Part shown: positions 1 to 64,000 of the stretch, piece after piece | Layout: every line of letters starts with the position of its first letter | Position numbering within the stretch: position 1 is the stretch's first letter | Assembly (NCBI GenBank): GCA_964016885.1 | Contig: OZ024745.1 | Location: 47,306,001-47,370,000 of the forward strand | Length of the DNA: 64,000 bases | Source: Eledone cirrhosa | Lineage: Eukaryota | Reading direction: 5' to 3' | The notes under the pieces: generated by a model | Told to the model about the DNA's origin: nothing | Databases searched by the model: none | What the model saw: only the letters and a program-made list of their open reading frames with translations | Program-made: the position numbers and the translations under genes

Positions 1-1478
<1,478 letters not shown>

Positions 1479-1479
<1 letters not shown>

Positions 1480-4400
1480 CGTACGGACGCTGCTTGACAG
1501 GGATTCTTTGGAGCGTCCTGAACGAAGGACCGCTCTTGTTGCGAAGGAGCTTCGACGTTACGATCTTGACATCGTGGCTTTGTCTGAGACGAGGTTAGCT
1601 GGAGATGGTCATCTTACGGAATTTTGTGGAGAATATACATTCTTCTGGAAAGGAAGAGATGAAGGAACCAGAAGAGAGGCTGGGGTAGGATTTGCTGTTA
1701 AGACTGTACTGGTGAATAAATTGGAAGAATTCCCAGTGGGGATTAGTGAGCGTCTTATGTCCATGAGAGTTCCGCTGGACAAGGGAAGATATGCTACTCT
1801 GGTGAGTGTGTATGCTCCAACTATGAATTCTGTCGATGAAGAAAAACTGTCCTTTTACCATGCCTTGAAAGGTGTTTTAAGAAATATCCCTCAGGCAGAC
1901 AAAGTCATCGTGCTTGGTGACTTTAATGCTAGAGTGGGTAGGGATTTTAACACATGGAATGTAATCGGAAGGCATGGGGTGGGAAAGTGTAACAGCAATG
2001 GTATGCTCTTGCTGCAGATGTGTGAGGAGCTGGATCTGTGTGTTACCAACACCATGTTCCAACAAAAGAACAAATTCAAGACCACATGGATGCATCCTGC
2101 ATCTAAGGAATGGCATCTTTTGGACTACGTCCTAGTCAGGATGCGTGACAGACAGGATGTGCGGTGTGTTCGTGTTCTTCGTGGAGCTGAGTGCTGGACG
2201 GACCACCGTCTGGTACGCGCAAAAGTGAATCTAATCACCAAACGTAAAATCCGGGCTCCTGGTGTTACCCTGCCCAAAAGATTGAATGCTGCTCGTCTTA
2301 AGGATAAAAATGTGAAGAGGACATTGGAAGAAGAGATGCAGGCTGCAGATCTTGGTGAGGATTGGCCGACCCTTAAAAAGTCGGTTTATGATGTAGGCAG
2401 ACGTGTTCTGGGATTGGTGCAGAGAAAACATCAGGACTGGTTTAATGAGAAAGATGTGCATATAGATGACTTGTTGGCTGATAAGAGGCGCGCTCTGTCA
2501 CGCTACTTGACGGCAAGACCACAGGAGAGGAATACGTTGCATGAGGAGCTCAGGGATGTAAAATCACGTGTTAGGCGGAGTCTTTCTCAGATGAAGGATC
2601 AGTGGTGGAGTGAGAAGGCTGGTGAGATACAAACTGCGTCTGATTGCAATAACACAAAGCTGTTGTACAGTCTCTTGCGTGAGGTTTATGGACCGTCTTC
2701 TTCTCTGGTGACACCGATTCGCAGCAAGGATGGCAAAGAACTTCTTCGTGACTCACAGGGAATTCTACGAAGGTGGCGGGAGCACTTTGATGATCTTTTG
2801 AATCAGCCGTCTGTCGTCAGTGAAGATTTCCTCAATCTCATTCCGGAAAGTCCTGTGAAAGTAGCTCTCGCAGAGCCTCCGACACTTGTGGAGGTTGCAG
2901 TGGCTATTTCGAAGCTGAACAGTGGAAGATCTCCAGGTATGGATGGCATACATGCTGAGCTCCTACAATATGGTGGTGAGAGACTCCTGCAACATCTTCA
3001 CTCTCTGTTTGGAAGGATATGGGCTAATGAATCCGTGCCTGAGGACTGGAGAGATGCAGTAATGGTGGTCTTGTACAAGGGAAGGGGTAACAGGAATGAT
3101 TGTGGGAACTACAGAGGTATATCATTGCTTTCTGTCGTGGGGAAAGTTTTATGTAGGGTGCTTCTGGACCGTCTGCTGACACACATTGCAGATTGTGTCC
3201 TTCCTGAAAGTCAATCTGGTTTTCGTGTTGGACGCGGCACTACTGATATGATCTTCTCAGCTAGACAGCTCCAGGAGAAGTGCATTGAACAGGGCTTGGA
3301 TCTGTATCAGGTTTTTGTCGATCTGACAAAGGCTTTCGATACTGTCAACAGAGATGCATTATGGAAGGTTCTCCAGAAACTTGGTTGCCCTGATAAGTTC
3401 CTTGCTTTAGTTAGGTCTTTCCATGACGACATGAAGGCTTGGGTTAATGTCGGAGGTAACATGTCGGAGCCTATCTCAGTAAAAAATGGAGTGAAACAGG
3501 GGGATATTCCAGCACCGACCCTGTTTGCCATATACTTTGCAATGGTTTTCTGTATTGCATTCAGGAATTGCGAGCATGGTGTTTACATCCGATATCGAAC
3601 CTCAGGCAGCATATTTAACATCAGGCGCTTTGCTGCGAAGACAAAAGTATTTACATCAGTCATAAGAGACCTCTTGTATGCAGATGATTGCGATCTTGTA
3701 GCGCACACAGAGAGTGATATGCAGCACATTTTGAATGTATTTTCTGACGCTTGCACTGCCCTGGGTTTGACTGTCAGTCTCAAGAAAACCGTCGTCATGT
3801 ACCAACCTGCACCTGGTAGGCAGTACACTGAACCAAACATCTATGTGTATGGCAAACGACTTGGAGTGGTTGATCAGTTTGTCTACCTGGGAAGCACTGT
3901 CAATCGATACGGCAACCTTGACAGTGAAATCTCACTTAGGATTAGGAAAGCAAGTGATGCTTTCGGAAAGCTAGAAAGGCGACTCTGGGGTCGGCGAGAC
4001 ATATGCAGGAGGACAAAGGTAAAGGTGTACAGGGCATGTGTACTCTCTTGTCTTCTTTATGCCTGCGAGACCTGGGTCACATATCGACGCCACCTTAAGC
4101 AATTGGAGCGTTTCCATCAGATGTGTCTCAGACGGATACATGGCGTTCGCTGGAGGGACCACATCAGTGATGTCGAGATTTTGGAAAGCTCTATGTGTGA
4201 CAGTATAGAAGCTCTTGTGCTTAAGCAGCGACTCCGTTGGAGTGGTCACCTTGCCAGGATGAAGGATTCTAGAATACCAAAACAACTCTTCTATGGAGAG
4301 TTGGTTAAAGGAAAACGACCGCCACATAAACCAAAAAAGAGGTATAAGGATTCCTTGAAGGCCTCTCTGAAAGACGCTAACATCTCTGCTGATACATGGG

Positions 4401-4866
4401 AAAATATTGCTGCTGATCGTAATAAATGGAGAAAGACTGTATATGAGGGAAAAGTTGCCTTTGAGGCATCTCGAATCGCACACGAGAAAGTAAAGCGGGA
4501 CGTGAGGAAGGGTATTGCTGTTGCACTTCCAGACGGCGAGGGTCCTCCTATGTTTCTGACATGCAGCGTCTGTGCGAGACTCTGCCTAAGCAAAGCTGGA
4601 CTCGAAAGTCATCTTCGCAGTCATAAAGTAAGACCAGTGGTTGACTACCAGGCTGCTGTTGGAGATGCTACTCATCATGCTTGCCAAACATGTGGTAGAG
4701 AATGTAAATCAGCAGGAGGACTCAAGCGACATGCAAAAGTACACGAACTCCAACCACAGCCGACTATTCCCAGTAAATGTTTTGGTTGCCGACTCTGTGC
4801 AAGACATTTTGGATCATTGGCTGGGCTAAAAAGCCACATTCGATCGCAGCACTGTTAGTTGCTATC

Positions 4867-4904
<38 letters not shown>

Positions 4905-4983
4905 GCTTATGTGCGTGCGTGTGTGTGTATATATATATGAATATGTATATTATTATTGTTGTTGTCGTTATTATTATTATTGC

Positions 4984-5044
<61 letters not shown>

Positions 5045-5100
5045 TTTTTTTTTTTTTTTTTTTTTATTGTGCAATGGCCATACTCGATAACGAGGGGGCA

Positions 5101-5106
<6 letters not shown>
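1479..5106 (+). mobile_element. RTE-clade (BovB-like) non-LTR retrotransposon, 5'-truncated, inserted in (TA)n
   Basis: GC-richer block between two TA arrays with a single open ORF. The 3' UTR has (GT)n, (TAT)n and poly-T, and ends in the hairpin TGGCCATACTCGATAACGAGGGGGCAGCCATC directly before (AT)n. Confidence 0.93.
1481..4858 (+). CDS. RTE ORF: apurinic-like endonuclease, reverse transcriptase and three C-terminal C2H2 zinc fingers (true N-terminus missing)
   Basis: APE motifs [43 protein letters not shown] motifs [38 protein letters not shown]2H2 motifs CSVC..HLRSH, CQTC..HAKVH, CRLC..HIRSQH. The 821-1480 part of the track ORF is translated microsatellite. Confidence 0.93.
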
Positions 5107-5164
<58 letters not shown>

Positions 5165-5643
5165 ATATATATATATATATGTATGTATATATATATATAT
5201 ATATGTATGTATATATATATATATATATATATGCATATATATATATATATATGCATATATGTATATATATATATGCATATATATATATGTATGTATATAT
5301 ATATATATATATATGCATATATATATATATATATGCATATATGTATATATATATATGCATATATATATATGTATATATATATATATGCATATATATATAT
5401 GTATATATATATATGCATATATATATATGTATATATATATATGCATATATATATATGCATATATATATATGCATATATATATATATATGTATATATATGC
5501 ATATATATATATATATGCATATATATATATATATGCATATATATATATATATGCATATATATATATATATGCAAATATATATATATATGCATATATATAT
5601 GCATATATATATATGTATGTATTTGCATATATATATATATATG

Positions 5644-5733
<90 letters not shown>

Positions 5734-5960
5734 TATATATATATATATGCATATATATATATATATGCATATATATATATATAATGCATATATATATATA
5801 TGCATATATATATATGCATATATATATATGCATATATATATATATATATATGCATATATATATATGCATATATATGCATATATATGCATATATATGCATA
5901 TATATATATATGCATATATATATGCATATATATATATGCATATATATGCATATATATATA

Positions 5961-6000
<40 letters not shown>

Positions 6001-6329
6001 TATATATATATATATGCATATGCATATATATATATATATATATGCATATATATATATATATGCATATGCATATATATATATATATATATGCATATATATA
6101 TATATATATATGCATATATATATATATATGCATATATATATATATATATGCATATATATATATATATGCATATATATATATATATGCATATATATATATA
6201 TATATATGCATATATATATATATATATGCATATATATATATATATATATGCATATATATATATATGCATATATATATATATATATATGCATATATATATA
6301 TATATATATGCATATATATATATATATAT
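5107..6329. repeat. Interrupted (TA)n microsatellite
   Basis: Read directly. Confidence 0.98.
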
Positions 6330-6780
6330 GTAGATAAATCTACCAAGAGTTTACGGGTAGTGTCCAATCCGTATGAAGAACTCAATGTATTCCGGATATC
6401 ATGGAAAGAAGAGATGTAATGAAAAATCACTTTCGGTGAAAGATAAACGGTATATTCCTCTTTAATGTTTATTTATTATTTTTTATTTTTTTATTTTTTT
6501 ATTTTCTTAGTTTATAGATACATCTATATTAGGCAGTCTGCTCAGACCGTTGAATACTGACCTCTCCCCCCCCCCTCCCACCTAATTTCTGTATCTTGAT
6601 CTAAAAATGTGTGTGCCAGTGTTTTATGTGAGTGAATTAATATCCATGTGCTTATGATTTTATATCCACATATATAAATGTGAGTGGGGGTGTGTGTGTG
6701 TTTGTATGTTCGTGGTTATGTGTATATTTATGCATATACGCGCGTGTATGTGTGATTGTACGGATATGTGTGAGTATGAG

Positions 6781-6812
<32 letters not shown>

Positions 6813-7287
6813 TATTTATATACTTAATTTCATAAGTGTCAATACGCATCTTATCTGTGCATTATAAACTTACAGAGACATTAACCTTGAAATTTTGTAT
6901 TTGCATCCATCCTTTTAGTATGCGTATACAAATTATACATACATTTTTGTAAAATATGTGTAAGGGTTTTACATGTATATACACACACCGAACTGCATTT
7001 AACCCTTTGTGTTTTCATTGGTCAATTTTGTTCCCAAACGGACCTGAAATTTTGAATTGTTGTTATTATCAATAAATATACTTCATTATTTCTGAAGACG
7101 GCGTATATATGTGTTGGTATGTATATTTAATCTTGATAATTTGTATAATTTTGTATAATTTTGTACATAGATCTGTTGAATATGCATACCAATTCTAACA
7201 CATATATATCCTAGAAACGATCGTTAAATAATGAACTTTTTTTGTTTAATATAAGGAATTGTTTATTCATTATTTGTTTAATATTTT
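6328..7287 (+). mobile_element. 5'-truncated, ORF-less copy of the Penelope-like element: inverted ~127-bp tail (6328-6454) plus partial pseudo-LTR (~6465-7287)
   Basis: 6328-6454 matches 15520-15645. ~6465-7287 is the reverse complement, with many substitutions, of ~9016-9790. Both ends abut (TA)n. Confidence 0.88.
7082..7235 (+). ncRNA. Type I hammerhead ribozyme in the Penelope-like pseudo-LTR (copy 1)
   Basis: Stem I TTCATTATTT(7082-7091)/AAATAATGAA(7226-7235) is a perfect 10 bp. Core CTGAAGA is at 7092-7098, long stem II at 7099-7213, GAAA at 7214-7217, then the palindromic stem III CGATCG and a GUU cleavage triplet ending at 7225. Confidence 0.8.
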
Positions 7288-7617
7288 ATATATATATATA
7301 TGCATATATATATATATATATATGCATATATATATATATATATATGCATATATATATATATATATATGCATATATATATATATATGCATATATATATATA
7401 TATATATATATATGCATATATATATATATATATGCATATATATATATATATATGCATATATATATATAATATATATGCATATATATATATATATATGCAT
7501 ATATATATATATGCATATATATATGCATATATATATATATATGCATATATATATATATATGCATATATATATATATATGCATATATATATGCATATATAT
7601 ATATGTATATATATGCA

Positions 7618-7651
<34 letters not shown>

Positions 7652-7984
7652 TATATATATATATATGCATATATATATATATATGCATATATATTATATA
7701 TGCATATATATATATGCATATATATATATGCATATATATATATATATATGCATATATATATATGCATATATATGCATATATATGCATATATATGCATATA
7801 TATGCATATATATGCATATATATGCATATATATATATGCATATATATGCATATATATATATATGCATATATATATGCATATATATATATATGCATATATA
7901 TGCATATATATATATGCATATATATATATATATATCTATATATATATATATATATATATATGCATATATATATATATATGCATA

Positions 7985-8036
<52 letters not shown>

Positions 8037-8952
8037 TATATATATATATGCATATATATATATATGCATATATATATATATATGCATATATATATATATA
8101 TGCATATATATATATGCATATATATATATATATGCATATATATATATGCATATATATATATATATGCATATATATATATATGCATATATATATATATATG
8201 CATATATATATATATATATATGCATATATATATATATATGCATATATATATATATATATATGCATATATATATATATATATGCATATATATATATATATG
8301 CATATATATATATATATATCAATATATATATATATGCATATATATATATATATATGCATATATATATATATATATATGCATATATATATATATATATATG
8401 CATATATATATATATATATATGCATATATATATATATATATATGCATATATATATATATGCATATATATATATATATATATGCATATATATATATATATA
8501 TGCATATATATATATATATGCATATATATATATATATATATGCATATATATATATATATATGCATATATATATATATATATATGCATATATATATATATA
8601 TATGCATATATATATATATATATATGCATATATATATATATATATATGCATATATATATATATATATATGCATATATATGCATATATATATATATATATA
8701 TGCATATATATATATATATATATGCATATATATATATATATATATGCATATATATATATATATGCATATATATATATATATATATGCATATATATATATA
8801 TATATATGCATATATATATATATATATATGCATATATATATATATATATGCATATATATATATATATATATGCATATATATATATATATATATGCATATA
8901 TATATATATATGCATATATATATATATATATGCATATATATATATATATATA

Positions 8953-9015
<63 letters not shown>
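7288..9015. repeat. Interrupted (TA)n microsatellite, TGCA type, between the two Penelope-like 3' ends
   Basis: Read directly. Confidence 0.98.
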
Positions 9016-9022
<7 letters not shown>

Positions 9023-10043
9023 TAAACAAATAATGAACAAACAATTCCTTATATTAAACAAAAAAAGTTCACTATTTAACCATCGTTTCTAGGGTATATA
9101 TGTGTTATAATTGGTATGCATATTCAACAGATCTATGTACAAAATTATACAAAATTATACAAATTATCAAGATTAAATATACATACCTAACTCATATATA
9201 CGCCGTCTTCAGAAATAATGAAGTATATTTATTGATAATAACAACAATTCAAAATATCAGTTCAAAATTGACCAATGAAAACACAAAGGGTTTAAAAGCA
9301 GTTTGGTGTGTGTATATACATGTAAAAACCTTATACATATTTTACAATAATGTGTGTATAATTTGTATGTGCATACTAAAAAGATGGATGCAAACACAAA
9401 ATTTCAAGGTTAATATCTCTGTAAGCTTAATGCGCTGATAAGATGCGCAATGATACTTATGGAGTCAAGCATATAAATATATTTTTTTCATACTCACACA
9501 TATCAGTATAATCACACATACATGCGCGTATATGCATAAATATACACATAACCACGAACATACAAACACACACACTCCCCCACTCACATTTATATATGTG
9601 GATATAAAATCATAAGCAAATAGAAATTAAGTCACTCACATAAAATACTGGCACACACATTTCAAGATCAAGATACAGAAATTAGGTGGGAGGGGGGGGA
9701 GGGGGTCAGTATTAGATTGTCAGACCAGACTGCCTAATATAAATGTATCTATAAATTAAGAAAAATAAAAAAATAAAAACAATAAAATATAATAAATATA
9801 ATATAATGTACATACACATACAGATATACATACACATACATACATGTACGCGCACATAGAGATATTTACGCATACACACATACACACTACCTATACAGTC
9901 ATACACACACATACATTTACACGAACATACACATACACATATAAAAAGATATATATACACACACACACACACGCAACACATACACACTTACACATATATA
10001 TAAAATATAGATATAAGATATATATCCATATATATATATATAT

Positions 10044-10096
<53 letters not shown>

Positions 10097-10189
10097 TATA
10101 CACATACATACCCATACATCTAAATATACATACACATACATACACACATAATGTATATACATGTATACATGTACATATATAGCACATCG

Positions 10190-10233
<44 letters not shown>

Positions 10234-10585
10234 TATATACACTCACATAGACATAAAGATACATACACACACAACTTACATACACACGCATATACATATA
10301 TATATATATATATAGATGTACCTTCATACATAGAATTAGATATATAATCATACATACATATGCACCTACTTATACTCATATAAATAGAATACATACGCTT
10401 CCATATATGTGTATACATAAAAAACAATACCACCTCACCAAACCCAGACATACAAATGAAAATAATGAATAAATAGACGAATATGTATATACATATACAC
10501 ACACGCATTAATAGAGATATATATATATACACACATACATACAAACACATATATATACATACACACATACAATACATACATATAC

Positions 10586-10643
<58 letters not shown>

Positions 10644-10973
10644 TAGACTCATATATATATATACATATACATATATATATTATAAACATATATATCCACA
10701 CACTCATACCACCATAAATACACATACAAACACCCACATGTATATATATATATATATATATCCACATACACACACGTACACATATATATATATATATATA
10801 TACACATACAATATATATATATACACACACATAAAAAACAGACATGCACATATATATATATATATATATATTTCATTACTCTTATATATACACATAGTAT
10901 ATATACATACACAACCTCACTTATACACATATACACATAAGTTATATTACAATAATAATAAAGAATAATATAC

Positions 10974-11028
<55 letters not shown>

Positions 11029-11151
11029 TACATACATACACATACATACATACAGCATAAATATATACATACTTAAATACACACATACGAATAAAGACAT
11101 ATATTCACACATAGACACCTATATACATACATATATATATATATATATATC

Positions 11152-11202
<51 letters not shown>

Positions 11203-11912
11203 ACACACACACACACACACAGACACACATACACACTCACATATATATATATATATATGTGTATGTGAGTGTGCGCACATACACATATATACACATACAC
11301 ATACAAACACACACAAACACATACATATGCATACGTGCACACACACACACATATATCACATAGATACGAAGATAAACATATAAATAGAGAGACATACAAA
11401 TATATACACAACACATATACACATACATACAAACACGCATATACATATACATACATATATACACATATATATATTCCTATATACAAGCATACACATACAT
11501 ACACATATATACATATACATACACATATACATACCACACATTCACATACACATACATATATAATACATATATATACATATATATACATACATATGTATGT
11601 ACAATCATATATACACACTCAATCTTACATTCATATTTACATGCTCATATATGTATTTTTATATTTAGAAATAAATACCAAAACCTATATAGACACCCAC
11701 CTACATATATATTCATACATATACGCTTACAAATACAGATGATAATAGTATGGGGGAAAGGGGGGGTTTGGAGAAGGGGATCAAAGTAAATATATGTTTC
11801 AAGAAACATATAATATTTTCCGTATCTTAATTCAATGTATGTTCTTACATATTTTCAGTGCTAGGAAATACGAAATCTATGCATCTCAAAACAAAAAAGT
11901 ATACCATTAATC
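9016..11912 (-). repeat. 3' pseudo-LTR of the Penelope-like element (~2.9 kb, rich in TA/CA microsatellite)
   Basis: Near-identical direct repeat of 15658-18547; both run from AAAATATTAAACAAATAATG to AAAGTATACCATTAATC on the plus strand. Confidence 0.9.
9068..9222 (-). ncRNA. Hammerhead ribozyme copy 2 (stem III palindrome mutated to CGATGG)
   Basis: The minus strand reads TTCATTATTT-CTGAAGA-long stem II-GAAA-CGATGGTT-AAATAGTGAA. Confidence 0.7.
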
Positions 11913-12924
11913 ATATGTTAACTAAACCAAAGATAGTCAACATATTGATTTCTAAGGTGTAAATTAGTTAGGTTTATAATATTTGAAGCAGAATTATGAA
12001 GTCGAACAGTAGTAGATTATTAATTACATTATAACTAAATTAAAGTTAATAACGTTATGGTATCAATATTAGGAGATGAATTTAGTAATAGGGAAAAGAA
12101 ACCCAAATAAAAATAAAATAAAGTATTACATCGGTAGTAGCATATAAATTATATGTTAACTAAATTAAAAATTATATATTTATTTCAATAGTATACGTTA
12201 ATTAGTATATGTTAATTAGGTATACAATACATAAAGCAGATATTGTATTTCATCAATAGCATAATATAATTATATGCAAATAAAAATCAAAATTAATACG
12301 CATACATATACATATACATACACATACACATACATATACATATACACACATATATATATATATATACATATATATACACATATATACATATATACTCACA
12401 TAAACATACATACAGATACACATACACAACACACACATATACATATACATATACATATACATATCTTTTTCAAAAAATTGCACAGAATATATTAACTAGG
12501 TATATATCCAAAACACATCCCATTCTATGATTACATGACATTCTGCAATTCGTCTGTACAAGGATACTAATTTTAAGCAAATTAAAATTAAAATTTTAGT
12601 TTGATTAAAACTAAAACCAAATAATAAATATATTTCCAAAATGTATATTAATTAGGTCTATAATACTAAAAATTCTTTCTCCGTCATTGGATACATGATA
12701 TTATTTTGTTATATTTTATCTGTAAAAGAATTATAATAAAAAAAAGGTTTAAATAAATTAAAATTAATCTATAAATTAAATTACTGAGTATATATTAGTA
12801 ATATTTAAAGGTTTTTCAAAATTTATGATTACATAATATTTTCTCATCTGTAATAAAATATTAATTAAATTAAATTTATAGGTTAACTAACATTTAAATT
12901 AAATTAAATTCTAGAATAATGTTA

Positions 12925-15366
12925 TTAATTAGGTTTATAATATTTAAATGTTTTTTTTAGTTTATGATTACACGATATAATTAATTCCTGTCGTTTATTT
13001 AATAAGATATCCCTAGACTTCATTATTTCAAATAGTTCTTGGGAACATAATCTACATTCCTTTCTATTATTTTGATAAGGGGTGGCTCTTTTGAGCACAC
13101 TCCAGGTCAAATCATATTTTATATTTTTATTTTTATAACTATTGATTTTTTCTGCTAGAGATGTTGTATTAGCCAGTGCGGCATTTTTAAAGCTATGTTT
13201 GTGGGTATTATACCTTGTCTTAAAATTGTTAGAGGTAGCTCCTATATATGAGCAAATAGAATCTTTAGTTTTAACATTACATTTATAGACTATGTTGTTA
13301 ACAAGACAATTCCCTTTTAATGGGCAGTTTGTTTTGTTTCTACAGTTACATCCTTTCGTTAATTCTGTATTTGAGGAGATATTATTGTTAATTTGATGTA
13401 CTGGTGGTATACTTATGGTTTTCTTACATTTATATGCATTATATGCACTTATATTTTGTTTTATGTTATTTGTTGTAGAGTATGAGAATTTAACTGTAGA
13501 CCTATTTAAGATTTGATGGTATTTGTGGTTTGGCGGGAAGTTTTTCTCAAGGATATAAAAAAATTTTTTAGCAATATTATCCTTAACTTGTAAATTAAAA
13601 GGAGCATTATACCAAGTAACTCGTCTATTACGGTTTCTATGTTGTTTATTATTTTTATTATTTTTATATGTTGTATCATGATTTTTACTAGGAGGATTAA
13701 TGTTAATGATCTCACCACAACTATTTTTAGTTATATTTGTAGATTTAGGTGTTTTATCTTTTTTATTAGGAGTTTTATTATTAATATTTATTATAGTTGT
13801 ATGATGAGTAGTTTTTTGAGGGTTACTATACTTTATATTAGAAGATTTAGTATTTTGGGGTATATTGTGGGTGGCATTTAGGTGTGTACTTTTCATTTGG
13901 TGTTTGTTGGTAATATTATGCTGTATGCTTTCAGTATTTTTAGTAGAAGGTATATACTCTAATCTATTTTTGTGGCCACTTCTATCTAGAGCTTCATTAT
14001 AAAAGGTCGCATTTTTATCAAATACATCTTGGTTAGAAGAAAGGTTACAAATTCTAAGTGATATATTATATGCAAGGTTTTTAAGGATAGATTTAGGGTG
14101 ATTAGATTGTGAGTGTATGTAATGTAAGTTTTGGTTAGGTTTATGGTAAGGTTGGTATATACCCGTAGCTAAATCTAAAGTTATATCTAGGAAATTTACT
14201 ACTTTACTTGTTTTTTCAAAAGTAATATTAAGATTATAATAGTCTTTAAGGAAAGTTCTAATATGCTTTTTGTTTTTTTCGATTTCTGAAAGGCTAAGGT
14301 TGTTAGAAAGAAGAAGACAGTCATCACGATATAAACCACCTTTGAGGTGGGGAAAAGAGGCATTTATGTTGAAAAGGAGAAAGAGGCCCACAAGATCAGT
14401 AATTTGGGCGGAATCGCTTGAACCCATAGTAATATCAAAAAGATTACTGTATGTGTTTCTGGTCCAGTATTCATTCTGAAATTCAATAAGTGTTTGTCTA
14501 GCATGTGTAATAATGTTAATGTCATCCGAAGTTAAATTAGATCTATTTTTAGCAAATATTAATGCTTTGTTCAGGAGTATGGGTGATATAGAAGAATAGT
14601 AATTATCTATATCAAATTGTATGAAAGAAGCAGAAGATTTACACCTAATATTTTTAAACCAATTAATTACCTGGGAGGTGTTTTCCCAGAGTGGTAAAAT
14701 AACGTATTTTCTTATTTGTGGGATGACTCTATCTAAAATTTTTTTGCTAATTATTCCAATATCTGATTTGGAGGGACATATAAGTCTAATAGAAGGATTA
14801 GAGTTAAAGTTAGATTTGTGATCTTTCAGGTTGAAGTGTGATCTTTTCAATGCCAAAGGTTCAGTTCTATCTTCAATATTTAGTTTTTTTACTATGTTGT
14901 GTGTTTTGTTGTTGATGTTGGTGAGTGACACATTATTAGATTTTTTATAATTTTTTCTGAGTTCTTTATATATGAACTCATTATAATGTTCAATATCCAT
15001 ATGATACAAGTTACCAGTTTTGTCCGAGTGGACATGGATTTTTTTAGACTTTTTTAGGTCCAATAGGGTAGAATCAAGGTCCTTTTGAAAGACGGATTTA
15101 TACTTTTTAAATTTGAGGTGTTTAATTAAATTAAAAAGGTCTTTCTCGAAGTCTTCAAGTAAAAAGTTGTGTGGTGGATTCTTGTAAGTATTGAAATCAT
15201 ACATATATTTCCGATCTGCTTGTTTAGATTTTCTATCGAAGTGGTAGGCTCTCCATCTAACCCTTCTGATAAAATTATTAGTTTTCTGAATCATAAGGAG
15301 TAAGAAGTCGTCCTTAGAAGGTATTGGTATGTTTTTTAAGGAGGTTCCTAAATATTGTTTTTCCAT
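12925..15366 (-). CDS. Penelope-like polyprotein: reverse transcriptase plus C-terminal GIY-YIG endonuclease (likely ATG at 15366)
   Basis: N-terminal SLKNIPIP...RWRA; SDKTGN; RT motifs FDIDNYYSSI, ITMGS, GLYRDDCL, NFLDITL. Linker CNCRNKTNC (CxCx5C). Endonuclease IVY...SYIG...KTRYNTH...CRLC...LLNKRQE...CNH. No stops or frameshifts. Confidence 0.92.
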   Translation of the reverse strand: MEKQYLGTSLKNIPIPSKDDFLLLMIQKTNNFIRRVRWRAYHFDRKSKQADRKYMYDFNTYKNPPHNFLLEDFEKDLFNLIKHLKFKKYKSVFQKDLDSTLLDLKKSKKIHVHSDKTGNLYHMDIEHYNEFIYKELRKNYKKSNNVSLTNINNKTHNIVKKLNIEDRTEPLALKRSHFNLKDHKSNFNSNPSIRLICPSKSDIGIISKKILDRVIPQIRKYVILPLWENTSQVINWFKNIRCKSSASFIQFDIDNYYSSISPILLNKALIFAKNRSNLTSDDINIITHARQTLIEFQNEYWTRNTYSNLFDITMGSSDSAQITDLVGLFLLFNINASFPHLKGGLYRDDCLLLSNNLSLSEIEKNKKHIRTFLKDYYNLNITFEKTSKVVNFLDITLDLATGIYQPYHKPNQNLHYIHSQSNHPKSILKNLAYNISLRICNLSSNQDVFDKNATFYNEALDRSGHKNRLEYIPSTKNTESIQHNITNKHQMKSTHLNATHNIPQNTKSSNIKYSNPQKTTHHTTIININNKTPNKKDKTPKSTNITKNSCGEIININPPSKNHDTTYKNNKNNKQHRNRNRRVTWYNAPFNLQVKDNIAKKFFYILEKNFPPNHKYHQILNRSTVKFSYSTTNNIKQNISAYNAYKCKKTISIPPVHQINNNISSNTELTKGCNCRNKTNCPLKGNCLVNNIVYKCNVKTKDSICSYIGATSNNFKTRYNTHKHSFKNAALANTTSLAEKINSYKNKNIKYDLTWSVLKRATPYQNNRKECRLCSQELFEIMKSRDILLNKRQELIISCNHKLKKTFKYYKPN

Positions 15367-15519
15367 TGTGATATGGATGATGGACAATTGAAAGAGCTCA
15401 ACTAAATGTATATGGGTTTACAAAATCATACATATATATATGTTTATACATAAATATAAAATTAATACACACATACAGTACAAAAATACGAATATTTCCG
15501 TGAAAATAGGAGCAAAATT

Positions 15520-15657
15520 ATGTAGATAAATCTACCAAGAGTTTACGGTAGTGTCCAATCCGTATGAAGAACTCAATGTATTCCGGATATCATGGAAAGA
15601 AGAGATGTAATGAAAATCCACTTTCGGTGAAAGATAAACGGTATACAGAGTCAAGAT
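15520..15657 (-). other. Structured ~138-nt tail following the 5' pseudo-LTR; the source of the inverted termini at 6328-6454 and 18545-18696
   Basis: Three copies in the window; on the sense strand it ends in the hairpin GTAGA-TTTA-TCTAC. Confidence 0.85.
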
Positions 15658-16686
15658 AAAATATTAAACAAATAATGAACAAACAATTCCTTATATTACA
15701 CAAAAAAAGTTCACTATTTAACGATCGTTTCTAGGGTATATATGTGTTATAATTGGTATGCATATTCAACAGATCTATGTACAAAATTATACAAAATTAT
15801 ACAAATTATCAAGATTAAATATACATACCTAACTCATATATACGCCGTCTTCAGAAATAATGAAGTATATTTATTGATAATAACAACAATTCAAAATATC
15901 AGTTCAAAATTGACCAATGAAAACACAAAGGGTTAAAAGCAGTTTGGTGTGTGTATATACATGTAAAAACCTTATACATATTTTACAATAATGTGTGTAT
16001 AATTTGTATGTGCATACTAAAAAGATGGATGCAAACACAAAATTTCAAGGTTAATATCTCTGTAAGCTTAATGCGCTGATAAGATGCGCAATGATACTTA
16101 TGGAGTCAAGCATATAAATATATTTTTTTCATACTCACACATATCAGTATAATCACACATACATGCGCGTATATGCATAAATATACACATAACCACGAAC
16201 ATACAAACACACACACTCCCCCACTCACATTTATATATGTGGATATAAAATCATAAGCAAATAGAAATTAAGTCACTCACATAAAATACTGGCACACACA
16301 TTTCAAGATCAAGATACAGAAATTAGGTGGGAGGGGGGGGAGGGGTCAGTATTAGATTGTCAGACCAGACTGCCTAATATAAATGTATCTATAAATTAAG
16401 AAAAATAAAAAAATAAAAACAATAAAATATAATAAATATAATATAATGTACATACACATACAGATATACATACACATACATACATGTACGCGCACATAGA
16501 GATATTTACGCATACACACATACACACATACCTATACAGTCATACACACACATACATTTACACGAACATACACATACACATATAAAAAGATATATATACA
16601 CACACACACACACGCAACACATACACACATACACATATATATAAAAAATAGATAATAAAGATATATATCCATATATATATATATAT

Positions 16687-16741
<55 letters not shown>

Positions 16742-16830
16742 TATACACATACATACCCATACATCTAAATATACATACACATACATACACACATACATGT
16801 ATATACATGTACATACATATACGCACATCG

Positions 16831-16884
<54 letters not shown>

Positions 16885-17224
16885 TCACATAGACATAAAG
16901 ATACATACACACACAACTTACATACACACGCATATACATATATATATATATATATAGATGTACCTTCATACATAGAATTAGATATATAATCATACATACA
17001 TATGCACCTACTTATACTCATATAAATAAATACATACGCTTCCATATATGTGTATACACATAAAAAACAATACCACCTCACCAAACCCAGACATACAAAT
17101 GAAAATAATAATAAAAAAACGCATATGTATATACATACACACACGCATTAATAGAGATATATATATATACACACATACATACACACACATATATATACAT
17201 ACACATACACATACATACACATAC

Positions 17225-17281
<57 letters not shown>

Positions 17282-17609
17282 TAGACTCATATATATATAT
17301 ACATATACATATATATATATAAACATATATATCCACACACTCATACCACCATAAATACACATACAAACACCCACATGTATATATATATATATATATATCC
17401 ACATACACACACGTACACATATATATATATATATATATACACATACATATATATATATACACACACATAAAAAACAGACATGCACATATATATATATATA
17501 TATATATTTCATTACTCTTATATATACACATAGTATATATACATACACAACCTCACTTATACACATATACACATAAGTTATATTACAATAATAATAAAGA
17601 ATAATATAC

Positions 17610-17664
<55 letters not shown>

Positions 17665-17754
17665 TACATACATACACATACATACATACACATAAATATA
17701 TACATACATAAATACACACATACGAATAAAGACATATATTCACACATAGACACC

Positions 17755-17785
<31 letters not shown>

Positions 17786-17786
17786 C

Positions 17787-17837
<51 letters not shown>

Positions 17838-18547
17838 ACACACACACACACACACAGACACACATACACACTCACATATATATATATATATATGTGTATG
17901 TGAGTGTGCGCACATACACATATATACACATACACATACAAACACACACAAACACATACATATGCATACGTGCACACACACACACATATATCACATAGAT
18001 ACGAAGATAAACATATAAATAGAGAGACATACAAATATATACACAACACATATACACATACATACAAACACGCATATACATATACATACATATATACACA
18101 TATATATATTCCTATATACAAGCATACACATACATACACATATATACATATACATACACATATACATACCACACATTCACATACACATACATATATAATA
18201 CATATATATACATATATATACATACATATGTATGTACAATCATATATACACACTCAATCTTACATTCATATTTACATGCTCATATATGTATTTTTATATT
18301 TAGAAATAAATACCAAAACCTATATAGACACCCACCTACATATATATTCATACATATACGCTTACAAATACAGATGATAATAGTATGGGGGAAAGGGGGG
18401 GTTTGGAGAAGGGGATCAAAGTAAATATATGTTTCAAGAAACATATAATATTTTCCGTATCTTAATTCAATGTATGTTCTTACATATTTTCAGTGCTAGG
18501 AAATACGAAATCTATGCATCTCAAAACAAAAAAGTATACCATTAATC
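15658..18547 (-). repeat. 5' pseudo-LTR of the Penelope-like element
   Basis: Direct repeat of 9016-11912. Confidence 0.9.
15710..15864 (-). ncRNA. Hammerhead ribozyme copy 3
   Basis: The minus strand reads TTCATTATTT-CTGAAGA-stem II-GAAA-CGATCG-TT-AAATAGTGAA. The A>G change in stem I keeps pairing as G-U. Confidence 0.8.
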
Positions 18548-18696
18548 TTGACTCTGTATACCGTTTATCTTTCACCGTTTATCTTTCACCGAAAGTGGAT
18601 TTTCATTACATCTCTTCTTTCCATGATATCCGGAATACATTGAGTTCTTCATACGGATTGGACACTACCGTAAACTCTTGGTAGATTTATCTACAT

Positions 18697-22957
<4,261 letters not shown>

Positions 22958-22958
<1 letters not shown>

Positions 22959-23570
22959 GTATGTCAGGTCACCAGTTGGTGCTACTGGTAACATGTATCC
23001 CAGTACAACCTGTCTCATGGTCGGGTCGTTGGCGACTAAACTGGCAACCCCACCAAGGTTTCTTGGTGAGGAGGGTGACTTTGGACATCCTGCAGGACTA
23101 AAAACAAAACCTGTCAAAGGGCAAAGGAGCTCTTAAGAGTCAATGGCCTTCCAAAATCACCGGGAGAGATGACCCCTTAGCCTTTGTCAAGGCAGAATTC
23201 TAGGAGAAGGAAAACTCTGATATAACACCTGCAACCCTGATGGTATCCAATGATGTTGACTTGTTCTTCTTTTTGGTAAATATCATCTTGGTTAAGAGAG
23301 TGGGACTGGCTTTGTGCAATGCCTTTGCTCACTATAAAAGCTTCACGGCACAGGCATTGCTTTATATCTGGAGATCTCTCTGCACTTGTCATCACATGGT
23401 ACCATGGGCCCAGCACTGTGTGTCAATAATTGTCACAGGTGTAGTGTTTGTACCAGAGTTTTCAAGTCGCTGGCTGGACTCAAAAGTCACACTCGTTCAG
23501 CGCATCGGTAGGGGTTCTCCTACATGGATATAAAGTAGTGGCCGTACTCGAAAACGAGTTGGCAGCCACC
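22958..23570 (+). mobile_element. Non-autonomous RTE-related short element inserted in (TA)n
   Basis: No RT ORF. The 3' end TGGCCGTACTCGAAAACGAGTTGGCAGCCACC matches the RTE 3' end at 5075-5106. A second partial copy lies at 28996-29250. Confidence 0.8.
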
Positions 23571-23977
23571 ATATATATGTATATATATATGCATATATAT
23601 ATATGTATATATATATGCATATATATATATGTATATATATATGCATATATATATATGTATATATATATGCATATATATATATGTATATATATATGCATAT
23701 ATTTACATGTATATATATATGCATATATTTACATGTATATATATATGCATATATATATATATGTATATATATATGTATATATATATGTATATATATATGC
23801 ATATATATATATGCATATATATATATATATGCATATATATATATATATATGCATATATATATATGCATATATATATATATGCATATATATATATATATAT
23901 ATGCATATATATATATATATATGCACATATATATATGCATATATATATATGCATATATATATATGTATTTATATTTA

Positions 23978-24052
<75 letters not shown>

Positions 24053-24110
24053 CGTATATATATGTGTGTGTGTGTATAAATGTGTGTATATATATGTATA
24101 TAAGATATGC
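23571..24110. repeat. Mixed (TA)n/(TC)n/(TG)n microsatellite
   Basis: Read directly. Confidence 0.95.
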
Positions 24111-24517
24111 ATGTGTATGTATATATTATATTGATTTGTATCCCGTATCTGTCGTCTTTTGTTCTTATGAATTAAAAAAAAACAAGCTGCTGTTTAATTT
24201 GTATGTCCAGTTAAATGGAAAGCTTTACACCTCTGCATATCCAATAAACGAACCTACTCTCATCCGTTTACATGTAATTCATTGTACGAAATCCTAACAC
24301 CCCCCCATCCCCCGCCTTATCAATTGATTGAAGGAACCGCTTAAGTTTGTTACGATTAAAAACTGCGAATTACATTTTGCTTCCAGCCCTCCTCCTATTC
24401 CATAATATTGGAAAGTTCGTGAAATTATTTGCTTCGAACGCTGTCTCTTTTATAGTATCTGTTGGCTTAGTTTTAACTTAATTTGTATTTGTAATTTTAA
24501 TTGAATTTGAATAGAAT

Positions 24518-24695
24518 AATTGTTTCTACTTTTGGCACAAGGCCAGCAAATACCCAGTGCATTACTGGTACTTTATTTTATCGACCCCGTAAGGATGAAA
24601 GGCAAAGTTAACATCAGCGGGATTTGAACTCAGAATGGCAAGGGCCGTAACTCTATGCATCAAAGCATGGCGTCCGACCCTCTACCGGTACTGCC
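24518..24695 (-). mobile_element. tRNA-derived SINE (family A, Nin/Deu-like centre GCCTTTCATCCTTACGGGGTCGATAAA)
   Basis: Reverse complement of the copies at 36580, 37183, 53914 and 59346. Confidence 0.85.
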
Positions 24696-24792
24696 CTTTA
24701 GATAATATTTACTAAATATTTGAATGGATTGAAATGAAACAGGCGCTGTATATTTACATGAGTAAAGTGTGTAACAGACACAATACAGTGTG

Positions 24793-25166
24793 TTTACAGA
24801 AATATGAGCTTATAGATATTATTCCCAAATAATATTACAAAAAGAAGAGGAAAAAAAGGAAAACACACACGGACACACAAGCAGGCAATACAAACACCTT
24901 GGACCACATACATCAAAAGGCAAGCGAAAGGGGTGGCCAAATGAACTGTTGCCAGAACCAAAAATAACGATATCGCGAGGAGCACTGGAAAACCTCGCTA
25001 ATAATTTTTGAGGTAAGCCAGCACGCTCGCTGCGTTATCTCGGGTGATGGCGAGGCTGATACGCTGGAACAGCCAAGCGCCTTCATAAGCATCACCAATT
25101 ACTTTGGTTAGGCGAGCCGCCAGTGATGACAAGAACCTCGCACTTAGCAGTCCAACTCCCCCAAAC
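24793..25166 (-). mobile_element. 3' fragment of a CRE-clade-like non-LTR retrotransposon
   Basis: The minus frame reads ...AWLFQRISLAITRDNAASVL, resembling the conserved QR(I/L)S(L/I)AxQRGNA C-terminus of CRE restriction-like-endonuclease ORFs, followed by a short UTR. Confidence 0.65.
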
Positions 25167-26417
25167 GTCTCTCTCTCTCTCTCTATATATATATATAAAT
25201 GAAAGGTATAGAAAGTATTGTAGCAAGAAGCCAACAGTATTCCATAATATATATATATATAAAATCATCGTTTAACGTCCATTTTCTACGCTACTGTATT
25301 TGTTTTTAGAATAGAAGTAAGTGTACAGGAATGAATTTTATTTCTACTTTTATATCAACACATCAAAACCGAATTGTTTACATAGATGTACAAATTCATA
25401 CATTTACATATCTATGTCTTCTTTAGAACGTATCTTTAAACTTGAACAGCGATCTAATGCACCGTTCTAATTATAAAGGTATTTGATGCTTCTTTTCCTG
25501 CAGCGAAAAGTAATTAATCTTCTTTAACGTTTAATCTATTTCCTGACAGGTTAAAACATTGTATAAGCTTTCTGTTTTTTTTTTTTTTACGTGTTTAAAA
25601 TTAGTTTTAAACAAATGCAGAATCGGTTTAGTGTCATGTTTAGTTACATATTTAGTTACATATTTAAACCATTCTACTTACACACTCCTTTATTTCATTA
25701 CTAAAGAATGTTAGCTTTTAACCCACCTGAAACTGACCCTGGTTCTATCATACAAAACTGTTTGTATTCAAATGTAAAACTTATTTGCAAATGTTATGTG
25801 TGCTTAGTTCTTGGATACTTTCAAAAGTAATTGAGGTATTTCATTAGAAATATGGCATATCTATGCTACCCATAGACCTTTAACTTCTTACGGAGTTATG
25901 AGGTGGGTGCTTAATCTAGTTGAGTTTCATCCCTCCTATGGTCTGAACACAGCCAATTTTTTCTAGAGAAGAACGAGACAGAGTAAGGAAGAGATATAGA
26001 AGACGAATCAACGCCAGTATTGAACTGGTATTTTATTGATATCAGAAAGATGAAAGACAAGTTGACCTTATGATTTGCACTCAGAGCACAGAAAGGCCAG
26101 TACAAATATTGCAAAGGTTTCTATCCTATGTGTTAATGACTCTACCAATTTACCACCTTAGAAATATGATCACAAAAGGGTCAGAGTTATTAATTAAAAA
26201 TTTGATAATATAAGCAAGGGTAGGCAGAAAATTGAGTAGCATGCGTTGCTGTATTCTTTCCAGTTCTGTACTCTGGGTTCAAATTCTTTCGAGACCAACT
26301 TTGCCTTTCATTCTTGAAGTTGATAAAAAATAGATTTCATTGAATGAGAGACAAATCAACTGCTAGAAAGGATAAGAATCCGTTGCATGTTGTACCTATG
26401 TGTTAAAGTTAGTGAAG

Positions 26418-26905
26418 GTACATGGCTTAGTTGTTAGGGTGTTTAGTTCACCATCGTAAGGTCGTGAGTTTGATTCCCTCAGCATGTTCGTGACCTTGAG
26501 CAAGGCACTTATTTCACATTGCTCGAGTCTGTTCAGCTGGTAATAATTAGTTGTATTTGTAATTCAATGGGACAGTCTTGTCACATCCTGTGCCACCCTG
26601 AATATCCCTGAGAACTACGTTAACCCTTTAGCATTTAAACTAGCCATATCTGGCCAGAATACTCTCACCACTTTCTGCTCAAACTGGTCTAAATGGCCAC
26701 TCATACTGATGTTAACGTATTGTTCTCAAAATAAATATTGAAGTCTCGTAGATTTGATATTATGTGGGATAAAGCCTGTTCTGTGAAAATACAATATAGA
26801 GTAATGTGAATGCTAAAGGGTTAAGGGTATACATCTCTAGTGCTACCTGCATGTTAGTTTCACAAGTTGGCTGGTCAGTTCATCAACTGGAAAACTTGTC
26901 AGTGC
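26418..26905 (+). mobile_element. tRNA-derived CORE-like SINE (family B) interrupted by a MITE
   Basis: A-box-like TGGCTTAGTTGTTAGG, B-box-like GAGTTTGATTCC and core CCTTGAGCAAGGCACTT. Related copies near 27160, 39560, 48925, 50265 and 61510. Confidence 0.6.
26620..26824. mobile_element. piggyBac-type MITE
   Basis: TTAA-CCCTTTAGCATT...AATGCTAAAGGG-TTAA: terminal inverted repeats plus a TTAA duplication. Confidence 0.85.
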
Positions 26906-27159
26906 CGACAGAGATCCAATACACAAACCTGTAAAAGTCAGATTTTAGACTACTTGCTTATTGATTGTGAGTTCAGATCTGCTACAGGCATTTCATTTTA
27001 TTTCTGGGCAGAACATTTTATTCTACATTGCCTAGGCTCCTGTAACTCAGATTATCTATGGTAAACTACTGTTGTCCTGCCCAGGAGTCCTCTTGGCTCT
27101 TTGTTGTCTCAATTTATTTGCTACCCACTTTACAGACAATGTCTTTTTTTAGTATTTGG

Positions 27160-27420
27160 CATAATGGTAAGGGTGTTGGACATAAGACCATAATATTGTG
27201 GGTTTGATTCCTGGATTGGGTTGTGTGTTGAGTTCTTGAGCTAAACACTTCATTTATGCTGCTCCAGTATACTCAGCTGAAACTGAGTACCAGCAATAGC
27301 TGGGGTTTAAACCCTGTGATGGACTAGTGTCATGTTCAGGGGGAAGTCTTTTACTCTCAGTTGCTTCACACTACAGAAACCAGGATACGCACCGGCCTGA
27401 TGAGCTTTCAGGCTTGAGAC
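27160..27420 (+). mobile_element. CORE-like SINE (family B variant)
   Basis: tRNA-like head; the body matches 61510-61665 (CTCAGCTGAAA.TGAGTACCAGCAATAGCTGGGG..TGTGATGGACT). Confidence 0.65.
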
Positions 27421-28567
27421 AGATTTTAGGCTTTTGTAGACAGTGTATTTAGGTATTTTATTCCATGTCTTTCTTATCTTAAAACAGTAGGGTGTGATAT
27501 GAAACATCTGGACACTATTTCTGTCAGGCTGAGCAACATTCCACATAGGGGCATGGAATGAAGGGCGAAGATTTATCCCAAGTACTGCCAAGGACATAAC
27601 AACTGGTGCTATGATAAAATGCACTCAGTACACCCTGTAAAGTAGTTGGTGTTAGGAAGGGCATCCAGCATTAGAAACGTTACCAAAAAAAGAGACCATA
27701 TGAATGAGAACTAGTCTTCCAAACCATTTAAGTGGGCAGTAACTGTGAATAGGAATTACCTCAGACTATGATGACCTGTCCAACCCATGCCAGAAGGAAA
27801 AACTTATGAACAATGATGATGATGATGATGATGATGATAATTATGTTATAACTGGGATACGTTTAATAATAAGTTTGATTGATCAGGATTGATTTAAGGC
27901 AAAACAACAACAATAACAACAGCTAGACCTAAGTACTTACTCTTAAACACCTAAGAGACACTATTAGTTAATGATGGCATTAACACACTGTGTGATTCAG
28001 AATAAAGGCATGTGTAGATCTATATACAATTTATTTGTATTACATCTACATATCCTTGACATGCATTTCAAATTAAGTTTCCTGCTTGCATACATGACAA
28101 AACACCTGGAGTAGAATATGATTTCAAAAGATGAGTTAATAGTCCTATGCCTCATCCATTCAGCCATCTCATCTCTACTACATCCCAATACATATAAGGT
28201 CTCCTTTCAATCATAGTTGACCATTGTTTTCACTTAGCAAGTTCCTCTTAAATAGTGAAAACCTAGGCAAGATGTTTTGTGGAAGATGTGCATTTACCAA
28301 TGCATGCAAGTTTCCTCCGCTCTCCACATCACCAATGTTGTCCAATAGAAAGTGAAATGGTGATACAGCTTAGCACCAGTTATTTACCAAACTAGATCAA
28401 CTTGAAATGAAGTGTCTTACTCAAGGACAGACCTCACCTCCTGGTCTGGTAATCACAACCATAACCTTATGATTATGAGTCCAACACCTTAACTACTAGG
28501 CTATATAAATATCTTACTTTTGAGTGAATTCTGTTGTTATAATTCTTATTCAATTTACTTTTTACAG

Positions 28568-28616
28568 CATGTTCATTCGACCAAAGCTGGTTAACATCAT
28601 TGAAACATCCTGCTTG
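28568..28616 (+). CDS. unc-80: unc-80 49-bp coding micro-exon (MFIRPKLVNIIETSCL)
   Basis: tttacag|...|gtgagt splice sites. The peptide matches the UNC80 N-terminal F(L/I)RPKL...SC motif that precedes SFERV, and it joins in phase 0 to 45721. Confidence 0.85.
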
Positions 28617-28995
28617 GTGAGTTACTTTTTTTAACATTTTGGCTATCTTTTGTAAACTTATGTAAACTCTAATGTTTCTCTCATATGATTGATTGTGCGG
28701 TTAAGAAATTTAGTTTACAGTCATATATTTTGGGTTCAATCCTACTGTATGACACTAGTTTTTTTATATTATAATCTCAGACAGACAAATGCCATGGGAG
28801 TGAAATTGATAGATAGAAACTACACAAACCCAAATGTGTGTGTGTATATGTGTGTGCTTGTGTATATATCGGTAACTATATCAGAGTTATCCCAGTTTCC
28901 TGAGTTTCCTTCTCCTAGAAGAATGCCCTGACAAAGGCTAGGGGTCCTTCACTCCCAGTGGTTTAACCGTGCGGTACATGTGTATATACATACAT

Positions 28996-29250
28996 GGTGG
29001 CTGCCAACTCGTTTTCGAGTACGGCCACTACTTTATATCCATGTAGGAGAACCCCTACCGATGCGCTGAACGAGTGTGACTTTTTAGTCCAGCCAGCGAC
29101 TTGAAAACTCTGGTACAAATACTACACTTGTGACAATTATTGACACATAGATATAAAGCAATGCCTGTGCCGTGAAGCTTTTATAGTGAGCAAAGGCACT
29201 GCACAAAGCCACTCCCACTCTCTTAACCAAGATGATATTTACCAAAAAGA
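28996..29250 (-). mobile_element. 5'-truncated copy of the non-autonomous RTE-related element
   Basis: Reverse complement of ~23268-23570, lacking an internal segment of roughly 47 bp. Confidence 0.85.
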
Positions 29251-30334
29251 TACATACATACATACATACATATCATCATCATCAATTTACGTCCGCTTTT
29301 CCCTGCTTGCAAGGGTGGAACAATATATATATATATAGATATATATAGTTATGTAATAAACAACATAAGATAATTATCTTATGTTGGACAATATATATAT
29401 ATATAGTTATGTAATAAACAACATAAGATAATTATCTTATGTTGTTTATTGTTTATTACATAACTAATAAGCTCTGTAGCCTACATAGAGCACTTTTTTT
29501 TCCTGTACCTTTCCGACGGAATTACTTCATATATATATTTATGAAATTAATTTATCCATAATATCAAGATGTAGTTTTACGTAGAACTTCATAATTTGCA
29601 AGGTTGGGATTGACTTAAGTATACTCTGGTAAATTAAATCTAACTTTAAAATACTTCTGAAGAAAGAGTAATATTTTTTTCCTTTTTTATTTAGATTTAT
29701 TTTCACTTATACAATTTACTCATAACAACCTATATGTAACTATTTGTATAATGCATAACATATTTCTCTTGAAACATGTGTAAAGCATTAAAATTGTTTT
29801 AGAACTATGATTCTATCTTTCTATTTGCTTATATATATATATAACAAATCTTATATAGAAATGGCTTCTACAGAACTAGAACTGTTTCATTCGAAGGAAT
29901 TCATTTATATTTATATATAAATAAAGAAACAAAAAATGAATAAACAAGAGGATGTAATAACATAAAGTCGTATAAGTTTCACGCTTGGAGGAAGAAGAGT
30001 AAGTTACATAAGCAATGTATCGGGCAATTACCCTTCATCAGGAAACACATAAGGAAAAGTGCAAAGAAAGTTTAAAATTAAAAAGTTTGTTTAAAGTATA
30101 ATTAGAAAGAAAAAAAAAAAAGAAAAAGGGAGAGGAGCAACTAGAAGGGTTGCTGTCAGAAAGGGCATATGGCAATAAAACATAGCCTCAAAAAATGCCA
30201 TCCAACCCATGCTAGCATGGAAAAGTTGTGACTGGTATCTATTATCAGCTGAGCAGACTTAGTAGTATGACATTATTGCAAAGTTTGAACTCCTGACATG
30301 TTCAGTAAGTCCAGATACTATAGCTGATTATAAT

Positions 30335-30516
30335 AATTGTTTCTACTTTAGGCACAAGGCCAGCAATTACCCAGTGCATTACTGGTACTTTATTTTATCG
30401 ACCCCGTAAGGATGAAAGGCAAAGTCAACGTCGGCGAGATTTGAACTCGGATCGTAAAGGGACGTAACTATGCTGGAAAGCATGGCGTCCGACCCTCTAC
30501 TGATACTGCCAATCCA
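30335..30516 (-). mobile_element. SINE family A
   Basis: Full reverse-complement match to the 37183-37370 copy. Confidence 0.85.
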
Positions 30517-30933
30517 ATAATGGTTTCTAATTTAGCTATTTTACGGGCGATCTGTCGATTTTGAGAATGTAAGCAATACTTGTCTTTTCTTCTATCCGTA
30601 GTCTTCTCAATAAGCAGTATTTTAAACTCTTATTTATGCCAGTCTAAAATTCAAATTCTCCATTTTCCTCTCTGATTTTCAATTATTATTTTACATGTTT
30701 TTAATATGTCTCAATCTGTTGGACCCTTCCTAAAAACTAACCTTCTCCTAAAGTTACCCATTTCCCGTCCACTCCCACTCACCACCATTGCTATATGGTC
30801 CAATCATAACTCAGCGGCTTTAGTAAGTTCTCTAACAAATCAGTGTAGCAAAGCTACCACCTCGGTTACTACTCCTTAAGTTTAGACCTGTTTGATGGGT
30901 TGACTGCGGAAATTTGAAAAGTCTAAGCACTCA

Positions 30934-33900
30934 ATGACAATGTCACAGATAAAGATAAATTCACCTCCCGCTGCAAGACGAGAATACAAGGACCCCTCTT
31001 TATTTCAGACATGGATGACCAACAAAATTCCGTCTCCTACACCCCTCCCTGCCCCTCCAACCCATCCATCCCACCCTCCCAACTTCAGAGTTGGTACCAT
31101 GAACGTAGGCACATTGAAAGGTCGCTCAAATGAGGTTGTAGAGATGCTTGAACGTAAAGAAGTTGATGTTTGTTGTATTCAAGAGACTAGGTGGAGAGGG
31201 GGCTCTGCCAGATTCATCGTGGGTAAAAAACGATGCTATAAACTTTTCTGGGTGGAGTAGGAATTATGTTAGCTGAAAAATGGGTAGATAAGGTAATTGA
31301 TGTAAATAGAGTAAATGACAGAATAATTTAAATAAGGCTAGTTCTAAATAAAACTACTGTGACAATAATATCCGCTTATGCACCCCAATCTGGTCTACTT
31401 GACGTTATAAAGGACAGGTTCTATGAGACGCTAATGCACACTACCTCCCAAATAACCGACAGCGACTACCTAATTATTGCTGGCAATCTAAACGGCCACG
31501 TTGGACAACATAGTGATGGCTATGATGGAATCTATGGAGGCTATGGGGTTGGAAATAGAAATGAGGAAGGCTTCAGAATCCTGGAATTCTGTGACTCCAA
31601 TAACCTAACTATCTGTAACACAAACTTCAAAAAACGTGAAAACCACTTGATCACCTATAGATCAGGGGAACACGCCAGCCAGATAGATTATATCCTTACT
31701 AGAAGACAGGACAAAGTGTCTGTTGTAAACACTAAATCCCTCCCCCGTGAAGAATGCACCTCCCAACATAGCCTAGTAGTTACTGACCTCACAGTCAGGA
31801 ATAGACGTACTCGACGACAGAGGAGGCCTACCTTGAGGAGAAGAATATGGAAGTTGAAGGACCCCATAGCCAGTGACAAATTTAAAAGCTTATTACTTGA
31901 TGCCTTTGACAATAAGGAAGAGCAATTAGAGACGTGCGATATAGAGGAACAGTGGCAATTCTTGAAAGTGAACCTGCTGAAAGCAACGGATGAAATCTGT
32001 GGCTGGAGCAGACCTATTGGCAGGAGGAGAGTAACTTGGTGGTGGAACAGTAAGGTAGAAGAGACAATCAAGGCCAAAAAGCAGGCTTGGAAAGTATGGC
32101 AGGATGGGGGAAGTAGAGAGCACTATCAAGTGGCCAGGAGAAAAGCTAGGAGACAAGTGTACCTTGCAAAAAGGGAAGCAGAGGATAGAAAGTTCAAGCA
32201 TGTTCTACAACACGAGGACCAAAAACGCGAGGTGTTCAGGATTGCTAGACAATGTGTCAAGGAAAACCGTGATATTGTCGGGGAGAAGTGTGTCCGTAAT
32301 GATAACGGTGTACTTGCCCTCACTGATGCTGATAAGAAGATAGCCTGGAAGTGTCACTACGAAGAGACTATTAAATGAGGAGAATAAGTGGGAAAAAGAT
32401 AGTCTGCCCCAAATCGATCCAATAGAAGGACCAGCGGTGCAAGTTAAAGGTAGTATAATAAGTAAGGCAATCAAAGATATGAAGACAGGCAAGGCAGCTG
32501 GGTCTTCGGATTAGTTGCTGAGATGTTGAAGGCATCTGGAATGGTGGGACATACTATGGTCACCCGTATAGTTAACCAAGTAATACAGAATGGGGTCATA
32601 CCAAAAGACTGGCGTAGCAGCATCATCATTAACTGCTACAAGGGTAAAGGAGATGCTCTAGATAGAGGAAACTATAGAGGCATTAAGTTAGTTGACCAGG
32701 TCATGAAGGTCACAGAAAGAGTTATAGCGCAACTAATCAGAGAGCGAATTGATCTAGATGAAATGCAGTTTGGGTTTGTGTCAGGTAAAAGTACCACAGA
32801 CGCTCTTTTCCTTGTGCGACAACTACAAGAGAAGTACCTAGCTAAAAGTAAACCCCTCTACTTAGCATTTGTAGACCTGGAAAAAGCCTTTGACAGAGTA
32901 CCCCGCTCCATTATCTGGTGGGCTCTTAGAAAACTAGGTGTAGATGAATGGCTTGTGAGAGCTATACAAGCTATGTATAATGAAACAGTCAGTAAGGTTA
33001 GAATTAACAATGAATATTGTGAAGAATTTAGTGTAAAAGTTGGTGTTCACCAAGGCTCTGTCCTTAGCCCCTCCTATTTATTATTGCCCTTCAGGCTATA
33101 ACAGAGGAGTTCAAGACCGGCTGCCCATGGGAACTCCTATACGCAGATGATCTAATGCTCATAGCTGAATCAATGGCTGAACTAGAAAAGAAATTCCAAA
33201 CATGAAAGCATGGCCTAGAATCAAAAGGCCTTAAAGTTAACTTGTCTAAGACTAAAGTCCTAGTTTGTAGAAAGGAAAATAAGGCACAGGTACCCTCAGG
33301 GAAATGGCCTTGCTCAGTGTGTAGGAAAGGAGTAGGCAGAAATTAAATTTTAGGTTCCAAATGCAAAGTATGGGTGCATAAAAGATGTAGTGGGATCACA
33401 GGTAAACTATCTAAGAACGTAGACTTATATGTGGCCGATGCTCAGGTGCAATAGGTAGCAAGTGTCCACAGGATACTAGCCCCTTCTATTGCCCAGATGG
33501 TTCTATAGAAATAGTAGACACTTTCCGTTACCTGGGTGACAAAATCAGCAGTGGTGGAGGGTGTTCTGAAAGCACAGTAGCCAGAGTCAGAACGGGATGG
33601 AAAAAATTCAGAGAGCTTATACCGCTGTTGGCCACAAAAGGTTTCTCTCTAAAAATGAAAGGTCGATTGTATGATGCTTGTATACGAACAGCAATGTTAC
33701 ATGGCAGTGAGGCATGGGCATTGCGTGCAGAGGACCTGCGCAGACTGGAAAGGAATGAAGCATGCATCCTCCGTTGGATGTGTAACATACGTGAACGGCA
33801 AAGCATAAATGAACTAAGTGAGAAATTAGGAATAAGAGGGATCAGATGCTGTTTACTCAAGAGAAGACTATGTTGCTATGGCCACGGGATGTGCATGAAA

Positions 33901-34497
33901 GACGACAGCTGTATAAAAAAGTGCAGGGCGATCAAAATTGATGGTAGTTACGGAGTAGGTAGACCCAGAAAAACCTGGGATGATCTGATAAATTCCGACC
34001 TTACACACTTGCACCTCTCTAAGACAATGTCACTGGACTGAGATCTTTGGCGCTACGCAGTAATACAGAAGACCCGCCTTGCCTATGTACAAAGCGAAAC
34101 CTACAGTCAGTAGGCACCTCTTAACCAAATATACACCCCAATCCACTACCCCTACCCTATCCTCCCACTCCCACCAACACCACCCTCTCTATAAAGTTGG
34201 TACCACAACATCCAGTCCAAATAAATGAGATAAATGAGATCGAGATCGTGTAGGTGTCATGAGAAAAAAAACACACAGTCCACGCTGTAATGTGGCCGTG
34301 TAGGTAACACGGTAAAAAGTTCCCAGTTCCACACTGTAAATGTGGTTGGTGTTAGGAAGGGCATCCAGCTGTAGAAAACCTGCCATATAGTCCTATATGA
34401 GCGAGACACGGTCACCCGACCAACCTTGCCTCAAGTGAGACAACTCCCATCTAACCCATGCTAGCATGGAAAATGGACGTTAAACGATGATGATGAT
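30934..34497 (+). mobile_element. Decayed near-full-length RTE-clade LINE (second family; APE, RT with internal PHD-like finger, (GAT)n tail)
   Basis: ORF fragments: VGTMNVGTL..IQETRW, SAYAPQ, GNLNGHVG, QIDYIL, NYRGIKL, QFGF, FVDLEKAFD, GVHQGS, LLYADD, RYLG, GRPRKTW. Several stops and frameshifts. Ends in CCCATGCTAGCATGGAAAATGGACGTTAAAC(GAT)n. Confidence 0.9.
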
Positions 34498-34862
34498 GTA
34501 TAAAGCCAAGAATTTTGTGGGGGAGGGGAAAGTTAATTAAACCGACCTCTATGCATTACTGGTACAACCACCATAATAATAATAATAATTGTTTCTACTT
34601 TTGGCACAAGGCCAGCCATCACCCCAGTGCATTACTGGTGCCTTATTTTTTTGATGCAAAGGGACATAACTCTATGCTGCAAAGCATGGTGTCTGACGTA
34701 ATAATAATAATCATTTGCACTAGGTGTCAGGAAGACACTCGGCATATAACAGAAACAATACTGAAGCAATTGGAAAAACAACAATAATAATAATGGTTTC
34801 AAGGCCAGCAATTTTTGGGGAGAGGAAAGTTGATTAAATCGACTCCAGTACACTACTGGAAC

Positions 34863-34894
<32 letters not shown>

Positions 34895-35470
34895 GGATTT
34901 TTTTACATTGGCAGAAAACCATATACTTAACTTGACCCCAAATTATTTTGTTGACCATGGAGGAATGGAAAGCAAAACTGAATCCAGTCCAAATTCAACT
35001 ATAGAATATAGAATGGAGCAAAGTATAACTAAATATAGCAGAGCATTTTTGTTTTATCTAGCATATGTGTTACCATTTTTATCATTCCGCCATTGCTCTA
35101 GGTAGCAATAGCAGCAAATACCAAGAATTCTAATCAAAAGACTGATGAAGCCATCTATCACTTGCCAAAGGGTAAATACTAGTATATCCTGTCCAGAACA
35201 AGTATTGCAGAGGATTCTTTATTGTAATAAACAATCTTAGTAGTCTAGTTTCAATTGGCAATATTTCATTTAACCTTTTTATTACCATGTTCCCTTGCTA
35301 TAGCAGAGAAAATGGACATTAAATAATGAGGATTATGATGATAATGATGACATCTTTAATCTAATACATTACATAGGATTTTCAAATAATTTTGAAAATA
35401 ATCAAGAGTTTAGAGGGATTTAGTAATATAACTAATTTTCTCATTATTAAGCACATGTTTGGAGGATAAC

Positions 35471-35679
35471 TTAATCTTTTAGCATTTACATTACTCTATA
35501 TTTACTATTGTATTTTCACAGTAAAGGCTTTACTTCATATAATTATCTCACATAATATTGAATTAATGAGATTTTGATATAATCTATTTTGAAAACAATA
35601 CCTATGAGTGGCCGGTTTGAATAGAAAGAAGTGAGGGAATTCTGCCCAAATACGGCCAGTTTAAATGCTAAAGGGTTAA
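35471..35679. mobile_element. piggyBac-type MITE (opposite orientation to the 26620 copy)
   Basis: TTAATCTTTTAGCATT...AATGCTAAAGGGTTAA. Confidence 0.75.
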
Positions 35680-36579
35680 CAAAGATTCTTATATAGAATT
35701 ATGGTGGAAGATAAATATGAATGTGGTAAAACAGTTTTGTATCATAGTACTTGGGTCAGTTTCAGGCAGTTTCGTATAAAAAAAACTTCAACCTTTTGTT
35801 TGTAGTGAAACACCCCTTTTACCAAATGGCATTTTACAAATTCTTTCTCTCTCTATTTTGAAAAACCAAGGCAAAACAAACAAACCAAAATATAGCAGAT
35901 CTTTATTTTTATGAAACAAAGGTTAATTTTGTGCAGTGGTATTTTTTTTAATGATTTCTTATACTATACTGTTGAATATGAGCTTCTTTTGATCCCAAAC
36001 TGCTTGAAAATGCCCTTGGTTCTACAATACAAAACTGTTTAATTTAAATTGTTTATATTCATCTAAAAGCCTTCCTTTATAATTTCACATAAGAACCTTT
36101 AAATTATGCTTCTAATGTCAGTGTAATGTTTAATAATAATAATCTTTCAGCTTCTTGATTATTTTCAAAATTATTTAGAATCATCAACAGTGTTTATCAT
36201 TAGAAATGCAATAATGAAAGGATTAAATTTTTATAGAAATCATATTATCCCTGTAAGCTATAAGAGGTGACTAAAATGGTGATGTCAGGAATGGCGTCCA
36301 GCTGTAAAAAATTGTTTCAAACCATCTCATTCCACTCATACCAGTATGGAAAAGTGGATGTAAACAATTATTATTATCTTTACATTTAAATAATTTTGAA
36401 AATAATCAAGAATTTAGAGGGATTTAGTAATATAACTAATTTTCTCATTATTAAGCACATGTTTGGAGGATAACTTAATCTTTTAGCATTTACATTACTC
36501 TATATTTACTATTGTATTTTCACAGTAAAGGCTTTACTTCATATAATTATCTCACATAATATCGAATTAATGAGATTTT

Positions 36580-36765
36580 GCGGTGGATTGGCAGTATCGG
36601 TAGAGGGTCGGACGCCATGCTTTCCAGCATAGTTACGTCCCTTTACGATCTGAGTTCAAATCCCGCCGAGGTTGACTTTGCCTTTCATCCTTACGGGGTC
36701 GATAAAATAAAGTACCAGTAATGAACTGGGCAATTGCTGGCCTTGTGCCTAAAGTAGAAACAATT
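36580..36765 (+). mobile_element. SINE family A (3' part of a chimeric insertion)
   Basis: A-box TGGCAGTATCGG, B-box GAGTTCAAATCC, Nin/Deu-like centre, end GGCCTTGTGCCTAAAGTAGAAACAATT. Confidence 0.88.
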
Positions 36766-37182
36766 ATCTTTACATTTAAATCCCGCTGAGGTTAGCTTTG
36801 TGGGCCAAAGGTCCTTTGGCTCATTCCTTCTCCTTCAACTTTCTAATACCTTTTTTGGATCCTTGATGTTCCTAGCAATATTCAAATCCTGCCTTTCATC
36901 CTTATGGGATCGAAAAAATAAAGTACCTGTAATGTACTGGAGTCGATTTAATCGCTCCCCACCCCTAAATTGCTGGCTTTGTGCCTATAGTAGAAATCAT
37001 CATTATTATCATTATCATCATTATAATTATATTTATCTACCCCGTAAGGATGAAAGGCGAGGTTAACTTTGCCTTTCATCCTTACGGGGTAGATAAAATA
37101 AAGTACCAGTAATGCACTGGGATAATTGCTGGCCTTGTGCCAAAAGTAGAAACAATTATCATTATATTTCTTTGAGTTTCAA

Positions 37183-37370
37183 GGGCGGTGGATTGGCAGT
37201 ATCGGTAGAGGGTTGGACGCCATGCTTTCCAGCATAATTACGTCCCTTTACGATCTGAGTTCAAATCCCGCCGAGGTTGACTTTGCCTTTCATCCTTACG
37301 GGGTCGATAAAATAAAGTACCAGTAATGCACTGGGTAATTGCTGGCCTTGTGCCTAAAGTAGAAACAATT
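37183..37370 (+). mobile_element. SINE family A with target-site duplication
   Basis: Full copy flanked by ATTATATTTCTTTGAGT at 37161 and 37368. Confidence 0.9.
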
Positions 37371-37399
37371 ATATTTCTTTGAGTCTCAGTCATTGATGT

Positions 37400-37790
37400 T
37401 ATTTAACTGGAAAGTTTGTTGAAATGAATATCAAGCTGCTACCTGCAGCCTCAGATATTCAGGACGTATCAGAGGGTTCTTGCTGTTCCCACAAGCATGC
37501 CTTTTGAAGTGTTCCAAAAAGCGGGGTTGGACTAATCTTTTTTAACCATCCTTGGAAACTCTTTGAGATAGTACCTAGTGCGCCTATAACAATTGGGACG
37601 ACCTTGATTTCATGGCAGTTCCAAATCCTTTTTAACTCCCACTTTAAATCCTGGTATTGGTTAATTTTCTCCCTCTCCTTTTCTTGCACTCTCGTGTCAA
37701 ATGGGCAGGCTACATCTACAATCAGGCACAGTCTTTTTTCCTTGTCCAAAACTGACAGGTCAGGCCTATTGTGTTCTAATTTCTTGTCCG
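37400..37790 (-). mobile_element. 3' fragment of an R4/Dong-like non-LTR retrotransposon (restriction-like endonuclease domain)
   Basis: The minus frame reads HNRPDL..DKEKRLCLIVDVACPFD..EKINQYQDL..VVPIVIGALG..LQKACL; the 5' junction abuts a (TAA)n tract. Confidence 0.8.
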
Positions 37791-37808
37791 TTATTATTAT
37801 TATTATTA

Positions 37809-37843
<35 letters not shown>

Positions 37844-39023
37844 GTTATTATTATTTGGGGAGAGAGTGGAGAATTGGCAGTGTCGGACAGAATGCTTTGC
37901 TGTATTTATTTATGGCTATTTACCTTCTGAGTACAAATCCCGTTGAGGTCAACTTTGCATTTCATCATTCCTTCCAGGGGCTGATAAAATAAAGTACCAG
38001 TCACATACTGCAGTCGATGCAACTGACTTATCCCATTGTTGGCCTTGTGCCTAAATTAGAAATCATTATTTGTTGAGAGAAATTTGTTCTTCATCTAAAC
38101 GCATTATATTAATTTCATGTGCAGGCACTAAAGTACTGGTTTCTAGTGTAAAGGGAAATGAGATATATTGATGGAGCTGACATCTAGTAAATAGTTATTC
38201 ATACTAATAAACAAACAATTTCACTGCAAACCTTGTTTATTATGAAGTGTGTACATTAAATATATAATAGTTCATATAACTTTTGCCACTTTTATGGAAC
38301 ACTTTCTCAATGTTTAGATTAAAAGTAATGAATCTAAATAATTCTTATGAAGTTTGCTCTTCAGTTTCGTATTTTTGACATACACAGACATGATTATATA
38401 TATATATTATACACATATATATATATATTATATATTATACACACACATGTATTATATATATAGTGTGTCCCAAGAAATGTGTAGACACTTCAACAGCATT
38501 CAAATAAAAGTGTGTTTACATTTTTTTCGGAGACTCTGTGTGTGTATATATATATATATATCCAGCTGTAGAAATCGAGCCAGAATCAGTTCCCGTATGA
38601 GCAAGACAAGGTCAGCCGACCTAGCACTGCCCACAACAGGACAACCCGTCTAACCCATGCTAGTGTGGAAGAAACAACGTAAAACGGTGATGATGATATA
38701 TATATATATATATATAAAGATTTTACCAGTTTAAACTTGTAAGACAGAGGACTCAATACTTGTAGAGTGTAACTATAGTAGAGAGTAAATGGCTGACTGA
38801 ATACATACACGTTTTTTCTAAAAAATATGCTTACGTTCCTTCTTCTTCTCACTCTCTATCTTTCTATTTCATCTTTTATTTCTCATTCTGTCTTCTGATG
38901 AAGGACTAGTTTCCAAAACGTAAAGCCTCTTTTCCTACTATTTCAAGTGTTAAACTAATATATTTTTTCATTGTACTGTGTTGTTTGCATAGTTATTTCT
39001 GTTTAATTTTTGCATATATATAT

Positions 39024-39500
39024 ATCATCATCACCATCATCATCATCATCGATTAACGTCTATCTTCCATGCTAGCATGGGTTAGACGGGAGTTGTCCCA
39101 CTTGAGGCAAGATTGGTTGGGTGACTGTGTCTCGCTTGTATAGGACTATCTGGCAGGTTTTCTACGGCTGGATGCCCTTCCTAACACCAACCACATTAAC
39201 AGTGTGGACTGGGAACTTTTTACCGTGTTACCTACACGGCCACATTACAGTATGGACTGTCTTTTTTGACGTGACACCTACATGATCTCATTAGTATGGA
39301 CTGGATGTTGTGGTACCAACATAACTTTATAGAGAAAGGGTGGTGTTGGCGGGAGTGAGAGGATGGAGTAGAGGTAGTGGGTTGGGGTGTATGTTTGGTT
39401 TGGAGGGGGCCTACTGACTGTAGGTTAACTTTGCACGTAGGGAAAGTGGGTCTTCTGTATTACTGTGTGGCGCCAAAGATCTCGATCCAGTGACATTGTC
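39024..39500 (-). mobile_element. 3' fragment of the second RTE family
   Basis: Reverse complement similar to 34020-34497, with a (CAT)n tail on the plus strand. Further short 3' fragments near 27630-27840, 38560-38697, 39740-39890, 41300-41730, 42225-42385, 44270-44480 and 63045-63235. Confidence 0.8.
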
Positions 39501-39504
39501 TTTA

Positions 39505-39540
<36 letters not shown>

Positions 39541-40213
39541 TGTATGTATGTATGTATGCAGGCACATGGCTTAGTGGTTAAAGCATTGGCCTTGCAATCG
39601 AAAGGTTGTGAGTTCAACTCTCAGACCGGGTGATGTGTTGTTTCCTTGAGCAAGACACTTTATTTCACATTGCTCCAGTTTACTCAGCTGTAGAAATGAG
39701 ATGACAGGGACTGGGGTCCATATCATTCCACTGCAAAGTGGTCGTGGAGGTGCCACGGCAAAAAAGCACCCAGCACTCACTGTAAATGAGGTTGGTGTTA
39801 GGAAGGGCATCCAGCTGTAGAAATCAAGCCAGAATCAGTTCCCGTCCCACCCTTGCAAGCAGGGAAAAGCGGACGTCAAATGAAATGAAATATATATATA
39901 TATATATAGGTAATTACCTTGAAATATTATGATGAAATATACTAGGTAAAAAGCATTATTTTGTTTTGTTTTATTTGTCATATTTACTTCAATACCATCT
40001 TTATATGTGTGTGTGTGTGTATATATCTCCAGGTCTACAAAAGCCAAGAAGCATTTACTTTTAGCTAGGTACTTCTGCAGTTGGCTCTCAAGGAAGAGAG
40101 AATTTGTGGTATTTTTACCTCACACAAATCCAAACTGCATTTCATCTCGGTTAACTTGGTCTCTTTATATATATATATATAAATATATATATATAAACTA
40201 CAAGTTTTCCCCT

Positions 40214-40830
40214 TCAAAATAACCCCACTTCAAGTCTAACAAATCTTTCCATCCTTCTCTGCCATGCCTCCATGCACTCCTGGAAAGATTCCAGGATTCT
40301 CTGCAGTTCTGTAATCATGGCCCTCTTGATGGCTTCAACATCCAGAAAATAGGTTGTACTCCAAGATCCATGACTCATTACTGGTGATGACTCTCTCCAG
40401 CAAGTTCGGTTCAGTTTCAAGACACTCAAGGATGTCCTGACACATCTGCATATGCCACACCTTGTCATCGTTCAGCAGTTTTGGTACCATCTTCGTGCAG
40501 ATCTTCCATATGTCCAAATCTTTGATGATAATGCTGTCACAAATGCTGTCACAGTTTATGTCCAGCTCACTTGTGATCAGTTGAAGAGTCAGCCGATGAT
40601 CACCACACACCACCTGCCACAATCCTACTTGTTGAAGACCTTCTGCTCCATGGGTTGTTTTGAATTTTTGTGTCGCTCAAAAACCCATGAGTACTACATG
40701 ATCTCATCTCTGTATACTTGCTACAGTATTCCAAGTGCTTCTGATGAAGTTTTCCTCACCAGACCAGAAACTTCAGGTTGGTTTATTGTTCTGTGCCCAT
40801 CGCTTGATGGCCTAAAATTGAGGGGCTTTT
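40214..40830 (-). mobile_element. Decayed, internally deleted mariner (Tc1/mariner) transposase remnant
   Basis: Minus frames read KICTKMVPKLL (WVP(R/H)L-like), LERVITSNESWILEY (ITGDE.W-like) and FLDVEAIK...FQECMEAWQRRMERFVRLE (mariner C-terminus). Confidence 0.75.
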
Positions 40831-43800
40831 AACAAAAGCATGTGAAAAACATATGATGGCTTCAGAGAACTGAAGTCGCAGTTATATGCTCCCTGGATAT
40901 TACGACACACAGTGATATATATATATATATATATATTAACATATAAATGAATATTTAAATAAACACAACAATTTAAAATACTAATCTATCTATGACTATA
41001 TATCTTATTTAAGCAAGCATGAGTGAGAGCCAGGGAGCGACATGTTTTTTAAAATAAATATCTAAGCTGAGAAGCATTGCAGTTTCCCAAAAGCCCAGTA
41101 TAAATACAACTAGCAATAAGAATTTCAATAATTCATTATAAACAGAAACATATATCTTACCTTTCTTTGCTCATCTCCACTCATAGAAAATATAAAACAG
41201 AATGGAATAGAAAAGATGCAAAATCTTCTTTTCTTATCATATTTAATATTGTACATGTGTGATAAATGAATCAATACACATATGTACACATAAACACACA
41301 CACACACACACACACATAAGCAGGGAGAAGCGGACGTAAAATGATGATATATATATAATATGCCCGCATAACCTCCCACTGTAAAGTGGTCATGGAGGTG
41401 CCACGGCAAAAAAGTACCCAGCCCACACTGTAAAGTGGACTTGTAGGCGCCACGGAAAAAAAGCACCCAGGACTCATTGTAAATGAGGTTGGTGTTAGGA
41501 AGGGCATCCAGCTGTAGAAATCAAGCCAGAATCAGTTCCCATCCCACCCTTGCAAGCAGGGAAAAGCAGACGTAAAATGAAATGATGATGATGATATATA
41601 TATATAGCCAGAATCAGTTCCCGTATGAGCAAGACAAGGTCAGCCGACCGGACACTGCTCACAACAGGACAACCCGTCTAACCGATGCTAGCGTGGAAGA
41701 ATGGACGTAAAACGATGATGATGATGATACATATATATATATATGTGTTGATCATTAGAATATATTAATCTTAATAATTGTTTCTACTTTTGGCACAAGG
41801 CCAGCAATTATCCCAGTGCATTACTGGTACTGGTATCTTAATAATGAGATAATAATAGTGATAGTAATGATTTATATATTAACTACAAAATCTTGCACAT
41901 TGAAATACAATAAATGTAATAAATGTTATAAACACAGGGGTTACAATACATGTGGGAGTTGGACAAAGTTATATAAAAACAAGGGTAGGGACAAGAACAT
42001 TTTACACTAGACAGATTAATTTGATAAAACATAAAATATGTTTAATATTATAAGATAGGCAATAATTAACACAAAATAGGATATAAAACATAAAAAAAAT
42101 ATTCAGCGTTACCTACCCATAAACAGATGGAAACCTATTAAGTCAGAACACCATGCTAACCAACCAAGCATTATATACTTCTTGAGAATTACCAGAATCC
42201 TCCATAAGTATTTCTTCAGTGACTGTAAATGTGGTTGGTATTATGAAGGGCATCCAGCCAAATTTACAGTCCTGTCGGAGCAAGGTATGACTTGGTCAAT
42301 CCTGGCCAGATATGTCTCTTGACGCAAATAACCTGTCTGATACATGCAAGCATGGGAAAATGGACATAAAATGATGATGATGATGACTTCATCAACAAAA
42401 AGCACCCAGATCTTCTGGAAAGAATTATTTTATATTTTTGGTTACTACTTTTGTTGTTTGGTGTAAAAGTCTATCACCTGGGAGCTCTCAGTAGTAATCC
42501 TTTATTTCTATATCCATGCACATATTGCATGGGTTTTCCTCCTCTAATTTTTTCATTTGTTGAGCAACCATGTGTTGCTGGTTCTGGCAAGCATGTATTT
42601 CAAGGAATCACTTTTTAATCTCCTTTTTTGGGACATTTTTGCTAGAGCTGTTTTATTTATATTTTGTTTCTCTTTCTTCTCATTTTCCTCTTTCTTCCAC
42701 TTTTGTTACAACAGTCTGCTGGCCTTCCTCAACCTCCATTTCATTCTTATCATTAACAATGGAGAAGGTGGTACTCTTAGGTGGAGCAACTTTGGTATCT
42801 TTCACTTCTGAGACTGAGCTTGATGTATTTTTCTCTATTATTCTAGGATTTGTACCTCTTGCTAATAAGCTAAGCCCATTCATACAATTTAAGGTCATTC
42901 AGATTTTAAGAAACAAGCAAATGATAGAACTCAATTAGCCTTATCTGATTGGAGTTTTTTAGAACAATTTAAGATAATGCAGTGGGAGTGGAATTGTCTA
43001 TAAGCCAGTATGGTGAAAGCAATGGATATGTTTCAGTCATATTAGATCTCTTCAGCAAAGCATATTCCTCAGTAAGTTGCTTAGACTAGAACATCAAAAT
43101 AGATATAGGAAAGAGGAAAGAAATTATGCACTGATTAATGTGTCAACAAAGGGTAGGAGCAAAAATGGCTGAGGGAAGCATTCTGAAAAGGAATAGGGAG
43201 AAACTCTGTACTGTATACCAAAATGTAATCTATGGGTGTGCAAGAGATGCAGTGAAATCACTGGCAGGTTGGCATGAAATATCTTTATGTAAATCATGCA
43301 GCACACCATGGTACTGAATTTACAGCTTGAAAATAGAACATATTTGGCTCCCTAACAGTTAAAGATAAACAGAGAGTGTGTGCAGGTCAAATGTTAACTG
43401 TTAATATCCCAAACACTGTTGAATCATATCTCTGACAATTGATATTTCGTGGCTTAGTCCACCTATTTGTAAATGGGTATTATTCAACAATACTACTTGC
43501 TAATGCATAATTGTCTGTGCTTTATTAGCCTGTAGAACTAGGTTCAAATCTACAGTGTGTTTTCAGAAGACAAACTGGAAAACTAATATAGTTATAGTGG
43601 CTTACAAGATATGATAGCATTGTAAGAAGTGGGAGGTTTTTTGATAAAAAAAACAAACAAAAACAAAAACAACCTATTGATTACATAATGGATGGAAATT
43701 AAACATGTATGCTTGGAGTCTGATCAAATATACTCGGTAGTTAAGTATATGATGGGGATGTTGTTATTTTATTCAAAAATATTCTCAACCCGACTTGTAC

Positions 43801-45720
43801 ATTATTTTTTCTTTCTTGCTCATAAGAAATATGGTTTTTAGCTTCTGTTCTTTTGTGATGTATAATTTCTTTAATCCCCAATTAATAACCAATTTCCTAA
43901 AAGTAAGAATTCATATTTTACTTCCTTGTTCTATTTCCTCTTATGATCAATTTAAAAATACTACTCACAATAACTTGGTTCAATCAAGTGTAATATTCTT
44001 TGTTAGATATGTATATAACATTGTATAAAATTGGACACCTGATTTACTTAATATGATTAGTTATTATTAGTTATGATTTCTCTTTTTTATAGTAGCTTTT
44101 GAATTAGTTTTTCTCTGTTTATACTTAAGTATTTTGTTGATAACATATTTCATCTAACACTTTTCTGAGTTACAATACTTGTGATACTGTGTGGAGCCTT
44201 ATAAGTATGTTTTTGTGAGAACTTTTGGTTAAGACCAGTAATGTATAGCAAATATACACATTTTCAACCTAATCATCATCATCATACGTCCGCTTTTCCC
44301 TGCTTGTAAGAGTAGGACGGGTCCTCTTCAGCATAGCATCTCTCCATTTGTCAGAGTCATTCTTCATCTCCTCTGTGAGCTTCAGTGATTTGAAGTCAGC
44401 TCTCACCACCTCTGCCCATGTTTTCCATGGTATTCCTCCACTATGTCTTCTTTTTACTGGGATTACTTGGCACTTCTTCACCTAGTGGTTAATATATTAT
44501 TAAACTTTATTGTATGTTTCCTTTTTCATATACATCAACATTTACATAGATACACACACACACAAATACACACACATATACAAACATATTCATAATTCCA
44601 CCAAAGTCAACTTTATCATTCATCTGTTTCAGATTGATAAATAAAGTAGCAGTCCATAACAATGGATTGGCAAAATTGTTAAAGCATCAAATATAATACT
44701 TTACAGTATCTTTTCCATGTCTTAGCATTCTGATGGTTATGCCTGCTTGGACACTAGCACCAAGTTTTATCAGCCCTTGCCTTTCTCGTGAACAACACAT
44801 GTATTTGTGTGTATATGTGTGTTTGTGTATATATGTACCTGAATATAAGCCAATTCTAATATAAGCTGATCCCCTATTTTATGTTTGAGAAATGGGCTAA
44901 AATCCAAACCCCTTGTATAAGCCGAAGTTGGTAATCAACACAATAAATTAGATGGTGTGGTTTTGAAATTCTTATGAGTGGAGAATATATTTATGAAGTT
45001 TTAATATTTTAAAATGTTTTAAGTATCATTTAGAGTATAATTTTTGTTTCACAACTCCATTATTTAATTTTTTTCTTTACCAATTTCTGATCATTTTGAA
45101 GGCTATATTCATTCAAAACAGAAAAAAAAAAACAATAGGAAAAACTAATTTCACTTTCAAAGTGAAACTGTTGTCATATTCTACTCAAAAGTGAAAATAT
45201 TTTAGCTCCTCATTTATGTAGAATTTGAAGTTGGTGAAAATTGGCAAAATATTAACCTTGAATATATATATATATATACACATACATATTAACTTTTCCT
45301 TTAACAACCAAAGAGGGTTGTTTGTTTCTGTCAGAGATCCTAAAGGAATGTGTTTGCGAATAAAACCTTGATTTTTCCAGAAAAGATTTTCAGTAATGGT
45401 AAGGCCTAGAACATATCGTGACCTTGAATGTTCCAAATGCATATTGTTTATATTGTAGACAGGAGAATATTACATTGTTTTCTTGATATGTGTAGTGTAT
45501 CCTTTTTGCTGTTGAAAGAGACAAAATTGGCATGACATCATTAAAAGATTTTTCTAGAAGGTTTTTATGAGGAAAAAATACTATTGATCATTGTGTAATA
45601 TTATTTTTCATTTGTGTATATCTAATTTTATATGAAATGTTTATTGTTCTAAATATAAAATATCATTTTACCTACTTAAATTTTATTGTTTCTTCATGAT
45701 TATTTATTTATATTTTTCAG

Positions 45721-47942
45721 TCGTTTGAACGTGTGGTGGTACAAAATATTCTCCATGGTTTATCACCAAGCTTGTGTGAAGCTATACACAGCGTGTCAAG
45801 GTGGAAGGTTATCCAGACAGCTTTTCCTCATGTGTTACATGCATGTGCTGCTCTTCTTGCAGAAAGAAAGCAAAGAGATGCTATTGCAAAGTTTACCAAC
45901 TGTGAGACAAAACTACTTTATACATTACATTGGATTCTATTAGATGCAGCATCTGAATGCGAAGACAATTGGGCAGAAATAAATCAGGGAGCTCCAAGTG
46001 GACGTTCTTATATGCATACACTTGGTACCATTCAACTTTTTGTGTACTTACTCGCACCATTAGTGCATACCTTATCTGAAACAGATTTTCAGAGTCTGAA
46101 ATTGGAGAATGGGTTGAGAATATGGCAGCCTTTGATAGATTACTGCCTCCCTGATGTTCCTTGTTTCTCATCCCTTGTCAAGCCTCAACGTAGCATCTTG
46201 AAAGCTCATCGTAGCAGTACAAAACATTATACTAATGCTGCCAACATATACATTGGAAAGGGTTGCTCTGAGCAGAATCTTTATCACGGTGTTGAACTTT
46301 GTATTGATGAGAAGGAAGACTCAAATGTTTTCATTGGTAATGAACCTACATCTCCATTAGCACCTCTTGCACATATGAGTGACATCTGTGCTTTGTCAAG
46401 CTCTGACAACCAGTCTGCCACTGTTGATGTTGTCTGTGAATATTGCAATTCTGTTGTGCCTGTTCGTTCAAGTAAAAATGGTACTTGTAAATGTCGAGGG
46501 AAAAACAGTACCATCAAGTTTTCTTTTGATTCAAAGCTATCCGTTTTGCCAAAGGTACCTGAAACTTCACCAGATAAAGATTACTTAAATCAGAAATTGA
46601 CAAGTGCTGATACTAGTTGTTCAAAGAGCTCTAGTTCTACATCTCCTGATGTTTTGTCTGCTTGTTATTTTGATATCGCAGTACTCAGGTGTTTATTTTG
46701 TCTACATTGGCCTGAAGATGGTATTTATTGGGCTTTAAGGTACATTCATCGTCGACTTTTAGAGATATTTGAGGAATATGTTCGAATGGGACATTCAGAA
46801 CGTGAACGAAGCAAGTCTTTACCAATTCCAAGTATTCAAGTTCTACAAATGTATTCTGCCATGCCCTATCCTTCTATGAATATGCAGGATTCTGCATATT
46901 CTCCCTGTACTCCACGGCGCAAGTCTTATACATCTAATCAAAATCTTTCATCCACAAATCTTTCACAAGTACCCACCACACATAAAGAACCTCCCCATAA
47001 ACGCATTAGAGTAATTGAATTGAAACAGTTGTTTGATTCTTCACGGACCAAAAAATACACTGCTGAACCAGAAGAAAATGAGTTACATTCTTTAAGATGC
47101 AGACGTACTGAGCCTTCAAATATTTCTCTCAAATCTCTCAAAGCAGATTCCTCTAGCTCCTGTACTTTATCAACATTAGATACGGATTCTGATTTTCCTC
47201 GGCCAAATTCAGCATTTGCCAATTACCTTGATGTTAAGAAAGATAATAAATCAGATGATATATTTTCTGATCCAGCCCGTCGTAAAAGTATGCCCTCTTT
47301 ACATCAGTCAGATAAGGATTCTCTTGCTGGGACAAATCAGTTAAGCAATCAGACCTCTCCCTGTTCTGGAAGGGTTGATTCAATGCCTGTAGGATTAAAT
47401 CTGAAGTCCAGCCAGCAGCAAGGTCAACGAGAACATCTCTTACATCCGATAATAACCATCACAGAACATAGTCCTTGTGACACATCTTTGGCAGTCCCAC
47501 CTCAATCACCTAACCCATCTGAGAGACAGCGGAGGGGCAGCAATGACTCTAGAAGAAATGTTCAAGAGTACAGCTCAGTGACAACACTGAACATCGCTCG
47601 CAGTATGACTGATTCTAATATTGCATATTCTACTGAAGATGACATCCAAGAAGCTTCAGGATCTGTCTATTACATCCAAGACAATGGTCAATTTAATTAT
47701 GTCATCATTCTAAAAGCAGTACATTTTGTGTCTATGAATGAGCATAGCCCAAAAATATGTGAAGTGTTGCTGAATATATTAAATTCCCTTCTAGATCTAA
47801 ATATCATAGATATGAAAAAGTCTGAGTCAGAATCTTCCAAATCATATCCTGGTGATGAAAATGCAAAAAAATCAGAAGAAAAGAAAGATACAAATAAAAA
47901 TGAAGAAACTACATATTGTATAGCAATGGACAGTATTGTCAG
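45721..47942 (+). CDS. unc-80: unc-80 large coding exon (UNC80 N-terminal domain)
   Basis: tttttcag|TCG starts SFERVVVQNILHGLSPSL..SRWKVIQTAFPHVLH..ETKLLYTLHWILLDA..IQLFVYLLAPL..RIWQPL..YFDIAVLRCLF..WALRY, hallmark UNC80 motifs. Donor AG|gtagga, phase 2. Confidence 0.93.
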
Positions 47943-48575
47943 GTAGGAATTTTAATCTTCTTTTTCCATTATTCTTTGTCTTTGTTGCCCACCTAAGTAC
48001 TTAGGTTCGACATTGCTTAACTTTGGTGATCAGATGAGAACTAATGTTTCCAATGTGATATAGCATATGGATTGGCAGAATTGTTAGAGTATTCGACAAA
48101 TGCTATATGGGATTTCTTCCAGTTCTTTGTGTTCTGAGTTCAAATCCTGCTTATATCAACTTTGCCTTTCATCCTACCAGAATCAATAAAATAAAGTACC
48201 AGTCAAATACTGGTGTTGATATAATCGACTTTCCTCTCTCCCAAATTGCTATCCTTTTGCTTAAATAAAATAATTAAAAAAAAAAATCTTATATCTAATA
48301 TGATAAGAATTTTTCAACTGCCCACTTCATGAAACACTGGCATAAGCTCTAATATATATATACCTGTACATAGTTGACAGCTAAGAGAAAAGAGTACTCA
48401 ATACCGAAGTAGAGTTTCAATATTCATTTTATGACGGCTAAATAATGAGTCTTGTTCTGGAGTTCACCTGCTTTTCATGTCAACATAACGTTAATCAATA
48501 ACAAAATCACATAAATACACACAAAGACAATGTAAAAAACATTTTATTTTGGAAATCAATTTTTATCTATTTCAG

Positions 48576-48817
48576 GATATACAAGTCTCTTGGATGTCCC
48601 CAGGGATGTGGTGATGGTGTGAGAGGACCAAATGGTGAAAATCTTCGGCAAAAAGGACAAAATTGTTTACAAAGACTTCAAAGAGGAAATCCTTCATTAT
48701 TCCGGAAATATCTTCGTGATTCTGTATGTAGGCATACAATCCAAGATAGTGTTGATTTTATGCATTCAATACTAGGATTTTGTATAGAGTCAAGCAGTGT
48801 GGTTCAGTCTCCAAGTG
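48576..48817 (+). CDS. unc-80: unc-80 exon (IYKSLGCPQGCGDG...VDFMHSILGFC)
   Basis: ttcag|G and G|gtaagt; phase 2 in, phase 1 out; matches the UNC80 LGC..GCG.G and FLH..LGFC motifs. Confidence 0.9.
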
Positions 48818-51800
48818 GTAAGTTATTTCTTCATTTATCTTATGTATTTCGTATTCATATTATTCAACATAAATTCAAAATGAATATGATGTTAGACATG
48901 TTACTAATATATTGTGAAGGCACATTGGTTAGGGTGTTTAGCACACAATAATAATGTTTTGAGTTCAATTCTTGGTGGTGTGTTCTGTCATTTAGCAAGA
49001 CACTTTATTTCACATTGCTCCAGTCCACTCAGCTGGAAAAAATTAGCTGTATCTGTGATTCAAAGCCAACCTTATTACACACTTATGTTGAATCTCCATG
49101 AGAATTATATTAAGAGTACAGGTCAGGTCAGGCTTCTGCATGCTACTGGTACCATGTAATCCAGTACAACCTGCTTCATTGACCAAGTGTAGTGAGTACG
49201 ACTGCACTCCTGACATAACCAAGCAGAAAGCAGTAGGGGTCAACCAAGGAGGGGTTCCTCCAACAGGAGTGAAAAAGCCCTGGATTGGATTGGATATGTA
49301 TTTATGGAATACTCAGCCATTTGTATTTTAATCTTATGAGTAGGCTGTTCCATTGCTCCAACAACTATAACACTCATTATCAGAAATGTTGGACATCTAA
49401 CGCACGCAATATAATGATTATGGTGGTAGTGGTGATAGGATAGTAGAAGAGAAGGGAAGCTTAATGGGATATTGTATCATCCATGAATTCCTTAGGATAA
49501 TGCTCTTAGTTGTTCATCACATCCAGTGATAATCTCTGCTACTTGTTACACATATACTTCTGACTATACAACCCAGGTGTTAAACTAGTTAAAGTAAGTA
49601 GAGCAGGTTTTATATATAGCTGATTAGTCATATATGAATCTTTCCACCTTCTCTTGCATACTGATGACTATATGGCCTAATGTGCCCACATTTTCCAAGA
49701 TGGGGAGAGGGTAGGATATAAGGAAATTTAGCTGCTATTTCTAGCAAGAGAGTTCAACTCAGTATCACAAACCAACAAAGTGTTTAACAATTGTTTTACC
49801 GTGATGAGGCATGCCATTCAGCTTGAGTGAACTTGACAGTTAATTGTTTTGGCACTGAATACAATACAGTAGTATTGATGGTATATAAACCACTGACCTC
49901 TCATCTGAATGTATGATCTATTAATGCTTCTCTAAATCAATAAATACATGTTTAATAATGTCATCGATTTCTATATAATGTTTTTTTTCATTCTTCTGAA
50001 ACATTTATTGTTTCTTAACTCTTACCATTCTGTAATAATTTAGCAAAAAATATCTAAAACGGGTTTGTTAATTCAAATGTTTTAGTATCTTTACTATTGT
50101 GAAAATGTGCAGTATTAGAGTAGATGTTTTAATTTTTCAGGTAATGCAGACATAGCGCTATTTTGTAGTTTTTTAAGAATGTCTTGCTAATATGGTTTTA
50201 TGTGGTACTAAACATTAAGAGTTAAGTTAAGCAGTTCCATATCGGTAATTATAGTGAATGCCCATGGTCTACTAATTAGAGTGTTGGACTCACAATTGTT
50301 TGGTCATTGGTTTGAACCCCAGATTGGGATGCGTTGTGTCCTTAAATAAAGCATTTCATTTCATTTTGCTCCAGTCCACTCAGCTGAAAAAATGAGAAAT
50401 GTGTGCCAACAGCAACTGGGCAAGATTTGTGTGTGTTAAAATTGCAACACTTTGTTCAACAGAAGTCTTGAACTCTCATTTGCTTAATGCTTCATGAAAC
50501 CAGGGTATCATCTGATCTGATGGAACTGTAAGCTCAAGATAGACTTAAACTAACTAATGTTCGTAACTAAGAGTTTAGTGTATCAGAAATGAAACATTGA
50601 TTTACTTTTTGAAGAAACTTACTTCAGTTAAACATGAATTATATTTTATTTATTTATTTTCAATTCTCCTCAATTTATATGAAACAGATTCGATTTGTAC
50701 AATCTTAGAAACATGGTTGAATACTGACTGCATTGAGAAACTGACCTCAGGTGATCAATTCACTATAATAGTGATTTCTAACGGACACAAATATCAGCAC
50801 TTTTTCACTTTTTTAAAATATGGCTGTATATTTTACATACATTTCTTTGAATATATATATATACATAGTATATTTAAAATTCCATACACTTAACAAAAGA
50901 AATTTGTCCTGGAGCCTGATGAGAGGCCAGTTTTGAAATAGCTCCTCCACTATACGGTGGTGGTCATATCTGGACCCCGAAACCTAAGGTTGCACATACA
51001 TGTTAAGTGTATGAAATTTTAAATATGCTAAATAAGCTCTCTTGCAATAGATTGAGGATTGTTTTCCTTGACCTTTTATCTATGGATATCCTGCATACAC
51101 ACACACACATATATATATATATATTTATATATATATAAGGTATTCACTGAAAAATATAGAAAACATTCACCTCACCAAAGTTATCTCGTTGCACCTATTC
51201 AACATTATCTCTGGATATTGATCCAATGTTGTCTGCAAATACTCACCATAAGTTGTTGTATTTAGACTCTCACCTCAATTTATATCAGTGTATTCACCTC
51301 AACTGTTATTTACATGTTTTACCTAAAGTATTTATTCAGACACTCACACTAAGCTATTTCTAGATGATCGACTATTTCTATGACACTAACTAAAGTTATA
51401 AACTAATTATGTGGGGTAGTGTGGCTGAAATTTTGAAAAGTTTGTTTCACAATTAAGAGGTTTAGGTTCAATCCCACTGTGTGGCATCTTAGGCAAGTGT
51501 CTTCTACTGAGCCACAGGCTGACCCAACTTTGTGAGTGAAATTTGCTAATTGGAAACTGTATAGACAGTACCTGTAATTCAAATAATAAGTGTAGTAAAT
51601 CCTTTCTAAATTCTTAATTAGTTAATTAAAATACAAAGTATCTCATTAGAAATATGATAATGAAAGGGTTAAACTTATGTTGTTGCTGTGTCTTGAGAGA
51701 ATATAATGGACAATAATGTTGAAGAAATTGATTATATTTACTTTAGTATAAAATATCATTATAAGTAACAAGGAATTCTCACAAATTGATGCCAAACTGC

Positions 51801-53913
51801 CCTGATATAAAATTACTCATTCTAAAATGTTTATACTTATATTAAATCCTTACATCACAATTTTATTTAAGAAATTTTTGTGAAATAATGTTCTAAATAT
51901 CAGCTTACTAATGAAAAAGTTAGTTATTTTATTAAATTCCTCGAAATATTTGACTATTTCCAAAATAAATTGAAAGAAATAAGCAGTGTATTTCATTAGA
52001 AATACAGTAAAGAAAAAGTTAAAATATTTTTTTAATTGTTTCGTCAGAGGAGGAAAGGCAAAACCTCGAAGACTGGTGGGAAGAAGGTAGGGAGTGATAT
52101 TCAGACTAGGGACCTGGTCTGAATGTTTCCAAGAAAATGAAGTCCAGTAAAAAAGTGGCACCCCAGAGCCAGATTTTGGTGGTAAACTAGATTAAGTCTA
52201 CTACCTAAGAACAAGAACAGTGCCCCTGATAAGCATTTTCACTGTTTCTCTTTCCCAAATTTTACTTGCAAGTGGTAGAAGATAATTGCCTAAGTGGCTA
52301 CATGGTGGGATTGAACCTGAAACCATGTAGTTTTGAAGCAAGTTTCTTAACCACATAGCCAATTGTGGTGACAGTAGTTTTGATTAAGTACTAAGCTGGT
52401 GTGTGACAACCCAGTCCAACCTATGCCAGAATGGAAGAAAGGAATTAAATGTGGATGATAACGATGGTGACTGTTCCACATATTCTAATTGTCTTAGAAA
52501 CTGCTTTTTTAAATACATCATTGTAGTAGATAGTAACACAGTTTACTGTGTCCCCAATGTAATATTCTTCTAATGATGATATTTATTGTGATTTTTATGA
52601 GAGTATATAAATAGTTGGAATTTACATTTATGTATACTATTTCTTCATTTAACCTATAGTCAAGTCTATTGTGATAACTAAAAAAAGTGACAACTCTTAA
52701 ATTAATACTAATGGTGATTTGTAATTTAAATTGCTTTTCTATATCCATCCTTGTTTTAGTTATTCATATGAGGAGGGACTGCTAGTTTATCATCTCTATA
52801 CTGTCTTATGCTGGAAGGCATGGTTTGTTTAAATGTACAAACCACCTAATTTGAAAACTGGTTCTATATTTATAAAACTGATGATAATGATGGCATTGCA
52901 AACCAACCTATAAATTATATATGAATGCAAACAACAAGAAATACAGATACATATGCACATTCAATGCACATAGTAACTGATAGAAACAATCTAGCTAATA
53001 TTGATATAACCTTAATTACAAATAGTTTCAAATGTTGTCACATAATAAATGTTATTATTTTAAGTTACTTAGTGTATATTTTCAATATAGTAAGTACATA
53101 AATTATTTTTCATAGTAAAAAATTCATGTGTTATATATAAAAATGTTTTCAACACAAGTACCTTTATTAGTGGTAAGCTTTTAGTTCAATTTTGACTTTT
53201 ATATAAACAATAAGATCGGCTCTGTCTCATCCTGAGCTGTCCTCAACAACAGATCTACATGCCACACTGTCCCTGGTAGCTTCACATATTTCATTCTCTT
53301 CATGTTCTTCCAGAAGTGGAAATGCAATTCAGCAAGGATGAGTTTTCTGTTACTAGTGTAACAAGGATGAGTCTGTTCTGTTACTGGTGCTTGCTTTATC
53401 AGTAGTACACTAGATAGGGATGATAAGTCTTCGGACCACTGTGAGAGCTTTGACTTTGGTTACTTATACATGTACGATCTTTGAATACTCTCTGCATTTC
53501 CAGGCATCACCACATGGAGGTATCAAAGTTGAATTGCAAATACCCAAAAGTTATGTTTTTAAAATATGAGTTTTAAGTTCAACTTTTCAGTATTAGCTTT
53601 GTGATTTTGTGTTCTTGAACAGTTTGTGTAGAATTCACATCTGATAGCTCACTGTTTTCACTTCAAACTGTATGATTGCATTTTAAGCTAATAGTGAGCA
53701 CTGTTTCAGAACAATGTGAAAAGAGATGAAATGAAAATCTGCCCTTGTCATTCTTGTTATTTTTATCACCTTCTTACATCTCTGCTTGTATCAACACTTA
53801 GATTTGAAATATACACAAACATGTATTACTCAATCAAACTGCATTTAATTTTCAAACAATAAGACTTTTTTTTAACATTGTAATTGAAGAGCATTATATT
53901 TCCTGTATATATA

Positions 53914-54103
53914 GGGCGGTGAATTGGCAGTATCGGTAGAGGGACGGACGCCATGCTTTGACACATAGAGATATGGCCCTTGCTATTCTGAGTTCAAATC
54001 CCGCTGAGGTTAACTTTGCCTTTCATCCTTACGGGGTCGATAAAATAAAGTACCAGTAATGCACTGGGTAATTGCTGGCCTTGTGCCAAAAGTAGAAACA
54101 ATT
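53914..54103 (+). mobile_element. SINE family A with target-site duplication
   Basis: Flanked by ATTATATTTCCTGTATA at 53893 and 54101. Confidence 0.9.
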
Positions 54104-54571
54104 ATATTTCCTGTATAAAACTCGAAAATGAAGAGATATATATATATATATATAATTTATTTTTGTTCACACACGTGCATTTGTTCTGTGCATGAACATA
54201 AATAATTATAATATATCAGTTCTCTTCCTGGTTGAGCTCTGCTTTCTTTCTTCCTTTCTCACACATATGATATTTTCCACACACACACACACACACTCTC
54301 TCTCTCTCTCCAAAATGGGATAAAGCCAATGAAAAGAAACAAAGGTAATGAGTAAATGGGGCACATTGATATTAAAAGGAACAGAGACATGGAGATAAAG
54401 AAAATGAGAACATTCACATAGACACATTGAAACAAATGGGAAAAAACAAAAACATGATATACTTATTATCGTAATTTGTTAGATAATTGTAGTGCCCCAG
54501 CATGGGCCTCAGACGATCAGCTAGAACAGTTAAAAGATTAAAGATATATTGATGTTTTGCTATCATTTCAG

Positions 54572-54750
54572 GTCACAAGAAATGCTCATCTTCTGAGAAT
54601 AGTTCACTCAACTTTTCAAACAACTTTGGCCATAGTATTGGTGGAGTTGGCCATCGTGGTGTTGAAGGTGTCCTTGTTGCCAACATTCTCAAGCCTTTAG
54701 TATCCAAATGTGTTGATTGTATCAAAGAACTTAGCAGCCAAGAAAATATT
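54572..54750 (+). CDS. unc-80: unc-80 exon (HKKCSSSENS...KPLVSKC...ELSSQENI)
   Basis: tttcag|GT and ATT|gtaagt; open frame; phase 1 in, phase 0 out. Confidence 0.87.
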
Positions 54751-56036
54751 GTAAGTTATTTTGAAGCACTGAAATATTGGTTTCATCTTTTGACTAGTCA
54801 CAGTACTCCACATTGTAGTTTTGAACCTCTGGTCAACTTTGATCCAGCAGACTTCTTATGTGTACTCTCCTTATCCAATCATTTTAATACCAAACTGCTT
54901 GAAACTGCCCTGGATTTATGATATAAAACTATTCATTTTAAAATATCCTTATATTAAACCTTACATCATAATTTCATTTTAGAAAGTTTCCTTAAGTAAC
55001 GTTCTAAATATTAGCTTTCTAATGAACAAGTTAGTTATTTTATTAAAATCCTCCAAATTTTTAGTTATTTAAAAAATTTATTGGAACAAACAGGTAGTGT
55101 ATTTCATTAAAAATATGGTAATGAAAGGGTTAAGAGCTTAGGGTGTGATTTCAAAGAAATTTAGATGCTATTTTTAGCATGTTAGATGACCTACAATTTA
55201 GTAGAGTATGAATTATTTCATTGATGTCTTACCATTCTTTTTTATCACACTGCATTTTATTTTAGTTAGATATTGATTTGTGAAAAAGAGGTGTTCAGTA
55301 AAACCTCTATATTTTCATTGTTATTACCATCATCATCATCAGAATCATCATACCTCCCCCTTTCATATTGGTTGGGGTTGGATCGGTTATCAGAGTCCAA
55401 GATGTGACAGGCTGGAGAAACTAATCTTGCTTGCTTTGTTCTATATTTGGCATGGTTTCTATGGCTGAATGCTCTTCCTAACACCAACCACCTTACAAAG
55501 TGTGCTGGATGCATTTTTTGTAACAACAGCTTAAGTGTGTTTTTTGTGATACCAGCACTACTATTTCATAGAGCCAACTGGATGCATTTTATTATGGTAC
55601 CAACAATATGTTATAATGTATATATTAAAACTGTGAATACAATTATGAAGGATATGAAAGTTAACCCAAAGGGTTCACTAGGTGAGAATCAAACCTATGG
55701 CTCATACATGGTGCATTAAACTACCAATGCTCAACCACAACTCAGTAGTCACAAAAACTAATTTGTATTTACATTGATCATGCTATAATAACAATGATCT
55801 AAGAATGCTAAGATCAATATCATCCGAACAATGTTGCATATTCTTGTGTATTTGTATATTTACAACTATAATTGACTTTATTAGTTGGTTTTGCATCATT
55901 AGAGTGTTGTCAGCTTCATTTAATTCATTCAGATCAATTAAGCAATGTATGTATATTCTTTTCTGATTTATATACTCAGCAATTAACTCTTAACAACTTG
56001 TAATGGTGTAGCAGAAAATATCTAAAAATGAGTTTG

Positions 56037-56264
56037 TTAACCCTTTAGCATTTAAACCGGTCATAATCAGTCAGAATTCTCTCACCTCTTTCTGTTCAAA
56101 CCAGCTGTAACTGGCTACTCATACTGATGTTAAGGTAATGTTTTCAAAATAAATATCATCAAAATCTCATAGATTCGATACTATATGAGGTATTATGTGA
56201 AGTAAAGACTTTACCGTGAAAATACAATAGTATATATAGAGTAATGTAAATGCTAAAGGGTCAA
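56037..56264. mobile_element. piggyBac-type MITE
   Basis: TTAACCCTTTAGCATT...AATGCTAAAGGGTCAA; a paralogous empty site lies near 50060-50080. Confidence 0.82.
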
Positions 56265-59004
56265 TTCAAATGTTTATAGTATCTTTTTTAGTGAATAGAT
56301 TGTTGTAAAAATTTGCAGTACACCAAAGACTATAATTTTCAATGTGATGCAGACATAGTGCTGATTTGTATAGATGTTTTAAGAATGTTTTACTAATATG
56401 GCTTCATGAATCTAGTAAAGGATGTTAAGGATTAAATTAATTTTTTTATTTTATTTTATTTTTGAAATAGTCTATGATTAAATAAAAGATATATTTTTAA
56501 TATCTAAATTAAGATCATATGAAAAAACATGAAATAGAACAAGAAATGAGTACTAACTGGAAATTGAACCTATATTTCTTAGTTGATGTGTTGGTGTATC
56601 AACTACTATACTGCTACCAGGCACAAACTCATGTCTACAAGAGAACTTCTATGCAGTTTCTTTTAATGACTAAAAATAGTAATCAAATCTCTTTCCAATT
56701 ACACCCTATCAATTCAATAAAGATAGGAAAGGCAGACACATTGCATAATTTCGTCTTAGATATACAAAACTATGGGAGAGTCACATTTGGAGTGTCTTTG
56801 ATCATAGGTCTGCTCAATCAGAGCTGACCTTGAACTAAACAGCAACTCCTTTGTATCCGCATTCTTGAAGTTGTATTCATGCTAGCATAGGGTAGACTTA
56901 TCTGCAAAACAGGCTTTTTTTCATTTTGTTTTCATGTTATTTTCATCTAGTATGTGGCTTCATTAAGTTCTCATATGACTATCTTGCTTCTAACATTTCT
57001 TAGTTTATCTCAACTCTGGCTACTAGCTCTTATCAGTGTGTTAAACCTAATCACCCAGCATGTCATCTCCATTAGATATCTATATCAATAAACTTACCTC
57101 ATTCTTTCTATTCTATCTAGCAACACAAATAAATTACATTAATTCTCCCCTTATTTCCAACTATTATGCTCTCAAAGCACATAGGAAAGAATCATAATTT
57201 TATTATATCTATTTTGATTTTCAAGGAAAATTTAACCTTTTGCATAAATATACCACTGAAAGTTGTAACATATCAGCTTAATGTACTAAGAAAATATGGA
57301 TGTCATTTGTTAATATTCTCTGATTTATTAATTTCATTTCTGTTGAATTCTACTTTGCCTTTCATCCTGCTGTGGTAGATAAAATAAAGTATCAATCAAA
57401 TAAAGTACCAATCAATATCCCCCCCCCCCCCCCCCCTTCCTTCATCTCTTCCATCCTCCAGTTTGTAGCTTTCTGTCTATGCTAGAAGTCAGTATTAATT
57501 GATTTATTGAATATTTGAAATGAAAGTGAAAAAGTTGTCTGAAAATCCTAATATTTATCAATTAACCAGCTTGAAATATTTTGACATTTTGACAAGTACA
57601 TTATTTGTATTACATTGAGTTCTTGCTTTTTTCTTGTTGTATAGTTCTGTTATCTGCATCATCTGTGTTTTCCATGGTGGCATGAATTGGACGAATCATC
57701 ATGGACTGAGTCAGTTCTTATTCAGAGTTACTATCTTCCTAGATGAGTTGGTGGACTACAGCTTGCTTATACATTCTATTTTGACATGATTTCTATGGCT
57801 GGATGTCATTCCACCTAACAACTTTACAGAGTGTACAGATGCATTTTATCATAGTACCAACACTAGAAAGGCTGTCATATCCTTGACAAGACCGAAGAGT
57901 CCTCTCAACCCTTTGTTTGGCATGATTTCTATGGCTGGATGCCTTTACTTTTACTAACTACTTTACAGAGGGTATTGGGTGCATTTTATCATCACCAGCA
58001 CCAGAAAGGTTATGTTCTTGACATGATTGAAGAGTCTTCGGTACTCTATGTTGTCTCCATTCATTCATTCACTAGCACTAGAAATTTTTTTTTTTTTTTC
58101 ATCCTTGGCAGATAAAAGAGAAAGGGACAAAAGAGAGTGAGAGTGAAAGGGAGATAGAAGGGAGTGTAAAGAAAGAAAAAGAAAGTAATAGACAGCTATG
58201 TGACGATTATTGGTAAGGTGATTGCATGGAAACAGCATGAGTGGAATAATGCAGAGAGAGATAGTTGTAAAAGAGTGGGAGTGATGGTAAGAGAGATAGC
58301 CTTTAACTGTTAATCATGAATTCTCTATAGTTATGGCATTTAACCATTAAATTATTATAGCTATGCTAGATAATCATTGAATAATTATTGCCATTAAATG
58401 ACTATTGTCATGAAGTTTAGGTAATATATTTAAATGCACTATCTAGTTTAGATAGCATAGATAAAATATTTATGTATGTTGCCCATGTTTCATCATTTGT
58501 ATATAAACTTTTAGTTCTATCAAGCCAAGTTCCAATGAATTTCCAATGGCATGTAGCCTAGTGGTTAAGGTATTGAACTCATGATAATAACTATGTTGTG
58601 TTCTTGAGGAAGATGCTTTAAAAAATTTTCAAGGAAGTGCCTCAGCATGACTGCATTCTAGTGACTGAAACCAGTAAAAGAACAAAATAATACAGTTCAC
58701 TTTGTAAAGTGGTTGGCATTAGGATGGGCACCCAGCTGTGAAAATTATGCCAAAAAAGGGATATATTGAGCAAGATGTCTCCTGATCTCCCTAGGAGGAC
58801 AGTAACTTCAATTAAGAACTACTGTGGTATGTAACAACTCTTCTAACACATGCCAGCATAGGAAAAGTGACATATAAAATGATTATTTTGAGAAAGGAGG
58901 CATGTTATTGTATTTTATCACTTGTGTATTGAAATATTGTAACATAATGACATATTGTTATTGCCAAGATATGTAATGATATATTATTGTTGATGTTTTT
59001 TTAG

Positions 59005-59183
59005 AGTTTATTCTGTGATGTACGACAGATGATATCTCATGTAAAGGAAGTACATGGTGGGACTTTACGCCGTGTCGCTCTCAGTGGATTATTAGATTCT
59101 CTTGAAAGACTTAGAAAAAAGAAATCAGTCGAAAAGGAAAAAGAAAATGATAGAGCTATTAAAGGAACCCCCATATCAACTAG
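59005..59183 (+). CDS. unc-80: unc-80 exon (SLFCDVRQMISHVKEVHGGTLRRVALSGLLDS...)
   Basis: ttttag|AGT and AG|gtaagc; matches the UNC80 L.CD.RQ...KE.HG..RRVALS.LLD motif; phase 0 in, phase 2 out. Confidence 0.9.
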
Positions 59184-59345
59184 GTAAGCATATCTTATAA
59201 AACAAATATATATCTTTGTATACTTCCTATGCCCTTACAACACCTACATTTTCAAACATTGCATCTTATTGTTGGTCTACCAGGAGCAACAAATGTGCTC
59301 ATTTAAACATACATTCATATGCACACATATACCATTATTCATTTA

Positions 59346-59531
59346 TGGTAGATTGGCAGAATCGGTAGAGCGTCAGACACTATGCTTTCTAGCATAGTTA
59401 CGTCCCTTTACAGTCTGAGTTCAAATCCCGCCGAGGTTAACTTTGCCTTTCATCCTTACGGGGTCGATAAAATAAAGTACCAGTAATGTACTGGGTAATT
59501 GCTGGCCTTGTGCCTAAAGTAGAAACAATTA
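59346..59531 (+). mobile_element. SINE family A with target-site duplication
   Basis: Flanked by ATTATTCATTTA on both sides. Confidence 0.87.
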
Positions 59532-60074
59532 TTCATTTAAAAACAATAATTAACTCATTGAAAATACAACTGTCTGTAAAAAGTGAATTAATATATTTCC
59601 TGTGTGCCTTGTTGAAATAATCTTAAAGACAAAGGCTTTCCAACACATTTCATATTCATGTTACTTTTTTATTGCAATACTTTTGTATGTTGCTAAAATA
59701 GTTTTATTGATGAAATATTTTCCATATATTTCATAGTGGTAAATGTTTTCCCTATTGTGTAATTCTTTAGTGTGTGAAGATTTTGTTTTCAAACAATGTT
59801 TTCCTACAAATTTCACAGACTATTCAGTGATATTTCTGTGTAACATTCTTTTTTTTAGTAAACATTTATCTAAGTCAAGGTTTCTAACTACTGTATTACT
59901 GCCCTACTGATAGGCCGTTTCAGTTTAACAGACTTCAAACATCCCTATTCCTAACTTCTCAATGTTCATCAATAAATTCGAAGATCAGACGATGGCAGCA
60001 GAACTGCAATTGGAAGAGTCCTACTTCTCTCATGGACAGCTCTCTCTTGGACTTCCATGTGTTGTAAAACAGAA

Positions 60075-60575
60075 CAGTGATGAATTTGAAGTGCAGGTGG
60101 GGGCCCATTAGGGCATAGTCTTCAGTCTACTCCTGCTTATCAGAGTCCTTCTGGCCATCCTTGAGGAGTTTAAAACTGGCATCCCATAGAAGCTCCTATA
60201 TACTGATCACCTTGTTCTCATAGCTGAATCTGTAGGAGAGTTAGAGGCAAAATTTTAAGCATGGAGGAAGAACCTAGAGCTGAAAGGCCTAAAAGTAAAC
60301 TTAGCAAAGATGAAAGTCCTAATAAGTAGGACAGAAGACAGGACGGTGATATCATCAGGGAAGAAGCCTTATTCGATACACCAGAAAGGGGTGGGCAGAA
60401 ATTCCATAAGGTGCACACAATGTAATTTATGGACACACAAGAGATGTAATGGGATGTAAAAAGCAAATGCATACGATAAATACAAGTTGCCAGGGAGACT
60501 CCTTAGAAGTAGTTGGCAGCTTTTGTTACCTAGGTGATCAGATTAGTAGTTGGGGAGGATGCACTGAAAGAATCA
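60075..60575 (+). mobile_element. Highly decayed RT fragment of the second RTE family
   Basis: Nucleotide similarity to ~33010-33570 (GAGGAGTTTAAAACTGGC..CTCCTATATACTGAT..CTCATAGCTGAATC; GTTACCTAGGTGA). Confidence 0.7.
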
Positions 60576-60937
60576 AATTTCTTTTCACTATTTTGTTTTG
60601 AGGTTTAACCCTTTTGATACCACCCTGCCTAAAACTTCTTCCTCTTCTAAAATAGAAAACTGTTTATTTTAAGGTTTTTATATTTATTTAGAAACCTTCC
60701 AATATAATTTATATAATGTTCTGAACACTAGCTTAATAATTAGAAAGTCATTTTACTAAACATGGTGGATTGGTTGAGTCGTTAAAATGTCAGCTTTGAA
60801 GTATTTGGTCTGGCTATCAGCAATCTAAGTTCAAAACTTGCTGAGGTTAACATTCTTTCATCTTTTCAAGGTTGATTAAAAAGTTCCAGTCCAACACTGA
60901 AGTTTATTCTTCCTCTATATCTCTTATTTCTTTATCA

Positions 60938-60940
<3 letters not shown>

Positions 60941-61008
<68 letters not shown>
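60941..61008. repeat. (TC)n microsatellite
   Basis: Read directly. Confidence 0.95.
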
Positions 61009-61012
<4 letters not shown>

Positions 61013-61348
61013 TCCTTCTCTGGAAGGATGTGTTCAGATCTGGAGACGGGATGGGTTGTGCCATGTTTAAAATGGCCAATACATACTGTATGTATTTACA
61101 TCAGGAGTTACAGGTCTATAAATGCACACATATTTTACTAAATCTCTCCAAATTCTTGATTATTTAGTAAATCATAAAAAAATCCTAAACAATGTCTTTC
61201 AATAGAATTATGGTAAGGAAATAGTTAATATAGTATCAGTGACTAAGTTTGAACTCATAATTTAAGCACAAAGTTACTAAAATATAGAAATTATAAGAAT
61301 TTTGAGGACCTGGTAGACATAATCAGTAATAATAACTTTTATCTTCAG

Positions 61349-61481
61349 ACACACTACTTCTGGGACATCTGACAGTGGAGATGAAAAAGATTGGCACAAA
61401 TCTTCTTGTGTGAGTGTCCATGAAGAATCTGCTCCTGTAATGAAATCACGACGGTCTATATTTCGCAAGAAAGTGAAAAAG
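61349..61481 (+). CDS. unc-80: unc-80 exon (HTTSGTSDSGDEKD...SRRSIFRKKVKK)
   Basis: cttcag|A and AAG|gtttgt; open frame; phase 2 in, phase 0 out. Assigned mainly by phase continuity. Confidence 0.78.
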
Positions 61482-61750
61482 GTTTGTTGATTTAAAAGTA
61501 CTTAATGCAAAAACACTTCATTTCACATTGCTCCAGTACACTCAGCTGAAAATGAGTACCAGCAATAGCTGGGGGTTTAACCTTGTGATGGACTGGTGTC
61601 CTGTCTAGGGGAGAGTCTTGTACTCTCAGTTGTTCACACCATGAAACCGGGATAAGCACCGGCTCAACGTGCATAACGGCATGCATGCAATGCATGAATA
61701 AACTCTTTTATTTGTGTTTATTTTAAAGTGATAGGCAAAGTCATATTGAA

Positions 61751-61830
61751 TCTTCTTCTTTCTTCTTCTTTCTTCTTCTTTCTTCTTCTTTCTTCTTCTT
61801 TCTTCTTTCTTCTTCTTCCTCCTCCTCCTT
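61751..61830. repeat. (TTC)n/(TTCTTTC)-type pyrimidine tract
   Basis: Read directly. Confidence 0.9.
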
Positions 61831-62066
61831 TGTCGACAAGTAGTTAGATGTATTCTTCGCAGATAAAATCATTTTGTTATGATTTGTTAGAAATTTGTGA
61901 GTGAATGTGTGAATGCAGAGATATTGGTTGTGTTTGTGCACAGCAGAATTACTGGCCCAGCTGCAGCAGAGCCTTAATGAGTGGTGACTGTATAGTTGAT
62001 AAAATAAAATATTAGTCATTTGCTGGAGTCAATATAACGACTTCCTCCTCTCTCAAAATTGTCGAC

Positions 62067-62977
62067 CTTGTGCCTAAACTGTTATTTCTAGCACATAACT
62101 GGTCTTGTGCCTAAAGTAGAAACTGTTATTTCTAGCACATAACTGGTCTTGTGCCTAAAGTAGAAACTGTTATTTCTAGCACATAACTGGTCTTGTGCCT
62201 AAAGTAGAAACTGTTATTTCTAGCACATAACTGGTCTTGTGCCTAAAGTAGAAACTGTTATTTCTAGCACATAACTGGTCTTGTGCCTAAAGTAGAAACT
62301 GTTATTTCTAGCACATAACTGGTCTTGTGCCTAAAGTAGAAACTGTTATTTCTAGCACATAACTGGTCTTGTGCCTAAAGTAGAAACTGTTATTTCTAGC
62401 ACATAACTGGTCTTGTGCCTAAAGTAGAAACTGTTATTTCTAGCACATAACTGGTCTTGTGCCTAAAGTAGAAACTGTTATTTCTAGCACATAACTGGTC
62501 TTGTGCCTAAAGTAGAAACTGTTATTTCTAGCACATAACTGGTCTTGTGCCTAAAGTAGAAACTGTTATTTCTAGCACATAACTGGTCTTGTGCCTAAAG
62601 TAGAAACTGTTATTTCTAGCACATAACTGGTCTTGTGCCTAAAGTAGAAACTGTTATTTCTAGCACATAACTGGTCTTGTGCCTAAAGTAGAAACTGTTA
62701 TTTCTAGCACATAACTGGTCTTGTGCCTAAAGTAGAAACTGTTATTTCTAGCACATAACTGGTCTTGTGCCTAAAGTAGAAACTGTTATTTCTAGCACAT
62801 AACTGGTCTTGTGCCTAAAGTAGAAACTGTTATTTCTAGCACATAACTGGTCTTGTGCCTAAAGTAGAAACTGTTATTTCTAGCACATAACTGGTCTTGT
62901 GCCTAAAGTAGAAACTGTTATTTCTAGCACATAACTGGTCTTGTGCCTAAAGTAGAATCTGTTATTTCTAGCACATA
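62067..62977 (+). repeat. 44-bp minisatellite, about 20 near-identical units, derived from the SINE family A 3' end
   Basis: Unit CTGTTATTTCTAGCACATAACTGGTCTTGTGCCTAAAGTAGAAA; period 44 (GGTCTT at 62101 and 62145). Confidence 0.97.
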
Positions 62978-63340
62978 CCAAAAGGTTGGTTTATTAAAAC
63001 ATATTGTACATGTAAACATAATTTATATAATAAATATGATCAGGACAAAAAGCACCCAGTACTCACTGTAAATGAAGTTGGCGCTAGGAAGGGTATCCAG
63101 CTGTAGAAACTAAACCAAAATCGGTTCTGTATGAGCAAGACATGGTCACCTGTCCTGGCATTGCTCAAAAAAAGATAACTCATCTAACCCATGCCAGCGT
63201 GGAAACATGGATGTTAAATGGTGATGATGATGATACAAAAGAAGCATATCAATAGAAATTAATTAAAAATTAATAATTTTTTTTTAAATCAGCAAAGACA
63301 TGCACACTCAATTACAATTATTTTTCTTTTTTTTTAATAG

Positions 63341-63497
63341 CCATTGGTGACACCTTATTCCACTGCCAGTGATTCTGAAATTCTTGAAGATACTTCCTTT
63401 TACAAACAAGGCTCCAGACTTAGTATGTCTGCAAGTGAAGATGACCCGCCATCTGGAAGTAATACACCAAAACGTAGATTCAGTAGATTTCAGTTAG
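63341..63497 (+). CDS. unc-80: unc-80 exon (PLVTPYSTASDSE...TPKRRFSRFQL); the gene continues beyond the window
   Basis: Long polypyrimidine tract, then aatag|CCA and G|gtatat; open frame; phase 0 in. Assigned by phase continuity. Confidence 0.75.
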
Positions 63498-64000
63498 GTA
63501 TATCCATTTATATATTTTGAATTCTGGCAGATTATTGCTAATTTTCTTTTGACAATTATATAACACAGATATCTGTGTTCCATTGTTGTTACTTTATATT
63601 CACAGATGCAGCCATCTTGATCTGTTTCCTGCCTTTTTCTATTTTTCTTTTAGAAATTATTTATAAAACCATTACAAGTATGTGAATTACTATTTATGTT
63701 ATTTTTGGGGTTGTCTATTCTTAATTGTTGTATTAATGATTTGTAATATATATTTCATTTCTTTCTTACTTTATATTATGGTTGAATAACTTGAAAGCAT
63801 TTTAGCCAGAATCTCATTATGAATTCCATTATTTCTGTAGGAGAAAATAGTCCTAATGACACTTGAAGATATTTATTTCTTAGACTTTTGTTTGCAGATA
63901 TATTTTGCTATTACTTTAGCTCATTTCTTTCCAGAACTTTACAAATTTTTTCAATGGAGATTTTACAGATTTTCTTCATAATATATATATATACATAATT

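What the first reader, a model, noticed from the sequence alone, without database searches (positions are those of the whole stretch)
6328..18696. Two independent Penelope-like insertions share the same two fixed ends: a candidate fixed-site twin-priming mechanism
Seen: in the full element the sense strand reads pLTR...TTTAATATTTT|ATCTTGACTC...(138 nt)...GTAGATTTATCTACAT (15657 to 15520). Both insertions end on one side exactly at AATATTTT|AT(AT)n (9016 and 7287). On the other side both end with an inverted copy of just that tail, finishing at ATCTAC|AT(AT)n (18696 and 6328). The inverted piece starts exactly at the first end point in the full copy (18545, ATC microhomology) and about 12 nt short of it in the diverged copy. 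Known: PLEs often have inverted 5' segments and short 3' tails, and L1 twin priming uses a variable internal site. Inference: the two nicked (TA)n strands prime at two fixed AU sites 138 nt apart on one RNA, and the two cDNAs are then joined.
Basis: partly seen in the sequence, partly recalled or inferred. Interest (0 to 1): 0.8.

Follow-up and report, generated by a model that had tools for sequence, protein, structure and literature searches.

The report
Two-site priming of Penelope-like insertions
Copies of this Penelope-like jumping gene sit in TA repeats, mostly as two arms joined head to head, one ending at a fixed site A and the other at a fixed site B 138 bases away, which likely means both cut ends of the target DNA start copying the element's RNA at two set places; the two fixed ends are a known feature of such elements, but the strict one-A-one-B rule makes the mechanism directly testable.

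Summary
The window carries two independent insertions of an active Penelope-like element with Hydra-clade motifs (813-aa RT plus GIY-YIG protein; 4,080 exact B ends in the genome). Of 100 consecutive B-ended copies, 74 have an inverted arm ending exactly at A; 0 of 75 resolved pairs are B/B and 0 of 34 are A/A. The two arms come from one source haplotype (27 of 37 identical; 11 of 11 long arms best match their own partner). Imperfect targets show a duplication of about 14 bp (7 fit at 14-16, 5 do not). Two further families in the genome follow the same rule with 65-78 nt tails. The strict A+B pairing and head-to-head joining model was not found in the papers searched. One RNA versus two remains inferred.

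The parts
9016..18696 (-). Copy 1: partial-tandem Penelope-like insertion (long arm ending at A, inverted short arm ending at B)
12925..15366 (-). Intact ORF, 813 aa: RT, Asn/Lys/Thr-rich linker, CxCX5C motif, C-terminal GIY-YIG endonuclease; Hydra-clade motifs
   Evidence: no Pfam hit
15520..15657 (-). 138-nt tail between site A (15657/15658) and site B (15522/15521), in the 5' UTR
15658..18547 (-). 5' pLTR copy (truncated upstream unit, 2.9 kb, microsatellite-rich)
   Evidence: 98.6% identical to 9016-11912
9016..11912 (-). 3' pLTR copy; site A terminus at 9016 against (AT)n
18545..18696 (+). Inverted tail (+1 to +138) with a 14-bp internal tandem duplication; site B terminus; ATC microhomology at the inner junction
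15712..15862 (-). Type I hammerhead-like motif (core CUGAAGA / GAAAC, palindromic 4-nt loop III, about 110-nt helix II); second copy at 9070-9220; cleavage untested
   Evidence: z = -4.8; no Rfam match
15861..15861 (-). Position -204: commonest inner end of both arms genome-wide; likely transcription start (A of TCATT, initiator-like; motif recalled)
6455..7287 (+). Copy 2, arm ending at site A (7287); different subfamily
6328..6454 (-). Copy 2, inverted tail (+13 to +138) ending at site B
7288..9015 (.). (AT)n-based target array between the two copies; further arrays 5107-6327 and 18697-22957

Best explanation
Two-armed insertions end at site A on one side and site B on the other, likely because the element's protein cuts a TA repeat on both strands about 14 bases apart and each freed 3' end then primes reverse transcription at its own fixed site on what is probably one RNA. 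Shown by sequence: fixed ends with 2-3 nt AT(A) microhomology, one A and one B per two-armed insertion, about 14-bp duplication where the target is imperfect, same-source arms, variable inner ends with a peak at -204. Inferred: a protein dimer holds the RNA by the structured tail; both RTs run towards the RNA 5' end, the B-primed one usually passing A by displacing the other cDNA; they stop at random or run off the capped 5' end; the two cDNA 3' ends are joined through 0-7 nt microhomology or filler and each templates the other's second strand, giving a head-to-head insertion. If one arm fails, a single-armed copy results. The window's two copies are the minority case in which the B arm stopped inside the tail.
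For: Pairing: 74 of 100 B-ended copies have an inverted A end, 0 of 75 resolved are B/B; 34 of 44 A ends have a B partner, 0 A/A (largely the same insertions). Same source: 27 of 37 arm pairs identical against 3.5% of non-own pairs, 27 haplotypes, summed distance 23 against a minimum of 191 in 20,000 permutations; 11 of 11 long arms best match their own partner. Duplication: 14 bp in 6 loci, 16 in 1, 14 in one family-2 locus. Independent priming: 13 copies have non-overlapping arms and both single-arm types exist. Sense, capped template: 1,567 arms start at -204 without the templated base before it; 15 of 43 unexplained junction bases are G (p about 0.001 at an assumed 15% background, 0.016 at 20%). 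Both arms stop at the same odd position in L101, L125, L140. Weak road-block at A: 37 against 7 at a control site. Families 2 and 3: 15 of 29 and 5 of 30 show an inverted A end within 1.5 kb, none a head-to-head B end. Published in vitro: both strands cut and extended, two internal RT starts bounding the tail (PMC11167929).
Against: 80 of 100 B arms cross A, so one RNA needs strand displacement, which is untested for this RT. 5 informative loci do not fit a 14-bp duplication (L127, L330, L352, L353, L355; three allow 12-13 bp). 21 of 100 B copies and 10 of 44 A copies show no partner; 4 are unresolved and 1 inverted arm ends at -35. In vitro the lizard enzyme showed no difference in start site between strands (PMC11167929). 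Arm identity could also come from two RNAs of one active source or from later conversion; 2 of 37 pairs differ by 6-7 events. The road-block excess falls to 15 against 4 without one subfamily variant. No RNA data and no dimer evidence for this protein.
Confidence: 0.6

Rival explanations
1. Both target ends prime at A and B as above, but on two RNA molecules from the same source element, held in an asymmetric complex or used one after the other.
For: Overlapping arms need no displacement (80 of 100); either arm can run further in long copies; one active source per cell would give matching haplotypes.
Against: Two equal RNAs would be expected to give some A/A or B/B copies: 0 of 75 and 0 of 34; no subfamily chimera seen among 37 pairs; arms tied at odd positions (L101, L125, L140); excess of B arms stopping at A.
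Confidence: 0.25
2. A head-to-head DNA intermediate forms first by fold-back or self-priming (on an antisense RNA, as proposed in PMC3846280) and the endonuclease then resolves it at A and B (as suggested for the tail in PMC8557442) before joining to the target.
For: Near-perfect palindromic junctions are the commonest form; short palindromes precede both A and B; it is the published suggestion.
Against: Copies with no overlap or very unequal arms cannot be fold-backs (both window copies; 13 of 100); single-arm copies of both types; extra G at the sense 5' end; in vitro the tail ends are RT starts (PMC11167929).
Confidence: 0.1
3. Only B is a priming site; the A arm arises later by repair, conversion or rearrangement.
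For: 21 of 100 B copies are single-armed; B ends outnumber exact A ends 2:1, although the A pattern misses subfamily variants.
Against: A ends are nucleotide-exact against (AT)n, occur without any B arm, and often carry sequence the B arm lacks (copy 1: 9.5 kb against 138 nt).
Confidence: 0.05

Closest known systems
PAc, Poseidon-clade PLE of the green anole (Frangieh et al. 2024, PMC11167929; read: parts 1-2 of 4, term search of 3 supplement texts)
   Same: Two internal RT start sites that bound the genomic tail; both target strands cut and extended; AT-rich target; hammerhead upstream; dimer predicted there.
   Different: Tail 30-40 nt there, 138 nt here (65-78 in families 2 and 3); sites lie in the ORF there, in the 5' UTR here; no strand difference in start site seen there, strict A+B pairing here; later steps left open there.
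Hydra clade of C-terminal EN+ PLEs (Craig et al. 2021, PMC8557442; read: passages)
   Same: DKT, CxCX5C linker, no CCHH, CxxC and CxH around E and N, (TA)n targets; partial tandems, adjacent inverted 5'-truncated copy, tail at either end.
   Different: Unit 6.6 kb rather than under 3 kb; RWR for RWK; hammerhead with a very long helix II; tail far longer than 30-40 bp; the paper ascribes the tail to endonuclease resolution.
Adineta vaga Pen2a-type insertions (Arkhipova et al. 2013, PMC3846280; read: passages)
   Same: [quoted passage not shown]
   Different: Explained there by self-priming on an antisense template; the copies here point to sense RNA and two target primers; TSD about 14 bp.
L1 twin priming (Ostertag and Kazazian 2001; not held, seen only as a reference entry in PMC3649969; features recalled)
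   Same: Both target ends prime on element RNA and two cDNAs are joined head to head by microhomology.
   Different: In L1 the first primer uses the poly(A) end, the second site varies, inversion is a minority outcome and the segments barely overlap; here both sites are fixed and internal, two arms are the majority, and they usually overlap.
[quoted passage not shown]
   Same: Type I topology, short helix III with palindromic loop, in the pLTR.
   Different: Helix II about 110 nt; predicted cleavage triplet GUU; few arms start at the predicted cut site.

Membership tests
Endonuclease-bearing Penelope-like elements | Single ORF with RT and C-terminal GIY-YIG endonuclease | tested here: met
   (YRDD, VY...YIG motifs aligned with 14 homologues); Pfam and PDB gave no hit
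Endonuclease-bearing Penelope-like elements | Partial tandem giving pLTRs, adjacent inverted 5'-truncated copy, tail at one end | tested here: met
Endonuclease-bearing Penelope-like elements | Tail of 30-40 bp | tested here: not met
   138 nt here; 65-66 and 78 nt in families 2 and 3. A typical length, not a strict criterion
Hydra clade | DKT, CxCX5C linker, CxxC and CxH flanking E and N | tested here: met
   against the description in PMC8557442
Hydra clade | N-terminal RWK motif | tested here: inconclusive
   RWR in this protein, RWK in most homologues
Hydra clade | No CCHH motif in the endonuclease | tested here: met
   two Cys inside the core are 8 residues apart and not conserved in homologues
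Hydra clade | Insertion into (TA)n | tested here: met
Hydra clade | Canonical hammerhead present | tested here: inconclusive
   core and helices present but long helix II, no Rfam match, cleavage untested
Hydra clade | Generally under 3 kb | tested here: not met
   unit 6,642 bp, owing to a long microsatellite-rich 3' UTR; a typical size, not a strict criterion
Hydra clade | Groups with reference Hydra RTs in a tree | not tested
   no named reference sequences were in hand
L1-type twin priming (features recalled) | Both ends of a staggered target cut act as primers | tested here: inconclusive
   7 loci fit a 14-16 bp duplication, 5 do not; both ends are element 3'-type ends; priming itself inferred
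L1-type twin priming (features recalled) | First primer at the poly(A) end, second at a variable internal site | tested here: not met
   both sites fixed and internal
L1-type twin priming (features recalled) | Inverted and direct segments essentially non-overlapping | tested here: not met
   80 of 100 B arms cross A (one locus re-binned by eye)
L1-type twin priming (features recalled) | Both cDNAs from one RNA molecule | not testable with these tools
   same source shown; same molecule inferred

The most novel reading that the evidence does not exclude
Obligate asymmetric twin priming is the normal integration route of these elements: one dimer cuts (TA)n with a 14-nt stagger, the tail is the RNA spacer that feeds site A to one RT and site B to the other, and both RTs copy the same RNA in convoy. 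This one mechanism would explain the tail, the head-to-head inversions, the pLTR length (A back to the transcription start) and second-strand synthesis in Penelope-like elements generally.
Probability: 0.5. Interest if true: 0.72.

Novelty: new variant of a known kind. Interest (0 to 1): 0.5.

Why it matters
How Penelope-like elements form their tandem and inverted insertions is named as open in PMC8557442 and left open in PMC11167929; the published suggestions are antisense self-priming or endonuclease resolution. The long tail of this family separates the two start sites enough to score each end in every copy, giving a strict one-A-one-B rule, a 14-nt stagger and a 5' run-off point. These are sharp predictions for the in vitro system that already exists. 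The architecture itself is known and seems common, which caps the novelty.

Tried and rejected
Local duplication of one copy: rejected. Tail-only inversion as the rule: rejected. Hammerhead cut as the main 5' stop: rejected, the peak is at the 5' edge of helix I, about 137 nt upstream of the predicted cut; 2 of 43 short copies start near the cut. Splice acceptor at -204: no AG precedes it. Pfam, Rfam and PDB sequence searches: no informative hit. Tail structure: only weakly better than shuffles (z -1.75, -2.08, -1.23) and a three-family DNA alignment was uninformative, so a structural spacer is a guess. Dimer prediction: tool not available; no result. Earlier findings: nothing by sequence or by the first word set. 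Ostertag and Kazazian 2001 not held. First automatic parse dropped arms in low-complexity sequence and was redone by windows; mis-assigned L149 and L161, read instead.
Full report
Observation. I number from site A: tail +1 to +138 (window 15657 to 15520), upstream negative. Copy 1 is a 9.5-kb arm ending at A (9016) joined through ATC microhomology to an inverted tail +1 to +138 ending at B (18694-18696); the inverted tail also holds a 14-bp duplication. Copy 2 is an 833-bp arm ending at A (7287) joined bluntly to an inverted tail +13 to +138. Copy 2 belongs to another subfamily (88.5% identity; junction sequence templated in that subfamily), so the insertions are independent.

The element. The ORF (12925-15366, 813 aa from the ATG) has no Pfam or PDB match but 120 homologues at E <= 1e-20. 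The alignment shows RT motifs, DKT, a CxCX5C linker, a GIY-YIG core without CCHH, and CxxC and CxH around E and N, which are the Hydra-clade marks described in PMC8557442 (passages). No tree with named references was made. A type I hammerhead-like fold with a very long helix II lies at -204 to -55 (z -4.8; no Rfam match).

Ends across the genome. Exact patterns give 2,609 mid-tail words, 1,953 A ends and 4,080 B ends, controls 0. Of the first 30 mid-tail copies, 24 end exactly at B, 1 just beyond, 5 read through. I fetched 10 kb inward of the first 100 of the 4,080 B ends, all on contig C1. Result: 65 have an inverted A end against (AT)n within the stretch, 7 more by coordinates, 2 by extension: 74 of 100. 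One inverted arm ends at -35, 4 are unresolved or nested, 21 show no inverted arm. None of 75 resolved partners is a B end. Of 44 A ends in the same interval, 34 have a B partner, 10 have none, none pairs with another A; most of the 34 are among the 74. Free choice of site would give half same-type partners.

80 of 100 B arms cross A: 13 stop between A and -204, 26 at about -204, 41 go further; 20 stop within the tail or at A, spread from +1 to +116, 13 of them two-armed and only L163 at A (L190 re-binned by eye). Genome-wide, arms starting exactly at +1 number 10 and 27 in two patterns against 3 and 4 at a control position with the same ATCTT context; the excess shrinks to 15 against 4 without one subfamily variant. 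So a road-block at A is weak and concerns about 1% of copies. The window shows a minority form twice.

The third fixed point. 1,567 arms begin at ATTATTTCTGAAGA (-204) without the templated C before it (first 100 rows A 46, G 31, T 23). The A lies in TCATT, an initiator-like word (recalled). In 63 junctions inspected, 20 preceding bases are explained by the partner arm or (AT)n; of the other 43, 17 are G, 2 of them ambiguous. An extra G fits copying of a cap (recalled from L1), p about 0.001-0.016 depending on the assumed background. This is suggestive only; no RNA run was listed.

Source of the arms. Over the shared 200 nt, 27 of 37 arm pairs are identical against 3.5% of non-own pairs; 27 haplotypes are present; 9 private variants are shared by both arms of one locus; 2 pairs differ by 6-7 events. 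For 11 long copies chosen, each A arm best matches its own B arm. This shows one source, not one molecule.

Target duplication. In imperfect repeats the flanks match at 14 bp in L049, L118, L138, L140, L154, L224 and 16 bp in L152; L127, L330, L352, L353, L355 do not fit (three allow 12-13 bp); all other flanks are pure (AT)n and say nothing. A duplication with both element ends facing outward implies two 3' overhangs, each a primer (inference).

Generality. A homologue search found two more families. Among the first 30 mid-tail copies each: family 2, 29 end at its B region and 15 show an inverted A end within 1.5 kb (two are duplicates of one locus), one with a 14-bp duplication; family 3, 30 end at B and 5 show an inverted A end; the rest extend beyond the 1.5 kb held or are single-armed; no head-to-head B/B. 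Tails are 65-66 and 78 nt.

Mechanism. Best reading (0.6): staggered double nick, two target primers, fixed sites A and B on one RNA, the B-primed RT displacing the A cDNA, run-off or stalling, microhomology joining of the two cDNA ends. Two RNAs of one source (0.25) avoids displacement but does not readily explain the absence of A/A and B/B. Fold-back plus endonuclease resolution (0.1) fails on non-overlapping and single arms. Dimer, displacement and cap copying are inferred; the dimer could not be modelled.

What is known. PMC11167929 (parts 1-2 of 4 read; supplement texts searched without hits, figures and one file not visible) shows for a lizard element two internal RT starts bounding the tail and cutting and extension of both strands, with no strand difference, and leaves later steps open. 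PMC8557442 (passages) and PMC3846280 (passages) describe the inverted copy and the one-sided tail and suggest endonuclease resolution or antisense self-priming. PMC4209133 (passages) covers the hammerheads; bioRxiv 10.64898/2026.07.22.740005 (part 1 of 5) added nothing on mechanism. Searches found no paper stating the one-A-one-B twin-priming model, but the library lacks most subscription papers, including the early Penelope work. Unchecked notes on other genomes report the same asymmetric two-armed form with 12-15 bp duplications and stops just upstream of the hammerhead; they are leads only and suggest that the architecture is general, which lowers its novelty.

Verdict. Real, and larger than the two copies: a variant (long tail, Hydra-like family) of a known architecture, with genome statistics that turn an open mechanistic question into a direct test. 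Interest 0.5.

Noticed in passing
window 29406-29529 (partial repeat at 29348-29386): A third two-armed insertion, of family 2: inverted A arm, palindromic junction, direct arm ending at its B site, in (AT)n.
   Followed up: partly
L251, L273 (family 2); L264, L280 (family 3): Two more PLE families, 714-719 aa, 40-42% identical to the window protein over the RT half, each with a hammerhead-like motif and a similar hairpin just after site A; 3,511 and 363 exact mid-tail matches.
   Followed up: yes
L286, L288, L293, L294, L307: Family 2 B ends vary over about 6 nt and are often followed by (CA)n before the (AT)n, as if the RT slipped repeatedly at initiation.
   Followed up: no
L093, L187, L201, L205: Short junction units repeated 2-8 times at the inner joint, suggesting repeated template re-alignment during joining.
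   Followed up: no
window 18560-18587: 14-bp tandem duplication in the inverted tail of copy 1, the same length as the target duplication; single case.
   Followed up: no
window 764-4858: Long open frame with AP endonuclease, RT and C2H2 fingers (RTE-like LINE by my reading), also flanked by (AT)n.
   Followed up: no
G000:C1:126844020-126863890; C2:170426257-170438841: Head-to-tail arrays of 3-4 units at about 6.0-6.9 kb spacing; how multi-unit tandems arise is not explained here.
   Followed up: no
L293, L294: Family 2 arms starting at the predicted hammerhead cut site, so some templates may be self-cleaved RNA.
   Followed up: no
window 62076-62977: 20.5 copies of a 44-bp tandem repeat at 99% identity.
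   Followed up: no
window 45700-47946: 748-aa open frame that looks like a large host exon; not identified.
   Followed up: no
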